A stretch of 64,000 bases of DNA, taken from a virus. Shown piece by piece: positions 1-64,000 of this stretch (position 1 is the first letter of the stretch; every line of letters starts with the position of its first letter). The notes beneath the pieces are model-generated. The model did not search any database. It worked only from the letters and a program-made list of their open reading frames with translations, and was not told the DNA's origin. The position numbers and the translations under genes were made by a program. The DNA is taken from IMG/VR virus record IMGVR_UViG_3300019458_000032, positions 1 to 64,000 of that record; one strand, 5' to 3'.

Positions 1-43
1 ATCCTGGAGTATTATAGGATTAGGATTTTGGGAGAGTTTTTAT

Positions 44-460
44 ATGAGTGATAATCTTAAAAAAGAAATTCATATCCTTGATAAGATAAGAATGAATGTA
101 TTAGATGAAGACCCTTCTCATTATGGAACTCTATATACTGGAATCAATGGTTTTTTTAATATAGAAGAACAAAAATATAATGCATTTAGAAATGCATATA
201 TGAACGTAATTGAGGAAATAATACCACCACCATATGATTATCAAGATATGGTAGAACGACAACAAATTATTATATATAATCAACGTGAAGCAGCTATTGC
301 TCAACAACAAATAAACATGGGACATCATACAGTATTAATTCCACAAGATATGGAAATAGTTCATCATCCTGGCAATGTTGGATATGTAGTTAGACCAACT
401 CCACCAGAAAATAATCACATTAAAAATCTATTCAATAAACTAAAATCTTTACTACCGTAG
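44..460 (+). CDS. hypothetical protein
   Basis: 138 aa ORF on the coding strand, GGAG-like RBS upstream; no recognised motif. Confidence 0.6.
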   Translation: MSDNLKKEIHILDKIRMNVLDEDPSHYGTLYTGINGFFNIEEQKYNAFRNAYMNVIEEIIPPPYDYQDMVERQQIIIYNQREAAIAQQQINMGHHTVLIPQDMEIVHHPGNVGYVVRPTPPENNHIKNLFNKLKSLLP

Positions 461-468
461 GAGTATAT

Positions 469-1173
469 ATGTTCAAATTAATAACTAGATATTTTTCAAA
501 ACCTAAAAGATTCTTCACATCCGACTTGCATTTCGGACACAAGAATGTTATTCCTTATTGTAATCGTCCATATAAAGATGTAGAAGAAATGCATAAAGCT
601 ATTATTAAGATGTGGAATAAAACTGTTAGAAAGAAGGACACTGTATATGTACTTGGGGATTTCTCTCTTAATCCAAAATGGAGTAAAGAAATTATTCCAT
701 TACTTAACGGTAATAAGATACTTATATCTGGAAATCATGATGCTACTTTTCTATTTCCTGCTAAGGAAAACACAAAATCAGCTATCGAAGGTGCAGAACG
801 AAGACACAAAAAGATGTGTGAACGATATATACAAGATGGTTGGAAATCTATTCATCAAATACTCTCACTCTCTCTCAAGAGTGGCCACAATGTTCTTCTT
901 TCACACCTTCCTTTTGCGCCTAAAGATAAAGAAGAATTCGACACTAAGTATTTAGATTTACGTCCTAAAGATGAAGGACAATTACTTCTGTGTGGACATT
1001 TACATGGTATATTTATTAAATACAATAATATGATTGATGTTGGTATAGATGCTCATGAAATGAAACTTATATCAGAGGATGATGTTATTAAATTAATTAA
1101 CGATGAAAGAAATTATATTCCTTCTAAACTTACTGAATATTATAAAACTAAGGAGAATAAATATGACGGCTAA
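469..1173 (+). CDS. calcineurin-like metallophosphoesterase
   Basis: Motifs TSDLHFGH, LGDFS, GNHD, SHLP, CGHLH. Confidence 0.9.
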   Translation: MFKLITRYFSKPKRFFTSDLHFGHKNVIPYCNRPYKDVEEMHKAIIKMWNKTVRKKDTVYVLGDFSLNPKWSKEIIPLLNGNKILISGNHDATFLFPAKENTKSAIEGAERRHKKMCERYIQDGWKSIHQILSLSLKSGHNVLLSHLPFAPKDKEEFDTKYLDLRPKDEGQLLLCGHLHGIFIKYNNMIDVGIDAHEMKLISEDDVIKLINDERNYIPSKLTEYYKTKENKYDG

Positions 1174-1492
1174 AATGTGGTCTAAGAAATATGGAGTTAA
1201 ACCATATAAAACTCTAACAAGTGGTACAATTGGATGGTATAAGTGGTGTTCTAAACAAGGTCGTAGAACCTATCTAAAACGCTCTAGAATTAAGTATAAG
1301 AGGTTTATGAGAACCAACCCTAGTGATCTATCATTTAGGGTGTTTAAGAGCCTTGTATTGAGTAATAAAAGGGTATCCCCAACTCTTATGTTAAAGTTTA
1401 AAAGATTGATTAGTAAGACAGGTAGTGTTAAGCTGGGGTATAAATATAGAAACTTAACCCCTCAGCAACTCTATAATAAGATGAAAGGGTAA
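1163..1492 (+). CDS. basic hypothetical protein
   Basis: ORF; start moved to ATG 1163 after AGGAG RBS. Confidence 0.55.
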   Translation: MTAKMWSKKYGVKPYKTLTSGTIGWYKWCSKQGRRTYLKRSRIKYKRFMRTNPSDLSFRVFKSLVLSNKRVSPTLMLKFKRLISKTGSVKLGYKYRNLTPQQLYNKMKG

Positions 1493-1497
1493 TTTAT

Positions 1498-1719
1498 ATG
1501 AAAAAAGAAAAATGTTTAACAAAGAAAGAAGTTAATGGAGTATTCTGGAGTAACATTGCTAATATAACAATTACTACTTTAATTTTATATGGTGTATATC
1601 ATAGCTATGGTTTTGTATATGATCTAGGTAAAGATGAAAAACAACATGAAGTAAATAATTCATGGTATGAAGGTTACAAACATTGTAAAGAAGTTTATAA
1701 AGTTGGAGATAAGAAATGA
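1498..1719 (+). CDS. small membrane protein
   Basis: One hydrophobic segment; ATGA overlap with the next ORF. Confidence 0.55.
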   Translation: MKKEKCLTKKEVNGVFWSNIANITITTLILYGVYHSYGFVYDLGKDEKQHEVNNSWYEGYKHCKEVYKVGDKK

Positions 1720-1958
1720 GTAGAATTAAATCAAGTTTTTGGGATGAAGCTAGAATGGTATATTTTATGATTTTTTCTATTATTTATTGTTTATTATTTT
1801 GTATGAGTTTATTCAATGGATTTACAACTCAATATAAATGTGAATCTCCTGTAACAAAAGGTGATATAGTTATGCCAGGATTTAGATTAGGTTGTTGGCT
1901 TGCAACTCCATTAGTGGAACCCAAAGAATCTTGTGTACAGAAAGAGGTAACTCAGTGA
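1716..1958 (+). CDS. small membrane protein
   Basis: N-terminal hydrophobic helix, GGAG RBS. Confidence 0.55.
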   Translation: MSRIKSSFWDEARMVYFMIFSIIYCLLFCMSLFNGFTTQYKCESPVTKGDIVMPGFRLGCWLATPLVEPKESCVQKEVTQ

Positions 1959-2218
1959 AAAGACTATTATTTGAAAAGAATACAGATGGATCTGTATACA
2001 CCTGTAAAGAAATGTTAGCACGAAATATTGTAGTTAATGCTAATATCCTTGTTAAAGATGATGGATATATGTATATGATTACAAATCTAGGTAATGGAGT
2101 AGTACTCTTAAATGGTACAACAAAACGTCTAACAGACGCTAAGAGACTTGTTAAAGAAAGACTTAAGGATTTGGGTGTAGTATTCCAAGATGAGGTCAGA
2201 AAGAAGGTTGTTGTATGA
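1955..2218 (+). CDS. hypothetical protein
   Basis: Likely GTG start at 1955 after GAGG RBS, overlapping the previous stop. Confidence 0.55.
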   Translation: MKRLLFEKNTDGSVYTCKEMLARNIVVNANILVKDDGYMYMITNLGNGVVLLNGTTKRLTDAKRLVKERLKDLGVVFQDEVRKKVVV

Positions 2219-2404
2219 AACGTAAGGATATTGACCGCCTATTAAAAGAGAATGGATTTCATGTTGTAAGAGTTACAAAGCATATAAATCTATTCTAATG
2301 GGACAAGACATATCTCTATTCCTAATCACAAAGAAGTTAATGATATGATTATGAGAAGACTATTTAAAGAAAATAATTTACATCATCTACTTGACGGACA
2401 GTAA
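2215..2404 (+). pseudogene. hicA: HicA-family mRNA interferase, frameshifted by one extra A at 2286-2288
   Basis: Removing one A gives MKRKDIDRLLKENGFHVVRVTKHIIYSNGTRHISIPNHKEVNDMIMRRLFKENNL..., matching the HicA pattern (L..NGF...R...H.IY...I.IP.H.E). Confidence 0.75.
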
Positions 2405-2419
2405 AAAATGTGCTACCCT
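2391..2419 (+). promoter_or_regulatory. possible sigma70-type promoter
   Basis: TTGACG-17 nt-TACCCT with TG before the -10; weak -10. Confidence 0.3.
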
Positions 2420-2484
2420 AAATACTCGTATGTATTAACTGACGATAAGTCAGCGTATGTACTAGTTCTTGTAAGGACAAAGAT

Positions 2485-2760
2485 ATGTATTCTGAAATAC
2501 CAAAAGAAAAGATTATTCAATATCTTATAGATAATAAACAAGTATTACAGGATGTTATAAAGGATCTTCAAGTTAATAAGGATGATCTATTAAAAGAACA
2601 TGATCATTCTTTACATGAGGATATAGAGATTGAATTCTATAAGGTAGCAAGACTTATATGTGCAGAAAGAATTGGCACAGATATTGCAGAATCTCCTGAA
2701 GAGATTCTTTATATATTAGAATGTATTGGATTAGATTCTTTTAAGGAGTATCTTAAATGA
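2485..2760 (+). CDS. acidic hypothetical protein
   Basis: 91 aa ORF with AGGA RBS. Confidence 0.6.
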   Translation: MYSEIPKEKIIQYLIDNKQVLQDVIKDLQVNKDDLLKEHDHSLHEDIEIEFYKVARLICAERIGTDIAESPEEILYILECIGLDSFKEYLK

Positions 2761-3281
2761 AATGGAATATTATTATATATACAATACTATTTATTCTAAC
2801 ACTTTGTAGTACAAGTTATTCAGATTCTTTGGAATATGTAGTAACTTCTGTTACAACACATCCTTTTGTGGAACCTGATGTAGGTGAAAGATTTGCTAAT
2901 AAGATTGCATTGAATGGTAGAGTTAATCATACACATATGTCAGGACTTGTATATGTAGATGAATCTAAATACTTTTATAATAGTTACAAAGGATTTTTTG
3001 GACTTAATTCTATTGGATTACCTATGACAGGATTAGCTTATTCAATTGGATTAAGGGATTGGAATTCACAATTAGGCGTAGTATTAGGTGGATATATACA
3101 AGACTCTAATGAGTTTAGAAAACGTGATATAGATCCTGGAGTAGGTGGGGATGTAATGCCAGTTGTTGGTATAGAGTATAATTACAAGTGGTATATATCC
3201 AAAGATGAGTTTATTAAGTTGAATAATTTATTTACACCCATTATAACAAATCATTCTATTGCTATAGGAGTGGATTTTTAA
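2757..3281 (+). CDS. putative small outer-membrane beta-barrel protein
   Basis: Signal peptide, alternating hydrophobic/Gly/Tyr strands, C-terminal IAIGVDF ending in Phe. Confidence 0.55.
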   Translation: MKWNIIIYTILFILTLCSTSYSDSLEYVVTSVTTHPFVEPDVGERFANKIALNGRVNHTHMSGLVYVDESKYFYNSYKGFFGLNSIGLPMTGLAYSIGLRDWNSQLGVVLGGYIQDSNEFRKRDIDPGVGGDVMPVVGIEYNYKWYISKDEFIKLNNLFTPIITNHSIAIGVDF

Positions 3282-3282
3282 T

Positions 3283-3588
3283 ATGAATAATCCAAGATAT
3301 AAAATGACAGGGTATGATTCTTCATGTCCATATCATCCAAAATGTGAAACAAATTGGGAATGGTCTGATTTGTTTTGTCAATATGTTCCTAGCCCTTGTA
3401 TACAATGTATAAAAGATTCTGAAGATAAATATAATGCTCTTCCTCAAGAAGAGAAAGATAAAATTATAGCTCAATCTAGATCGTATTATGCAGCTTTAAA
3501 AGAAATATATGATTATAAAGATCTAGTGCCAGAAAGTGTTAAAATGTTAAATGGGACATTGAAAAGAAATACGGAAGGTAAGACATGA
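3283..3588 (+). CDS. Cys-rich hypothetical protein
   Basis: ORF with CPYH..C and CxxC. Confidence 0.55.
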   Translation: MNNPRYKMTGYDSSCPYHPKCETNWEWSDLFCQYVPSPCIQCIKDSEDKYNALPQEEKDKIIAQSRSYYAALKEIYDYKDLVPESVKMLNGTLKRNTEGKT

Positions 3589-3920
3589 AAAAAAATATAA
3601 TGAAAAAATGGGTTAAAGCTTTAAAATCAGGTAAATATAAACAATCTCAAAATATCCTTGAAAATTATTATGGATATTGTTGCTTAGGTGTATTATGTAA
3701 AGTTGCAGAAAAGAATAAAATTAGAGTTAACAAACATAAATTAGGTGATTTAAAAGGTTCTAGTCTTACTAGTCAAAAAAATGTTTTAAAGTGGTCAGGA
3801 ATGAGAACAGGTTTAGGTGATATAGAAATTGTTGGTACTACATTATCTAGTTTAAATGATAGAGGGAAATCTTTTAAACAAATTGCTAATGTAATTGAAA
3901 AGTATTGGAAAGAATTATGA
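3585..3920 (+). CDS. conserved phage hypothetical protein
   Basis: KKWVKALKSGKYKQ...YCCLGVLC...LNDRGKSF pattern familiar from phage early genes. Confidence 0.65.
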   Translation: MKKNIMKKWVKALKSGKYKQSQNILENYYGYCCLGVLCKVAEKNKIRVNKHKLGDLKGSSLTSQKNVLKWSGMRTGLGDIEIVGTTLSSLNDRGKSFKQIANVIEKYWKEL

Positions 3921-4180
3921 AATTAGAAGACTTTGCTAGGATAATTAATAAGACATTAGACATTCATTTTGTTCCTAAAAGGAATCCAGAATGGTATTGC
4001 ACTTTTCAACGTGGAGATGTTAAAGAAGGTGCAATGTTATGTGGAATATTTGGAAATGGTAATTCACCCAATGAAGCATTAAGAGCTTATGCTAAAAAGA
4101 TTAAAGGTACTAAGATGATTTTTAATGCTGGATCTAAAGATTATAGACAGGAATACGAGATTCCAGAGGATATTGAATAA
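3917..4180 (+). CDS. hypothetical protein
   Basis: ATGA-coupled ORF. Confidence 0.6.
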   Translation: MKLEDFARIINKTLDIHFVPKRNPEWYCTFQRGDVKEGAMLCGIFGNGNSPNEALRAYAKKIKGTKMIFNAGSKDYRQEYEIPEDIE

Positions 4181-4181
4181 T

Positions 4182-4415
4182 ATGAAACGTATTATAATTT
4201 ATACTGGATTAATTTTATTAGGATATGTCTTAAATATTACCACTAATGAAGTGTGTAATTATGAATGGGAATATTATTATCATAAATCATTAACTGAAAA
4301 TATTCCACCACCTCTTTCTAATAGATTTAAATGGATTAATGAAAATAGAGCATTAAAAGTTTGTCCAATTCTACAATATACACCTGATTTGTATAAAAAA
4401 TTTGAATTCGAATAA
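4182..4415 (+). CDS. small membrane-anchored protein
   Basis: Start moved to ATG 4182; N-terminal hydrophobic stretch. Confidence 0.5.
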   Translation: MKRIIIYTGLILLGYVLNITTNEVCNYEWEYYYHKSLTENIPPPLSNRFKWINENRALKVCPILQYTPDLYKKFEFE

Positions 4416-4419
4416 GAGT

Positions 4420-4515
4420 TTGTATAGCGGTTACGAGCACTAACACTTTCTAGAAGTGAGTGGATTAGCGTGACTATAAGGGTATGAGAGTGAGGGTAGC
4501 GACTCACCTATACAA
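4420..4515 (+). ncRNA. structured RNA domain A, tRNA-shaped with no anticodon arm
   Basis: Terminal stem TTGTATAG/CTATACAA; D-like stem GGTTACG/CGTGACT enclosing CACTT-TCTAG-AAGTG hairpin; T-like arm GTGAG-GGTAGCGA-CTCAC stacked on the terminal stem. Confidence 0.6.
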
Positions 4516-4527
4516 TTTATTTTAAGT

Positions 4528-4721
4528 TTGTGTGAGCGGCGTGGTAGATATAGGTATGAAAGGTTTGGGTTTAATCGAGACCACTTGTAACAACCTGGTA
4601 ACACGTGTGGTTAGCCTATTGGAGACACGCAGATGAGATGAGTCGTCAAGTACGTAACCCTTTAATGGGCCAGTATCATCACGTTTAAACTTGAAACAGA
4701 AGTAGTGATCTGTCCACACAA
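4528..4721 (+). ncRNA. structured RNA domain B, tRNA-shaped with large insertions
   Basis: Terminal stem TTGTGTG/CACACAA; D-like stem GCGTG(4539)/CACGC(4626); T-like arm ACAGA-AGTAGTGA-TCTGT next to the terminal stem. Confidence 0.6.
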
Positions 4722-4781
4722 TTATTTATTATGAGTATTTATTTATGTTACATAATTCTTTTAAAAATGAATAATTTATAT

Positions 4782-4843
4782 ATAGGTGCTCATAGCAGGC
4801 CTGAAGTTCAAAGGTGGAGTTAAATGACCACGAGTCAGCCTAT
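4782..4843 (+). ncRNA. structured RNA domain C (small multibranch)
   Basis: ATAGG/CCTAT closing stem, short internal hairpins (TGCT/AGCA, CCT/AGG, GTGG/CCAC), followed by a T tract. Confidence 0.4.
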
Positions 4844-4852
4844 TTTTTTAAT

Positions 4853-4986
4853 TTGTTATAGAGTACTGGAGTTAGTGGCCATGATCGTATACATGGTGTC
4901 AATGACTTAATGTAGGGCTAAGACTTGAGAGGTTGGAATAACACAGTCTAAGATGTGCCGACTTTGTGCCAAAGGCTCTATAACAA
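4853..4986 (+). ncRNA. structured RNA domain D
   Basis: Perfect 11-bp closing stem TTGTTATAGAG/CTCTATAACAA; internal CCATG/CATGG and AGACT/AGTCT helices. Confidence 0.55.
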
Positions 4987-5014
4987 TTTTTTAACAAAAT
5001 AAGGAGACATTTAA

Positions 5015-5320
5015 ATGAATTATGATGATTATAAAGAAGCTAAAGAAAGAGTTGCTAAACATAGAGATATTACTTATGATCTTTCTTGTGAAGAAATTGC
5101 TGCTATTGATATCGCTCAACAAATAGGAGGATATGAATGGGCAATCGAAGATGCTCAAAGTAACCTAAAACGTTTATACAAAGCTGCAAAGAAACTACCA
5201 AAACCAAAGAAACAATTGGTTGATGATATAGATCCTCAAATAATTAAAGAAGCTAAATATAAGTTTAGAGGTAAAAGAGATTTACAAAGAAAACTTTACA
5301 TGTATGATGAAATTGAATGA
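5015..5320 (+). CDS. hypothetical protein
   Basis: Strong AAGGAG RBS, 101 aa ORF. Confidence 0.65.
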   Translation: MNYDDYKEAKERVAKHRDITYDLSCEEIAAIDIAQQIGGYEWAIEDAQSNLKRLYKAAKKLPKPKKQLVDDIDPQIIKEAKYKFRGKRDLQRKLYMYDEIE

Positions 5321-5326
5321 GATTAT

Positions 5327-5551
5327 ATGAGTTGTACTTGTGATTCTTTTCAAACAATTGTAAATAGTAAGTGGCAATGTGCTAATTGCGGTGCTGAAGG
5401 TCAGAGTCCATTTATTGCTTATGATGAACAATATGAATGGGTACAAGGATTCCCAGTTAAATTGGGATATAATAAATGTCAATGTGGAGCACATAAAACA
5501 GTTAATATAAACTGTCATAGTTTTTGGTGTCCAATGTATAAGAAGGAATAG
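5327..5551 (+). CDS. small zinc-finger-like protein
   Basis: CTC, CxxC, CxCG..H and HSxWCP motifs. Confidence 0.6.
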   Translation: MSCTCDSFQTIVNSKWQCANCGAEGQSPFIAYDEQYEWVQGFPVKLGYNKCQCGAHKTVNINCHSFWCPMYKKE

Positions 5552-5554
5552 TAT

Positions 5555-6265
5555 ATGAAAATAATTGCATTGAGTGATACCCATAATCGACATGACGAAT
5601 TAACTATTCCGGAATGTGATCTTTTAATTCATTCGGGAGATTGGACCAACCGGGGTAAAATGGATGAAGTTGAAATTTTTGCCAAATGGTTAAATAAACA
5701 AACTCAATGTAAAAACATTATTGTAATTCCAGGAAATCACGAACTTTATTTTGAGAAATATTTACCTGAATCACGAAACTGGTTTACTGATAATTGCCCA
5801 AAAGCTCATTTGTTAATCGATGAATTAATTGAAATTGATGGTATAAAAATTTACGGATCTCCGGTTACTCCTTTCTTTTGCGATTGGGCCTGGAATAGAG
5901 CAAGTGGAATCGTTAAAGGATATGTAGCTGGTTTCAAGGAATTTTATCCTAAACCAATTAAACCACACTGGGATGCTATACCCAAAGATATAAACATTCT
6001 TATTACTCATGGACCCCCCTATGGTATATTAGACCAAACTACACATATAAATGGTGAATTAAGATCAGATCATTTAGGATGTGAAGAACTTATATCTAGA
6101 ATTAAAGAATTAGATAACTTAGATTTACATATTTTCGGACATATACATTCACCAGGGGGTAATCAAAGACATCAAGATGGAGTTTCATTTTACAATGCCG
6201 CAATTTGTGATGAACATTATATACCTATAAATCCAATAACTATAATTGATTATAGTTTAGAATGA
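5555..6265 (+). CDS. metallophosphoesterase (MPPED/calcineurin-like)
   Basis: SDTH, HSGD, PGNHE, THGPP, FGHIH motifs. Confidence 0.92.
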   Translation: MKIIALSDTHNRHDELTIPECDLLIHSGDWTNRGKMDEVEIFAKWLNKQTQCKNIIVIPGNHELYFEKYLPESRNWFTDNCPKAHLLIDELIEIDGIKIYGSPVTPFFCDWAWNRASGIVKGYVAGFKEFYPKPIKPHWDAIPKDINILITHGPPYGILDQTTHINGELRSDHLGCEELISRIKELDNLDLHIFGHIHSPGGNQRHQDGVSFYNAAICDEHYIPINPITIIDYSLE

Positions 6266-6568
6266 CCAAGTAAGAGTCACTAATGATTCATTCCTATTTA
6301 AATTTAAACGCATATTATCTGCAATAGGTTCAATCTTTGTATTTAATAGAAATTCCTGTTTAACTACAATACTATAAGATGAAACACCAATTGTCCAAAT
6401 TGTTTCCCCTGTTTTGTCTGTAACTTTTTTTTGAATTTTATGTTGCAATTTCTCGACATCTTGTTTAATATGAGTTTGTAGAGATGTTGCAAGTAATGCA
6501 TTATAACAAACAGGTTGATATTGTGGAGATGTGCTAAGACACATAAAGGTTATTATAAATTCGACCAT
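6257..6568 (-). CDS. putative exported protein, antisense to the early arm, probably leaderless
   Basis: 103 aa ORF with hydrophobic N-terminus and C-terminal Phe, directly preceded by its own promoter. Confidence 0.6.
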   Translation of the reverse strand: MVEFIITFMCLSTSPQYQPVCYNALLATSLQTHIKQDVEKLQHKIQKKVTDKTGETIWTIGVSSYSIVVKQEFLLNTKIEPIADNMRLNLNRNESLVTLTWSF

Positions 6569-6573
6569 GATAT

Positions 6574-6602
6574 ATTATAACAGAAAGAGGATAATAAAGC
6601 AA
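6574..6602 (-). promoter_or_regulatory. sigma70-type promoter for 6257-6568
   Basis: TTGCTT-17 nt-TATAAT with extended TG, 5 nt before the ATG. Confidence 0.65.
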
Positions 6603-6760
6603 TGAAAAAAGAAAAGAAACTGTGGATACTAACAAATACTTGGGGTAAAATCCTATACACCGCAGCAAGGAAAGAATGTTTAAATAATTATAGATCAATG
6701 CATACTGGACCAACATTTAAGATTCTATTAAAAGGTAAATATCTAAAAGGAATGAAGTAA
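6602..6760 (+). CDS. small hypothetical protein (52 aa, below ORF-track cut-off)
   Basis: ATG...TAA with GAGG RBS: MKKEKKLWILTNTWGKIL... Confidence 0.45.
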   Translation: MKKEKKLWILTNTWGKILYTAARKECLNNYRSMHTGPTFKILLKGKYLKGMK

Positions 6761-6809
6761 TTAGTCCCGAAGAGTAGGCATATATTAGTTTTGGGGGAGT
6801 TTTTTAGAA

Positions 6810-6838
6810 TTGACTTTATAATAAATATTATATATAAT
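6810..6838 (+). promoter_or_regulatory. near-consensus sigma70 promoter
   Basis: TTGACT-17 nt-TATAAT in an intergenic gap. Confidence 0.75.
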
Positions 6839-6857
6839 TAAAAAAGAAGGAAATAAT

Positions 6858-7025
6858 ATGACAGATTTTGAAAAAGCTTTAAAACAAGTAGAAGATCTTA
6901 CAATTGAGAATAAAAAGCTTAAAGATCGCATAAAGCTTTATGAAGATATTATGGATCGTGATATAATGGAAGATTATGATGATATAGATGATTATTTTGG
7001 ACCCATGGAAATAGATTTAGATTAA
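6858..7025 (+). CDS. small acidic coiled-coil protein (55 aa)
   Basis: AAGGA RBS; MTDFEKALKQVEDLTIENKKLKDRIK... Confidence 0.55.
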   Translation: MTDFEKALKQVEDLTIENKKLKDRIKLYEDIMDRDIMEDYDDIDDYFGPMEIDLD

Positions 7026-7250
7026 ATGAAATATTTATTATTAGATGCATTGTATATATTAGGATATTTTTTTATTGGAACATTTTTTGTAGCACTTAAT
7101 AGTAAACTTAGTAAAAATGAAAAAGAAGATCCAAGAATATTATTTCTTTGGCCTATTTATATTTCTGGATATATTATATTTGGTATTTTGTATATCCCAT
7201 ATCTGCTTGAATCATATTTAGGAGATATATTAAAAGGGAATAAAAAATAA
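7026..7250 (+). CDS. two-TM membrane protein
   Basis: Two hydrophobic helices, LWP motif. Confidence 0.55.
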   Translation: MKYLLLDALYILGYFFIGTFFVALNSKLSKNEKEDPRILFLWPIYISGYIIFGILYIPYLLESYLGDILKGNKK

Positions 7251-7651
7251 TGAAAGAGAAAATATTAATAAAATTTAAAATATGGTTTTGTAAAAAATTT
7301 GGTCATAATAATAGAATGCTTGGGAATAATATTTTAGAAACAACATTATATTGTGATAGATGTGGCAATCGAAAAGAACATAGAGTTCCTTTATATTTAT
7401 ATGTTAATGAAATTGCTAATAAACTACCTGTACTTCGAGATCCTAAATTAGAAATAGAAACTCATTGGATTAGATTAATTGATATTGATAGAATTAAATC
7501 TAGTTATATGATTGATGTTGATAAAGCGTTAAATAGCTATAAGAAATTATTTACAGATTATAATAAAATAGTTGATGATTATATTGAAAAACAAAAAAGT
7601 GAATATATAAAACATAAAGAATGGAACTTGAAGAAAAGATTAGATCTGTAG
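7250..7651 (+). CDS. hypothetical protein with C..FGH / CDRCG zinc motif
   Basis: FCKKFGH...YCDRCG. Confidence 0.55.
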   Translation: MKEKILIKFKIWFCKKFGHNNRMLGNNILETTLYCDRCGNRKEHRVPLYLYVNEIANKLPVLRDPKLEIETHWIRLIDIDRIKSSYMIDVDKALNSYKKLFTDYNKIVDDYIEKQKSEYIKHKEWNLKKRLDL

Positions 7652-8304
7652 TTAATGAAATTCTAGATTCAATTAAAGATAAAAAGATGAGGGATTTAGT
7701 TAAATCAAAGACATTTTTAACTGGCGGTTGTTTTAAAGCGTTGTTTCATAACGAAGAAGTTAATGACTATGATTTTTATTTTGTGGACGAAAAATCTATC
7801 AAACTTTTTGAAAAACTAATACATGATGGTTTATGTAAACCTAGAACAAAAGCATTTACCGATATAAAGAAATTTTATCTTAAAGATTTAAAACATAAAT
7901 CAGAATTCGCTATTACTTTTATGTTAAATAAAACTATTAAAGTTCAGTTTATCACAAAGTATTTTGGATCACCGACTAAAGTTACAAATAATTTCGATTT
8001 TGAACATGTTAAAAATTACTATGTTCCAGCATTGGATGTATTTAATATTAATTATGACGTATTATCTTCTAAAGAATTAATTTTTAATGTGGGAGCATCA
8101 CATCCAATTAATGCCTTAAAACGTATGCAAAAATTTATTAAACAAGGTTGGACAATTAATGATCCAGAAATCATGAAAATTGCCGAATCTATTAATAATC
8201 TCGATTTAGATAGTCCTGGAGAATATAAAGAACAATCGTCTGGAATGTATCTATATACAGAAAGTATAATGAGAGGATATAACTCGAAGAGAAGTGTTGG
8301 TTAA
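7621..8304 (+). CDS. nucleotidyltransferase (pol-beta superfamily, poly(A) polymerase/CCA-like head)
   Basis: LTGGCFK...NDYDFYF catalytic signature, NFDF, R..KF..QGW. Confidence 0.75.
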   Translation: MELEEKIRSVVNEILDSIKDKKMRDLVKSKTFLTGGCFKALFHNEEVNDYDFYFVDEKSIKLFEKLIHDGLCKPRTKAFTDIKKFYLKDLKHKSEFAITFMLNKTIKVQFITKYFGSPTKVTNNFDFEHVKNYYVPALDVFNINYDVLSSKELIFNVGASHPINALKRMQKFIKQGWTINDPEIMKIAESINNLDLDSPGEYKEQSSGMYLYTESIMRGYNSKRSVG

Positions 8305-8306
8305 TA

Positions 8307-9302
8307 ATGACAATACCTAATCGTATTTCACATTCGGCGGTTGACAGATACATAGAATGCTCTTTATGTTTTCGTTTACATTATATAGAAAATATTAGAC
8401 CTGTTAGAAAGAAATCAGCTCTATTATTTGGAGCAGCTTTGGATAAGGGTTTAAATCATCTTCTTTTAACGAAGGATTTGGATGAAGCATTAGATATTTT
8501 TAAAGAAGCTTGGGAAAAAGTTGATGTAGAAACTACAGATTTTTCTAAAAGTGATCTCGATGAAGAATTAGTTAATTGGACAGGTGGAATTATATCAACC
8601 AATCGTTCTAAATCTTGGCATTCTTTACACGTTAAAGGTTGTTTATTCATTCAACAATATCATAAAGATATTCTACCTCGCATTAAGAGAGTTATAGTTG
8701 TACAAGAACCTATAAGTCTTAAAAATACTGAAGGTGATGAGATTACTGGAGCATTGGATCTAATTGTAGAATGGGAAGATGGTAAGATCTATTTATTCGA
8801 TAATAAATCATCAAGTGTAAAGTATGCACCAGATAGTGCTAAAATGGGACAACAATTACCTTTGTATTATTACATTAAAAAGGATGAATATAAGCTAGAT
8901 GGTGTTGGATATATTGTAATGTCTAAAAAAATTAACAAAAATAAGGTGAAAACTTGTAAGAAGTGTAATACAATTAATAAAGGTATGCATAAAACTTGTC
9001 CTGAATCTTATGATACTCCAGTTATGAATGGAGAAAATATTAAAGTGGTTTCTAAAAAATGTGGTGGAGAATTTGATATAGTCATTAATCCAACTGTCGA
9101 TATTGAGGTTATTCTTAATACAGTGGATGAATCAGATGAGAAAAGAGTTATAGAAACGTTTGACTATGTAAACAATTGTATTGCAGATGGGATATTCTCA
9201 GATACACATACACAAGAAAGAAATAAGTTTTATCAGTACTGCCCCTACAAGGAGTACACACCAGAAAACGCAGATTTCATTAAAGTGGAGAAAAAAGAAT
9301 GA
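8307..9302 (+). CDS. PD-(D/E)XK nuclease (Cas4/RecB-like exonuclease)
   Basis: ISHSAV..Y..C, E, GALDL, FDNKS, QLPLY, C-terminal YCPY. Confidence 0.85.
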   Translation: MTIPNRISHSAVDRYIECSLCFRLHYIENIRPVRKKSALLFGAALDKGLNHLLLTKDLDEALDIFKEAWEKVDVETTDFSKSDLDEELVNWTGGIISTNRSKSWHSLHVKGCLFIQQYHKDILPRIKRVIVVQEPISLKNTEGDEITGALDLIVEWEDGKIYLFDNKSSSVKYAPDSAKMGQQLPLYYYIKKDEYKLDGVGYIVMSKKINKNKVKTCKKCNTINKGMHKTCPESYDTPVMNGENIKVVSKKCGGEFDIVINPTVDIEVILNTVDESDEKRVIETFDYVNNCIADGIFSDTHTQERNKFYQYCPYKEYTPENADFIKVEKKE

Positions 9303-9472
9303 AACTTGTTGAAAAAGAACACGAATTATGTGATAATATAGAATGTCAACAATGTTGTAATCACGATGAATTTGATCATGGTATTTGCTTATATTGTGGA
9401 TTGGATATATCTGCTGATTTAGCAGCTAGAATGTATGATAGATATAAAGATATGATGAAATATGGAGAATAA
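9300..9472 (+). CDS. small Cys/His-rich protein
   Basis: Approximate coordinates; MKLVEKEHELCDNIECQQCCNHDEFDHGICLYCG..., GGAG RBS. Confidence 0.5.
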
Positions 9473-9475
9473 AAA

Positions 9476-9868
9476 ATGACAAATACTGTAGTAGTTTTAG
9501 GTGTAATAGTTATATTATTTTCTATATTAGGAGGAATGTGGGGCTGTCCACAATATCATGTTTATGAACAAAGACTTTCTGGAGAAGCAGAATTAGCTAA
9601 AGCTACCTATAATAGACAAGTAAAGGTTCGCGAAGCTGAAGCAATAAAAGAAGCTGCATCATTGCTTGCTGAAGCAGAAATTGAAAGATCAAAAGGAGTA
9701 GCTGCCGCAAATAAGATTATTGGAGAATCATTAAAAAATAATGAATCATATCTTAGATGGTTATGGATTGAAGGTCTTAAAGATGGTGGGAATGATGTAA
9801 TCTATGTCCCAACAGAAGCTGGATTACCTATCCTAGAAGCTGGAAAAAGAAAAAAGAACGGAGAGTAA
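9476..9868 (+). CDS. SPFH/band-7-like membrane protein (coiled-coil fragment)
   Basis: TM helix, EAE/AKA repeats, YLRWLWI...VIYVPTEAGLPILEAG. Confidence 0.7.
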   Translation: MTNTVVVLGVIVILFSILGGMWGCPQYHVYEQRLSGEAELAKATYNRQVKVREAEAIKEAASLLAEAEIERSKGVAAANKIIGESLKNNESYLRWLWIEGLKDGGNDVIYVPTEAGLPILEAGKRKKNGE

Positions 9869-9869
9869 C

Positions 9870-10076
9870 ATGAAAGTGGTTAAACCTTCAGATTTTGAAC
9901 CTTATTTTACATCTAAGACCGACAGAATTGTAGCTGCTGAGAGTGCTAATGCTGCATTAGAGAAGATTTTACGTAGACACCTTGAAGATCCTACAAGACA
10001 AGCTCCAGGACAGTATGCAAAAGGTTATAGAGAAGCGTTGTTGGATTTAAAAGCGGTGTTGTTAGGTGATCTCTAA
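9870..10076 (+). CDS. hypothetical protein
   Basis: ORF with GGAG RBS. Confidence 0.55.
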   Translation: MKVVKPSDFEPYFTSKTDRIVAAESANAALEKILRRHLEDPTRQAPGQYAKGYREALLDLKAVLLGDL

Positions 10077-10169
10077 GGGTGAAGGTATATATCTAACTGT
10101 TTCTATATTATTCTTTATAGAAAGTAATATAGCACTATATCTATTATGGGACATTAGAAGGAAATTAAA

Positions 10170-10457
10170 ATGATTCGTAAAGAACAAGCTGAAGAAGCTG
10201 CTATGACAGAACTTGTAAAGACATATAATGGTACTTCTGTAGATTATTTTGTTATGGGAGTTGAATGGGCAGATAAGAATCCTCAAAATGAAGTTTCATT
10301 TATTTTAGATCTTATTCATCAACGTTCTATCGCATTTGATGAAGCTAAAACTTATAGAGAAAAACTTGAAATTGCAATTGAAGCTTTAAAATATTTAGAA
10401 ATACATATTGACGATGAAGGTGAATATGTTAGAGAAGTTCTTGAGAAACTTAAATGA
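10170..10457 (+). CDS. hypothetical protein
   Basis: F..G.EWAD.NP motif common in phage small genes. Confidence 0.6.
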   Translation: MIRKEQAEEAAMTELVKTYNGTSVDYFVMGVEWADKNPQNEVSFILDLIHQRSIAFDEAKTYREKLEIAIEALKYLEIHIDDEGEYVREVLEKLK

Positions 10458-10699
10458 AACGCATTGAAATGATTGATGAAATTATGTGTTGTTTATTAAG
10501 TTATTCAGTTAATTATCCTCAATATCCATTATCTCAATTAAGAATCGCCGCTGAAGAAATTCTTAAAATGCAAGAAGAAGCTGGTATGTTACCACCCACA
10601 TTCTCAGACTATAAAGAAGGAGATGAAGTTCATTCAATTCTATTTGGTGGAGATAAACCAATAAAAAACCCAACTAATGCGTGGGAACCCGATAAATGA
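10454..10699 (+). CDS. hypothetical protein, paralog of 24002-24202
   Basis: MKR.EMI...GMLPP...WE pattern shared with 24002-24202. Confidence 0.6.
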   Translation: MKRIEMIDEIMCCLLSYSVNYPQYPLSQLRIAAEEILKMQEEAGMLPPTFSDYKEGDEVHSILFGGDKPIKNPTNAWEPDK

Positions 10700-11142
10700 A
10701 AGCAATTATCCTTGTTGGATTAACTGGATCGGGTAAGAGTACATTCTGTAAGAAGTATCCTAAATTCACTAGAATCAACCAAGATGAACTAGGATCACGT
10801 CAGAAATGTATAACTGCATTAAAAACTGCTATATCACAAAAAGAAAATATCATCATAGATCGCACTAATATCAATAAGATGCAACGTAATCACTTTATTT
10901 CTATCCTAAAGGAATATCCTGAATATGAAATCAATTGTATTTATTTTGACGCAGATCCCGAGCTTTGTGTAAAACGTGTTTCAGAAAGAGAGAATCATCC
11001 TACAATTACTGAAGATTTTTCTCTTGACAAAATTAAAGAAATTGTGTATAGTTTTTATAGAAGCTTGGAGGAGCCAAGTATCTCAGAAGGATTTAGCATG
11101 ATCCTAACTATTAAGGTGAAAGATGAAGAATCTGAAACTTAA
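10696..11142 (+). CDS. polynucleotide kinase-like P-loop protein (AAA_33)
   Basis: GLTGSGKST, RINQD, IIDRTN...R, C..R..R..H. Confidence 0.85.
   Translation: MKAIILVGLTGSGKSTFCKKYPKFTRINQDELGSRQKCITALKTAISQKENIIIDRTNINKMQRNHFISILKEYPEYEINCIYFDADPELCVKRVSERENHPTITEDFSLDKIKEIVYSFYRSLEEPSISEGFSMILTIKVKDEESET
11024..11052 (+). promoter_or_regulatory. intragenic sigma70-type promoter upstream of the subtilase
   Basis: TTGACA-17 nt-TATAGT with TG extension. Confidence 0.55.
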
Positions 11143-11851
11143 TGAAATTTTACTCTTAATTGTCTTTGTTTTATGTATTGTGTGGTATGTTAAAGCAGAT
11201 GCTAAACCAGTGCGTTTTATGGTTATTGACACCGGAGTTGATACTTCACATGAAACAATAAAAAAATATATAAGAGAACCATTTACAGACGAATATGTTG
11301 ATGATATTGGACATGGAACAGCGATAGCATCTTTAGCCTTAAAAGATGTTTGTGAAAGTGTTGAATTAATTTCTTGTAAATATTTTTCTCCAGCAGATTT
11401 TAGATTTAATAGAGCTTTAGTTAATTTTAAAAATTGTTTACGTGAAGCAATTATAAAACAGGTTGATTATATAAATTATTCATCATCGGGACTCTCTTCA
11501 GATAGAGAAGAATATGAATTACTGAAGAAATTAACTGACAAGGGGGTCATAATTACAATTTCTATGGGCAATGAGGGAAGAAATATTTTTTACGGCAATA
11601 AATGTATATATTCATTCCCCGCTTGTTATTTACTACCAAATACATATATAATTGGTAATACAACAGATGGTGGTAAACTTTGGGGTAAAAGTAATTATGG
11701 ATCAACAAAAAATGCTAGATATTTAAATGGAGTTAATGTCTCTGTATTATTACCAAAAAAACAACATGGTAAAACTACAGGCACAAGTGCTTCAACTGCT
11801 AAATATATGAATGAAATTTTAAAACGTAAATGTTGGGAGTTAAGACATTGA
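11123..11851 (+). CDS. exported subtilisin-like serine protease (S8)
   Basis: N-terminal signal/TM; catalytic triad motifs VIDTGVD, HGTAIAS, GTSASTA; oxyanion GN. Confidence 0.85.
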   Translation: MKNLKLNEILLLIVFVLCIVWYVKADAKPVRFMVIDTGVDTSHETIKKYIREPFTDEYVDDIGHGTAIASLALKDVCESVELISCKYFSPADFRFNRALVNFKNCLREAIIKQVDYINYSSSGLSSDREEYELLKKLTDKGVIITISMGNEGRNIFYGNKCIYSFPACYLLPNTYIIGNTTDGGKLWGKSNYGSTKNARYLNGVNVSVLLPKKQHGKTTGTSASTAKYMNEILKRKCWELRH

Positions 11852-12045
11852 AAAATACATATTTATTAAAATTTACAAATGGTGATGATGTTGAATACGT
11901 TATTGAGGCGGCTGATGCTAATACAAGAAACGCATATGCACTCAGGGCTTTTATTCAAAATGAAATTTTAGAGGTTGATAATGTAACATACAATCTATCT
12001 CAATTAGTGAAGTATGTTTTGAAAGATTAAAGAAAGGTATCGTAT

Positions 12046-12306
12046 ATGAGCAAAGCAAAAGAATTATTGGATGATGAAAATATTGGAAATAAAGAAGTTA
12101 CTGAACCTGTTTTAACACATGTTATGCTTGGAATGTGTAATGTTCCAGGTGAGGGTTGGTCTTTAACATCAGTTAAATATAATCCAACAACTGGTGAAAC
12201 CGGAAGAGTGGTAAAAGAACATACTGGTGAATCTGGTGATTATATCGCAGAAACTTTAAAGATTCAAATGGTTCGTAAAGGCGTATTTAATAATTGTGGA
12301 AATTAA
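12046..12306 (+). CDS. hypothetical protein
   Basis: 86 aa ORF. Confidence 0.55.
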   Translation: MSKAKELLDDENIGNKEVTEPVLTHVMLGMCNVPGEGWSLTSVKYNPTTGETGRVVKEHTGESGDYIAETLKIQMVRKGVFNNCGN

Positions 12307-12498
12307 AAAACATATTTTAATAACTGCCACTGTATTATTATGTGCTCAATTAGCATTTTTTCTGACAATTGTTCATTTTATGCTTGTAGTTTCAGAAAAT
12401 CATGCTATAATGTTATTATTGATTTGGCCTATAATTAAATATAGTGAATGGAATTTGAATAAGTTAATGTTAAGTTTAAAGAAAAATGGAGAAAAAAC

Positions 12499-13134
12499 AT
12501 GAGTTCACCTTTGATTTATAAGAAAATGTCCAATGTAATGAAAGCAGTTAAAGCTGTAAGTAAAGACCAAAAAAATGAATCACAGGGATTTAAGTTTCGT
12601 GGTATTGATCAGTTTGTAAATGCTTTGTATCCGGCATTAACGGTTGAAGGTGTATTTATGGCTCCTCGTTGTGTGAATTATACACAAGAATTGAAAGATG
12701 TTACACGTGGTAGTGGTAAAGCGGGAGTTGATAAACACGTAGCTATTATGATGGAATATGATTTCTTTGCGGAAGATGGGTCAAAGGTTACAGTGGGTCC
12801 TATTCCCGCCGAAGGATTAGATTCTGGCGATAAAGCAACAAATAAAGCATTATCTGCCGCACTTAAATATGCTTTAATTCAAACATTTAGTGTTCCAACA
12901 GAAGATATGGCTGAAGCAGATAAAGAGAGTCCTGAAATTGGGACAGCTAAAGATAAAAAATCACAACCTGAAACAAAAAGAACACGCTCAAGTTTCGCTA
13001 AAGAAAGCAGTCAAGAACAAGTGGGAAGTACTACTACAGTTCCTGTTTCTGCCACTGCAAATGGTAGTGGTGCTGCATCATTAACCGCAAAAGCGGGACA
13101 AACAACCCCTGTGCCCAATAATGGGTGGAGTTAA
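12499..13134 (+). CDS. erf: ERF-family single-strand annealing recombinase
   Basis: V.KD.KN..QGFKFRGID, EG.DSGDKATNKALSAALKYAL.Q.F. Confidence 0.88.
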   Translation: MSSPLIYKKMSNVMKAVKAVSKDQKNESQGFKFRGIDQFVNALYPALTVEGVFMAPRCVNYTQELKDVTRGSGKAGVDKHVAIMMEYDFFAEDGSKVTVGPIPAEGLDSGDKATNKALSAALKYALIQTFSVPTEDMAEADKESPEIGTAKDKKSQPETKRTRSSFAKESSQEQVGSTTTVPVSATANGSGAASLTAKAGQTTPVPNNGWS

Positions 13135-13136
13135 TA

Positions 13137-13583
13137 ATGTCAGAAGAATTGGCACCAGTATTAGAAACCCCTAAAGAAGAAGTTAATATTCTGGACGTAA
13201 TTAATAATCCAGAGAATCCAGCAACGGAAGAGCAAGTTAAAGCTGCTACAGAAGAGTTGGCAGTTAAAGCAACGACTCCTGAACAACAAATTGAGCAAGT
13301 TGCGCAGTTCTTTAAGCTTTATATGCAAGTTTTTAAGAATCAAATCGAAGGTTTGAATAATAAGGCTTTGAAGAGAATTATTACAAGACTTGTAGAATTT
13401 CCTTTACAGGAAGATGAAATTACATGGCCCTTTAAGGAAGAGAAGGAAATTTTTGCAGTAGGTCATAGACTTTTAGAAGCCAAATATGGTATGGCTCAAT
13501 ATGTTTTAAATAATCAAATTCAAGAACTAGGTTCTGAAGATAAAAAAGAAGAAGGAGTTAAAGAAAATGGCGAGCAAACGTAA
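13137..13583 (+). CDS. acidic hypothetical protein
   Basis: ORF after ERF, GGAG RBS. Confidence 0.65.
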   Translation: MSEELAPVLETPKEEVNILDVINNPENPATEEQVKAATEELAVKATTPEQQIEQVAQFFKLYMQVFKNQIEGLNNKALKRIITRLVEFPLQEDEITWPFKEEKEIFAVGHRLLEAKYGMAQYVLNNQIQELGSEDKKEEGVKENGEQT

Positions 13584-13830
13584 AGTTATCGGTAGTGTGG
13601 TTAGAGGTAAAGAAGGAAAACCTGATTACATCAAAGTGCGTGGTACACACGTATTGAAAGATGGTCAGTTTTTGAATCTTGAGAGTAAAGATCAGCAACT
13701 TGCAAGTCTTGACGCTGCTGTGGCTAGTAAGAAAGTTTCAGTCGAAACAGCCGCTGGAGTTCGTGAACGCATTAATAAGATTCCAGATTTTGTAAGATTT
13801 GAAATTATTTCCATCGAAAGAAACGATTAA
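13567..13830 (+). CDS. small protein, possibly ssDNA-binding (context only)
   Basis: Strong AAGGAG RBS; lies in the ERF operon; function inferred from position. Confidence 0.55.
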   Translation: MASKRKVIGSVVRGKEGKPDYIKVRGTHVLKDGQFLNLESKDQQLASLDAAVASKKVSVETAAGVRERINKIPDFVRFEIISIERND

Positions 13831-13834
13831 TATA

Positions 13835-13950
13835 AAGCTAGCCTTTAGGAACAACTGCCTGGCGGAGTGTAGCTAACATCGGGAGGTGACGAACCCGAGG
13901 ACCAGGAAAGCTTACTTAATTACATTTAGAACAAGGCGGTTCTAGGTAAG
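13835..13950 (+). ncRNA. GC-rich structured intergenic RNA element
   Basis: Nested helices AAGCT/AGCTT, CCTGG/CCAGG, TCGGG/CCCGA; second hairpin TAGAAC/GTTCTA. Confidence 0.45.
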
Positions 13951-13962
13951 GGATAACGGCTC

Positions 13963-13990
13963 AGGGATGAGAACTTGTCCCTATTTTTTT
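13963..13990 (+). terminator. intrinsic terminator
   Basis: AGGGATGAG..CTTGTCCCT stem followed by ATTTTTTT. Confidence 0.65.
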
Positions 13991-14002
13991 ATTAGGAGTA
14001 AA

Positions 14003-14350
14003 ATGGATATTCAATTTTACCACCATAAAACTGGACCAAGTCGATTCACTGCCTGTGTAGAAGTTCCCGAACGTGAAATGCTCGAAAATCTCATCAGAAT
14101 AGACACCTACAAGAATATCGTTATTCCAATCGGTTTTTCATTTGTACATCCTAATGATAAATATGTTAAAGAACAAGGTCGTCTGTTATCTGGTGATAGA
14201 CTTGTAAATGAATTTTTCAATTTAACCCATGTTGTATACAAAAATGAGCATCAGTGTACGGAACTTCATTTACAAAACGAATCTACTATGGTAGTATTAG
14301 AGTTACATCCTAATAGAAAAAGAGCTTATTTAATAAAGGTAGAAATTTAA
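14003..14350 (+). CDS. hypothetical protein
   Basis: Start moved to ATG 14003 after AGGAG; G.S.VHP.D.Y.K..GR motif. Confidence 0.65.
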   Translation: MDIQFYHHKTGPSRFTACVEVPEREMLENLIRIDTYKNIVIPIGFSFVHPNDKYVKEQGRLLSGDRLVNEFFNLTHVVYKNEHQCTELHLQNESTMVVLELHPNRKRAYLIKVEI

Positions 14351-14352
14351 TT

Positions 14353-16317
14353 ATGTCAGAAACAAAATATATTCGTGTTACAAAGGGTTTAAACGATAAA
14401 GGTATTCTGGTTTCACCTGAAGACTATAAAGCCCTGGATTTACAACCCGATCAAGATTATTATTCAAGCATTCATTATTATAATGAACTTCAATTTAGAA
14501 AATTTAAAGAAACTGGATCTATTTCTGGAATTACTGATGTCAAAACTGATAAACTAGTATTTGATTTGGATTATAAAACAGATTTAGAAGTAGCTCGTCA
14601 AGATACTCTAACCATTGTAAAACGTTTAGAAGATATTGGAATCAATAAATCTAAGATTCAATTTTACTTTTCGGGTCAAAAAGGTTTTACGGTTGTTGTG
14701 AATCTTAAACAATATTTGAGCCCTGAACGTCTAGCAAACATCGCTTTAAATGTTATTGGTAAGAACATTAAAACTCTCGATACATCTTTGTATAATGCTT
14801 CAAGACTACTGAGGGTTCCAAATACTCGACATCCTGTTACTGGGTTATTTAAAATTCCTCTAACTTTTAATCAACTTTCTAAACTTAAAATAGAAACAAT
14901 AAAAGAAAATGCAGTTAGACCAGGTTCAACCCCACCTGTTACAGAATCTGTTGAATTATCTGAAGAACTCATTAAAGAAGAATTAAAGGCTGAAGAAAAA
15001 ACTCAATTAGAATCTAGGGCCTATTCTTTAGAATTAACTAAGAAACCTTCTCAATGGAAGAATTGTAAATGGTCATTACTACAAGGTAACTTCGATAGTG
15101 GTGAACGTCATAATGCTCTTATGGTTATCGCAGCAACTTGTCGCGGTTTAGGTTATGACAAAAACACAACATATTATATGTGTAAATCTGCTTTAAAGAA
15201 ACAAGCAGCTAGAACTGGTTATGATGAATTTTCAAAAGAAGAATTATATAAGAACATTATTGAACAATCTGTATTCAAAGATAACTGGGAAGGGGGTCAA
15301 TTTTCCTGTAAAACTTCTGGGTGGTTACAAAGTTATTGTAATCGTTTAGGCGAACATAAATGTAAAGATCGTGAAGTTGAAGACAAACCATGTGTTAATT
15401 TTGACGACATGACTACAAACTTTTTAACATATGCTAAAGACTTTGAGAAGAATGTCATTAGAACCGGAATTAAGGGACTAGATAATCATTTAATTCTTTG
15501 TACTTCAACTCTAAATGGATTGCTTGGAAATCCTGGCAGTGGTAAGACCACAATGGCCTTAAATTATCTACGTAATACGTCTTTAAGCGACATTCCTTCG
15601 GTCTTTTTGAGCTTGGACATGGGTATGCCCCTTGTATACGGAAAACTCATCCAGAAACGTTTGGGGCTGTCTTTTGAGAAGGTTATGGAACTCTTTAGAG
15701 ATAAACCCAGTGATCTTAAAGATGTTGTATCAGATATTAAAAAAGAATATAAGAACGTTGGGTTTAATTTTAGATCAGGTTTAACTGTGCCCGATATTAA
15801 AACGGTTATAAAAGAACATGAAGAAACTTTGGGCGGGAAAAAGGTTAAACTTCTTGTAATTGACTATCTCGAATGTTTAGCTGGACCTTATTCCGATGCA
15901 ACTGCCAATTTTGGATTTATTGCTAATCAACTTAAAGATCTTGCTAATGAAATGGAAATCTGTATTCTATTATTACTTCAAACTCAAAAACATTCTACCC
16001 CCGATATTGCAGATCCACTCTTGAGTTTAAAGGGAGTTAAAGGGTCATCCATTATTGAACAAAGTTGTACAGTGATTCTAACCCTTTGGAGAGAGGGATA
16101 CAATCCAAAACACGTTGAAGATGATAAGTATATTTCATTTGCTATTGTAAAGAATAGATTTGGAAGTCTTTGGAGTGGAGATTTCGGGTGGAATCCTGTA
16201 TCAGGTGATATCACTGGACTTACAGAAGAGCAGAAATGGGAGCTTGAGAACTTTAAAGAACGTAAAGTTAATGAAAAAGCTGAAAATGAAGCAAAAAAGA
16301 AAGAAGAATGGTCATAA
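14353..16317 (+). CDS. fused primase-polymerase (AEP-like) / DnaB-like helicase
   Basis: LVFDLD, YFSG.KGF, RLLRVPNTRH, G.RHNAL (PriCT-like), Walker A GNPGSGKT, LLVIDYL, IVKNRFG. Confidence 0.88.
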   Translation: MSETKYIRVTKGLNDKGILVSPEDYKALDLQPDQDYYSSIHYYNELQFRKFKETGSISGITDVKTDKLVFDLDYKTDLEVARQDTLTIVKRLEDIGINKSKIQFYFSGQKGFTVVVNLKQYLSPERLANIALNVIGKNIKTLDTSLYNASRLLRVPNTRHPVTGLFKIPLTFNQLSKLKIETIKENAVRPGSTPPVTESVELSEELIKEELKAEEKTQLESRAYSLELTKKPSQWKNCKWSLLQGNFDSGERHNALMVIAATCRGLGYDKNTTYYMCKSALKKQAARTGYDEFSKEELYKNIIEQSVFKDNWEGGQFSCKTSGWLQSYCNRLGEHKCKDREVEDKPCVNFDDMTTNFLTYAKDFEKNVIRTGIKGLDNHLILCTSTLNGLLGNPGSGKTTMALNYLRNTSLSDIPSVFLSLDMGMPLVYGKLIQKRLGLSFEKVMELFRDKPSDLKDVVSDIKKEYKNVGFNFRSGLTVPDIKTVIKEHEETLGGKKVKLLVIDYLECLAGPYSDATANFGFIANQLKDLANEMEICILLLLQTQKHSTPDIADPLLSLKGVKGSSIIEQSCTVILTLWREGYNPKHVEDDKYISFAIVKNRFGSLWSGDFGWNPVSGDITGLTEEQKWELENFKERKVNEKAENEAKKKEEWS

Positions 16318-16691
16318 TGAAAAAAGTTATCATAGCTGGTTCTAGAACTTTACTTCCCTCGGTAGGATTTATAGAAAGATCTTTAAGAATGGTAGGATTA
16401 ACTGACAATCAATATCGCATTATAAGTGGAAATGCATATGGTGTAGATCAGGTTGGAGAAGCGTTGGCAAAAGAATCCGGTTGGCCCTTCGAAATCTTTC
16501 CGGCTGATTGGGAAACTCATGGAAAATCCGCCGGTCCTATTAGAAATAAAGAAATGGCTCATTATGCAGATATTTTACTTTTAATATGGGACGGAAAATC
16601 AAAAGGTTCTTTAAATATGAAAAAGAATATGCTTAATTTAGGTAAACCAGTTCACGAAATAATTATCAAAAGAGATTGGAATTTGACATGA
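16317..16691 (+). CDS. SLOG/YspA-like (DUF2493) protein
   Basis: IIAGSR, ISG.A.GVD, ADW..HGKSAGPIRN.EMA, WDGKSKG. Confidence 0.85.
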   Translation: MKKVIIAGSRTLLPSVGFIERSLRMVGLTDNQYRIISGNAYGVDQVGEALAKESGWPFEIFPADWETHGKSAGPIRNKEMAHYADILLLIWDGKSKGSLNMKKNMLNLGKPVHEIIIKRDWNLT

Positions 16692-16987
16692 CAATATTCA
16701 ATGATACCTTTATTGGAAAAGAAGTTGAGATTGTGACAAATTTTGCTCAAAAAACACACCATGAATCTGAAGAAGGGTCTTATATTGAAGAAGGCCCAAT
16801 TGTATTTCGTGGATTTCTTGTAGGAGTTGATGAGGATCATTATTTGCTAGGAGAAACTCTAGATAAGGTTACAGATTGGATTCCTAAATCAGCATGTTTA
16901 AAAGGTGGACTTTCTAGACAAGAGGAAAGTGGTGCAAATTTAGATGACATTTTTGATAATATGCCAACAGGTGGTGGATTAAATTGA
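16688..16987 (+). CDS. hypothetical protein (possible Sm-like fold)
   Basis: FIGKEVEI...FRGFLVGVDEDHYLL pattern. Confidence 0.5.
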   Translation: MTIFNDTFIGKEVEIVTNFAQKTHHESEEGSYIEEGPIVFRGFLVGVDEDHYLLGETLDKVTDWIPKSACLKGGLSRQEESGANLDDIFDNMPTGGGLN

Positions 16988-17301
16988 AATATTTGTTGTT
17001 AATTGCAACATCTTTATTTATTCTTTCTTGTGGTGGACCTCAAGGAGCAACAGGACCACAAGGAGAACCTGGTGTATCTCCCATACCAGAACCAATTAAA
17101 TTTTGTCCAAGTTATACAGGGAAATATCCTGGACCCTTCCCCGAATATGGGATTTGTTTATCAGGTAATATATATGCAGTCTATTGGGATAACAAAAATG
17201 CATGGTTAGCTCAAGTTTATCCAGGTCGTTATAAATCAACTTCAACAAGTGCTCCTTGCACCTTTACAGTTGAACCAAATTGTGTTATAAAGGAAGAATG
17301 A
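16984..17301 (+). CDS. lipoprotein with short collagen-like repeat
   Basis: Lipobox ILSC followed by GPQGATGPQGEPG. Confidence 0.65.
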   Translation: MKYLLLIATSLFILSCGGPQGATGPQGEPGVSPIPEPIKFCPSYTGKYPGPFPEYGICLSGNIYAVYWDNKNAWLAQVYPGRYKSTSTSAPCTFTVEPNCVIKEE

Positions 17302-17462
17302 AGATACCATTTGGACCATATGAAGACACTGAAGTTAAAGATCTCCCTGTATCATATTGTGAAAAGTTATTAACTAAAATCGATATACGAGATAAAAGAT
17401 TAAGGGCTGAGTTAGAAGAAAGAATAAAAATTCCAAATATAAAGGATGAAGAAAATGAGTGA
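17298..17462 (+). CDS. small PFG-motif protein (DUF3820-like)
   Basis: MKIPFGPY....V.DLP.SY. Confidence 0.55.
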   Translation: MKIPFGPYEDTEVKDLPVSYCEKLLTKIDIRDKRLRAELEERIKIPNIKDEENE

Positions 17463-18462
17463 TTCTGTAGAAGATGCTAAAGATTTTGTTGAATTAACTG
17501 AATCTAGATCAAAAACAATATCTAGATTAGACGCCATTTTCGGTAAATCAACTCAACCTTCATTGTCAATACCCAGTGATGAAGAAGATAATGAATCATC
17601 TCCTGGTACACCAGTTCAATATCAATTATATAGAAATGGATATTCTCCCACAAATCAAACTGTTAAAAAACTTCCATCCGGCTGTTATGAAATTACGGCA
17701 GATAATAATTGTGTATATGTTTATCCTGCCCCTAAACCAACTGGACTTCTTTTAGAACTTCCTGAAATGAGATCAGAAGAAGTTATTAACGTGATTGAAA
17801 ATTTTTGGAATTCAGAAAAAGATTATAAAGAAGGAAATGAATTTGTTGTTGGTGGTGCAGCATTTAAGGCGGGCATCATGTTGTATGGTCCTCCAGGATC
17901 GGGGAAAACTTCCGTTATTAAAATTGTCTCTAATAAACTTATTGAAAGAGGGGGGACGGTTTTTTATGCATCTGGAAATCCAAATTTAATTATGGGATTT
18001 CTAGAGAATTTTTCTCAAATTGAAACCAATCGTAAATGTGTAGTTGTTTTAGAAGATATTGATAGTTTAATTATGAATTGGGGAGAAAGTATATATCTTG
18101 CTATGTTGGATAGTGCTAAATCTATAGATAATGTATTATTTATTGCGACCACAAACTATCCCGATAGATTAGATCCAAGAATTTATAATAGACCAGGTAG
18201 ATTCAGTCATGTAATTAAAGTTGGGTTGCCAACAGAAAAAGCTCGCGAAGCTTATTTAAAGGCGATTCTTAAAGATCATCGTGATGTAGAATATATTGTA
18301 AAACATACTGATAATTTTAGTGTGGATCATCTAACGGCTCTTGTTAACTCAACTTATCGAGAAAAAAAGGATCTTAAAAACGAGATCACTAGACTTCGTA
18401 CTCTCTTCAAAGTTCCTAAATCAGAAGAAGATAAAACTATGGGGATAGGTAGTGACATCTGA
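17455..18462 (+). CDS. AAA+ ATPase
   Basis: GIMLYGPPGSGKT, VLEDID, ATTNYPDRLD...RPGRF. Confidence 0.92.
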   Translation: MSDSVEDAKDFVELTESRSKTISRLDAIFGKSTQPSLSIPSDEEDNESSPGTPVQYQLYRNGYSPTNQTVKKLPSGCYEITADNNCVYVYPAPKPTGLLLELPEMRSEEVINVIENFWNSEKDYKEGNEFVVGGAAFKAGIMLYGPPGSGKTSVIKIVSNKLIERGGTVFYASGNPNLIMGFLENFSQIETNRKCVVVLEDIDSLIMNWGESIYLAMLDSAKSIDNVLFIATTNYPDRLDPRIYNRPGRFSHVIKVGLPTEKAREAYLKAILKDHRDVEYIVKHTDNFSVDHLTALVNSTYREKKDLKNEITRLRTLFKVPKSEEDKTMGIGSDI

Positions 18463-20626
18463 ACATGATTTAATCTACGGTAAAGCTTCCGTGGATCGAA
18501 TTGTTAATATTGAAGTCACTGACGATGTTGCAGAGATTTATCGTGAATTAGAAGATGGTTCTATAAATGTCACTGTAGTTCCTAATAAATTTTGGATATT
18601 AGCTAATCAGCAATTGGATAGAAATTTTGTAAGACTCAAGGGTGATCTTCATTATAAATGGGGTCGTCAATTTTCAGAACGTAAACAATTCTCTCAATTC
18701 AGATATTTTACTAAACAACGTGATGAGGATATATTTTCTGTATATGATGCGAAAGAAGCTTTAATGCTTAAAGATGGTTATACATATTATAAAAATATGA
18801 GACCACAAGATGTATCAATTCTATCATTCGATATTGAAACAACATCATTAGATCCAAATATTCCAGAAGCCACAGTTCTTCTTATTTCTAATACACTTAG
18901 AAAGAATGGAAAGATTGAGAAGAAATTATTTTCTTTTGAAGATTCTGGAAGTGCTGGGCAAATGATAGAGGACTGGTGTGATTGGGTAAGAAAAGTTAAT
19001 CCAGCTATTATATGTGGACACAATATTTTTTCTTTTGATTTACCATATTTAAATTCTATTGCTGAAAAATGTGAAGTCGAATTAAAATTGGGTCGCAATG
19101 GAAATATTGTTAAATTTGATAAGTTTGAATCACAAAAAAGAATAGATCAAACTAGAGATCAGAATTATAAACGTTCTCATATTTATGGTAGAGAAATTAT
19201 TGATACAATGTTTCTTGCGATTGATTATGATATTTCAAAAAAATATGAATCATATGCATTAAAGAAAATCATTGCTCAAGAAGGTTTAGAGAAAAAAGAT
19301 CGTGTATTTTATGATGCCGCTAAAATTAGAGTTAATTATAAAGATCCTGTAGAATGGACTAAAATAAAAGAATATTGTAAAGATGACGCAGATGATGCAT
19401 TAGCACTCTTTGATTTAATGTCTGCACCCTTTTTCTATATGACTCAATCTGTTCCTAAATCATTTGAATTGATGATTCAATCTGCAACCGGATCAAAAAT
19501 TAATTCTGTAATGATGAGAGCTTATTTACAACAAGGACATAGTCTTCCAAAAACAAATCCAGTTGTTGCATATCAAGGTGCAATATCTTTAGGTAAAGAA
19601 AATGCTGGAGTATTTAATAATGTTTGGAAAGTTGACGTTGCAAGTCTATATCCTTCAATTATGATTGAATATGAAGTTTGTGATAAAGCTAAAGATCCAA
19701 ATGAATACTTTAAAACTCTTGTGAGGGTGTTTACGGAAAAAAGATTAGAATATAAAAAGAAAGCTAAAGAGGATAAATATTATGATGATCTCCAGGCCGC
19801 GTTCAAAATATTCATTAACAGTGCTTATGGTTTCCTTGGCACTCAAGGGCTATCGTTTAACTCTCCATCTAATGCGTCGTTTATCACAGAAAAAGGGAGA
19901 GAGATTCTTAACAAGGCAATTGCTTGGGCAGCCGATCAAAACCTTCAACTTGTCAATGCCGATACAGATTCTATTTCTGTTACTGAGAAAGATGGCTCAT
20001 ATATTTCTGTGGATAAACGCAAAGCTTTACTTCAAAGCTTATGTTCTCTATACCCTAGCAGAATCTCATGGGAAGACGACGGATATTATACAAAAGTAAT
20101 TACGGTTGGAACGAAAAATTATATCTTAAAGAAAGAAGATGGTAAAGTAACTATTAAAGGTTCTGCATTAAAAGGTAAAACTCGTGAACCCGCATTAAAT
20201 GAATTCATGAATAAAATGATTGATAAACTTCTAAATAATGATACAAATTATTTATCATTGTATTATGAATATGTTAAAGAAATATTACAAATTAAAGATA
20301 TTACTCGTTGGGTAATGAGAAAATCTATTTCTGAAAATACAATAAAATCTACACGTCTTAATGAAACAAAGATTATAGATGCCATTAAAGGAACAGAATA
20401 TAGAGAAGGTGATAGAGTTTACATGTTCTTTAAATCTGACGACACTCTTTGTTTACTTGAAAAATATGATGGTGATTATTCTAGAGAAAGATTTTTAGAA
20501 AAACTTTATAATACAGTTGAAATATTACATTTGGTAATAGATGTAAATCAATTTCCAGATCTAAGTCTAGCAAAGAAAACTATCATGAAAAGATATCATA
20601 TTGACTTGGATAATTTTACATTATGA
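18452..20626 (+). CDS. polB: family B DNA polymerase with 3'-5' exonuclease
   Basis: ExoI SFDIET, ExoII GHNIFSFDLPYL, ExoIII YCKDD; DVASLYPS, KIFINSAYG, NADTDS, KNY. Confidence 0.95.
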   Translation: MTSEHDLIYGKASVDRIVNIEVTDDVAEIYRELEDGSINVTVVPNKFWILANQQLDRNFVRLKGDLHYKWGRQFSERKQFSQFRYFTKQRDEDIFSVYDAKEALMLKDGYTYYKNMRPQDVSILSFDIETTSLDPNIPEATVLLISNTLRKNGKIEKKLFSFEDSGSAGQMIEDWCDWVRKVNPAIICGHNIFSFDLPYLNSIAEKCEVELKLGRNGNIVKFDKFESQKRIDQTRDQNYKRSHIYGREIIDTMFLAIDYDISKKYESYALKKIIAQEGLEKKDRVFYDAAKIRVNYKDPVEWTKIKEYCKDDADDALALFDLMSAPFFYMTQSVPKSFELMIQSATGSKINSVMMRAYLQQGHSLPKTNPVVAYQGAISLGKENAGVFNNVWKVDVASLYPSIMIEYEVCDKAKDPNEYFKTLVRVFTEKRLEYKKKAKEDKYYDDLQAAFKIFINSAYGFLGTQGLSFNSPSNASFITEKGREILNKAIAWAADQNLQLVNADTDSISVTEKDGSYISVDKRKALLQSLCSLYPSRISWEDDGYYTKVITVGTKNYILKKEDGKVTIKGSALKGKTREPALNEFMNKMIDKLLNNDTNYLSLYYEYVKEILQIKDITRWVMRKSISENTIKSTRLNETKIIDAIKGTEYREGDRVYMFFKSDDTLCLLEKYDGDYSRERFLEKLYNTVEILHLVIDVNQFPDLSLAKKTIMKRYHIDLDNFTL

Positions 20627-21561
20627 AGTTTCCTAGAGAAGAAATTAATTTTATTTTCGACGACGGGGGAGTTGGAGATAACGTGGCGAGAATGCCTTGT
20701 TTACGTTATATCAAGGATCATTTTCCATGGGTTACTCCTTACTTATGGACACCAGATTACTTTCTAGAATTTGCTCGTAATATTGCTCCAGACATTAAAA
20801 TTTATCCTTTTTCTCAAGGGTATAAGAAATTTAAAGATAAAATACCTGGAAGACAAACTACAATGAAACATCATGATACTCTTTCAACACATTTAACAGA
20901 TCATGCATTCCATGTATTAGCTAATAGACAAGTTAAGATTGAAAATAAAAATTATCTACCCTTAAGAAATATAGATGGTATAGATATTACAAGATTTAAT
21001 CTTCCAAAAGAATATGTTGTAATGACAACAGGATTTACTGCTCCTATAAGAGAATTTTTACCCCAAAAGGTTAACACAATTGTACAATATTTAAATGAAA
21101 GAAATATGTCTGTAGTATTTCTTGGAAGTAAGCAAGCAATAACTGGTGGTATGTCTCAAGACATTACTGGTAATTTTAACACAGAAATAGATTATTCTAA
21201 AGGTTTAAATCTTGTTGATCAAACTTCACTTCTTGAAGCTGCTAAAATTATAGCCCAATCTAAAGCAATTATTGGATTGGATAATGGACTTCTACATCTT
21301 GCTGCATGTAGTGATGTACCTATTATAGGTGGATTCACAAGTGTAGATCCATGGCTTAGGAATCCCTATCGTCATAATGAATTAGGTTGGAATTGTTATA
21401 ATGTAGTTCCACCTGACTCTGAACCTGAGAAGTTCTTTCAATCCAGAATGGATTTTCTGTATGAACATGATTATAGATATAGTTTTTATAAAAATAATAA
21501 TTTAATTGAGAGTCTACCAACAGAAGATTTTATTAAATATCTAGAAGAGGTTTTGAAATGA
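20623..21561 (+). CDS. GT9 (heptosyltransferase-like) glycosyltransferase
   Basis: GGVGDNV N-terminal motif; L..QTSL.E...II...IGLDNGLLHLAA. Confidence 0.82.
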   Translation: MKFPREEINFIFDDGGVGDNVARMPCLRYIKDHFPWVTPYLWTPDYFLEFARNIAPDIKIYPFSQGYKKFKDKIPGRQTTMKHHDTLSTHLTDHAFHVLANRQVKIENKNYLPLRNIDGIDITRFNLPKEYVVMTTGFTAPIREFLPQKVNTIVQYLNERNMSVVFLGSKQAITGGMSQDITGNFNTEIDYSKGLNLVDQTSLLEAAKIIAQSKAIIGLDNGLLHLAACSDVPIIGGFTSVDPWLRNPYRHNELGWNCYNVVPPDSEPEKFFQSRMDFLYEHDYRYSFYKNNNLIESLPTEDFIKYLEEVLK

Positions 21562-22112
21562 GAAATGTTGGTGGGGAGAGTCGTAAGACTTATCAACAGA
21601 AATTAGATTCAGGCTTCTTCACTAAATGGATGTCGGGTGTAGGAATTGACATAGGCTACAAAGGTTACGAACAAAATGTTGTCTCAATCCTAGAAACGGC
21701 CCAAGGCATTGATATGGACACACCAGGCTATGACGGTAAAACTCTTCCATTTCTTGACAAATCTATGGATTATGTGTATAGTAGTCATACATTAGAACAT
21801 ATCCTTGATTATAAACAAGCTATACAGGAGTGGTTCAGAGTTATAAAAATTGGTGGATATATAATCACAGTTGTACCGCATCAATGGTTATACGAAAAAA
21901 AGAAAGAACTCCCAAGTCAGTTCAACGGAGACCACCGTCGCTTCTATTTGGCATCATCGCTTCTCAAAGAATTTGAAGATTCATTAGAAGTTAATAGTTT
22001 TAGAGTTAGACATTTAAGAGAAAATGATGAAGGTCATAATTATAACGATCCTCCCGAAGTACATGGTAGATGGTTATATGAAATTGAACTTGTTATAGAG
22101 AGGATAAAATGA
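21558..22112 (+). CDS. class I SAM-dependent methyltransferase (type 11-like)
   Basis: GIDIG, LPF.D.S.DYVYSSHTLEH, EWFRVIK.GG. Confidence 0.85.
   Translation: MRNVGGESRKTYQQKLDSGFFTKWMSGVGIDIGYKGYEQNVVSILETAQGIDMDTPGYDGKTLPFLDKSMDYVYSSHTLEHILDYKQAIQEWFRVIKIGGYIITVVPHQWLYEKKKELPSQFNGDHRRFYLASSLLKEFEDSLEVNSFRVRHLRENDEGHNYNDPPEVHGRWLYEIELVIERIK
21754..21782 (+). promoter_or_regulatory. intragenic sigma70-type promoter
   Basis: TTGACA-17 nt-TATAGT with TG extension. Confidence 0.5.
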
Positions 22113-22558
22113 AAATATTTCCTTGGTTAGTAATTGGCAAATGGGTTAATGTTGTTTTTGGGTCTGGATATTTAAAACGACTAATAATTTTTGAATGTAA
22201 ATATTTATTCAGTATTTATTTAAATATTTGAAAAACAATTGAACATGATAGATTCCATACACATGCATTTTCATCCATTAGTTTTATGATGATGGGAGAA
22301 TATGATGAAGAACGTCTTTTAGAAAATGGAAAAATTATAAAATATACTATAAAAGCTCCATTTATTCGTTTTATCAGTCGTAGTAATAATCATCGTATGT
22401 TAGAGGCCAGAGGATTAACGATTTCAATGTCAATTACTGGACCTTGGGACAAAATATGGTCTGAAACTTTAATTAAAGATAAAAATAAAAGATTTTTAAC
22501 ATGGGGACGTAAAGTATTATTTGAAGAAAAACCAAATGACAAAAGAATTACAGGATAA
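22109..22558 (+). pseudogene. cupin-like protein interrupted by one in-frame TGA (22229-22231)
   Basis: ATG 22109 (ATGA-coupled) is in frame with ORF 22286: ...FSIYLNI*KTIEHDRFHTHAF..SF...GEY.EE...HR...TGP. Confidence 0.7.
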
Positions 22559-22560
22559 AT

Positions 22561-23154
22561 ATGAATAGAGTTATTATACGTTATAAAAGAGCTAAAAATA
22601 TAATAGGAAAAAGATATAATAGATTGGTAGTTTTAGAACAAAATGGTTGGAAAGAATTAACAAATAATAGAACCGCAATATGGAAATGTCTATGTGATTG
22701 TGGAAATATTGTTGATGTACCATTAACTTATTTAAATGTAGAAAGTACAGGAAGTTGTGGATGTTTACAAAAAGAAGTTGCCGCCAGAAATGGAAGGGCT
22801 AATTTTAAAGGTGATGAGATCTCTGGTTTTAATAAAATTAAAGGTGAATATAAAAAAAGAGCAAAACTTAAAAATATGGATTTCGATTTAACGGATGAAC
22901 AAATAAGAATTTTATTTACAGATAAATGTTATTATTGTGAAGCTGAACCAAAACAAATATCTAGAGTTAATGCTATTGAACAAAGAGGTTTATTTCTATA
23001 TAATGGTATTGATAGAGTTGATAACACTAAAGGGTATACTTTAGAAAATTCAGTTAGTTGTTGTAAATATTGTAATACTGCTAAACATGATTTAACCGTT
23101 GAACAATTTATAAATCATATGAAATTAATTTTAAAAACTTTGGAGTCAAAATGA
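22561..23154 (+). CDS. HNH homing endonuclease
   Basis: IGKRYNRLVV, WKC.CDCG, SCGC, CYYC, NGIDRVDN.KGY..EN.V.CC..CN.AK. Confidence 0.88.
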   Translation: MNRVIIRYKRAKNIIGKRYNRLVVLEQNGWKELTNNRTAIWKCLCDCGNIVDVPLTYLNVESTGSCGCLQKEVAARNGRANFKGDEISGFNKIKGEYKKRAKLKNMDFDLTDEQIRILFTDKCYYCEAEPKQISRVNAIEQRGLFLYNGIDRVDNTKGYTLENSVSCCKYCNTAKHDLTVEQFINHMKLILKTLESK

Positions 23155-24005
23155 ACAGGTCTGCGTTCATTTGTATTTGCACTGCTGAATACCTAAATCA
23201 CTACATTGAACTCTATAAGAGTTTACAAGAACATGCTCCAGGTGAGAAACAAATTCTCTATTATATTAAAGCAAAAAAAACAATAGATGAAATAAAAGAA
23301 GAACATGGATTCGACGAAATAGTTGATTTAACTTCAGAATTTTATACATGTAATCCTTCATACAATATTCTAGAACGTATATGTTCTCTTAGAGCTAGAG
23401 TTGTATTGGATGCTTTCGAGAAGGGATATACAAATGTTGTATTTCTTGGAGCTAAAGTTGAGTTCTTTAGCAGTCCTCATCATCTAATTAGCCCTTTAAA
23501 TGCCTTTATTGCGCCCTATAAGGCTGTTGTAACCCCTCATATCCTAGAACCCTTACCAGATGATGGAAAGTTTCCTTCTAACGCTTCTGTGAGCTTTACA
23601 GGCCATATATCTACAGATGTTGTAGCTTTTAGAAATGACCCAGAAATCATAAAATTTCTTCAATGGCAAGATGAAATTATGAAAACTCAATGTAAAACTA
23701 CAAATAACACATATTTAGATCAATCCTGGCTTAATTTTCTTCCATTCTTTGTTAATAATGTTTACATTCTAAGACATCCAGGTTATAATGTAGCTTATTG
23801 GTGCTATAAACAAAGAAATATGGAAAAATGTATGGATGGTCGTTGGATGGTTTCAAATAAAGATGAAAGAGATTTTCTAACATGTTTTCAATATTCAGGA
23901 TTAGATTTAAATAACCCTGAGAATATAAGTACACATCAGAATAGATATAAAGCAGAAGGTGATTTTTTAGAATTTTTAAAAGATTATGCTAAGAGAGTGA
24001 AATGA
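23151..24005 (+). CDS. GT-A-fold glycosyltransferase-like protein (DxD motif degenerate)
   Basis: F.CIC...YL......SL, TPH..P, DQ.WL.F, RHPGYNVAYW, F.YSG; FLGAKV where xLDxDx is expected. Confidence 0.7.
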   Translation: MNRSAFICICTAEYLNHYIELYKSLQEHAPGEKQILYYIKAKKTIDEIKEEHGFDEIVDLTSEFYTCNPSYNILERICSLRARVVLDAFEKGYTNVVFLGAKVEFFSSPHHLISPLNAFIAPYKAVVTPHILEPLPDDGKFPSNASVSFTGHISTDVVAFRNDPEIIKFLQWQDEIMKTQCKTTNNTYLDQSWLNFLPFFVNNVYILRHPGYNVAYWCYKQRNMEKCMDGRWMVSNKDERDFLTCFQYSGLDLNNPENISTHQNRYKAEGDFLEFLKDYAKRVK

Positions 24006-24202
24006 AAAGAAGTGAGATGATTTTAAATATAGCATCAGAATTAATACATGAACATACAAATCTTATACCATTTGACAAAGCTCAAGATTTAGCTGAAATT
24101 GTTTTAAATAGAATTGAAAAAGACGGAATGTTACCACCAATTGAACCATATCGTCGTGTTGAAGATTTAGATTTGGGTGTTCCAGAATGGGAAGAAGAAT
24201 GA
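24002..24202 (+). CDS. hypothetical protein, paralog of 10454-10699
   Basis: MKRSEMI...GMLPP...EWE. Confidence 0.6.
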   Translation: MKRSEMILNIASELIHEHTNLIPFDKAQDLAEIVLNRIEKDGMLPPIEPYRRVEDLDLGVPEWEEE

Positions 24203-24822
24203 AAGTAATAATCCCAGCATGCGGCTACGGAATCAGGATGGGGATGCAACCCAATGAATCTAAAGAGATGCTCATTGAAGAAATGCCTCATCCTGCTATG
24301 AAAAATTACAATCAACCAATTATTCAATATTCATTGGATATTTGTGAGCAATATAATTTAGATCCTATTGTAATAACTAGACCTCACAAGGAAGATCTTA
24401 TAGAATATCTTCATAAACACAGAATTGAAGTTATGATTCATCAACCCAAAGACGGTGAAGAGTGGGCATTAACAGTATTAGCTTCACAAAGACATTGGGA
24501 AGAGAATAATTTATTATTACTACCCGATACAAGATTTCATAGCACGGGTATTGTTTTAGATATTGAAGAGGGTTTAAAATTGGGCAATAATGCAGTATTT
24601 GCATTACATAACGTAGATGATCCTCATAACTGGGGAATTATTAAAGATTATAATTTAATTGAAAAACCCAAAACCCTTAGTGTTGGAAGATATTGGGCTT
24701 GGGGGTTAATTGCGTTTAAAGATTATTATGGAGAAGAACTATTTTCTTCAAAACAATTAACTTTAAAAGATGTTGGATTTTGTTATTTAGATCACTTTAG
24801 AGATATTACGAGAACTAAATGA
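24199..24822 (+). CDS. sugar-1-phosphate nucleotidyltransferase-like protein
   Basis: IIPACGYGIRM...SKEML, LLLPDT, WG.I, IEKP, WGLIAF. Confidence 0.8.
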   Translation: MKVIIPACGYGIRMGMQPNESKEMLIEEMPHPAMKNYNQPIIQYSLDICEQYNLDPIVITRPHKEDLIEYLHKHRIEVMIHQPKDGEEWALTVLASQRHWEENNLLLLPDTRFHSTGIVLDIEEGLKLGNNAVFALHNVDDPHNWGIIKDYNLIEKPKTLSVGRYWAWGLIAFKDYYGEELFSSKQLTLKDVGFCYLDHFRDITRTK

Positions 24823-25886
24823 AAGATAACTTTGGATTTTATTATTACGATATTTCCAAATTTGAAGAACTTGTAGAACAGAAGTATATAAGAAAATCTG
24901 AAACAGATGATCTTGTTTTATACACATATACAGAACAAACAACTTATGAAAAATATTGGAATGACTATACAAGAGCCGCCAGAGGTTTAATTCTAGATAA
25001 ACACACAGGAGAACTTGTTGCTAAACCTTTTCCTAAGTTTTTTAATTTAGGCGAAATGCCTGAAGTATATTTAACAAATCTTCCTTCTCTTGAATATACT
25101 GTATCCGAAAAAGTTGATGGTTCATTGGGTATTATTTATTTCTATAACAATAAATGGAATGTTGCAACAAAAGGTTCATTTGCTAGTGAACAATCAATTA
25201 AAGCTGAAGAAATATTAAAAAAATATGATTTAACTAAAATTAACACTAAAACAACTCTACTAGTTGAAATTATTTATCCTGAAAATAGAGTAGTTGTAGA
25301 TTATAACAACGAAGAAAAACTTGTTTTAATCGGTGCTTATAATAATGTAACCGGTAACGAATTTATAGATTTAGATGTCTATTCAAATTTAACTGGTTTG
25401 CCATTAAGAAAAACATATTCATACACAATCAATGAAATGATAAAGTTACAAAAAACTATTCCCAAGAATCAAGAGGGATTTGTTATTCGTTTCTCATCTG
25501 GATTAAGAATTAAAATTAAAGGCGAAGAGTATTTAAAAATACACAAAATTATATCTAATTTATCACCATTAAGTTTCTGGGAAGTTATGGAAAATGGAAA
25601 AGTTCCTATTAACTATATTCAACAAGTACCAGAAGAATTTCTTGACCAATTTGAACCAATTGTAATTGAGTTAGAAAAACGATATATTCAAATTAAAAAA
25701 GAAGTTGAAGAAGAATTTCACACTTTGCCAAATAAAGAATCTAGGAAAGAAGTAGGATTGCATCTTAAAAAATTTACATATAATCATGAATCCGCAATGT
25801 TTCCTATGTTACTTGATAAAAAAGATGTTGTAGACAAATATATAATGAAACAAATTAGACCAAAGGGTAATAGCTTTAATTTATAA
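24819..25886 (+). CDS. T4 Rnl1-like RNA ligase
   Basis: ARGLI, KPFPKFFN.GE, EKVDGSLG, ATKGSF, EII, EGFV, KIK..EY. Confidence 0.9.
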   Translation: MKDNFGFYYYDISKFEELVEQKYIRKSETDDLVLYTYTEQTTYEKYWNDYTRAARGLILDKHTGELVAKPFPKFFNLGEMPEVYLTNLPSLEYTVSEKVDGSLGIIYFYNNKWNVATKGSFASEQSIKAEEILKKYDLTKINTKTTLLVEIIYPENRVVVDYNNEEKLVLIGAYNNVTGNEFIDLDVYSNLTGLPLRKTYSYTINEMIKLQKTIPKNQEGFVIRFSSGLRIKIKGEEYLKIHKIISNLSPLSFWEVMENGKVPINYIQQVPEEFLDQFEPIVIELEKRYIQIKKEVEEEFHTLPNKESRKEVGLHLKKFTYNHESAMFPMLLDKKDVVDKYIMKQIRPKGNSFNL

Positions 25887-25888
25887 AT

Positions 25889-26113
25889 ATGGACAACATA
25901 CACGATATTACAAAAATTAAAAAAGCCAAGTTAATTGTTAAAGAACTAGAAATGGCTTTACAGGTAATTGAACTATCTATAGTGGGATTAAAACCATTTA
26001 AAAAATATACAGGAATAAAAGAAACAATTTATTCATTAAACGATAATAAAGAAACTCTTAATTTTCATTTAGAAGAATGGACAGAAATCTTAAATTCTAA
26101 AGGTAAAACATGA
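25889..26113 (+). CDS. hypothetical protein
   Basis: 74 aa coupled ORF. Confidence 0.5.
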   Translation: MDNIHDITKIKKAKLIVKELEMALQVIELSIVGLKPFKKYTGIKETIYSLNDNKETLNFHLEEWTEILNSKGKT

Positions 26114-26499
26114 GTGAAATAAAATATTATAAAAATACATTATGGCTTAAACCTTTTGTGGATAGCGTAAAGTCATTGGTGGATCACGATAAAATAAAGC
26201 TCATCAGAGGGTATAGTGTTCAACCTGGTAAAGAAAGAACACAATATGGGTCTATTATTCGTTATAATGATGACACTTATACAATAAACTTAAAACTATA
26301 TTCCTATAATAAAAATTTAAAGAAACAAGTTCCTGATGATTATGAAATTATTCTATGTACGTTAGCGCATGAATTAGCACACACAAAGCATTGGATACAT
26401 AAACCCGAACATTTTAAGCTTTTTTCGTTGATTTTACTACGTTTTTGTCGTATAATGAAGAAATTGAATATAAAGGATACAAATCAAGCTTGGAAATAA
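26110..26499 (+). CDS. zinc metallopeptidase (WLM/SprT-like)
   Basis: TLAHELAH...H...F HExxH motif. Confidence 0.7.
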   Translation: MSEIKYYKNTLWLKPFVDSVKSLVDHDKIKLIRGYSVQPGKERTQYGSIIRYNDDTYTINLKLYSYNKNLKKQVPDDYEIILCTLAHELAHTKHWIHKPEHFKLFSLILLRFCRIMKKLNIKDTNQAWK

Positions 26500-26534
26500 C
26501 AACTATATGTATTCAATAATATTACAGGAGTAAT

Positions 26535-27332
26535 ATGAAAAATAGAAAAAATGGTCCAAAAATTCTAACATTAGACATAGAAACATTTGGATATGTAGTT
26601 GAAACATGGGGAATTTGGGATCAAACTATACAACCGGATCAAATTATTAAAGATTGGTGTGTTGCAAGTTGGTCAGCTAAATGGATAGATGATCCCCCGG
26701 AAAAGATTATGTATATGGATAATAGAGATAGAAAAGACCCCAGAAATGATGAAAAAATTATTAAAGCAATGCATAAACTTTTAAATGAAGCTGATGTTAT
26801 TGTAACTCAAAACGGAAAATCTTTTGATATTAAGAAGTTAAATGCTCGCTTTGCTTTTTACGATTTAACTCCAACCAGACCATATAAACATTTTGATACA
26901 AAACAAGCAGCTAAAACTAAATTCGGCTTTACATCCAATAGTTTAAAACATCTTTGTGAATATCTTCATATTAAATATAAAAAATCTGACCATAAAAAGT
27001 TTCCAGGACGTGAATTATGGAGACAATGTGAGGCTAAAAACTTAAAAGCCTGGAAAGAAATGGAAAAATACAATAAAATCGATGTATTAGCTACAGAAGA
27101 AGTTTATAAAAAATTAGAACCCTGGACTAATACTCTTAATTTGGCAATTTTCACCGATTTAAATGAAGTAACTTGTAATTGTGGAAGTACAAAATTTCAC
27201 AGTAGAGGGTCTGCAAAAACCAAGACTTGTATTTATAAAAGATATCAATGTCAAGGATGTGGAACTTGGGTACAAGGAAAAAAAATACCTTTAACTAAAG
27301 AACAAAAAGAAAATCTTAGAAAAAAAGTTTAA
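26535..27332 (+). CDS. RNase H-like (DnaQ/DEDD) exonuclease with C-terminal zinc ribbon
   Basis: LDIET, QNGKSFDIK, DT, YN..DV; C.CGS...RYQC..CG. Confidence 0.85.
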   Translation: MKNRKNGPKILTLDIETFGYVVETWGIWDQTIQPDQIIKDWCVASWSAKWIDDPPEKIMYMDNRDRKDPRNDEKIIKAMHKLLNEADVIVTQNGKSFDIKKLNARFAFYDLTPTRPYKHFDTKQAAKTKFGFTSNSLKHLCEYLHIKYKKSDHKKFPGRELWRQCEAKNLKAWKEMEKYNKIDVLATEEVYKKLEPWTNTLNLAIFTDLNEVTCNCGSTKFHSRGSAKTKTCIYKRYQCQGCGTWVQGKKIPLTKEQKENLRKKV

Positions 27333-27353
27333 TTATTAACCGTGAGGTAAATT

Positions 27354-27608
27354 ATGTCAGATGGTAATGCAAAGTATGTTTCTAAAGCTTCAGATTTACA
27401 GGTAATTCTTGATTATCTGTCAAAGAAGACTGTAGCTGATGCAATCCAAGATTCAGGTCTTTGGGAAGCGGTAAGTGCTTTAAGACGCGCCATTCCTCTT
27501 GAATTAGAATTGAAGCTTAAGGCCGAACAAGACGTTAGAGACCTTGTAAAAGCTTCAGAGGCTGGAACAGCAGGTCCTGCCGAAACAACGTCATCCCAGG
27601 CCGTTTAA
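27354..27608 (+). CDS. hypothetical protein
   Basis: GAGG RBS, 84 aa. Confidence 0.6.
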   Translation: MSDGNAKYVSKASDLQVILDYLSKKTVADAIQDSGLWEAVSALRRAIPLELELKLKAEQDVRDLVKASEAGTAGPAETTSSQAV

Positions 27609-27622
27609 AGAGGAAATAACAC

Positions 27623-28048
27623 ATGTTTAATGACGACTCTAACCCTAAAGCTCAACTAGAAAGAATGAGAATGAGGGGTGAAGGCGGTGCTCCAACCAGA
27701 GCAAGCTCTTTGCCCTCTGACCCTGCTTCCAGAAAGAACTATCCTATTGCTACGGGAGTTCTAGACTACTTTCCAGATGCATTAGCTGCATTGGCTCAAA
27801 TCTCTAAAGCTGGAAATGATCAACATAATCCAGGACTTCCCTTACGTTGGACTAGAAGTAAATCTGGAGATGAATCAGATACATGTATGAGACATTTCCT
27901 ACAAAGAGGTACAATAGATACCGATGGTATGAGACATACAGCCAAAGCTGCTTGGAGAATGCTAGCCCTTTTACAGAAAGAAATTGAACAAGAACAAGAT
28001 AAACAGTTGACAATTAAAGAAGATCCTGATAATATAGAAAATAGTTAA
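27623..28048 (+). CDS. dATP/dGTP diphosphohydrolase-like (DUF5664) protein
   Basis: RK..P...GVLDYFPDAL..LA..S..GN.QHNPG..L.W.R.KS...D...RH...D.DG.RH.AKAAWR.LA. Confidence 0.8.
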   Translation: MFNDDSNPKAQLERMRMRGEGGAPTRASSLPSDPASRKNYPIATGVLDYFPDALAALAQISKAGNDQHNPGLPLRWTRSKSGDESDTCMRHFLQRGTIDTDGMRHTAKAAWRMLALLQKEIEQEQDKQLTIKEDPDNIENS

Positions 28049-28057
28049 AGGATTATT

Positions 28058-28669
28058 ATGACCACCTATTTTAGTGATGTTAAATATATTGAAATAGAAC
28101 CTCTATTGGAAGAATTAAATGAAATCTTCTTAGAATCTGAAGAAGAGTTAAAAAAACTTAATAGAGTCTATAATTTACAAGAAACTGGTCCCCATGCTGT
28201 AGTTCCCGATCAATTTAAATATCATGGAACTATCACAAGAATTAGAAATGATGGAACAATCGCATTTCAACTAAAACAACCACCTGGTGCTATTTCTCTA
28301 TCTTATAAAAATATTGAATCTGATATGTATTTAGATAGAGTACATTTAGATCCCTTTGATATTCAGAATATTTTGAAGGATAAAGATAGTTCTAAAAAAA
28401 TTATTAATAAACTTGTAAATGATATGTTAGAAAATCTTAAAAAACATAAACAATTAGATATTTCTAAAAAATATATTGGAAAAACAATCGCAACTATGGT
28501 AAGACCTGGTACACAAAGTAGGATTGTTACAAATTATCAGGATGAATTTATAGAAATTAGACTTTATTCTGATGCAACTGAGATTTCTCAAGGAGAAAAA
28601 AATGACTCTACCACAATTAATTCTACAGAAAGCTCAACAAGCGGAACTACAACAAACATTACCGATTAG
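28058..28669 (+). CDS. hypothetical protein
   Basis: 203 aa ORF preceded by TTGACA-17-TAATAT (28007-28035). Confidence 0.6.
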   Translation: MTTYFSDVKYIEIEPLLEELNEIFLESEEELKKLNRVYNLQETGPHAVVPDQFKYHGTITRIRNDGTIAFQLKQPPGAISLSYKNIESDMYLDRVHLDPFDIQNILKDKDSSKKIINKLVNDMLENLKKHKQLDISKKYIGKTIATMVRPGTQSRIVTNYQDEFIEIRLYSDATEISQGEKNDSTTINSTESSTSGTTTNITD

Positions 28670-28795
28670 AATATCTAATAAAGATTATAATATCATTACA
28701 GATAGTTATGCTATTATTAAAGAATTAGAAGATGCTGGATTTCATGTAGAAACGTTTACAGAACGTTTCTCTAAGACATATGGATTGGTTATTTC

Positions 28796-29239
28796 TTGAA
28801 CATAAAGATTAAAAAATTACATCCTGATGCCGTAATACCATCATACGCCAAACTTGGTGATGCTGGATTAGATTTAACTGCTATATCTATGGAATATAAT
28901 AGATTACATTCTGGAAGTAAATTTATAACATATGGAACTGGATTAGCTATAGAGATTCCAGAAGGATATGTAGGTTTAATATTTCCCAGAAGTTCAATTT
29001 CTAAAACATATTTAGATTTATCAAATTCTGTAGGTGTTATTGATAGTGGTTATAGGGGAGAAATACTGTTTAAATTTCGTATAGATGCTGGTGCTAGACC
29101 CAACAAGGAATGTTATAAAGTTGGCGATAGAATTGGACAATTAATCATCATTCCTTATCCTAAAATTGAATTTGAAGAAGTTACAGAATTATCTCAAACA
29201 GATCGTAATACTAATGGATTTGGGAGTTCTGGATTATGA
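28796..29239 (+). CDS. dut: dUTPase (trimeric)
   Basis: GDAGLDL, TGLAIEIP, PRSS, GVIDSGYRGE, RIGQL, R..NGFGSSG. Confidence 0.95.
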   Translation: MNIKIKKLHPDAVIPSYAKLGDAGLDLTAISMEYNRLHSGSKFITYGTGLAIEIPEGYVGLIFPRSSISKTYLDLSNSVGVIDSGYRGEILFKFRIDAGARPNKECYKVGDRIGQLIIIPYPKIEFEEVTELSQTDRNTNGFGSSGL

Positions 29240-29392
29240 AATATCACGAATGTGGTAAATGTGAAATATTTTTTGATTTTTGTAGATGTGAAGAAATAAC
29301 TCGAAAAAAATTAGATGAATTACCAGGTGCATCAATTGATGAGATAATTAAACACGCCGGTGAATATATAAATAATTGGATTGACAAAAAAT

Positions 29393-29674
29393 ATGGGAAA
29401 ACAAAAACTAAAGAACCATCGTCCAGACGAACATCTTCTAGGGCAAATAAGAGAACTAAAATGTCAAATAAGAAAACTAAGTCAAGAAAATCGAAGACTT
29501 GAAAAACTATTAGGTTATAATCAAAATACTATTAGAGAGATAATAGAAGAACAATTACCTGACTGCGAGAACTGTGGAAAAGGTTTTTTAAGAGAGATAA
29601 TTGTTTTGGATAGAAGAATTAAGCTTTGTAATGTATGCGACTGGAGAAGTAGGGCGGTTAAAATTCATGGATGA
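29393..29674 (+). CDS. coiled-coil plus zinc-ribbon protein
   Basis: Heptad region followed by CENC...CNVC. Confidence 0.55.
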   Translation: MGKQKLKNHRPDEHLLGQIRELKCQIRKLSQENRRLEKLLGYNQNTIREIIEEQLPDCENCGKGFLREIIVLDRRIKLCNVCDWRSRAVKIHG

Positions 29675-30104
29675 TGTAAAAAAAGATAAAGATATTATAG
29701 TTTTACCAGATGGTACAAAAGTTAATCGTAAAACTTGGCTAACATCGGGTCTTAGACGCATGAGCTATCGCTGGAGACCTCGTAATGAAGCCGAGAGACA
29801 AGCTAGAGTTGATCGTGGTCTGTATAAATGTGCATATTGTGAACAATCCTTTAGAAATGGTCAATATGCAATAGATCATATTATCCCAATCATTAATGTA
29901 AAGACTGGATGGACAAATTGGGATGATTTCTTGGAAAAGCTCTTTTGTGACGTAGATGGATTTCAGATTTTATGTCATGCATGCCACGAAAATAAAACCT
30001 CCACTGAGGACCTATTAAGAACTCATTATAATCAACAAAGAAAAGAAGATGAAAAGCCCTTGACAAAACGTAAGAAACGTAGTAAAGTGATTAAAGATGA
30101 GTAA
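29667..30104 (+). CDS. HNH endonuclease
   Basis: YKCAYC, IDHIIP, QILCHACHENKT; start moved to ATG 29667. Confidence 0.85.
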   Translation: MDDVKKDKDIIVLPDGTKVNRKTWLTSGLRRMSYRWRPRNEAERQARVDRGLYKCAYCEQSFRNGQYAIDHIIPIINVKTGWTNWDDFLEKLFCDVDGFQILCHACHENKTSTEDLLRTHYNQQRKEDEKPLTKRKKRSKVIKDE

Positions 30105-30423
30105 GTTATTAGAAATTTGGGATAGATGGTCAACGACGGGCATTAAAATGCCCTTCCTTCATGATCCTGAAACAGGTAAACCTTCAGAAACATTGCTTTT
30201 CTATAAAGCAACCACTACAATCACAATTTGTTCTCTATTAGCGTTACATTTTAAAGTAATAACTCCAGGAACAACATTCACAACAGCGGTGGTTAATTTA
30301 TTGGCGTTTGTTTGTTATAGAATGAGAAAATTGGATAAAGTAAAATTGGATCTTGACGATCAGTCGATTGAACTAGATAGTGATGATAATAATGATGATA
30401 AACAAGAAAAGGAAAAAGAATGA
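30097..30423 (+). CDS. putative holin-like membrane protein
   Basis: Two TM helices and charged C-tail; P...DP.TGKPS motif; promoter TTGACA-17-TAAAGT at 30060-30088. Confidence 0.45.
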   Translation: MSKLLEIWDRWSTTGIKMPFLHDPETGKPSETLLFYKATTTITICSLLALHFKVITPGTTFTTAVVNLLAFVCYRMRKLDKVKLDLDDQSIELDSDDNNDDKQEKEKE

Positions 30424-31355
30424 AAAAATTTGTACTAGGTTTAACTTTATTGGCGGCTGTGGGTTCAGCTAATGCGTCTGGAACAAAGACAACAGCACCT
30501 TCTAATGGAACACCTAAAGTAACTCTCACTAAAGATAATATGCTTCTATTGTCAACATATATTGATGAACAAAGTGTTGCTAAAACCGTTAAAATTGCTA
30601 AAGAGATGGACGCTAGACTTAAAAGTAATGAACCTATGTACTTCGTTCTTAATTCTGGTGGTGGTAGTATTGACAGTGGTTTAGAGATGATTGAAAATCT
30701 TCAAAGTTTGAATCGTCCAGTTCATACTATTACAATTTTCTCGGCATCTATGGCATTTCATACCGTTCAAGGACTTGGTAATCGTTATATCCTAGCGAAT
30801 GGCACACTTATGACTCACAAAGCTAAAGGTGGATTTGAAGGTGAATTCCCTGGACAACTAGATTCTAGATATGGCTATTATCTTAAACGTATCTTCAGGA
30901 TGGATGAACAAGTAGTTGCTCGCACAAAGGGTAAACATAACAAAAAATCATATGCAGATCTTTATGAAAATGAATACTGGTGTGATGGTCAAGAATGTAT
31001 TAAACAAGGATTTTCTGATCTTGTAATTAAAGCTCAGTGTGATAAGAGTCTTGATGGCACTCGTGATGAAGTTGAAAAATTGATTTTTATGGGTATGCCT
31101 GTAGAAATTACTCTAGTATTTGATAAATGTCCTTTGAATACTGGTCTTCTTGATGTTAAAGTTGCAATCAATGGTGAACAATTGTTTTCAGTTGATAAAG
31201 AAAAACCTGTTCAAAAAACAAAAGTTGAAGACAGAAGTTATTATTACTCTAGTCGTGATCACGACTGGGATAAAGAAGATCTTGTAAAACTTAACGAAGC
31301 AATTCAGGCTAAAATTAAAAAAATCACTAATCGTGAAGTTATTAAGGGATATTAA
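30420..31355 (+). CDS. ClpP/S14-like protease with cleavable signal peptide
   Basis: MKKFVLGLTLLAAVGSANA signal; LNSGGGS, SASMAF (catalytic Ser), LMTH (catalytic His). Confidence 0.8.
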   Translation: MKKFVLGLTLLAAVGSANASGTKTTAPSNGTPKVTLTKDNMLLLSTYIDEQSVAKTVKIAKEMDARLKSNEPMYFVLNSGGGSIDSGLEMIENLQSLNRPVHTITIFSASMAFHTVQGLGNRYILANGTLMTHKAKGGFEGEFPGQLDSRYGYYLKRIFRMDEQVVARTKGKHNKKSYADLYENEYWCDGQECIKQGFSDLVIKAQCDKSLDGTRDEVEKLIFMGMPVEITLVFDKCPLNTGLLDVKVAINGEQLFSVDKEKPVQKTKVEDRSYYYSSRDHDWDKEDLVKLNEAIQAKIKKITNREVIKGY

Positions 31356-31357
31356 TA

Positions 31358-31642
31358 ATGACTAGCGTATTAATAATGATGGTTGTTGCACTGGTAGTCT
31401 TACTGGTGCATCAACATTTGAAAAAGAATAGTGCAGAAGCTTTAAACGACAATCTCGAATCAAAAGAAAAGGTTCTTGAAAAAGAGAAAGAGATTGCTAA
31501 AAATGAAGGTTTAATTACTGCCGAAGAAGAAAAACGTAAACAAATTGAATCAGATTTAGAGAAAAAGAAAAATGAAGAAGTTTCTAAAGACAACCTTTTG
31601 GATTTTTTTAATAATCGCAGTTCCGACAACGATAGTAAATGA
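31358..31642 (+). CDS. TM-anchored coiled-coil protein (inner-spanin-like)
   Basis: N-terminal TM followed by charged coiled coil. Confidence 0.45.
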   Translation: MTSVLIMMVVALVVLLVHQHLKKNSAEALNDNLESKEKVLEKEKEIAKNEGLITAEEEKRKQIESDLEKKKNEEVSKDNLLDFFNNRSSDNDSK

Positions 31643-31761
31643 CGATAGATTTTTGAGATATCTAAAAGTTATGCAATGCACTAAAGATATAGTTAATATA
31701 ATCGATAAGAATTATCTTTATTATAGCAACGTTAGAAATATTGTTACCTGGTGTGAAAATC

Positions 31762-32157
31762 ATGTTGATGAAATATATTAATGTATTTGTAATTTTATCA
31801 CTTATTGGAAATCTATGCTACGCTGAAGATGTTACTTTTCTCAATCAAGGAGACAAGGCTCCATACACCGGATATCTTTTTACTGAATCAAAAACAAAAG
31901 AAGTTAGAATTCAACTATTAGAACGTGATTCCTATAAAGCACTTAATGATTCTTATGAAAAAACAAATGTGTGGCTTAAACAGAATATTGATCTTAAAGA
32001 TCAACAAATAACTATTGTATCTCAAAGAAATGATGATTTAGCTAAAGCTCTTAGAGAAGAGAAAACCGCTAATAATTGGGAAAGAATATTTTACTTTGCA
32101 ATTGGAGTACTTGCTACCTCAGCAGCCGTGTATGGTGTTAAGAAAATCACCCAATAA
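31762..32157 (+). CDS. exported coiled-coil protein with C-terminal TM (possible spanin partner)
   Basis: Signal peptide, L..G.KAPY.GYL, coiled coil, C-terminal hydrophobic helix. Confidence 0.45.
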   Translation: MLMKYINVFVILSLIGNLCYAEDVTFLNQGDKAPYTGYLFTESKTKEVRIQLLERDSYKALNDSYEKTNVWLKQNIDLKDQQITIVSQRNDDLAKALREEKTANNWERIFYFAIGVLATSAAVYGVKKITQ

Positions 32158-32851
32158 TGTATCTACAGAAGAACTTCTAAAACAGTTAAAAACAACTGAA
32201 GAAATTCCTGAAGAACAATTAATAAAAGAAGAAAATGAACAGTCTAGTATTGATTTTATTAGATTCTTTAATCTTAAACCTGGCAACGAAAGAATAGGTA
32301 GTCACGACCTTTATAAATTGTATAGTTTGTGGTACAGAGGAAATGAAAAACTGCGTTCTCTTCAATTCTCGGTTCAAGTTGGTAAATATTTACCTAGATA
32401 TACCGGTGATGGTAAAAGTTGGTATTTAATCGACGAAAAATTAATAGATTTACATGAACGTGCATTTAAATTAATAAAAAAAGAAAAGAAAAGATACAAA
32501 AGTCCAAATGTTAAAGCTGATTTTGATAATTATCTAAAGAAGTATAATATATCTAAAGGAACAAAATATAATTTCACGTGGATAGCTGGAGAAGTTCTAT
32601 ATTCATTATATGATGAGTATGCGTATGGAATAAAAAAGAAGAAACCACTATCTGAACAACAATTTTTAAAACTTTGTAAGATATACTTCCCAGACTATAA
32701 AAGGGACGAGAAGATATTATGGTTTAATATTCATGATTCCATTTCAAATATCATGACAGCGGAAAGGATTTCCGCAATAATGACAGGGAGAAGTCAACGT
32801 CGTGCCAAAGAAAAAAAGCAGAAGAAGCAATACAGAGCATCCAGCTCTTAA
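32132..32851 (+). CDS. protein with tandem winged-helix-like (D5 C-terminal-like) repeats
   Basis: Two repeats: I...DLYKLY..W......L....F and I....LY..Y..Y......PLS...F. Confidence 0.5.
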   Translation: MVLRKSPNNVSTEELLKQLKTTEEIPEEQLIKEENEQSSIDFIRFFNLKPGNERIGSHDLYKLYSLWYRGNEKLRSLQFSVQVGKYLPRYTGDGKSWYLIDEKLIDLHERAFKLIKKEKKRYKSPNVKADFDNYLKKYNISKGTKYNFTWIAGEVLYSLYDEYAYGIKKKKPLSEQQFLKLCKIYFPDYKRDEKILWFNIHDSISNIMTAERISAIMTGRSQRRAKEKKQKKQYRASSS

Positions 32852-33278
32852 ACCTAGTTTAAATCTAAAAACAAGATACGAAGAAATAGAAGATTTATCT
32901 AGTTATGCCAATAGAACTGATATAGATACTCTAACTTTGTCCGATGAAGATCGTGATTGGCTTAATAAGTTTGCCGAAGAGTATGTAAATGATAAATTAA
33001 ATAGGAAAAATCTAAAGAAAAATATACATAATACAGAAAAATTAAAGAAAACTTGTGATGATAGAAACAATGCCAGAAATAGAGATATTCTGACTCAAGT
33101 GAAGGCATATGGAAAACTTGTAGATATTAATAGTATTAGTGAATTTGAGCTTGTTTCTGAAGATATTGAAGATTTAATTATAGAGAAAATAGAAAGAGAT
33201 AGATTAGAGGAGCTTAAGAAGTCTAAGAAGCTCAAGAAGCGCGGCAAGACCAAGAACAAGACCAATGGCTCCCTTTAA
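32802..33278 (+). CDS. hypothetical protein (last + strand gene)
   Basis: 158 aa; LS.E...WLNKF.EEY. Confidence 0.6.
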   Translation: MPKKKSRRSNTEHPALKPSLNLKTRYEEIEDLSSYANRTDIDTLTLSDEDRDWLNKFAEEYVNDKLNRKNLKKNIHNTEKLKKTCDDRNNARNRDILTQVKAYGKLVDINSISEFELVSEDIEDLIIEKIERDRLEELKKSKKLKKRGKTKNKTNGSL

Positions 33279-33536
33279 TTTCCAATTATCTTTTTTTAAA
33301 GGTTCTAGTTCTTCTTTAATAAGTTTAAATTCTTCTTTATTATCTTCTTTTTGACGTTTTAAATCTTCTTCTAATAAATTTGTACGATAAATATGAATTC
33401 CAATGTCTTCACGCATCTCGTGTTGACTATCTTTTATCCCAGAAATATCTTTTTGCATCTCTTTAGTGGATTCTTTAACTTCTTTTAAAGAATCTTTAAT
33501 AGCTTCTAAAATTTCGTAGAATTCTTGTTTATCCAT
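33204..33536 (-). CDS. coiled-coil protein with C-terminal TM
   Basis: Heptad-rich N-terminus, C-terminal GAIGLVLGLAALL helix. Confidence 0.6.
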   Translation of the reverse strand: MDKQEFYEILEAIKDSLKEVKESTKEMQKDISGIKDSQHEMREDIGIHIYRTNLLEEDLKRQKEDNKEEFKLIKEELEPLKKDNWKLKGAIGLVLGLAALLELLRLLKLL

Positions 33537-33539
33537 ATA

Positions 33540-34046
33540 TTATTTGTTCATCATTCTTCTTTTAGCGTCTTCATGAGCCCATTCACTAAATTTTTCCCAA
33601 TCTTCGTTACTTAATTGACCTTCACTTGTAATATCTTCATAAGCTTGTCCCCTAGCTTCAGGATCATCTGGAAGACTATTCATGTATTCGATTGCTCTAT
33701 TTAATGATTCACTGGATCTATTAGCTTTAAATTCTTGTTCAGCAGGATTTTCAATAATTTTTAATTCACTTTCGGAATCAGGTTTTCTAGTATTTTTATT
33801 TTGTTCTTTTAATTTATTGATAAATTGTTGAACTCTTTCTTTACTATCTTTTGGTTTTTCAGGATTATTTAAAGCTGCGTAATCCACTGGTTCTTCTGCC
33901 GTAGAAGAAGGAGTTCTAAATCTAACGTTCTTACCAGTTTGACCAAATACAGGTCTATCTGTCTCTATGATTTCTTTTCCACCTTGTTTAGCTAAAGAAG
34001 CTTCTGCTAATTTTTTTAATAATTCTTGACGTTGTAATTCATCCAT
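33540..34046 (-). CDS. hypothetical virion-associated protein
   Basis: Closely coupled in the - strand late operon. Confidence 0.6.
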   Translation of the reverse strand: MDELQRQELLKKLAEASLAKQGGKEIIETDRPVFGQTGKNVRFRTPSSTAEEPVDYAALNNPEKPKDSKERVQQFINKLKEQNKNTRKPDSESELKIIENPAEQEFKANRSSESLNRAIEYMNSLPDDPEARGQAYEDITSEGQLSNEDWEKFSEWAHEDAKRRMMNK

Positions 34047-34048
34047 AA

Positions 34049-36070
34049 TTATTCATTTTCTCCAGATTGTTGTTCACCATTTATCTTAAGACGAGCTAAA
34101 GGATTTTGCATAATTGAGAATATGGCAGCATTAACTGCTGCTTGATCTTTATTATCTAAACCTTTTAATAACGCATTACCAAGGTTTTCTAAACCTGGAA
34201 CATCTGAAATCTTAGATGCAATAGATCTAATTTCATGTTCAGGAGCATTTAATAGTTTTTTTGTAATCTCAACTGGAGTTCGAGTGATAGTATCTTTATA
34301 CAAACCATATTTATTGGCCACATTTATCACGGAACCTTTACCAAATAAAGATCCTTTTGCTGCGGTTTGAAGACTTTCTTGTGGATTAACTCTCCAAGCA
34401 TGTTGAATCATTGCAGATTGATCGGCTTTATCTCTAACCATTTTTTCAATTGATTTAGATTGAGAATCAGTCGAATCAATCATTTTGGGTGTACTTTCCT
34501 TTTTAATTAAACCTTGTTTAACTCTTTGGGCTTCACTTGTCTCAAATTGTTTTAAACCTTTAATAAAATTACTAAAGGTTTCAGCATCTTTAGAAGAACC
34601 AAAACCAGGATTTTGAGATCCTTGAATCATTTTTCTTGTACTATCGAAAAGTTTACCTTCTTGATTCTTAATATTACTGAGCTTAACACCGCTAATATCT
34701 ACAGGAGTTGAACCTGAAATAATAGTTTCTGGCACTAAACGTCTAAATTCTTCAAATCTATTTGCCGCAATTTTATATTCAGGAACTGCTTCTTTTAAAA
34801 TAGAACCAATTCGATATTGAAAATCATATCCCATATTTGCAATATAAGGATCTTTAACTTTTATAGAATCAGCTAAATCAACTACATCACTTCTTAAAGA
34901 TTGTAGTTCTTTAGGAGTCATTTCGGTTTTATTTTTTAATTGAAATAATGTATCATATAGTTTTTTAGCTTTAGGATTTGCAGAAATTGTTGCATCTTTT
35001 TGCGCAACATCTGCGAATTGTTGTGCCATTCCTATGAGTTCATCACTCATGTCAATAATTTGACCAGAATCGGTTGCTTTATTAATTGATTCACCGACAG
35101 ATTTACCTAATTGATCATCAACTTTATAAATTCTATCTACAAGATCTCTAGAAGCTTCTGTATCAGCATGTAATAATCCAGATTTTAATTTAGGTCCTTC
35201 TTGTCCAGGAGTTAAAATATCTGGTGATCCAAATTTAGCTTTATCACTATAAATATTAACGCCTTCTTCACCGAGTTCTTTAGCTTTTCTAACTTGTCTT
35301 AAAAATGGAGTATCTTCTATAAAATCTGTCATTTTAGATTGAATTTTTTCTTTAGCTGCTCCACCAAATCCTTTAACTGCTTGACCAATTCCCATAAGTG
35401 TAGCACCAGCTACACCGCCAGTTAAAGCACCTTCTGCTGTATCTTTAATTAATTGTTCTTTTTCTTCGGGAGTTGCGCCCAAGATCTTACCTTCAGATTT
35501 TCCTGCCCCATAAATTGCACCTTCGGGGGCAGCAATTAAAGCGGCGGTTCCTGCTCTTTTAGCTAATTCCTTAAGAGCGGCCTTCTTACCTTGTTCTTTT
35601 AAGATTTGTTTTAACCCAACTTTAGCAATAGCCGGAGCTGTTGCACCTGCGGTTAATAGAGCTGGAGCAATGGCACCACCAATTTCACCAATTGTTGATA
35701 AATAAGGACTTCTTTCTTCAGATTCTTTGAGTTTTTGCTGTTCAAGTTCATGATATTTTCTATAAAGTTCTTTATAATCATCTCTTGTTTTATCACCAAG
35801 AGCTATATCAGAACCCGCTTTCAATGCTGCCAAAGCTTCATCACTAAATCCTAATGACAAACCTTGACCAACTCCACGTGCTAAGTCAGTTCCAGTTTCA
35901 AATGTACCTTTACCAAGATCTCTTAAGCCTGTTTTAACTGAACTACCTAAATCTTGAACTTTTTGAGATAAGATTTGACTAGTTGTAGGAGTTAATGGAA
36001 CGTTCTCAAATCCCTCGTCTAGAGGAACTTCTTGAAACCCATCATCTAAATTTAAATCTTTTTTAGCCAT
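34049..36070 (-). CDS. probable internal virion (ejection) protein
   Basis: Helical Ala/Gly-rich; RG..QGLSLGF.DE motif; GxxxG segments. Confidence 0.65.
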   Translation of the reverse strand: MAKKDLNLDDGFQEVPLDEGFENVPLTPTTSQILSQKVQDLGSSVKTGLRDLGKGTFETGTDLARGVGQGLSLGFSDEALAALKAGSDIALGDKTRDDYKELYRKYHELEQQKLKESEERSPYLSTIGEIGGAIAPALLTAGATAPAIAKVGLKQILKEQGKKAALKELAKRAGTAALIAAPEGAIYGAGKSEGKILGATPEEKEQLIKDTAEGALTGGVAGATLMGIGQAVKGFGGAAKEKIQSKMTDFIEDTPFLRQVRKAKELGEEGVNIYSDKAKFGSPDILTPGQEGPKLKSGLLHADTEASRDLVDRIYKVDDQLGKSVGESINKATDSGQIIDMSDELIGMAQQFADVAQKDATISANPKAKKLYDTLFQLKNKTEMTPKELQSLRSDVVDLADSIKVKDPYIANMGYDFQYRIGSILKEAVPEYKIAANRFEEFRRLVPETIISGSTPVDISGVKLSNIKNQEGKLFDSTRKMIQGSQNPGFGSSKDAETFSNFIKGLKQFETSEAQRVKQGLIKKESTPKMIDSTDSQSKSIEKMVRDKADQSAMIQHAWRVNPQESLQTAAKGSLFGKGSVINVANKYGLYKDTITRTPVEITKKLLNAPEHEIRSIASKISDVPGLENLGNALLKGLDNKDQAAVNAAIFSIMQNPLARLKINGEQQSGENE

Positions 36071-36072
36071 AA

Positions 36073-38112
36073 TTATTTACGACCTTGTACAATTTCTTTT
36101 GTTCCATCAGAATATACAAATTGTGTTTGATTTGTTGTTGGGTTATAACCCTTTTTAATTATAGTTTTTTTAGCTTTAGCACTATCTGGTGCTTCTTCAG
36201 AACTACCTTCATTATCTAACATGAAACCCAAACCATGCGGATCTAAAATGTTTCTAGCGGATTCAGGTCTTCTTCTTAAAGTTTCAATATAAGGACCCAT
36301 AATCTTTTTCTGGGTTTTCATAATTTGTTCTTTAGCTAGTTCTTTTTCTCTTTCCACTGTTTCCATTGTTCTCTTAACGAATTCACCTTGAGCTGCACCT
36401 TTTGGAATATTTGTAATATATTCTACAATTTTTGCTAAATCTCCAGAATAAGTATTAGGTATTAAATGTGCAGTACCAGTAATTGTGCCTTGGCCACTAG
36501 ATAATAGAGTGTCTAATGAACGAGCCAATTCGTAAACTTGACGAGTATCCAATTCACCTTTATCTTTATATTGATTAGCGAGAGCTTCAATTGCCTCTGC
36601 TGAACGTATATTATTAGCAGCTTTACCAAATGCTGATCTAGAAGATCCAATTTCAGATGTTAAACGTTTACCAAGATCATCCAAACGTTTTGTATCCATT
36701 TGATCTTGTTTTTCTTCAATTTTAATTTGTGTCATCGCTTTACGATTTTCAGCAGCTTCTTTAGCGGCTTGAATTCTAGCTTTTCTGTTTTCTTCTGCGG
36801 TAAATTCTCTAGATTTACGATTCTCTTCGGCAATTTTCTGATCAGACTCATTCTTTTCTTTAGATTGTTGAGCACGAGCTTCTTGAGCAACTTTAGCTTC
36901 AAAGTCTTTAAATACAAGAGGAACGATTTTACTGCCAGTTTCCGCTGACATATCTCCAGAAACTTTAACGCCCATTTTAGCTAGATATGCTTTAAATGCT
37001 TTAGAAGTTTGACTATGGGGATCATTTCCTTCTTGGGCCATTCTATCTTTTACATCTTGAACTTTTTGATCAGCTTGTTTAATATTAGAGTCATATACAT
37101 CACCATATAGAGGTTTAAAGCCCCCAATAGCCGCTGCACCACGTTCTGAAATCTTACCTAGGTTGTTCCAAAGGATTTGCATATCGCGGGCTTCTTGAGC
37201 CTTATTAAGAGCATCTACAACATCATAATTTTGTTTTCCAAGATCCATTTCAAATTCTGGAGCTTTGGTGCCCCCTTCTTCAGAAGCTGATTCATTTGCA
37301 ACAAAATCTTCATTCTGCATAGTTTGCTCTAAAGATTTATCGTCGGCATTTTCTTCAGAAACGTTTTCAATTGTTGAAGGTTTACCTTTTTTAGGTTCAC
37401 TTAGAATTTTTTTATTAGCTTTATAAGGATTTTTAGCTTTCTCTGTTTTTTTAGGTTCTTCTTTAGGAGGTTCTGGTGTTTCTAAAGGTTGTTCTTTATT
37501 CTGTATTTCTTCAGATCCATCGGTTAATAAACCTAAAGCACCAATTCCGGCAAGACCCAAACCAATATTGCGAGAAGTATTAGATTTTTTAGGAATAACA
37601 GGTGTAATATCTTTAACTTCTCTATATACAGCATCTTCAATAATTTCTTCTGGAGATGCATTTTTCATCAAAGATTTTTCACCTTGAACGGTAGCATTTC
37701 TTCCCATAGATGTTGAAGGAAGATTAGGATTTCTATATGGATTACCTTTTAATATAAAGTTAGGATCTTTATTTATATATGGTTCGCCCTTTAAAATGAA
37801 ATTCGGATCTTGATTCAATTTTACAGTATCGGCAGCTTTTGTGATTTGTCCAGGTATTGGGGCATCGCCCATTTTACCAGAAGCTCTAGCCGCGTTTTCA
37901 ATTTCTTGTAAAGGACTGATACTCATTGCTGGTTTTGGAGCACCTAAACGAGCCTGTTGTTCAATTGCTTCTCTGGCCATTGAAGGAGATAATTTAAAAA
38001 TATCATGTGCCGCTTCAGCCTCTTCTTTTGATAGTTTTCTACCAAAAGCTTTACCTTCAGCACTTTCTGTACTTTTTACAAGTTTTTTAATAATGTTATT
38101 AAGTTGAGACAT
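36073..38112 (-). CDS. probable internal virion (ejection) protein
   Basis: 679 aa, central TM-like GLGLAGIGALG, coiled coils. Confidence 0.6.
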   Translation of the reverse strand: MSQLNNIIKKLVKSTESAEGKAFGRKLSKEEAEAAHDIFKLSPSMAREAIEQQARLGAPKPAMSISPLQEIENAARASGKMGDAPIPGQITKAADTVKLNQDPNFILKGEPYINKDPNFILKGNPYRNPNLPSTSMGRNATVQGEKSLMKNASPEEIIEDAVYREVKDITPVIPKKSNTSRNIGLGLAGIGALGLLTDGSEEIQNKEQPLETPEPPKEEPKKTEKAKNPYKANKKILSEPKKGKPSTIENVSEENADDKSLEQTMQNEDFVANESASEEGGTKAPEFEMDLGKQNYDVVDALNKAQEARDMQILWNNLGKISERGAAAIGGFKPLYGDVYDSNIKQADQKVQDVKDRMAQEGNDPHSQTSKAFKAYLAKMGVKVSGDMSAETGSKIVPLVFKDFEAKVAQEARAQQSKEKNESDQKIAEENRKSREFTAEENRKARIQAAKEAAENRKAMTQIKIEEKQDQMDTKRLDDLGKRLTSEIGSSRSAFGKAANNIRSAEAIEALANQYKDKGELDTRQVYELARSLDTLLSSGQGTITGTAHLIPNTYSGDLAKIVEYITNIPKGAAQGEFVKRTMETVEREKELAKEQIMKTQKKIMGPYIETLRRRPESARNILDPHGLGFMLDNEGSSEEAPDSAKAKKTIIKKGYNPTTNQTQFVYSDGTKEIVQGRK

Positions 38113-38115
38113 TAT

Positions 38116-39666
38116 TTATTTACCTTTATTATGATTATCAATTTCTGTCATTAGTTCATGATGATTTTGCATCAATTTTAAAAGTTTTTTACCGATTGTA
38201 CCTTGAGCAATAGTTTTAGGTACTACAATTTCTCCAGGACTCACCATTGCATGAACTGTATCATTGGCTGGATGATCACCCGGAACCACTTCTTGCCCGT
38301 GAACTTCACCACCATGAGTATAGTCTTCGGCCATTATTCTACCGCCATCGGCGTAACCTTCGTCGAAATTTCTACGATTTTGTTTTCTAATACGTTCATA
38401 TTTTTCTTGTAAAGTTTCTTCGTGTACTGGTTCTTTAGGTTTTTCAAAAGCTTTTTCTAAACTTTCAACAAATTCATCAAATGAATAAGGTCTTTTAACT
38501 TTTCCACCTTCTGCATAACCAACTAGATTTTTTAATTTATCAAAAGTTGAAGCTTGATTGGCCATTCCAGTTCTAATTTTATTATATTCAGATTCACGAT
38601 TATCTTTTTTATAATCTTCGTTGAAGTCTTTTTTAACTTCTCCACCATCTGAATAACCTGAAATTTCTCCACCTTCCCATTTTTTATTTTTTTCATCTTT
38701 TAAATTAAGAAATCCACCAATTGTTGATAGTCCAGATCCAACCATTTGCCAAGGAGCAGCAGCTTGTGCAGCAGCATTTTGTCCTTCAGCCGTTAATGCA
38801 GCAGCTCTTTGTTGTTGAGCACCCGATCTCATTTGTTGACGTTGGGCTTGATCCTGCCAATATGTACGTTGTGCTTCATTTTGACGTAAACGTTCTTGAT
38901 TTTCCATTCCAATATTAGCGTTTGAAATATTTTGAGCGGCATTTAAATTAGCTTCTTGGGCAGCATTTCTAGCACCGACATTTCTTTGCTGTACATTGCT
39001 TCTATTTTGAACGTTAAATTGTTCTAATGCATCTTGGGCAGCAGCTCTTGCACTATTTACATCAAAATCTTGTCCTCTAATTGAACCGCCCAATGTTCCA
39101 GCTTGATTGATAGCATTTAACGCATTAGCTGAAGACATTGCTGCTAATCTATCACCTTCTTGAGAAGCTTGATTGGTACCACTTTGAGAAGCTTGTAAAG
39201 CTGCGATTAATTCAGCACCTGATCCACCTTGACCACGGGCTTGAAAATTTTGCATAATTTGTTGACGTTTTGCTTCTGTATCACGAGCTATTTCATTTCT
39301 TATTTGATTTAAGGCAGCACGATCTTCAGGTGTTAACCCGCCTTTACCACGCTGTTGAAGAAGTTGTAAAGCTTCTTTTTGAGTATCTCTTAAACTAGCA
39401 TCTTCTGTAATTTCACCAACTTTGGAAGGACCGGCAAGTATTTCTGTTTCAAGTTCTGGAGTTAAAATTCCAGCTTGTTGAAATTGTTCAAATATAATTT
39501 TCTTAGATAAATCAGGCGGCATCCCAATTCTATTGAGTTCTTCTTGGGCCTCAATCATTGCATTGCGTGCTTCACCTAAAGCTCCACGAGATGCTTCTCT
39601 AGCAGCAATCCCACCTACGAGATTTGCAGCAACACCTGCTCCACCAAACATTGATTCTAGTGCCAT
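38116..39666 (-). CDS. probable ejection/pilot protein with C-terminal xxxGG repeats
   Basis: Gly/Ala N-terminus, Q/N/A-rich helices; repeated (W/Y)xxGG and DTV.AM.SPGE.VVP. Confidence 0.65.
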   Translation of the reverse strand: MALESMFGGAGVAANLVGGIAAREASRGALGEARNAMIEAQEELNRIGMPPDLSKKIIFEQFQQAGILTPELETEILAGPSKVGEITEDASLRDTQKEALQLLQQRGKGGLTPEDRAALNQIRNEIARDTEAKRQQIMQNFQARGQGGSGAELIAALQASQSGTNQASQEGDRLAAMSSANALNAINQAGTLGGSIRGQDFDVNSARAAAQDALEQFNVQNRSNVQQRNVGARNAAQEANLNAAQNISNANIGMENQERLRQNEAQRTYWQDQAQRQQMRSGAQQQRAAALTAEGQNAAAQAAAPWQMVGSGLSTIGGFLNLKDEKNKKWEGGEISGYSDGGEVKKDFNEDYKKDNRESEYNKIRTGMANQASTFDKLKNLVGYAEGGKVKRPYSFDEFVESLEKAFEKPKEPVHEETLQEKYERIRKQNRRNFDEGYADGGRIMAEDYTHGGEVHGQEVVPGDHPANDTVHAMVSPGEIVVPKTIAQGTIGKKLLKLMQNHHELMTEIDNHNKGK

Positions 39667-39669
39667 ATA

Positions 39670-40965
39670 TTATCCTTGACTTTCTTCGTCAGTGGTTATA
39701 TTACCTAAATAATTTTTATTCATATCATTAAATCTTTGCTGAGCATTTGCTAAATTAGTTCTTGCCCATAGTAAATTTTGTGTATCAGATCCACCAACAG
39801 CACCTGGGGCAAAAGCTGCGATCTCTGCTCTAGCCGCATTTCCCCATCCTTTTTTACCACTATTAATATGTTTATCATATACAGCTTGAATTCTTTGTGC
39901 CATTGCTAAATCACCTTCCACTGGAGCTAATTTAGCACGATTTGCGGCAATTGCCTGATTCAAACCTTCTTTATCATAAGCTAATTGACCTTGTTCGTAT
40001 CCACCAACTTTTGTAGGATCATACCCTTGTAAATCACTACCCATTAAACGTTTTAAATTACTAAATCTTTGAAATTGTTCTTGGTTCATTAATTCTTCAG
40101 GTCTAGCGGCTTCATTGAGTCCACGGCCTTGAAAACGAACAACGTCGCCTAAATTAACACCATATGTACGATCACCGGCCTGTAATCCCAAGGCCTCTAA
40201 TGCTTGTCTTGATAAATAATTTTCAGATGATCCACGTTGTCTTTCTTGTTCAGCTTGTGTTCTTAATGAAGCATCTCTTTCATTTGCAAGTTTTGCGGCT
40301 TCTTGGGCGGGAGTTAATACAGTTTGAGCACCCTCACCTGCACGTTGAGCAACGTTTCTTCCAAATCCTTGAGCTTGACTCTGATATTGTTGTCCAACTT
40401 CTTGAGCCCCTTGTTGTGCAGATTGAGCTTGTTGTCCAAGACCACTAACTGATCTACGAGCACTTTTTAAATCTTTTCCACCAGTTGCACCTAAAAGAAG
40501 ACTATCCAGTCTTTGTTGACCAGCTTGATATTGATTAGGACCAGCAGCATAACGTTGAAGGAGAGCTTGTCTACCACCAGCGGTTCCAACTTGTTGACCT
40601 AAATTTTGAGCTTCTTGAGCTTGTCCTGTTACAGATCCAGCATTTTTAAGACCTAAAGGACCAGTATATCCACCAGCTCTAAATCTATCGAAATCTTTAA
40701 AATCTTGTTCATTAACATCATCTGGACGACTTAAAACGTCTTCTACACGTTGTCTATTGGCATCGGTATCTAATCTACCAGCCTCTGATTGTTGATTAAA
40801 CTCGCTCTGAGCCTGTTGTAATCCTTGACGAGCCTGTTCACCCGTTTCCTGAATTCCTTGACCCACAGCTTGTCCTAAACGCGTACCACGATTTGCATTC
40901 ATAATTCTCTGCAAATTGGTAAAGCCGGACCCTTGTGGTTTTGGTTTATTTATATTAGTTGCCAT
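39670..40965 (-). CDS. probable internal virion protein
   Basis: Q/G/A-rich 431 aa; first gene after a late-promoter motif. Confidence 0.6.
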   Translation of the reverse strand: MATNINKPKPQGSGFTNLQRIMNANRGTRLGQAVGQGIQETGEQARQGLQQAQSEFNQQSEAGRLDTDANRQRVEDVLSRPDDVNEQDFKDFDRFRAGGYTGPLGLKNAGSVTGQAQEAQNLGQQVGTAGGRQALLQRYAAGPNQYQAGQQRLDSLLLGATGGKDLKSARRSVSGLGQQAQSAQQGAQEVGQQYQSQAQGFGRNVAQRAGEGAQTVLTPAQEAAKLANERDASLRTQAEQERQRGSSENYLSRQALEALGLQAGDRTYGVNLGDVVRFQGRGLNEAARPEELMNQEQFQRFSNLKRLMGSDLQGYDPTKVGGYEQGQLAYDKEGLNQAIAANRAKLAPVEGDLAMAQRIQAVYDKHINSGKKGWGNAARAEIAAFAPGAVGGSDTQNLLWARTNLANAQQRFNDMNKNYLGNITTDEESQG

Positions 40966-40981
40966 ATAAAGACTTCTCTAC

Positions 40982-41000
40982 TATAACAGTTGTTAAAATA
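40982..41000 (-). promoter_or_regulatory. putative late promoter motif (TATTTTAACAACTGTTATA)
   Basis: Identical 19-mer at 51414-51432 and near-identical copy at 54073-54090, all intergenic upstream of - strand genes. Confidence 0.7.
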
Positions 41001-41018
41001 TTGATATAATTCAGCATA

Positions 41019-41435
41019 TTATGTTCCATAAGCCACTACAGTTATTAAATACTGTTGATCAGATTGTAACCCTGTAATATGATTAATATTTACGATATTG
41101 GAGTTCTGCCCAAATGAAATAAATGGAGAAGAAGTGGGATAACTAGTTGATATCGTTTGATTAATTACTTTTAATACGTTACAACCCAAAACTCTCATAT
41201 TTACGTTATCTAGTTGAAAACTGGCACTATTTTTAGGAATTCCATTGGCATCAACGATTATAATTACATCCTTGACTGTGCAAAATAAATTATCTTTTAA
41301 CGAAAGTTTACGATTTAAAGCTTCATAAAGAGGATCTAAATCGTTATTTATAGTAAACGCTAATGTTTCTATTAGATCCTGATCTTCATCTTTGAAATTC
41401 TGTTTTTCTAATCTTTTTAATCCAGGTAAACGCAT
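41019..41435 (-). CDS. small tail-associated protein
   Basis: Directly downstream of the nozzle gene; beta-rich C-terminus. Confidence 0.55.
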   Translation of the reverse strand: MRLPGLKRLEKQNFKDEDQDLIETLAFTINNDLDPLYEALNRKLSLKDNLFCTVKDVIIIVDANGIPKNSASFQLDNVNMRVLGCNVLKVINQTISTSYPTSSPFISFGQNSNIVNINHITGLQSDQQYLITVVAYGT

Positions 41436-44400
41436 TAACGATAAGCCCTTGAACTTTGACCTGTTTCTGCAACAAGTGTAATTCCATATATCTTATAAAA
41501 TTCTCTAGCTATTCCATGTTCAAATTTAACGACAATATAACGACATCTAACATTATCTCTTGGTATATAACTTCTAAAGGGTGCAGCGTGTGAACCTCCA
41601 CCAAAGAAACCTTCTCCAAAATTCATAAACCCGAATATACCATTGCCATCACCACTAAAAGGAACACGATTAAATTTGGGTTTTAAATCTGAAGCAAAAC
41701 TAATTGTTGCCGATGTGAAGGATTTATCTTTAAACATCATGGTAAATTCTCTAACCTGCTTTAAAGACAAAGGATCGTCAAAAGTTGATGGAGAATATAT
41801 AAAAGATGTTTTAATACTATTAAAGATAATCATTGGCCCTTGAATATAGGGCAAAGTCAAATTAACAGTTAATTCTTTTGTAATTTTATTCACTCTAGTG
41901 ATTACAGATTCTTGAACAGTTGTTCCAACTGAAGGTTGATAATTACTAAAATTAACTCCAACATCAAGATTTAATTTCTCAATAATTACATTATAACACG
42001 TTTGAATATCCCTAAAATCAGTATCAATAGTTGAGAAACTTCCTGTAGTTCCTGCCGTTAAATTAACATTGACTGGAACACTAAAAGTTGTCGGACTTAT
42101 AACTGTTACAGGATATGTATCATTGATTGGAGGATTAGAATTTGTTCCTGATATAGTTACAATTCTACCAGTATGTAATTCATGGGGTGTGGAAGTAGTG
42201 ATAATAGTTGGATTTGAAATACTAACTGCCGTTATTGTTCCACTCTTTGTATCAATATTATCGAAATAATTCGAATCAGCAATGCCGGTATCTGCATCTA
42301 ATTTTTGGGCTAATTCAATTATTTTTGTTCTTAAACTAACTCCGCCAATTGCTTCTAGAGTTGAAAAATAATCAGTATCATTAACACTTGTATCAGTATC
42401 CAATTTCTTTAAAGTTTGATTATATTGATAAATAGTTAATAATTGATTTTGAACTAAAACATCGCCTTCAAATGTATCATCCACTTGAAAAAATTTCAAT
42501 AATGTGTCAAAATAACTATTAGGTGCTAATTCATTAGAAATTTCTCTATCGGCATAATCATAACGATTAAATTGTTTACGTTCTTGTTCAATTGCGTTTG
42601 TATCACCTGGACCGGCGTATAATCTACCATCAGAATTAATAACCCCACATCTATAATCTTTATCTATAGAAGTCCAAGTTCTGGTGATTTGGTCGTATCT
42701 ATATCCAATTTCAGCATCTTCATCTGTTGTGGTTTTTACAGTATAAACAATATATGAGTTGTCTGCTTCATACCCAACTCCCCATGTTGCTGTTTTAAAA
42801 TCAGGATAATTATCAGAACCTAAACGTAAGAAAATATCATCTAGATTTTTTGTAATAACATCTGTACCAGATTCTGTAATGATAGAGATTCCATGGGTTG
42901 TCCAACCGTAGATAACATTGTTCACAACTGCCAGTGAATCAGGTGGAATGAGTATACAACTACTATCAAATAATGCTGTAACAAACGGTGCAATTTCTCC
43001 CGAAATCCTGTATAACCCATCTTCTTTAAATACAAATAAACTATCGCGCAAAGGAAATATCCTTAAGATTTCTTTATCTTGAGAACCAACATCTAAGAAA
43101 TTGACGATAGGCACAGCTTCTGGTTCTTGAAATTTTGAATAATAAATTCTATTTGGTTTTTCTTCATTATCAGAAAAAACTGCATTACTAGCGATAACAA
43201 ATGAACCCATTGTTCCAGCAACCGTAACATTTACAGGTATACTAAAAGTCGTTGAAGTTACATATGTAATAGAATACAAACCATCAATAGAAGGAGTGGA
43301 ATTAGAATTAATAATAACAACTTGATCTCCATTCTCCATCCCATGAGGACTGGCCGAGGTAATAACGGTTGGATTTGCTACAGAATTTGAAACTATATAA
43401 TTTTCAGGTCCAATATCGGGATTAAAAGATAAACCAGTATTGTCATTATTACCCAATATATAAACTATTCCACTAGATAAATCTAATGATTCCAAAAGAA
43501 TTTGTCCAGGAACACCACCGGCAGTTGACAGATAATAAGCGGCAACGATTTCAGAAGAATTTTTATTTATAACTCTTACTAAACTACGAGCCGTTTCATC
43601 AACCGCTTGACCAACAGATACTAGATTAGATAGTAACACTTGATTCTGAGATGCATCTTCTCCAATACCTTGTGTTAGTACAGAGACTGTAAATCCTGAT
43701 GTTTCAGCAGTTGCATCTGTTGTATAACCAGATAGAATATTTGTCACGGTAAAAGTATTTGTTGAAGATACTACACTAAAATCTGCGATGAAAGTAGATA
43801 ATTTATTGGCACTTTTTTCAGCAATTTGAGCGTCGGTTTCTGACCCATCAAATACAATTGGAATACTTATTCTTCCAGGAATGTTAGGATCTGTTGTTAC
43901 ACCATTACTATACCACGGGGTATAAAGTTTACCATCGTTGGCCGAATTTAAAAAGAAATAACTTCCTTCTCCCACTAAATTCAATAAAGATCCGGCAATA
44001 GTTGTGAACTGAGTTTGTTCATAAGTTCCAACTACAAATTTATAAACATTTGTCGTTGTTCCATTTGTAATAACAATTTGGGGTAATTGATTTTTTACTG
44101 TGTGCGTTCCAGTTCCACCTGAAGTTATATCTACAGGAGAACCATCCTTTTCTAAAGAAATTTGAAACGTGTTTGCGGTTGCATTTAAAATATAATAAGT
44201 AACACTTTGAGTTATTCCACCAGGTAAATTAGAAGGGATAGCATTACTAAATTCAACAGATTGACCATCTAAATAACCGTGTGCTGTATTTGTAATAACA
44301 TCGGTTGTTGTATTTACATCAACGCTTGTGAATGTATTACTGTTTAAGCCCGATCCATAATCAAGAACCATATTTGTTACCCCTAGAAGAGATAACTGTT

Positions 44401-46006
44401 TACGATGACGAGTTTGTGTATTGGCGTAAAATGTATAATTTTTAAATGTATTTATATCTTTGGCCAAAGGAGGAATATCATTAGCTTGAGTAATTCCTTC
44501 ACCAGTTGCTTCATTTGTGTAAAGATTTGCACCCCTAAATTCATCGGGCGTTATATCTTCAATTATAATTTCTTTAGCAGCTAATTCGGCAGTGGTTGGA
44601 AATGCCTCATAAACAAGTTTCATTTCATCGTCTGGCACTAAATCACTTAGAACAGTTGTTCCGGTAGCCTGTGCAATATCCGAACGATAAACTTGAAAAA
44701 AATCATTAGATGTTACATTTTGAGGTATTGTTATGTTTAGTTTTGTATGAACTGTTGTTGTTATATCTAAAACATCAATATATTGAGAAGCTAAGGAATT
44801 TGAAATTACATCTTCGGGTTCTGATTGCAATCTAGTAATGATACTTTGTAGATATGTTTGTATTTCCACTAATTGAGCATTGGTTGTTGGTGTACTTGGA
44901 ATTGAAGGTTGTGTTATAGATCTATATTCATTAGATCTAATAAAAGCAGATCCTGAAACTGTTCCAGCACCATCTGGAGCCGTTTTATTAAAAGAAATAG
45001 TTGTAGCAGTTACAGCAGATAATGAATATGTTCCATCTAAAGAATTTGTTGCACTATCTGAAAATCCTGATATTTCAATTTTACTTCCAATTATAAAATA
45101 ATCTGTCGGATCGCCAGTAGAAAATGTAATTGTAACAACATTACTAGTAACACTAACTGTACTAATATCTAAAGGATAAGATCCAGGGGTTGTTTCGTCT
45201 GCATATTTAATATCAAAATCTAATTTAGCTGCTAATGCTATAAGATTTGTTCGAAGTTCAGAAGCCGAAGCTGTTATAGGAAGTTTTAAAGTTTCAACAT
45301 AATCACCATCAGTTATTAAACTTCCGGTTTGATTAATATCATCTAAAGCACCTAAAATAAAATTAAAATCTTGAAGTTCTAAGGCTAAAAGTGAATTATA
45401 AATTTCAGATCTTTGACTAGGTGTTCCACGAATCAAATTGTTGTTATTATCTCTTTTGAGCCATAAAATTCTATATGCAACAGCACTATCTTGAGGTAAA
45501 AATGAAGTTTGATCACCTAATTCATAAACAATTTCTGAAGTTAAATCTACAGCTTTAATTCCACCAGCATCAACAATATATCCAGAATCTGTGGTTAATT
45601 GAGAAGCATTTTTAGCTGAAATCTTTTTTATACCATCATTTGTTGTAAAATATAAGTTACCATTGGCTTCAATACTTTTAATACGAAGTCCTGGTTCAGT
45701 TTCTGTATATGAGCCAGAGAATTCATTAAAAACTTCTACACCACTTGTAGTTTGTGTTCCGGCATCAAATTCTAATTTATCTGAATAATGGCGAATAATA
45801 CGATCACGATAGCTAATTAATTGTTTAGCTCGATCGGAAGATGTTCCAAATGTTTCCCCGAAGATTTTCATTCCTCTACGAGGTTCAATAACATTTTCAT
45901 CTCTAATAATTATATTTTTAGCTTCTATCATGCTCCCAGGTGGTGTTTCCAACTGATTTATTGCGGTATTTAAACCGAGAGCTTTAAGAAGAATACTAGC
46001 TGGCAT
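41435..46006 (-). CDS. large tail nozzle / tail tubular protein B-like with inserted beta-barrel repeats
   Basis: N-terminal GLNT....PGS..EA.N.......I.PRRG; NRIYYSK..EPEA, LFVFKEDG.Y; C-terminal RYI.VKF; follows the adaptor gene. Confidence 0.7.
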   Translation of the reverse strand: MPASILLKALGLNTAINQLETPPGSMIEAKNIIIRDENVIEPRRGMKIFGETFGTSSDRAKQLISYRDRIIRHYSDKLEFDAGTQTTSGVEVFNEFSGSYTETEPGLRIKSIEANGNLYFTTNDGIKKISAKNASQLTTDSGYIVDAGGIKAVDLTSEIVYELGDQTSFLPQDSAVAYRILWLKRDNNNNLIRGTPSQRSEIYNSLLALELQDFNFILGALDDINQTGSLITDGDYVETLKLPITASASELRTNLIALAAKLDFDIKYADETTPGSYPLDISTVSVTSNVVTITFSTGDPTDYFIIGSKIEISGFSDSATNSLDGTYSLSAVTATTISFNKTAPDGAGTVSGSAFIRSNEYRSITQPSIPSTPTTNAQLVEIQTYLQSIITRLQSEPEDVISNSLASQYIDVLDITTTVHTKLNITIPQNVTSNDFFQVYRSDIAQATGTTVLSDLVPDDEMKLVYEAFPTTAELAAKEIIIEDITPDEFRGANLYTNEATGEGITQANDIPPLAKDINTFKNYTFYANTQTRHRKQLSLLGVTNMVLDYGSGLNSNTFTSVDVNTTTDVITNTAHGYLDGQSVEFSNAIPSNLPGGITQSVTYYILNATANTFQISLEKDGSPVDITSGGTGTHTVKNQLPQIVITNGTTTNVYKFVVGTYEQTQFTTIAGSLLNLVGEGSYFFLNSANDGKLYTPWYSNGVTTDPNIPGRISIPIVFDGSETDAQIAEKSANKLSTFIADFSVVSSTNTFTVTNILSGYTTDATAETSGFTVSVLTQGIGEDASQNQVLLSNLVSVGQAVDETARSLVRVINKNSSEIVAAYYLSTAGGVPGQILLESLDLSSGIVYILGNNDNTGLSFNPDIGPENYIVSNSVANPTVITSASPHGMENGDQVVIINSNSTPSIDGLYSITYVTSTTFSIPVNVTVAGTMGSFVIASNAVFSDNEEKPNRIYYSKFQEPEAVPIVNFLDVGSQDKEILRIFPLRDSLFVFKEDGLYRISGEIAPFVTALFDSSCILIPPDSLAVVNNVIYGWTTHGISIITESGTDVITKNLDDIFLRLGSDNYPDFKTATWGVGYEADNSYIVYTVKTTTDEDAEIGYRYDQITRTWTSIDKDYRCGVINSDGRLYAGPGDTNAIEQERKQFNRYDYADREISNELAPNSYFDTLLKFFQVDDTFEGDVLVQNQLLTIYQYNQTLKKLDTDTSVNDTDYFSTLEAIGGVSLRTKIIELAQKLDADTGIADSNYFDNIDTKSGTITAVSISNPTIITTSTPHELHTGRIVTISGTNSNPPINDTYPVTVISPTTFSVPVNVNLTAGTTGSFSTIDTDFRDIQTCYNVIIEKLNLDVGVNFSNYQPSVGTTVQESVITRVNKITKELTVNLTLPYIQGPMIIFNSIKTSFIYSPSTFDDPLSLKQVREFTMMFKDKSFTSATISFASDLKPKFNRVPFSGDGNGIFGFMNFGEGFFGGGSHAAPFRSYIPRDNVRCRYIVVKFEHGIAREFYKIYGITLVAETGQSSRAYR

Positions 46007-46009
46007 ATC

Positions 46010-47242
46010 TTACCAACCTCTTAAATTGTTGCGTTTTCTCGAAATTAATTTTAAGAAAGTATGACGACCAATAACTTTTTGAGGACTTCCCTCTGATCTA
46101 TTATCAATTAATTTAGCTTGATTTGCTTCCATTTCTTGAATTTTACTCATACTTGATTGTAAACCTTGTTGATCACCCAAAGCCGATAATATCCTAGCCG
46201 AAGTTCTTTCAGCTAAAACATTGTGTAGATCTGGAGGAATTTGTGGTATAATACATTCGTTGGATAAACAAATATAATCACCAACTATTAGATCTTCTGG
46301 TATATCACCAGCACCAAATTCAATGTTTGAACCAGAAATTCCAGTTATTGGAACTTGTACGTCAAAACTAATAATTTTATGACCAGGTTTAGTTTGTAAA
46401 AAATCTATTAAATCACCATTGGTAATATTGTCAGGAATTTCATTAAATTCAATTCCACTTGTAGAAGCCACTATGAATCCAGATGAATTACTAACTTCAA
46501 TATCATATTCTTGATTTAGGAATTTTAAAGTTGCAGTATCGGTAGAAGGAGTTCCATTAACTGCAATAGTTATTCCATTTGTATTAATTGCACCTACCAA
46601 ATTTGTTGCTGTATCTATAGATGTTGCACCAATTTGAAATTCATCAACTCCAGGAGCACCAGCGGTTGCTGTGAAAATTTCATCGTTAATTGTTACAGTA
46701 TCACCCGCAACAACCGAAGTATTTACAATTTGAATTGATTCTGTAAAGTAATTAACAATAGCTGCTCTATCGTTTTTAACTAATTGATTTACTCTAAGAT
46801 AATATATAAAGTGTAAAGATCCAGTGGGTTCTGATCCAATATCTGGAATCAAAACAACATCGTTTCCTTCTAATTTATATTTATACGGAGGAGTTCCTGA
46901 ACTAGCACCTGTACTGAACATATCATCATTTCCCGTAACTCTAGTCATTTCGAAAAGATTACCGGAAACATCTTTAAAATAAAGATCTCTAAATTTCATC
47001 CCAATTGCTCTATCGGGAATAGCGTATCTACTTCTATTAGTTTTTAAAGGAATATCTTTGGTTGTAACAAGATATTCTTCATGAAACTGTAGTATACTTG
47101 GAATCTGAGATGAAGCCATTTCTTCATTAGCGAAAGCTAAAATATCTTCTTCAGAAAAAGTAGATTGATCTGTTGGGAACATAATCTTACGTTTTACAGA
47201 TTCAATTAGATCGTCAGATGTGAGCCATGGTTTAGCGGCCAT
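46010..47242 (-). CDS. head-tail adaptor / tail tubular protein A-like
   Basis: L.S.DLI..VKR, IL.FANEE, Y.IP, IPQIP.DLH.VL; position before the nozzle. Confidence 0.65.
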   Translation of the reverse strand: MAAKPWLTSDDLIESVKRKIMFPTDQSTFSEEDILAFANEEMASSQIPSILQFHEEYLVTTKDIPLKTNRSRYAIPDRAIGMKFRDLYFKDVSGNLFEMTRVTGNDDMFSTGASSGTPPYKYKLEGNDVVLIPDIGSEPTGSLHFIYYLRVNQLVKNDRAAIVNYFTESIQIVNTSVVAGDTVTINDEIFTATAGAPGVDEFQIGATSIDTATNLVGAINTNGITIAVNGTPSTDTATLKFLNQEYDIEVSNSSGFIVASTSGIEFNEIPDNITNGDLIDFLQTKPGHKIISFDVQVPITGISGSNIEFGAGDIPEDLIVGDYICLSNECIIPQIPPDLHNVLAERTSARILSALGDQQGLQSSMSKIQEMEANQAKLIDNRSEGSPQKVIGRHTFLKLISRKRNNLRGW

Positions 47243-47253
47243 TACTTTTATCC

Positions 47254-47694
47254 TTAGCTATTTTTAAGCATTTCTTCTTTTTTAGCTTGCAATTTTTCCA
47301 TGAGTCTGTCAACATCTTCAGGAGATTTGCAATCTTCAGCGGTCATAATTTCAGCATCTTCGGGAGATTCACCCTCGTCACTATCATCATGTTCGGGTTC
47401 TGATTTCATTTCTTCTGGCATACCTTCAGGTTCAGCATTGGGATCTCCGTTATTAACGTTCTCATCGTTTTGGTTGAGCATTTTTTGTGCTTCACCAATA
47501 CCATGTTTAAGACCTTCTTCAGTATTAGAAGCTACACTAACCTTTTTCAAGCCTTTAACTTTACTTCCAAGCATTTCATTGGCCATGTCTCTCATACCAT
47601 GAATTGCTTTCATCTTAGCTTCTTTGTCAGAATCAGAAAGATTTTTACCCTCTTTCTTTTTCTTCATTAGCATTTTCATCATTTTATCGTTCAT
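47254..47694 (-). CDS. Met/Lys/Glu-rich small virion-region protein
   Basis: 146 aa, GGAG RBS. Confidence 0.6.
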   Translation of the reverse strand: MNDKMMKMLMKKKKEGKNLSDSDKEAKMKAIHGMRDMANEMLGSKVKGLKKVSVASNTEEGLKHGIGEAQKMLNQNDENVNNGDPNAEPEGMPEEMKSEPEHDDSDEGESPEDAEIMTAEDCKSPEDVDRLMEKLQAKKEEMLKNS

Positions 47695-47714
47695 TTTATT
47701 TTTCTCCTTCTATA

Positions 47715-50700
47715 TTAATTATTAACTTTTGTTATTCTAAAATAATTTCTAGCATCATCAGCATAACCACCACCTGTTCCAAAATGTGGTCTAATTATGT
47801 CGCCTCTAAATAATTCTAATGTTATAGATGTAGAATCTGGATTAGCTGCCCCTTGTGGAGTAGTTAATGCAATTCTATCAGTTCTTGTAATTGTCGCAAT
47901 GCTAGTTGTTAACTGTGAAGAATTCCTACTTAGACCTATATAATTGGCACCAGAAGTTACTTCATCTGTTACTGTTATAAAATATAATCCATCTTCATTA
48001 ATAGAGAAAGATGCACCTAATGTTGCAGAATCTGCGTATGTAATAGCGGTTCCGGTGTTTTTATTAATATTTGTATATCTACGAATAACATCGTTCGTTG
48101 ATCCAAAACCATTACCTGTATCTAACCATACTTCACTACGATTTGATGAGCTTTGAACAGGTACAATAGATTCTGAAACTATAATATCAAAATAACCATC
48201 TCCAATTCCACCCGTTGCATCATTTTCTCCAATAGAACGACTGGTATTGGTTGCTAAGTCATTACTACCAGCATTAATAGTTAAAACTCCGGTTGTGGGA
48301 TCATAGGACCAAACTGTACCAGATGAGCTAGTTGAAGAAATAATTCTTAAATCTGTATATACTAACCCAGTTCTTCCTGAATTAGAATAAAATTGCATAG
48401 AATATTGTTTATTTTTACCAATAAAAATATCCCATAAAGATATTAATCCAGAAGTTTGTGCTGAAGTATAGTCAGCCGCATGTAATCTAATACCATTATC
48501 ACTAGATGGAAGAGTTGTTGGAACTTGATCACTAAATGTATTACTTGTTGCAGTATCTTTTGAACGAGAACGATATTCACCTAAAACTGTTGGAGTTGTT
48601 GTAACTCTAGTTCCATTGGCAATTATATTAGAAATTCTAAAAGTACTAGAATTGGAATTTAAAACATTTGTTGACCAGCCAGAAATCGGAACAATTGCTT
48701 CAAATGAATAACTTGTATCAGTATTAGCAATACTAATATTGCTACTACCAATTAAATCTGCATTTGCTGAAGAAAATCCACCAACAATTGCTAAATTTGT
48801 TGTATTGTAAATTTTTACATAACCCCATTCTTCTGCACCGGAGGTCCAAGCAGAAGCGGCTCCTACAACATTTTGAGAACCAGTCGTTGAAATATCTATC
48901 TTTGTTGTATCAATTGAATACCCCGAAGGAAGTGGAAATAAATAATCACCCGATCCACCAGAACCTGCGGAACTTTGTTCAAAATCAAAGCGAATGTGCA
49001 TATCGCTTCCAACACGTCTCCAATAAGCATTTTTTCTAACGATTGTACCAGGAGTTGGAGCAGTAGTTACTGCACCAATTGTTAAAGTATATGATTGCCA
49101 ATCAGACATTGCTGGACCAAAAGATACATCCTGAGGACCCACAAAAACATCATCAAATGAGAATGTTACTGCGGTTGTGGAAGTTGATGCGAAATGAAAT
49201 CCAAATCTAATTTGAGTACAATTGGCCGGAACATCAAAAGTCATTCTAAGAGTTGATGTATTAACAACGTCATTATTAAACGGGGTAATTACTTGAGAAT
49301 TTGTTACATCATATACAAAAGATTTTAAATCCCCTGCTACAAGACTACCTGAAATAATTTTTAGAGGAACTTCAATTGTTGTTGGTTTTCCTCTATATCC
49401 AAGAGGAATATTGGCAATACAAGAAGCGCCTTCACCTTGTTCGTTAGCGGCACCCTTTGTTACTTTTAACGAGCCAGAACCATCTAGAACTTCTCCACCA
49501 GTAGTTGTTCTAACTATTGTAATACTGGGACTTCCACCAGTCATATCAACCGGAGTAGATCCAGCAGCATCGGCGTAAACAATCCAATTTCCAATACTGG
49601 CTTCAGCATTAAAATTATCTTGATTTACGGGTTGGAAGGTTGTATCGAGAGTGATAAAATTAACTCCACCCCCACCGCCTGATCCAATTGGAATTAAAGT
49701 AGATCCATTATCAACATAAACTCTTTGTTGATCGGTTGCATATGCAATAACTGCTTCAACTCTAGTTAATGCATCTAATGCACTTTTTGTTCCTTTGGGG
49801 AGAATTAATTTTCTACCATCAGTCATTGTGCTAAAATCAATTGCTTTATTCGTCAATGTTTGAGGGTAATCATTACCAACAAGTGTTGTATTTCCATCGG
49901 GCAATGTAATACTTCTTGTTGTACCAACAGTAATTCCAGAAGCTAATAATCTAGCTTTTTTCGTAGGATCTGTTGTATTAACGATTAAATTATTTGTATC
50001 ATCTAATTCTTTATTTTGAACTCTATTGGCACCAGAGTCTGTAGAAATTCGAGTAAGAATTTGATCATTAAGATCGGGAACAGTTAATGTTCTAGTTGTT
50101 GCAGTTGTTATGTTAGCAACATCAAATTGTAATCTTTTTGTATTATCACCATTGTCAATAATGTATGTAGAATTATCAACAAGACTCTTATTGGTTAATG
50201 TCTGTGTACCAGTTTCTGTAACAGTTCCGCTAGCACCAGCAGGAACTGCCCATGTGCCATCTGCTTTTAAAAATTTCAATGCTGCCGCATCGCCAGAGGC
50301 TGGAGCTGGCACTAATCCTTTTGTTCCACCTGATCCAGAATCACCAACAAAATCATTTAATTCGGCAGTTAATTGTGTAGAAGTTAGATCCAGTGGATCG
50401 CCAGTTGAACCAGTATTATTACCTTTAAACGTATGTGCTGCCATATTGGCAAGCTTTGCGTTTGTAACAGCATCGTTTGCAATGGTTGCGGGAACTGATC
50501 CTGGACCAGTTGCTGTAACATCTCCAGTTAAAGCCGTAATAGCAGATCCAGATACGGCATCTATTTGAGCTTGAATTGGACTTGTAACACCAATTAAATA
50601 ACTAAGTTCTGTAGTTGATACGGCAGACGCTGTTAAAAACCCTGAACTATCAAATTGTGCAGCTTTACTTGCACTAGCTAGAATAAAATTTGAAGAGGTT

Positions 50701-50885
50701 GAAATTGTTTTGTTTGACATGGAAGCAGTGTGAGATTCTGTTAATACCGCCGATGAATCTGTTCCATTATGAAATAATACTTTACTTAGAACTGCGGAAA
50801 CTTGAATTTCACCTAGTTTATCTAGGCTCATTGTTGATTCAGGAACAACTCTTAAACCATGTAGATATTGAAATATATTAAGCAT
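47715..50885 (-). CDS. large fibre/spike-like structural protein
   Basis: Thr/Ser/Gly-rich; QTLTNK repeats, LTGDVT motif, carbohydrate-binding-like beta domain, C-terminal fibre-tip-like domains. Confidence 0.7.
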   Translation of the reverse strand: MLNIFQYLHGLRVVPESTMSLDKLGEIQVSAVLSKVLFHNGTDSSAVLTESHTASMSNKTISTSSNFILASASKAAQFDSSGFLTASAVSTTELSYLIGVTSPIQAQIDAVSGSAITALTGDVTATGPGSVPATIANDAVTNAKLANMAAHTFKGNNTGSTGDPLDLTSTQLTAELNDFVGDSGSGGTKGLVPAPASGDAAALKFLKADGTWAVPAGASGTVTETGTQTLTNKSLVDNSTYIIDNGDNTKRLQFDVANITTATTRTLTVPDLNDQILTRISTDSGANRVQNKELDDTNNLIVNTTDPTKKARLLASGITVGTTRSITLPDGNTTLVGNDYPQTLTNKAIDFSTMTDGRKLILPKGTKSALDALTRVEAVIAYATDQQRVYVDNGSTLIPIGSGGGGGVNFITLDTTFQPVNQDNFNAEASIGNWIVYADAAGSTPVDMTGGSPSITIVRTTTGGEVLDGSGSLKVTKGAANEQGEGASCIANIPLGYRGKPTTIEVPLKIISGSLVAGDLKSFVYDVTNSQVITPFNNDVVNTSTLRMTFDVPANCTQIRFGFHFASTSTTAVTFSFDDVFVGPQDVSFGPAMSDWQSYTLTIGAVTTAPTPGTIVRKNAYWRRVGSDMHIRFDFEQSSAGSGGSGDYLFPLPSGYSIDTTKIDISTTGSQNVVGAASAWTSGAEEWGYVKIYNTTNLAIVGGFSSANADLIGSSNISIANTDTSYSFEAIVPISGWSTNVLNSNSSTFRISNIIANGTRVTTTPTVLGEYRSRSKDTATSNTFSDQVPTTLPSSDNGIRLHAADYTSAQTSGLISLWDIFIGKNKQYSMQFYSNSGRTGLVYTDLRIISSTSSSGTVWSYDPTTGVLTINAGSNDLATNTSRSIGENDATGGIGDGYFDIIVSESIVPVQSSSNRSEVWLDTGNGFGSTNDVIRRYTNINKNTGTAITYADSATLGASFSINEDGLYFITVTDEVTSGANYIGLSRNSSQLTTSIATITRTDRIALTTPQGAANPDSTSITLELFRGDIIRPHFGTGGGYADDARNYFRITKVNN

Positions 50886-50893
50886 TTATTACC

Positions 50894-51385
50894 TTAACTT
50901 TGTAAAATAGATTGAGCGACAAATGTTAATTTTCCCGAATGACTAGAACCACTTAATGCGGTCGTTGAAAATCTAATTTGTCCAGCATCTGTAATATTAA
51001 ATGAAATTTTACTTTCACTATCACCTAATATTCTTTGAGCTAATTGCCATTTATTATTAACAGGACCATTGGGATTATATAGAATTAAGATTTCACCAGA
51101 TTCTTCAGATTGTTCCAATGTAGTTGTTCTAAAGACCGCATAACGTATAAAAGCCGATCTAACGGTCGATGTGGGGAAGGATAGAGCAGTTATATCAATA
51201 TTTGTTCCAGGATTGTAAGGATCGAGTATTAGAGCTTGTGGAGCCACATCAAATGCTCCTACCACAGCAGCTAATGCTGCTTCTACAGCTAAACCGAATT
51301 GAACCATGGCTTCTGCCCAATTAGGGGATTCAGCAGATTCTGGAAACTCTATTAAATTGCCTTGAATATTTATTTCGATAGACAT
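50894..51385 (-). CDS. structural protein (hypothetical)
   Basis: First gene after the late motif at 51414. Confidence 0.6.
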   Translation of the reverse strand: MSIEINIQGNLIEFPESAESPNWAEAMVQFGLAVEAALAAVVGAFDVAPQALILDPYNPGTNIDITALSFPTSTVRSAFIRYAVFRTTTLEQSEESGEILILYNPNGPVNNKWQLAQRILGDSESKISFNITDAGQIRFSTTALSGSSHSGKLTFVAQSILQS

Positions 51386-51413
51386 GAATATCCTATAAAG
51401 ATGGTATCTTACA

Positions 51414-51432
51414 TATAACAGTTGTTAAAATA
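51414..51432 (-). promoter_or_regulatory. putative late promoter motif
   Basis: TATTTTAACAACTGTTATA, identical to 40982-41000. Confidence 0.7.
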
Positions 51433-51468
51433 AGGCTAATTTAACAGAAAGAAAGTTTAATGTTATAA

Positions 51469-52074
51469 CTATTGAATTTTATTGGATTTTTTCATCTTTA
51501 TAACATGGGTATCTTTTATAGATTTGATATCGTGTTCTGCAATTAAAAGAGGTCTTAAGTTAGTATAATGACAAAGTTTATAAAAATCCTCTTCTATATC
51601 AGATTTACCCAAAGGTATAATATGGTCTATTTCCCAATAGAGAGCATAGTTTTCCCAAGTCATTCCGGGTTCAAATCTCTGTTCTATATACGTTTTAAGT
51701 TCTTCATATGTACATCCTAGATATTGTTCAGTTTTATTGGTTTTATTCCATCTTTTAGATTTTAAAGCTCTATTAATTCGACTTCTCATACACTTTTTAA
51801 GACGAAATAATTCATCGTTATAATATCTAAATTTATCTCTTTTTCTGCTAGAATCTCTAGCTTTTTCAGATCTTTTATATTCTAATTGTCTTTTTTTAAC
51901 TTCTGGACGTTGGCGATATTCTCTGCCGTACTCTTTGTTTTTTCCTAATCTATTAGAATTAATACATTTATTACAAGTTCCACGTCTATATACTTTATCT
52001 TTATAATAAGCACATTTTTGAAATTCTTCTATTTCTTTAGTAAGTTTACATGTTTTACATTTTTTTAATATCAT
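51469..52074 (-). CDS. HNH homing endonuclease
   Basis: KKCKTC..., C.KC, YLGCT.EEL..YIE..F..GMTWENY..WEIDHIIP, CHYTNL.PL. Confidence 0.88.
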   Translation of the reverse strand: MILKKCKTCKLTKEIEEFQKCAYYKDKVYRRGTCNKCINSNRLGKNKEYGREYRQRPEVKKRQLEYKRSEKARDSSRKRDKFRYYNDELFRLKKCMRSRINRALKSKRWNKTNKTEQYLGCTYEELKTYIEQRFEPGMTWENYALYWEIDHIIPLGKSDIEEDFYKLCHYTNLRPLLIAEHDIKSIKDTHVIKMKKSNKIQ

Positions 52075-52080
52075 GATAAG

Positions 52081-52109
52081 ATTATAACATATATATTTTT
52101 AGAAATCAA
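52081..52109 (-). promoter_or_regulatory. sigma70-type promoter for the HNH gene (leaderless)
   Basis: TTGATT-17 nt-TATAAT with TG extension, 6 nt before the ATG. Confidence 0.65.
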
Positions 52110-52138
52110 GTTTCAAGAATTGCGCAAAATTTTTATGT

Positions 52139-52171
52139 AAAAAAAAAGGCCTGTTTAATTAAAAACAGGCC
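52139..52171 (-). terminator. intrinsic terminator after the major capsid gene
   Basis: GGCCTGTTT/AAACAGGCC 9-bp stem plus T run on the - strand. Confidence 0.85.
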
Positions 52172-52191
52172 CTTCTAAATACTCGTTTTTA

Positions 52192-53421
52192 TTAAGTATT
52201 AACAATTCCAGTTAAGATAACGTTGCGCCCAGGTGCAGCGCAGAACAAAGCTTGATCTGTGTACAGACGAAGCTCGTAAGCAGCGGCGTTCTCAGAATCT
52301 TTAAAGAACTGATCACCTTGACCAGGACGTTTAAAGGTAATGTCACTTGAACCTACTCTTGACCATTCACTAAGATCGAGCATATAGGCATAACCTTCTT
52401 TAACGTAAATGGAAGGTTGAATTTCAATCTCACCATTTTGCGAAAAGAATGTCAATGCACGAGAACCGTTTTTGGCTCTTTCTGTGCTATAGCTTGAATC
52501 ATATTGACGAAGAGCAGCTTGGTCGTTGTTAAGATTTGCCCATCCGCGAGGATTAACAAGCAATAACAATTTACCTTCTTGACCTTTTTCAACTGGGCGA
52601 GCAGCAGCAGAGATGATTTTAGCAAAGCTAAGAGCACCAGCAACTGAATAGCTGTTACCTTTGAAGATATTAAATGCGGCGACATCAATACCAAACAAAG
52701 AACCAGAAGATTGAGTCAAAATTTGATGAATACCAGGGAACTCATTTCCATAAGCTCCACCATGCCAAAGCACATCACCGGCAACGATGCCAGGAATAAC
52801 TGATTCGAGAGTAACAGTTTTAGCATCCAAATCAACTTGTTTAACTTTAGCTTCACCGCGAGAAACTGCACCAGAAGAATCTCTAACTTCTACAGGCATT
52901 TTTTCAGCACCAACCCAAATACCAGGAGCCCATTCGGCTGTAGTAATTGTGATTGTAGCACTTGAAGAAGAAGCAACTGTTGCATAGCCAACTTGACCAT
53001 AGAACATTTCAGCTTCCAATTTCTTTGTCATGGATCTAAGCATATTGCCTACAACATATTTTGTTGCATCCATGAAAGCTTGTTTACTACCTTGTGAACG
53101 ACTTACAGCGGCAATACCGATTAAGCCTCTCAAAAGAGCAGAATTACCTTTAATTGTGGCATCTTTAATAACGCCACTGATTGCAGGACGAAGATTAAAT
53201 GCATCTTCATCGCTTGAAGCAAAAGTAATACCATGCTCAAGACCAAGAACAACAGGTTGGTGGTAGCTATTACCAGGCTGTTTATCTTTCGACATAAAGT
53301 CGATCATATTTAAAACTTTAACACCATCAGGGATAAGTTCTTTTACCTTATCGGCATAGACTTCCTTGAATAGTGCATTCATATCGCCATATTTATTTGC
53401 GGCAGCAGTTGCAGAACTCAT
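52192..53421 (-). CDS. major capsid protein
   Basis: 409 aa; downstream of the scaffold, strong RBS, followed by a terminator; LFKEVY N-terminus and C...PG.N..LTGI C-terminus typical of HK97-fold capsids. Confidence 0.82.
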   Translation of the reverse strand: MSSATAAANKYGDMNALFKEVYADKVKELIPDGVKVLNMIDFMSKDKQPGNSYHQPVVLGLEHGITFASSDEDAFNLRPAISGVIKDATIKGNSALLRGLIGIAAVSRSQGSKQAFMDATKYVVGNMLRSMTKKLEAEMFYGQVGYATVASSSSATITITTAEWAPGIWVGAEKMPVEVRDSSGAVSRGEAKVKQVDLDAKTVTLESVIPGIVAGDVLWHGGAYGNEFPGIHQILTQSSGSLFGIDVAAFNIFKGNSYSVAGALSFAKIISAAARPVEKGQEGKLLLLVNPRGWANLNNDQAALRQYDSSYSTERAKNGSRALTFFSQNGEIEIQPSIYVKEGYAYMLDLSEWSRVGSSDITFKRPGQGDQFFKDSENAAAYELRLYTDQALFCAAPGRNVILTGIVNT

Positions 53422-53431
53422 ACATTACTCC

Positions 53432-53920
53432 TTATGCTTGTTCGTCAACAGCGTATTCAACTTCTAAACATAGGTTGTGTGTACCTGATGTTAGAGCAGC
53501 AGAGCTGTCAATGGTTAAAAGAATTTTATCTCCAATTGCATCTAAACCATCAGCATCACCCAACGAAACGTTGAATGTATTACCTGACTCAGATTGAGTT
53601 GTAGATTGGCGAGAACATGAAGCTCTCAAAACTTTTTTAACGGGTTCACTAATTTTCACTAAACAATTCATGATACCAGTTGCATCAGAGGGAGCATCTG
53701 TATAAGTAGGTGCTGTTTGACCAGGATCTAATGCGCCAGAGGCTTCTGAGATATCATCTTGACCAGTTCCTTCCAAACGTAAAAATAATACGGCTGGATC
53801 GTCTACTGATCTTGTTTTACTAGCAGGGGTAGCATTGCCGACAACTTGGAACTTCAATACAAGCCTTTGGGCTTTCAACTGAACGTTCTGTACGACGCTG
53901 CTTTGTGCATCATAAGACAT
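53432..53920 (-). CDS. capsid-associated (decoration/cement-like) protein
   Basis: Co-transcribed directly upstream of the MCP; beta-rich; function inferred. Confidence 0.5.
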   Translation of the reverse strand: MSYDAQSSVVQNVQLKAQRLVLKFQVVGNATPASKTRSVDDPAVLFLRLEGTGQDDISEASGALDPGQTAPTYTDAPSDATGIMNCLVKISEPVKKVLRASCSRQSTTQSESGNTFNVSLGDADGLDAIGDKILLTIDSSAALTSGTHNLCLEVEYAVDEQA

Positions 53921-54072
53921 TTTTTTTCTCCTAAATTAATTAAATTACACTTCTAAAACGTTACTTTTCGATAAGCAAAGTCATAAATGTGTCTATAATC
54001 TTTTTAAGATATCTACGCCCTATGAAAGGTAACGTGGAGTCCACTAAAGCAGACAATTATACTTTTCTATCA

Positions 54073-54090
54073 TATACAGTTGTTAAAATA
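54073..54090 (-). promoter_or_regulatory. putative late promoter motif of the capsid operon
   Basis: TATTTTAACAACTGTATA. Confidence 0.7.
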
Positions 54091-54142
54091 ATGCATTTTT
54101 TATGCCAAAATTTTTATTAATATATAACTATTTGATTTTATT

Positions 54143-54171
54143 AAAAAAAGGGCCAGCTTCATGGCCAGCCC
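54143..54171 (-). terminator. intrinsic terminator after the scaffold gene
   Basis: GGGCTGGC-CATGAA-GCTGGCCC-TTTTTTT on the - strand. Confidence 0.75.
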
Positions 54172-54230
54172 TCTAAACTCTACCACCTTCGCAAGTGATA
54201 GAGGTTGCACTCTAATAGTATTTTAAGCTA

Positions 54231-55247
54231 TTAGAAGCCGAAATACTTCTTATAATCAATTTTAGCAACTTCTTTGGGTTGAGCACTCTTTCCGCCAGCA
54301 TCTTTAATTGACGACGCGTGTGTAGGAGCTGGAGAAGCTTTAGCTTTAGCTACATGTTTCTTTCTCATACGATCAAAGAGTTCTTTTTTAAACATTTCCT
54401 CGATTACATCTTCAGGGGCAGAGTTGATAAATTCTCTAATTTCGGATTTAATATCTTCTCTAACCAATGGAAGAACATCATCGGGTGTAATATCGATATT
54501 ATTTTCAACACCTAACAATAGGTAATCACTCATCTTTTTAACAATATATGGAGTAGGTTTTTTAAATTCTGATTTCTCCAAAGCTTGAGTCATGAGATTA
54601 TCATATTTAATAATTTCATTCTGAAGAGCAGTTTCTTTGCGTTCTTTTTCTCTTTCAGCCGCTAATTTATCTTTTTCATCTTTAAGCGACTTAAGTTCTG
54701 CTTCCATTGCCTCTTTAGCTCTTTGCTCTGGACTCTTTTCCATATCAGCCAAACGTTTTTCGACATAGCCTTTAACCAAATCGTCTACGTTCATTCCTAA
54801 TCCACCCTCGGAATCGGCTAAAACTCCCAATGGATCGCTTGTAAGTCTTTGAATTAACTCAGAAACTTCTTTTTTGAGCTCAGAATATTCGGCCATTCTT
54901 TTTTGAGCAGCACGAGATAATTGAAGATGTTTTTTAACCTCTTCTTCATTATCCAAATCAAGTTCTAAATCTTCTTCTTTTTGATCAACCTTGATTTTAT
55001 ATTTTTTCTTATTAGCCTTTTTAGCTGCTTCTTTTTTCTTTTCTTCTTTTGAAGATTTCTCACTAGCAGCTTCTATGGACTCAGGTTGTTCATCTGAATT
55101 TTCTTCAGTCTTTTCAGCATCTTCAATATTTTCACTACCATCGGTAGATTCTGCTGTTTCTAATACTTCGGTATTTTCAGTATTAGTAGATTCAGCGGCA
55201 GGTGCTGAACTTTCTGGGGCAGGCGTTGAATTTGTTGCTTCGGACAT
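54231..55247 (-). CDS. capsid scaffolding protein
   Basis: Acidic disordered N-terminus, KYKIKVD..E motif, coiled coils, upstream of the MCP. Confidence 0.75.
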   Translation of the reverse strand: MSEATNSTPAPESSAPAAESTNTENTEVLETAESTDGSENIEDAEKTEENSDEQPESIEAASEKSSKEEKKKEAAKKANKKKYKIKVDQKEEDLELDLDNEEEVKKHLQLSRAAQKRMAEYSELKKEVSELIQRLTSDPLGVLADSEGGLGMNVDDLVKGYVEKRLADMEKSPEQRAKEAMEAELKSLKDEKDKLAAEREKERKETALQNEIIKYDNLMTQALEKSEFKKPTPYIVKKMSDYLLLGVENNIDITPDDVLPLVREDIKSEIREFINSAPEDVIEEMFKKELFDRMRKKHVAKAKASPAPTHASSIKDAGGKSAQPKEVAKIDYKKYFGF

Positions 55248-55335
55248 ACTATTTTCTCCTATTTACGCGCATTTAAGCGTGGTTAATAATAGAATCGTCT
55301 TCACCATGAAGATAGATTCTAAAGATAGTTGTTAA

Positions 55336-55890
55336 TTATTCATCTTTTAATGAATTCATATAAGCTTTTTTAATTTCTTCATCTAATTCTTCTGGAGTTG
55401 GTCTATTTGGATTTTGTAATAATTGTTGTGAATCTTCTTGAGGTGCCATTAAACTTCTTAAATTTCTATATTTTTGCACATAATTACTATCATCTAAAAT
55501 TTCTGGAGTAATTTGTTCAGGGTTTAAATTATGCCCTTTTAACCAACTATATGCAGCCTTTTCTTCATTTCCTTCTTGTTTTTCAAGTGAATGTTTAGCC
55601 AATTCTTCAGCTAAATGTTGTTCAATATTAGGATTTTTTTCTAAAGTTTGTTTTAATACATCTGGGGAAAGTTTATAAAGTTCTACCATTTCAGGTGTAA
55701 CCTCATTTTTTAATCTTTTTCGACTAATAATTTCTTTTACAGTATTAGGCATTAAACCGTAATTACCAATAGCTCTATCGCCTTTTTGAAGATTATCTAA
55801 AGTAATTTCTGGATGATTAAAATTCTTACCACCACTAGATTCAATTTGTTTTATTCTTTCCAAAAAATCTTTTATCTTTTTATCAGCCAT
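55336..55890 (-). CDS. lytic transglycosylase / lysozyme-like protein
   Basis: I.QIESSGG, A.G.YGLMP.T, A.YSW..G, YV.KY. Confidence 0.75.
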   Translation of the reverse strand: MADKKIKDFLERIKQIESSGGKNFNHPEITLDNLQKGDRAIGNYGLMPNTVKEIISRKRLKNEVTPEMVELYKLSPDVLKQTLEKNPNIEQHLAEELAKHSLEKQEGNEEKAAYSWLKGHNLNPEQITPEILDDSNYVQKYRNLRSLMAPQEDSQQLLQNPNRPTPEELDEEIKKAYMNSLKDE

Positions 55891-56019
55891 ACAATGGTTC
55901 CAATCATTAAAATATTCAAAAATAAAGATGAATAAAATAATCTTTTATATTTTTTTATGGTATAATTGTCCATAAAACTTCTTTTAATTTTAGGATGATT
56001 AGGATCTTGAAATATGATT

Positions 56020-56523
56020 TTACCCATTTTTATTCCTTAAATATTCAGATAATTTTTCATAAATTTCATGTGGTGGAGTAATTGCCAAGTCTATATTTAA
56101 ATCTGGAACAATATTTTCTTCAATTAGACATTTATATACTTCATCACACAAAAACGCGTTATCTTTAGCCCATTTATTCTTTTTAGGAAAAGGAATTTTA
56201 AAAACTTTTTTTAATAACCCTCTCCACGCGAAATAAAAAAATCCTGGATAATCATAATCTCGACTATCGTATTTATCAACAATTCTATCCCAAATTCTAT
56301 CCTCAATTTCAATTGGTAAATTAAGTTCAATTAAATGAACAATTTCAAAAGATTTTTGAGCATTTCTAAAAAATTTTGGATGTGTTCCCATTAAATTAGA
56401 TTCAAACATTAGTCCACCTGCTGGACTATTAAATACTAGAGCAAAATGACTACAATCGGTTTCTAAACCCCATCTAATTATATTACTCAATACTAAATTA
56501 CTTTTTGTCCAAATTAATTTCAT
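56020..56523 (-). CDS. permuted papain-like amidase (C92/YiiX-like)
   Basis: S.IIRW...SHFAL, ES, YDY, FLCDE (His before Cys). Confidence 0.7.
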   Translation of the reverse strand: MKLIWTKSNLVLSNIIRWGLETDCSHFALVFNSPAGGLMFESNLMGTHPKFFRNAQKSFEIVHLIELNLPIEIEDRIWDRIVDKYDSRDYDYPGFFYFAWRGLLKKVFKIPFPKKNKWAKDNAFLCDEVYKCLIEENIVPDLNIDLAITPPHEIYEKLSEYLRNKNG

Positions 56524-56834
56524 AAACTACTTAATATTTGTATTAAACGATTTTTAAATACTTGTTTTCTCTCTTCAGTTAAAAAGGGAGCCATTTCTGG
56601 TGTGATCTTTATTGATTCAACTGCTTTATATGTTTCCCAAAGAGAACCAGTTGAACCATAATACATTACATCTCTAACAGCATCTACAATTAATTTTGTC
56701 TTTCCGGCAGCAGTTATTTGATCGATTACGTTCTCTCCACCAAATTCATTTATTAAAACTTGAAATCCTTCTTGCGCTTTTTTTATTTTCGAAGCACCAA
56801 TTGCTATTAAATATGGTGGTACATTAATTGTCAT
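56520..56834 (-). CDS. hypothetical protein (fibre assembly-like)
   Basis: GSL motif; position after the fibre gene. Confidence 0.5.
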   Translation of the reverse strand: MTINVPPYLIAIGASKIKKAQEGFQVLINEFGGENVIDQITAAGKTKLIVDAVRDVMYYGSTGSLWETYKAVESIKITPEMAPFLTEERKQVFKNRLIQILSSL

Positions 56835-56836
56835 AA

Positions 56837-57019
56837 TTATTCAAACACCAAAAAGAATTTACCAGTATCAAAATTCTGTAAAGGAGTTAGGTTTTCTTCC
56901 GCCATGCCTTTTAACCAGTATTTATTTTCACCTACTTTAGAATCTTGAAAACGAATTCCATCGTATGTGTTCCCATCAATCCAATATTTTTGATCACCCT
57001 TGGGATCTACAGCACTCAT
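56837..57019 (-). CDS. small hypothetical protein
   Basis: Coupled to the 822 aa gene; KYW repeated twice. Confidence 0.5.
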   Translation of the reverse strand: MSAVDPKGDQKYWIDGNTYDGIRFQDSKVGENKYWLKGMAEENLTPLQNFDTGKFFLVFE

Positions 57020-59484
57020 GAATTTACGCTCCAGTCATCTACATTAATCCAACCCGCAGTTCCGTCGCAGTCAACGTAAAATTGAAATACAGCATCGTCT
57101 GTTATAGCAACCGTTGTTCCAGTTAATAACTCAAATGCTCCATTACCAGCCGCCGTTGAAGTCGCAATTACAGTGTCTGAAGTTATCCCAACTGCTGGAT
57201 CTGCTTTTAAAATCAATCTTGGTTGATTACCATTATAAGCAGTGCCATCACCAGCAACAGATTTACGAACATAAACATTTATAACAACAGTTTGTCCATT
57301 AGGTACTGCAACCTTTTTAAGGCTTCCTTGTAATTTATTTGTGGCTTGGGCGTTATTGGGAGTCATTCTAACGGATGGAGAACCCTTATTGAAAATAGTT
57401 GTATCAGGTATAATAACTCCGTATTTTTTTGTTGTTATATGACTCCCAGCAGTTTGTTGGTTTCTAGCTGATGCAATATATGCATTTTCTGTCATATTAC
57501 CAGCATTAGATAATTTTGTAGTAGAACTTCTTAAACAATTTCTCAATGTAACTCTTGGCCAAATTAATACACCTGAAACGTTAACATCTCCGGTAGAATG
57601 TGTTGTTGTTGCGCCAAACGTTGAATTATCTACATAAATCTCATAACAATCACCCGCTATATTTAATCCAATTGGGCAGGTTAAAGTTACTCCAGAATTT
57701 ATTGTCATGTTTTTTAAATAAATGTTTGCACAATCGGTTCCACCAAAACTAACATTTGCTGTCGCATTACCAAATGATGTTACAGTATCAACTATAAAAG
57801 AAAATGCATTCGATAAATTTAAACCATTTGTGGTATTTCTCCAAGTAGTCACATTACTAATTGTACCCATTGGGTTATTCGTGACGCCCAAAAGATTTAC
57901 TAAAGAAACACCAATAGTTGTATTCGAATGTGAAATAAATCCACTTAATGTTCCAAATATTTCAGTTGCGGTCCCAACTGAATCTTGTAATGTTATACCA
58001 GCTCCTGTGGCACTTACAGCAGTTAAATTTGTAATTGTTCCAGTTAAATCAGCGATATTAAAACAAGTCGCTCCGGTTAATATTGCTATATTATTATTTA
58101 TTGTATACGAACTATTAGTTGTTGCCGATTGAATTAATGCACTACTTGCTGTATTGTAAAATACATTATTAGTTATTGTATGATTGTTAGCGGTACCAGA
58201 ATTAATATTTAATCCAATTGAACTGGCAACATTAAAATCGTGTATGGAGCAATTTGTTATTGTTGCACTACCTGTATTTATACCTAAATCTATACCACGT
58301 TTAGATGCTGTTGCAGAACCCATATTATAAAATTCCATTGAATCGAAATTTATAATTGCTGTTCCTAGTATATTAACATATGTTTGATTTGTCGTGCTTG
58401 CACTAAATATTTTAACATTTCTAGTTAAATTTATTAATTCGCCAGCAGTTGGACTAGTTCCAGAATGTGCATTTGTTATAGCGGTGATTGTTAAAGTTGT
58501 ACCAGACGCATTTGCTGTAAGTGCTTTACTTTCAGACTCAGCTTTTGTCCTAGTGGTTGAAGCTAAGGCGATAAGATCTCCATTTAACCACCCCGTACTA
58601 ACATTTGTAGTTAATGATGTGGCAGCAGCGGCAGCATCGGCGGCTAAAAATGCACTATTCGTTATAAGTGCTCCACCACCAGTGCAAGTAGAACCTAATC
58701 TAGATTCAAATCCAAATTGAACGTTTGAACCACAAACAAATTCTAACGATGCTGAACTAGTTGCTGGAACTCTTGTTCCCGCTGGATTTCCCTGTTGATA
58801 TATTGAATTTGTGTATACGGTTAAATTTCCACCTAATTTTAAATAATATGCAGTACTTGCTGTTGTCCCCCAGTCCAATGTTCCTCTACCACATATTTGT
58901 ATATTACCAAACGTGGTTGCTCCGGCATCGGCATTATCCATAGTTACTGTAAAACTATTTCCGGTTGTTGCTCCAGTTCTTTCCCCAGCTACCACTAAAT
59001 TATCTCCAGATGCAGGGGCTTTAGTTGTGGTTGTTCTGAGTAATCTAGACCAATTAGAAGCAGTTGCATCTCTATAAAGAGTAACTTGAGCATTCGTTGA
59101 CGTCTGAACTTGAACTGTATAATTTGTTGCAACTATTAATGATACAGGAGCGGAAAATTTCATAAAAATCCACCCAGTATTTGTCGATCCATTAACTGCG
59201 ATTATATCAGTAACGTTAATTGTTACAGTTGTTCCAATAACTGCTGCGGTTCCATCGTGAAGTCTAACGGAAAAAGTTCCAGTTGGAGCACCACTTCTAG
59301 CACTAACTTTAACGGCTATACCATCAATTATAATTGCTCCAGGGGTAAATGCCGAACTACTAACAAATGCTGTGGTTGTATTAGTTGTATTTGTCTCAGA
59401 ATCTAATAATGACGTTGCATCTACTAAACTCCAAGTTGCCGCAGTTGTAAAATTTCCTGAACTATTATTTAATAAAGTCGCCAT
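57016..59484 (-). CDS. beta-helix (pectin-lyase-like) spike / receptor-binding protein
   Basis: Extensive N/T/G/I-rich parallel beta-helix repeats; C-terminal beta-sandwich ending VDDW. Confidence 0.7.
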   Translation of the reverse strand: MATLLNNSSGNFTTAATWSLVDATSLLDSETNTTNTTTAFVSSSAFTPGAIIIDGIAVKVSARSGAPTGTFSVRLHDGTAAVIGTTVTINVTDIIAVNGSTNTGWIFMKFSAPVSLIVATNYTVQVQTSTNAQVTLYRDATASNWSRLLRTTTTKAPASGDNLVVAGERTGATTGNSFTVTMDNADAGATTFGNIQICGRGTLDWGTTASTAYYLKLGGNLTVYTNSIYQQGNPAGTRVPATSSASLEFVCGSNVQFGFESRLGSTCTGGGALITNSAFLAADAAAAATSLTTNVSTGWLNGDLIALASTTRTKAESESKALTANASGTTLTITAITNAHSGTSPTAGELINLTRNVKIFSASTTNQTYVNILGTAIINFDSMEFYNMGSATASKRGIDLGINTGSATITNCSIHDFNVASSIGLNINSGTANNHTITNNVFYNTASSALIQSATTNSSYTINNNIAILTGATCFNIADLTGTITNLTAVSATGAGITLQDSVGTATEIFGTLSGFISHSNTTIGVSLVNLLGVTNNPMGTISNVTTWRNTTNGLNLSNAFSFIVDTVTSFGNATANVSFGGTDCANIYLKNMTINSGVTLTCPIGLNIAGDCYEIYVDNSTFGATTTHSTGDVNVSGVLIWPRVTLRNCLRSSTTKLSNAGNMTENAYIASARNQQTAGSHITTKKYGVIIPDTTIFNKGSPSVRMTPNNAQATNKLQGSLKKVAVPNGQTVVINVYVRKSVAGDGTAYNGNQPRLILKADPAVGITSDTVIATSTAAGNGAFELLTGTTVAITDDAVFQFYVDCDGTAGWINVDDWSVNS

Positions 59485-59486
59485 AA

Positions 59487-59732
59487 TTATTCTTCACCTT
59501 GTTCTTCTTGTTGATCTTCAATTGCGGGTTCTTGTTCAAGTTCAATAAGAATTCTTGAAATTTCTTTTTTAGCTTCTTGATATAAAAATTCTTGATCAAT
59601 TTCATCTGGAGATAATTTAAAAGTTTTTTCAATTCTATAAGTGGGTTTTCCACCTTCTAAATCTTCTAAAATTAGAGTATAATTAGTTTCACCAAATTGA
59701 TAATGTTTATTAATATATCTAGATGTATACAT
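59487..59732 (-). CDS. small acidic protein (possible fibre chaperone)
   Basis: Start moved to ATG 59732 after AAGGA. Confidence 0.5.
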   Translation of the reverse strand: MYTSRYINKHYQFGETNYTLILEDLEGGKPTYRIEKTFKLSPDEIDQEFLYQEAKKEISRILIELEQEPAIEDQQEEQGEE

Positions 59733-59733
59733 T

Positions 59734-61626
59734 TTAATTAAATCCTTTAGCAACAGCGACAACGTCCCATTTGGAATCTGTACTATTATATATACAACCC
59801 ATATAATCAACTTTATTTGCGCCCGTAGAAAGAACTAATGCTTCTATATCTAATCCAAATCTAAAAATTGCGTTAAATGCTAAAGTTCTTCCACCTGTTC
59901 CATCTTGTCTAAATCTATATGTTATCTTTTGTCCATTTGTAGGATTTGTTGGAGCACCCAATGTTCTATTAGTCGTTAACGTTACAGTAAATGTATTGCC
60001 CAATGATGCATCTGTTGCAATAGTTGCGGCATCAGTTAATGCTACAGTATTTAATGTGAATCCAGTATTTGTTCCTGATTCTTCACCATGGGTTGCGAGA
60101 GGTCTAACTTCAATAATACCTGTTGTTGCATCTGATTTTAAAACAATACCAATTCTTTGCCATATACTATTAGGAGATGTTGGTTTTGTTGTCGTCAACG
60201 CTCCAGCGGTTGTTGCTGATAAATAAACTCTAGAACCAACAACAAATGCAGATGTGTCAAAATTCGATAGATTACCAATTGATAATACTCTTCCGTATGC
60301 ACCATTAGCAATTGTTTCCATTGCTAAACCAAGTGCTGGAACAGTATTTGATGAATCAGCTTTCGCTAATGCAATTGTCAAAGTATTAGATGTTGGGGAA
60401 TCTGAACCATTTGCATAAACAGCTTGACCTTTAGTGATTGTGGAGCCTGTTGTATTCCTCGCAATAAAAATAGTATCTCTCAGAATAGTATTAACTGTTC
60501 CTGTTTCATCTAGAAAATGAAGTCTAGAAAATCCTTGAGATACATCTAAATAAATATTAGCTTTCGTTGCTGCTGGCGTTGATGGTGTAGAAGTTTGTGT
60601 AAGTTGTAAAAATGTAGTTAAGTTTAAAGCATTAAATGTTGGACTAGAAGACGTTGCAATGTCTTGTGGAGTTGCAAATGTTACCGTACCTACACCGTGA
60701 GTAACAGTAATTTGATTAGCCGTACCCAATAAAGACTTGTATTCACCCGCTGTTGCACCGGCATTAACACCTAATACTTGATTGGCTGTCCCTAATGATG
60801 CAGGCAATTCTGCGTCAATTTTTGCTTTATCTGTTGAACTCATGAATCCATGAGCTAATGATGTTGCTAAAGCGTGTAATGTTGGACTTGTTTGAGCACC
60901 ATGATTATGAACGTGATCAGAAAGAGCAAAACTTGCAGCGGCCCCTTGAACGTTTGCCGTTCCAATTTGAACTGGAACTCCGCTTGGGATATTATGAACG
61001 TGGTCAGACCTAGCGAAACTTGTTGCAACTCCTTCTGCGTTTGATTGATCTGGAGTTTGGGTTACAACGATAGCTGTTGATAATGCATCAGCACCACCTG
61101 GGTTATGACGAGATGCGTGAGCTTGAACTGTAATACCGTTAAATGTTGCTCCAGTTACTGCACCAACCGCATTGATGTCACCACCAGCATTGATATTTTT
61201 TTCTACACCTAAACCACCTTCGGTTACAATTGCTCCAGTATCTTTATCTGTAGATTGTGTAGTTCCTGAAGAAATTAAATTTACTAAAGTTACAGTGGAA
61301 GCTGCAAAATTTCCCGATCCATCTCTTTTTACAATTGTACTTGGAGTATTTACCGCTGTTGCAGCTTGAGTATCATTTACAGATGTTGCAATTTCAAGAG
61401 CAGTTTTTCCACCCACTGAGTTAACTGTAGCTGGAACTGATCCTGGACCGCTGGCAGAAACATCTCCAGTTAAATCGGTTATGGCATCAGGTGTCCCAAT
61501 AGGAACTTCATTACCATCGGAATCTTGAACATATACTACATCATCAGTTTTAGCATAAAGTAAAATAGCTCCAATTGGTGGTGGAGGAGGTGTTGAACTT
61601 ACTTCATCTAATCTTATCTTTGCCAT
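59734..61626 (-). CDS. tail fibre protein
   Basis: LTGDV, TIVKRD.SGNF, H..RH.PGG.D, ARSDHVH repeats, N.TG.TI.KG.AVY, C-terminal QDGTGGRTL domain. Confidence 0.8.
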   Translation of the reverse strand: MAKIRLDEVSSTPPPPPIGAILLYAKTDDVVYVQDSDGNEVPIGTPDAITDLTGDVSASGPGSVPATVNSVGGKTALEIATSVNDTQAATAVNTPSTIVKRDGSGNFAASTVTLVNLISSGTTQSTDKDTGAIVTEGGLGVEKNINAGGDINAVGAVTGATFNGITVQAHASRHNPGGADALSTAIVVTQTPDQSNAEGVATSFARSDHVHNIPSGVPVQIGTANVQGAAASFALSDHVHNHGAQTSPTLHALATSLAHGFMSSTDKAKIDAELPASLGTANQVLGVNAGATAGEYKSLLGTANQITVTHGVGTVTFATPQDIATSSSPTFNALNLTTFLQLTQTSTPSTPAATKANIYLDVSQGFSRLHFLDETGTVNTILRDTIFIARNTTGSTITKGQAVYANGSDSPTSNTLTIALAKADSSNTVPALGLAMETIANGAYGRVLSIGNLSNFDTSAFVVGSRVYLSATTAGALTTTKPTSPNSIWQRIGIVLKSDATTGIIEVRPLATHGEESGTNTGFTLNTVALTDAATIATDASLGNTFTVTLTTNRTLGAPTNPTNGQKITYRFRQDGTGGRTLAFNAIFRFGLDIEALVLSTGANKVDYMGCIYNSTDSKWDVVAVAKGFN

Positions 61627-61635
61627 TTTATTTCC

Positions 61636-61947
61636 TTAAATTAATACCAATTCTGAATCGCCCAATAAAATAATATCACCCGTTACTAAATCTATATCTG
61701 TTCCAATAATTGTGTGCTTATCGGGAATAATAACATCATTTAAAATTTCTCTATTAAACACAAAAGCTTGTGCTCTTATATCCCCAGAATCGCCTAATAT
61801 AGCTAAACTATTTTGTATCAGTTTTCCAGTTGTTCCATCAAATCTAGTAATTGCATTATCTGTAGAACTAGCTGGACCAAAAACATCTCCACCTTGATTA
61901 TTCACCAAATCTAGATTGCCGGTTATTGGATTAAATTTAAAAGGCAT
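61636..61947 (-). CDS. small structural protein
   Basis: FKFNPITG.LD and GPASSTDNAI.RFDGTTGKLIQNS fibre motif. Confidence 0.65.
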   Translation of the reverse strand: MPFKFNPITGNLDLVNNQGGDVFGPASSTDNAITRFDGTTGKLIQNSLAILGDSGDIRAQAFVFNREILNDVIIPDKHTIIGTDIDLVTGDIILLGDSELVLI

Positions 61948-61948
61948 T

Positions 61949-62440
61949 TTATACTACCGCCACATTTAAAATTAAACTTTTCGTTGAATCTGTATAATTA
62001 ACCGTCGCTGTCTGTTGAACTGTTCCAGCAATTCCACCAACTCTAGATGCATAAACTTCTTGGGTTGCGGATGGATATGTTGCTGTTATTGCATCAAATG
62101 GTATTGTGAATAATTGAACCGTTTTTACATTTATACTACCATCTGTATTTATTTCAAGTTCATCACCATCACTGTCGTGTATTGCTAAATTATCTCCATC
62201 GGCAGCATCTACAGATATAGCTAATGAATTAATAACACTAACATCTAAAGCTGTTTTAGGACCAACGGTTGTGGATGTTAAAAAATTTGTTCCATCTCCC
62301 AGTCTAACACTATCAGTTGTATGACTTAAATCAACCGTTATCGACCCAATAGTTACTTCCGCATCCACGCGAATTCTATTGGTGGGTTCGTCATAGATAT
62401 TTTGTATGACTTGTTGAAAGTCTAGTTTAGTGCCAGCCAT
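61949..62440 (-). CDS. structural protein (hypothetical)
   Basis: Beta-rich; L.IN.DGSINV motif. Confidence 0.6.
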   Translation of the reverse strand: MAGTKLDFQQVIQNIYDEPTNRIRVDAEVTIGSITVDLSHTTDSVRLGDGTNFLTSTTVGPKTALDVSVINSLAISVDAADGDNLAIHDSDGDELEINTDGSINVKTVQLFTIPFDAITATYPSATQEVYASRVGGIAGTVQQTATVNYTDSTKSLILNVAVV

Positions 62441-62445
62441 TTAAC

Positions 62446-63690
62446 TTACCATGTAGCAGTTGCTACGCGTACCCATGTATCAGTTGCTATACAAACATAA
62501 ATAAATCCGCTATCCCATGCAATTTGTCCAGTAACTCCTGTTGCAGATGCGCTAGCTGGAGTATGAGTTACAGGGGATACTAAGAATCCGGCTCTAGTTA
62601 TATAAAAACCATCAGCTCTTGTACTAGAATCTCCACCAATACCAACCGTAAATAAATGATCAGTTGAAGCTGGTGCGCCAGGTGTTCCAACAACTGTATT
62701 GAATTGCCCAACGGCTAATTGATCATTAGCGGTTGCTATTGTTCCTTCACCCAATGCGGTTGAATTTGTCCCATCGGCAACTGCTTCTAATCCTTGTGCT
62801 AAGGAACTTCCACCATTTGCTTGAGTACTACTACCAAATGTTACAGATCTAAGACCTGATGCAACTGTTAAATTACCAGATGCAAATGAAGAACCCCCAG
62901 ATGCTATATTATCTAAACCTAAATGAAATGAATTAAGACCAGAAGCAAGACCTGTTACGCCTACGCTTGTTGATCTACCAAATGCAGCAGAGTTGATTCC
63001 GGTAGCACTAACTGCTCTACCTGCGGCAAACGACCTATCATTGGATGCGACGGTTTCTGCTCCCAAAGCTGTTGATGCAAATCCTGACGCTAGAGTTAAA
63101 TTCCCTAAAGCGGTTGACTGGTCTCCAGTTGCTTGATTACCCGCTCCAGCGGCAAATGATTCATCTCCAGAAGCTGTATTGCTAGAACCAACATTCAAAG
63201 CATTAATGGAATCGTCAAATGTAAAATTAGAACTTCCAGCGAATGCACCGGAATTATTAAATTGGACTTGATTGCTTGATCCGGCGGCTCCAGTTATAAA
63301 TGTTCCCCATGATGTATTTGTTCCATTTGTTGTTAATGCTTTGCCTGATTGGGATGTTTGTGTTGGTAAAAAAGCATTTAATGCGGCATTAGCGGTTATT
63401 TGTCCAGTTCCACCATTCGAAATTCCTAAAGTTCCAGTGAATGAAATATTAGGAGTGGCTCCACCAGAACTAGCTAAAGGACTAGATGCAGTAACGTTGG
63501 TTACTGTTCCTCCACCGCCTGGAGTTTCCCATGAACTTGTTGAACCATTGGTTGAAAGAAATTTTCCAGCTTGTCCAGTTTGATCTGGCAAGGAACCATT
63601 TTCAATTGCATCAACTACATCATCTCTAGCTTCGGGAGATCCTAGAGAACTTAATAGTAAATCTTTTGTTTCTTGTGATAATGTTGACAT
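62446..63690 (-). CDS. fibre protein with YadA/Hia-like head repeats
   Basis: LP.QT.Q.GK.L.TNG repeats, GGTG motif, about 11 repeats of 14 aa (N.ASG..S.A.G), C-terminal G..GQIAWD..FIYVC.ATDTW. Confidence 0.78.
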   Translation of the reverse strand: MSTLSQETKDLLLSSLGSPEARDDVVDAIENGSLPDQTGQAGKFLSTNGSTSSWETPGGGGTVTNVTASSPLASSGGATPNISFTGTLGISNGGTGQITANAALNAFLPTQTSQSGKALTTNGTNTSWGTFITGAAGSSNQVQFNNSGAFAGSSNFTFDDSINALNVGSSNTASGDESFAAGAGNQATGDQSTALGNLTLASGFASTALGAETVASNDRSFAAGRAVSATGINSAAFGRSTSVGVTGLASGLNSFHLGLDNIASGGSSFASGNLTVASGLRSVTFGSSTQANGGSSLAQGLEAVADGTNSTALGEGTIATANDQLAVGQFNTVVGTPGAPASTDHLFTVGIGGDSSTRADGFYITRAGFLVSPVTHTPASASATGVTGQIAWDSGFIYVCIATDTWVRVATATW

Positions 63691-63693
63691 ATT

Positions 63694-64000
63694 TTATCCT
63701 TGTGGGGGTAATTGTTGACTTGCCGTTACAGGTAAATCGGAAAAAGGTGGAGGAGGTTGAGGTAAACCTGGTTGACCTATATTTTGAATTCCTGGACCAG
63801 AAATTTGTTCACCGGCTTGAGCTTGTCCTTGAACCGGAGACATTTGTTCTGGAATATTATTATCTGCCGATTGTTTATTTGGCATAGGTTGTCCATTATT
63901 TGCCGGAGGCATTGGGGCTCCAGGAAATGGAGGTAATTGTTGTTCACCAATCATTTGTAAAATACCAGGGTCAGTTGTTCTCAAGAAGTCAATATGAGCT
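63694..64000 (-). CDS. C-terminus of a gene truncated by the window edge, probably the portal
   Basis: Pro/Gln-rich tail, frame open to the window end; position at the head of the morphogenesis module (inference). Confidence 0.5.
   Translation of the reverse strand, partial: AHIDFLRTTDPGILQMIGEQQLPPFPGAPMPPANNGQPMPNKQSADNNIPEQMSPVQGQAQAGEQISGPGIQNIGQPGLPQPPPPFSDLPVTASQQLPPQG

Follow-up and report, generated by a model that had tools for sequence, protein, structure and literature searches.

In the tRNA-like domain of tmRNA and in engineered 'tRNA scaffold' RNAs, an acceptor helix is stacked on a T arm, the D region is reduced and an insert occupies the position of the anticodon arm. Bacterial Y RNAs (YrlA) are modular RNAs with a tRNA-mimicking part and paired ends. 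In plant mitochondria, t-elements are intergenic, non-canonical tRNA-like folds with no working anticodon arm (PMC1920247). Bacteriophage T4 encodes two RNAs beside its tRNA genes (rnaC and rnaD, or species 1 and 2), which are described as 'RNAs of yet unknown functions' (PMC9697503). Two adjacent domains of an uncultured phage, A and B, and the family of elements recovered from them are compared here with these systems. Like T4 rnaC and rnaD, members of this family would be small stable phage RNAs without an anticodon arm. They share the acceptor-T stack, the reduced D region and a large insert at the anticodon position with tmRNA and the scaffold RNAs, and a tRNA-mimicking module with paired ends with YrlA. 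Like t-elements (and mascRNA-type signals), they are intergenic tRNA-like folds lacking a working anticodon arm.

The window, i.e. the whole stretch of DNA analysed, covers 64 kb from the start of a 76.6-kb IMG/VR virus record with 33% G+C. The AT-rich phage is isolated, its polB being 28% identical to those of the nearest cultured phages. No tRNA or tmRNA gene was detected with ARAGORN in the window or in the whole phage genome. Domains A and B lie in a 600-nt gap, from a stop codon at 4415 to an ATG at 5015, which is without any + strand ORF of at least 40 codons and contains 40–44% G+C (about 27% in the surroundings). The gap sequence gave no BLASTN match against INPHARED phages and nine related phage genomes. 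The downstream ORF (5015–5320) is an orphan and gave no route to homologues, and the phosphoesterase gene used as bait returned only short or non-syntenic contigs. In this AT-rich lytic phage, A and B presumably belong to the early arm and would be active while the host is taken over.

A preliminary description of the gap had proposed two anticodon-less tRNA mimics sharing an RGUAGYGA T-like loop, which could be decoys against tRNA-targeting defences or handles for RNase P and CCA processing. The octamer RGTAGYGA is not enriched in the window (six occurrences for 3.7 expected) and single-sequence folding z-scores are weak (−1.5 for A and −0.9 for B), so that from this genome alone the finding is indistinguishable from chance. 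An alignment-based polB search yielded nine long related contigs, which were scanned whole with a structural descriptor (5-bp hairpin with an 8-nt RGUAGYGA-like loop, an 8-bp closure abutting it, and CGG following the 5' strand). Matches with a perfect loop core were confined to A, B and a single element in each of the related phages G001 and G006; three looser matches were found besides, and shuffled genomes gave about two matches in all. The G001 and G006 elements are located on the coding strand, in GC-rich gaps. Both share AGCGGYGUG with B, and the G006 element also has GGAGACACGCA.

The family was opened up by using the motifs common to B and these two elements as exact patterns. Scans of IMG/VR returned 14 long-form loci (13 of them complete in architecture), 55 loci for the P5 hairpin and 103 for the P2 hairpin, and the family was recovered from more than 150 IMG/VR contigs. 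Among the fetched loci, 72 members were found by the covariance model R1 described below. Domain B shares AGCGGCGUG and GGAGACACGCA, with the family spacing kept, with 12 other phages. An IMG/VR pattern made of the loop of the preliminary description and the local 3' tail gave 48 matches, none of which had the fold. When the long-form pattern was searched in 185 000 bacterial and archaeal genomes, 99 matches were obtained, the number expected by chance, none with the fold, and they were rejected as chance matches in GC-rich DNA. The exact short-form 22-mer was found in 0 of 401 sampled Gammaproteobacteria genomes and the element in 0 of 5426 complete E. coli genomes, and one phage-plasmid-like Brucella record was obtained from a plasmid search. 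These searches place the element in phages and occasional prophages and not among housekeeping RNAs.

The family plan begins with P1, an 8-bp closing helix of any sequence except for its AG/CU end, followed by one C. P2, the D-like hairpin (5–6 bp), has the consensus GGCGUG-GAAAGCAGA-CACGC; for assignment to the family, GGYGUG/CACRC with the GAAAGCAGA loop, or the long form GAAAGCUG...CUGGAGA, was used. In the long form, to which B belongs, an extra helix stands within the P2 loop (GAAAG-CUGNNN...NNNCUG-GAGA). The cargo which follows is variable (26–177 nt), folds into one to three hairpins and precedes an A. P5, the T-like hairpin (5 bp), has the consensus GCCGG-AGUAGCGC-CCGGC and lies directly before the P1 3' strand. 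The D-like loop is a second insertion point, used by A and B. Reading of the RNA from the + strand agrees with its G-U pairs and with the orientation of the element, which is that of the flanking genes. The acceptor-like helix, D-like hairpin and T-like hairpin at the 3' strand, which had been proposed for A and B only, form a plan that is conserved in a large family. The RGUAGYGA loop stands as a family hallmark, its sequence having been widened to RGU(A/C)GCGN; the homologues were not found to lack it.

Pairing was evaluated in 24 seeds, in which 96.5% of cells were paired, compared with 77% in shuffles and 31–39% in slid controls. Double changes were counted in 78 cells, compared with 21 in shuffles, and this number was reached by 0 of 500 shuffles. 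In an independent set of 14 sequences, compensatory changes were found by RNAalifold in 14 of 20 pairs, and the columns of P2 and of P3 (the extra helix) covary across the family. The 'internal covariation' read previously from A and B, whose loops are kept while their stems differ, was thus confirmed at the family level. Across the family, position 6 of the P2 loop and position 5 of the P5 loop were C:G in 62 cases, U:A in 3, U:G in 2 and C:A in 0, which corresponds to about three to four independent events. Member L305 combines a D-like loop GAUGGAUGA (GG) with a canonical T loop, UUCGAUU, and L346a combines a D-like loop GAUGGGAGA (GGG) with a T-like UAUCAAGC loop. The covariation of the two loops and their joint replacement in these two members support a tRNA-like elbow, in which the D-like and T-like loops are predicted to meet. 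The closing helix can stack on the T-like hairpin, giving 13 bp compared with 12 in tRNA. The tRNA signature bases are missing from the typical T-like loop (8 nt, RGUAGCGN) and from the D-like loop GAAAGCAGA. As judged from these alignments, the family is tRNA-shaped but is not tRNA.

Domain A (4420–4515, + strand, as are all features below) is a 96-nt miniature member in which P1 and the C linker are followed by a P2-like helix containing an inserted arm, then by a 14-nt linker and P5. Its minimum free energy (MFE) fold contains the same helices as its alignment to R1. The P1 5' strand UUGUAUAG (4420–4427) pairs with CUAUACAA (4508–4515) as a perfect 8-bp inverted repeat (I20); P1 terminates in AG/CU, matching the family, and C4428 is the one-base linker. 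In the D-like arm (4429–4475), GGUUACG (4429–4435) is paired with CGUGACU (4469–4475) in both the MFE and centroid folds. This arm contains an extra hairpin (CACU/AGUG, CACUUU-CUA-GAAGUG) and an internal loop, GAUUAG; GAUUAGC recurs in the P2 loop of member L254. The helix GGUUACG/CGUGACU differs from the family P2, there is no GAAAGCAGA loop and no cargo hairpin, and the register of the arm relative to the family P2 is putative. The 14-nt linker (4476–4489) takes the position of the anticodon arm. P5 (4490–4507) consists of GUGAG (4490–4494), the loop GGUAGCGA (4495–4502), which is found elsewhere in the family too, and CUCAC (4503–4507), and abuts the P1 3' strand.

Domain B (4528–4721) is a long-form member of 194 nt. 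Its 8-bp P1 is formed by UUGUGUG(A)G (4528–4536) paired with CCACACAA (4714–4721). A4535 is bulged, as is the corresponding base in members L124 and L127, and because C4714 then pairs with G4536 the T-like hairpin abuts P1; the former reading of this hairpin as displaced by '+1 nt' was corrected accordingly. The D-like arm (4539–4630) is closed by P2 (GCGUG, 4539–4543; CACGC, 4626–4630) and includes the inserted helix P3 (AUAGG, 4550–4554; CCUAU, 4615–4619), with a variable apex, and the conserved GGAGA at its motif position (4621–4625). Compared with the family P2, GGCGUG/CACGC and GGAGA are present, and the 5' junction is GUAGAU, as in L127, and not GAAAGCUG. The cargo region (4631–4695), in the position of the anticodon arm, varies across the family and its local fold is not robust. 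P5 (4696–4713) comprises ACAGA (4696–4700), the loop AGUAGUGA (4701–4708), with one C-to-U change relative to the family consensus, and UCUGU (4709–4713). Apart from the displaced hairpin, the coordinates, stems and loops of both domains, including the 14-nt linker of A, were found as in the preliminary description, and the insertions it had noted in B are the P3 helix in the D-like arm and the cargo.

Both domains have two of the features by which members are recognized: an 8-bp closing helix followed by C and GG (UUGUAUAG-C-GG in A and UUGUGUG(A)G-C-GG in B), and a hairpin of 5 bp whose loop is 8 nt long and which abuts the P1 3' strand. The canonical P2 loop is lacking in A; in B, the GC of the D-like loop is missing and U replaces C in the P5 loop. 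With these departures, the elbows of A and B may be degenerate. Model R1 was built from 24 short-form members of other phages, leaving out A, B and the G001 and G006 elements. Run without filters on 801 nt (4300–5100), it scored 22.2 bits for A (E = 6e-6) and 17.7 bits for B (E = 1e-4). Both matches covered the full model, were on the + strand only and ended exactly at 4420–4515 and 4528–4721. These E-values are rough and, scaled to 64 kb, become about 5e-4 for A and 0.009–0.01 for B. With the default Infernal filters, both domains were missed by R1. On these scores, A and B are weak, diverged members in an AT-rich genome; taken with their predicted folds, they stand as two tandem copies of a small-RNA family that is widespread in phages and prophages. 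The gap contains two other folded elements, neither of which is a family member. The third (4780–4845, AUAGG...CCUAU followed by U7) gave no R1 match above noise. The fourth (4852–4987), closed by an 11-bp helix (UUGUUAUAGAG/CUCUAUAACAA, inverted repeat I8) and followed by U6, scored 0.4 bits with R1, with the closing helix alone contributing.

Searches against known RNA classes were negative. No match to the Rfam tRNA family RF00005 was obtained at E ≤ 10 on 4300–5100, and A and B have no anticodon arm; for tmRNA, both the ARAGORN tmRNA search and Rfam were negative. More generally, the window, its relatives and canonical members had no match in Rfam 15 at the gathering score and no meaningful one at E ≤ 10. 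The T arm of T4 rnaC (CCGGG-UUCGAAU-CCCGG, near the 3' end) recalls the family, and GAGUAGCGU, which overlaps the family loop word AGUAGCG, occurs in it twice. However, rnaC has a canonical T loop, and both rnaC and rnaD are without the AGCGG-GGCGUG-GAAAGCAGA-CACGC module. Membership of these two RNAs was rejected: run unfiltered over the T4 tRNA region, R1 gave at most 7.2 bits (E = 0.15), for a short hairpin only. Unlike tmRNA, the family has no CCA, no G-U alanine identity pair and no tag reading frame, and its P1 is fully variable. The remark that no CCA is encoded was borne out after A and B and extends to every member. With no CCA, no G-U pair and a variable P1, charging is unlikely. Plant t-elements keep the T-arm motif GGTTCRANYCC, whereas the family has its own loop pair, a cargo and, in several members, a promoter and terminator. 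In YrlA, the Ro-binding stem is built from the paired ends and the acceptor-like stem lies inside, whereas the ends of the family form the acceptor-like helix. No Rfam Y RNA match was obtained, and no Ro/TROVE gene was found in G000 and G001. A cobalamin-riboswitch likeness (GCCACUG, beside a B12-dependent reductase) was rejected after it gave no Rfam match. Mimicry of 16S rRNA helix 24 or of 5S rRNA, suggested by a resemblance, was dropped.

No description of the family was found in Rfam 15 or in the literature searched, where the motif strings returned primer and adapter sequences only. PMC10690425 has thousands of unnamed candidates, and the family may be one of them. It is uncatalogued, and anticodon-less tRNA-like phage RNAs as a kind are already known from T4.

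No neighbour gene is conserved, any flanking gene being common to at most 3 of 56 loci. Members were found within tRNA clusters (L124, L126 and L346) and in tandem in L131, as in the A/B phage. In L128, the element is separated by 6 nt from a preceding class II ribonucleotide reductase gene and by 31 nt from thyX, which follows it. Other positions are near dUTPase and helicase genes and beside integrase or cI. The G006 element is preceded by a promoter (TTGACT-17-TATAAT) with a predicted start at P1. In L133, L131, L125 and L130, −10 boxes stand 6–8 nt before P1, and U-tracts follow P1 in L136, L133, L131 and G006. With a −10 box before P1 and a U-tract after it, several AT-rich members would be primary transcripts, for which RNase P is unneeded. 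Within one lineage with the same P1, the cargo is conserved or compensatorily changed, except that in L296 it is replaced by an unrelated one, and the flanks show no relation to each other. From these comparisons, the element is a cassette that travels between unrelated gene neighbourhoods. Among the nine polB relatives, it is present in G001 and G006 only, which fits a cassette that comes and goes. A role as attP or integration site was considered because an integrase gene adjoins the element in Pseudomonas phage Persinger; it was rejected since most carriers are without such a link.

We tentatively favour a function in which a tRNA-like chassis, providing protected ends, a compact fold and recognition by the host tRNA machinery, carries a cargo with a specific activity. 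The RNA is predicted to be made as a discrete, stable molecule; in its fold, a variable, structured and swappable cargo stands in place of the anticodon arm. The conserved chassis would confer tRNA-like compactness, protected ends and recognition by the conserved host tRNA-handling machinery, and the cargo would confer a phage-specific activity. If the chassis alone matters, the cargo could be a tolerated filler. A more far-reaching version, which we regard as doubtful, is a natural 'tRNA-scaffold' display system: an elbow-forming chassis exchanged among many phage lineages and read by universal host tRNA machinery would have effector RNAs (aptamers, antisense seeds, anti-defence decoys) plugged into its anticodon and D-loop positions, and T4 species 1 RNA would be a distant functional cousin sharing the AGUAGCG word. 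The tRNA-shaped core might itself be active as a decoy or sponge titrating a conserved host protein that reads the elbow or the acceptor/T minihelix (for example a tRNA-directed defence toxin, a nucleotidyltransferase, RNase P or the CCA-adding enzyme), the cargo then being filler. Phages that differ widely in G+C content and lifestyle carry nearly identical copies of the two motifs and have no linked partner gene, which fits a conserved host target, and the tandem copies in the A/B phage and in L131 would raise dosage. The A/B phage also encodes a T4 Rnl1-type RNA ligase and two calcineurin-type phosphoesterases, and the G001 element has a phosphoesterase gene immediately upstream. As with T4 Rnl1 and Pnkp against PrrC, such genes can equip a phage against tRNA-cleaving defences. 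They are, however, unlinked to the element in other phages, and no anticodon stem-loop mimic is conserved, which makes anticodon nucleases unlikely targets. Further points against it are the non-tRNA sequence of the loops, the lack of an encoded CCA, and a long, structured cargo that is conserved within a lineage, which is unexpected for filler. A decoy of this kind is the chief alternative, and we consider it unlikely.

The position of some members is what a cis-acting element would show, either as an RNase P/Z processing point (tRNA-like 'punctuation') or as a promoter-proximal terminator or attenuator. In G006, L133 and L136, a promoter is followed by the element, a U-tract, an RBS and the gene; in G001, an ATG stands 20 nt after P1. 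The tight placing in L128 between the ribonucleotide reductase gene and thyX, and in Persinger 18 nt past the integrase stop, is of the same kind, and the anticodon-less t-elements of plant mitochondria can direct RNase P/Z cuts (PMC1920247). But the downstream genes differ between loci, unlike those of a riboswitch or a dedicated leader, punctuation requires neither a conserved loop sequence nor a cargo, and the element also occurs in tRNA clusters and in tandem, with its own promoter and terminator in some phages, so a cis role is distinctly unlikely. Paired 5' and 3' ends, conserved loops and a variable module also resemble the modular plan of Y RNAs, as expected for the RNA subunit of an RNP (Y-RNA/Ro-like or other) with a protein partner encoded at another site of the phage genome or by the host. 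TROVE/Ro (PF05731) is absent from G000 and G001, and its score in G006 (14 bits) is below the cut-off; together with the lack of a conserved neighbour at the 56 loci, this renders such a subunit improbable. Decayed tRNA genes or functionless chance hairpins would agree with the weak single-sequence z-scores and with the lack of tRNA genes found by ARAGORN in the A/B phage, and the tRNA-type loops of some members make descent from tRNA genes plausible. Non-tRNA motifs and compensatory changes are nevertheless conserved in more than 100 phages, and A and B were recovered with exact ends by an independent model, so that decay or chance as an explanation is very improbable.

To our knowledge, the purpose of T4 species 1 and 2 RNAs has never been found, and T4 species 1 RNA is a 50-year-old orphan. 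More than 150 natural variants of the present family are available, with a clear consensus, a testable tertiary pair and cultured Pseudomonas carriers (Persinger and PotUPM1), which makes genetics and biochemistry possible. If the reading as chassis plus cargo is true, phages would have a general route to stable designer RNAs, and a ready scaffold for RNA expression would be available. If the element is a decoy, it would represent a new RNA-based counter-defence. In either case, the family merits an Rfam entry, which would clear many of the 'hypothetical protein' calls made over the element, such as those in PotUPM1 and the Orimi/Orisa phages.

The cultured carriers were found by BLAST. In Pseudomonas phage Persinger, the element 18 nt after the integrase stop is located ahead of a strong terminator. 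The phages Orimi01 and Orisa01-03 and Ochrobactrum phage POI1126 probably carry the element as well, the match being to the 5' motif only. In Pseudomonas phage PotUPM1, the element is located near cI, beneath the 'hypothetical protein' call.

Two further folds were found in the window gap that holds members A and B (4415-5015), at 4780-4845 and 4852-4987. Both are closed, GC-enriched and followed by a U-tract. Membership of the tRNA-shaped family was ruled out for both, as they scored at most 0.4 bits with the covariance model built from 24 other phages, and no relatives of either fold were found. The species 1 RNA of T4, rnaC (L290:1909-2047, minus strand), was also compared with the family. 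It contains GAGUAGCGU twice and ends in a canonical T arm; GAGUAGCGU overlaps the loop of the family's T-like hairpin, P5.

In the GenBank records of Pseudomonas phage PotUPM1 (L289:2599-2931) and of Orimi01 and Orisa01-03, a 'hypothetical protein' is annotated across the matched stretch. In PotUPM1, the only one of these phages in which the sequence was read, the gene call is likely to be spurious.

The window phage has no tRNA genes. It encodes a T4 Rnl1-type RNA ligase (24819-25886) and two calcineurin-type metallophosphoesterases (469-1173 and 5555-6265), which could together form an RNA-repair set; no kinase was identified. On another contig, of 176 kb, the neighbours of a family member are two tRNAs side by side, both with the amber-reading anticodon CUA, and a tRNA-Ser(UGA) (L124:2641-2796, minus strand). 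This arrangement hints that the contig belongs to a stop-codon-recoded phage.

Other non-coding elements were observed in the window phage. The stretch at 13831-13990 has a G+C content of 49% and ends in a terminator (AGGGA...UCCCU followed by U8), with the primase-helicase operon just downstream. Beyond the window, 817 nt of non-coding sequence (G000:C1:72038-72854 of the whole phage record; 39% G+C) contain CT-rich direct repeats as well as recurring TTTGACAGTG boxes; this region may serve as an origin or in packaging.

Two loci were inspected in the related phage G007 (IMGVR_UViG_3300042691_014730). The core of a type-III hammerhead in textbook form (GGUGUC / CCUAGG-AUUUAA-CCUAGG / CUGAUGAG / UCUU-AAUA-AGA / CGAAAC / ACC) was recognised by eye at L106:3786-3837 (minus strand), within a 400-nt non-coding leader headed by a promoter; it was not reported by the Rfam scan at the gathering score. 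At the second locus (L109, minus strand, about 67270-66915), the promoter TTGACA-17-TATAGT is followed by a non-coding RNA of about 300 nt that contains the hairpin AACG-GUAGUAA-CGUU and has at its downstream side the terminator GGUGGCGAGCUAUCGC-U9 and then a RBS. The terminator motif was found again at about 71690 in the same phage.
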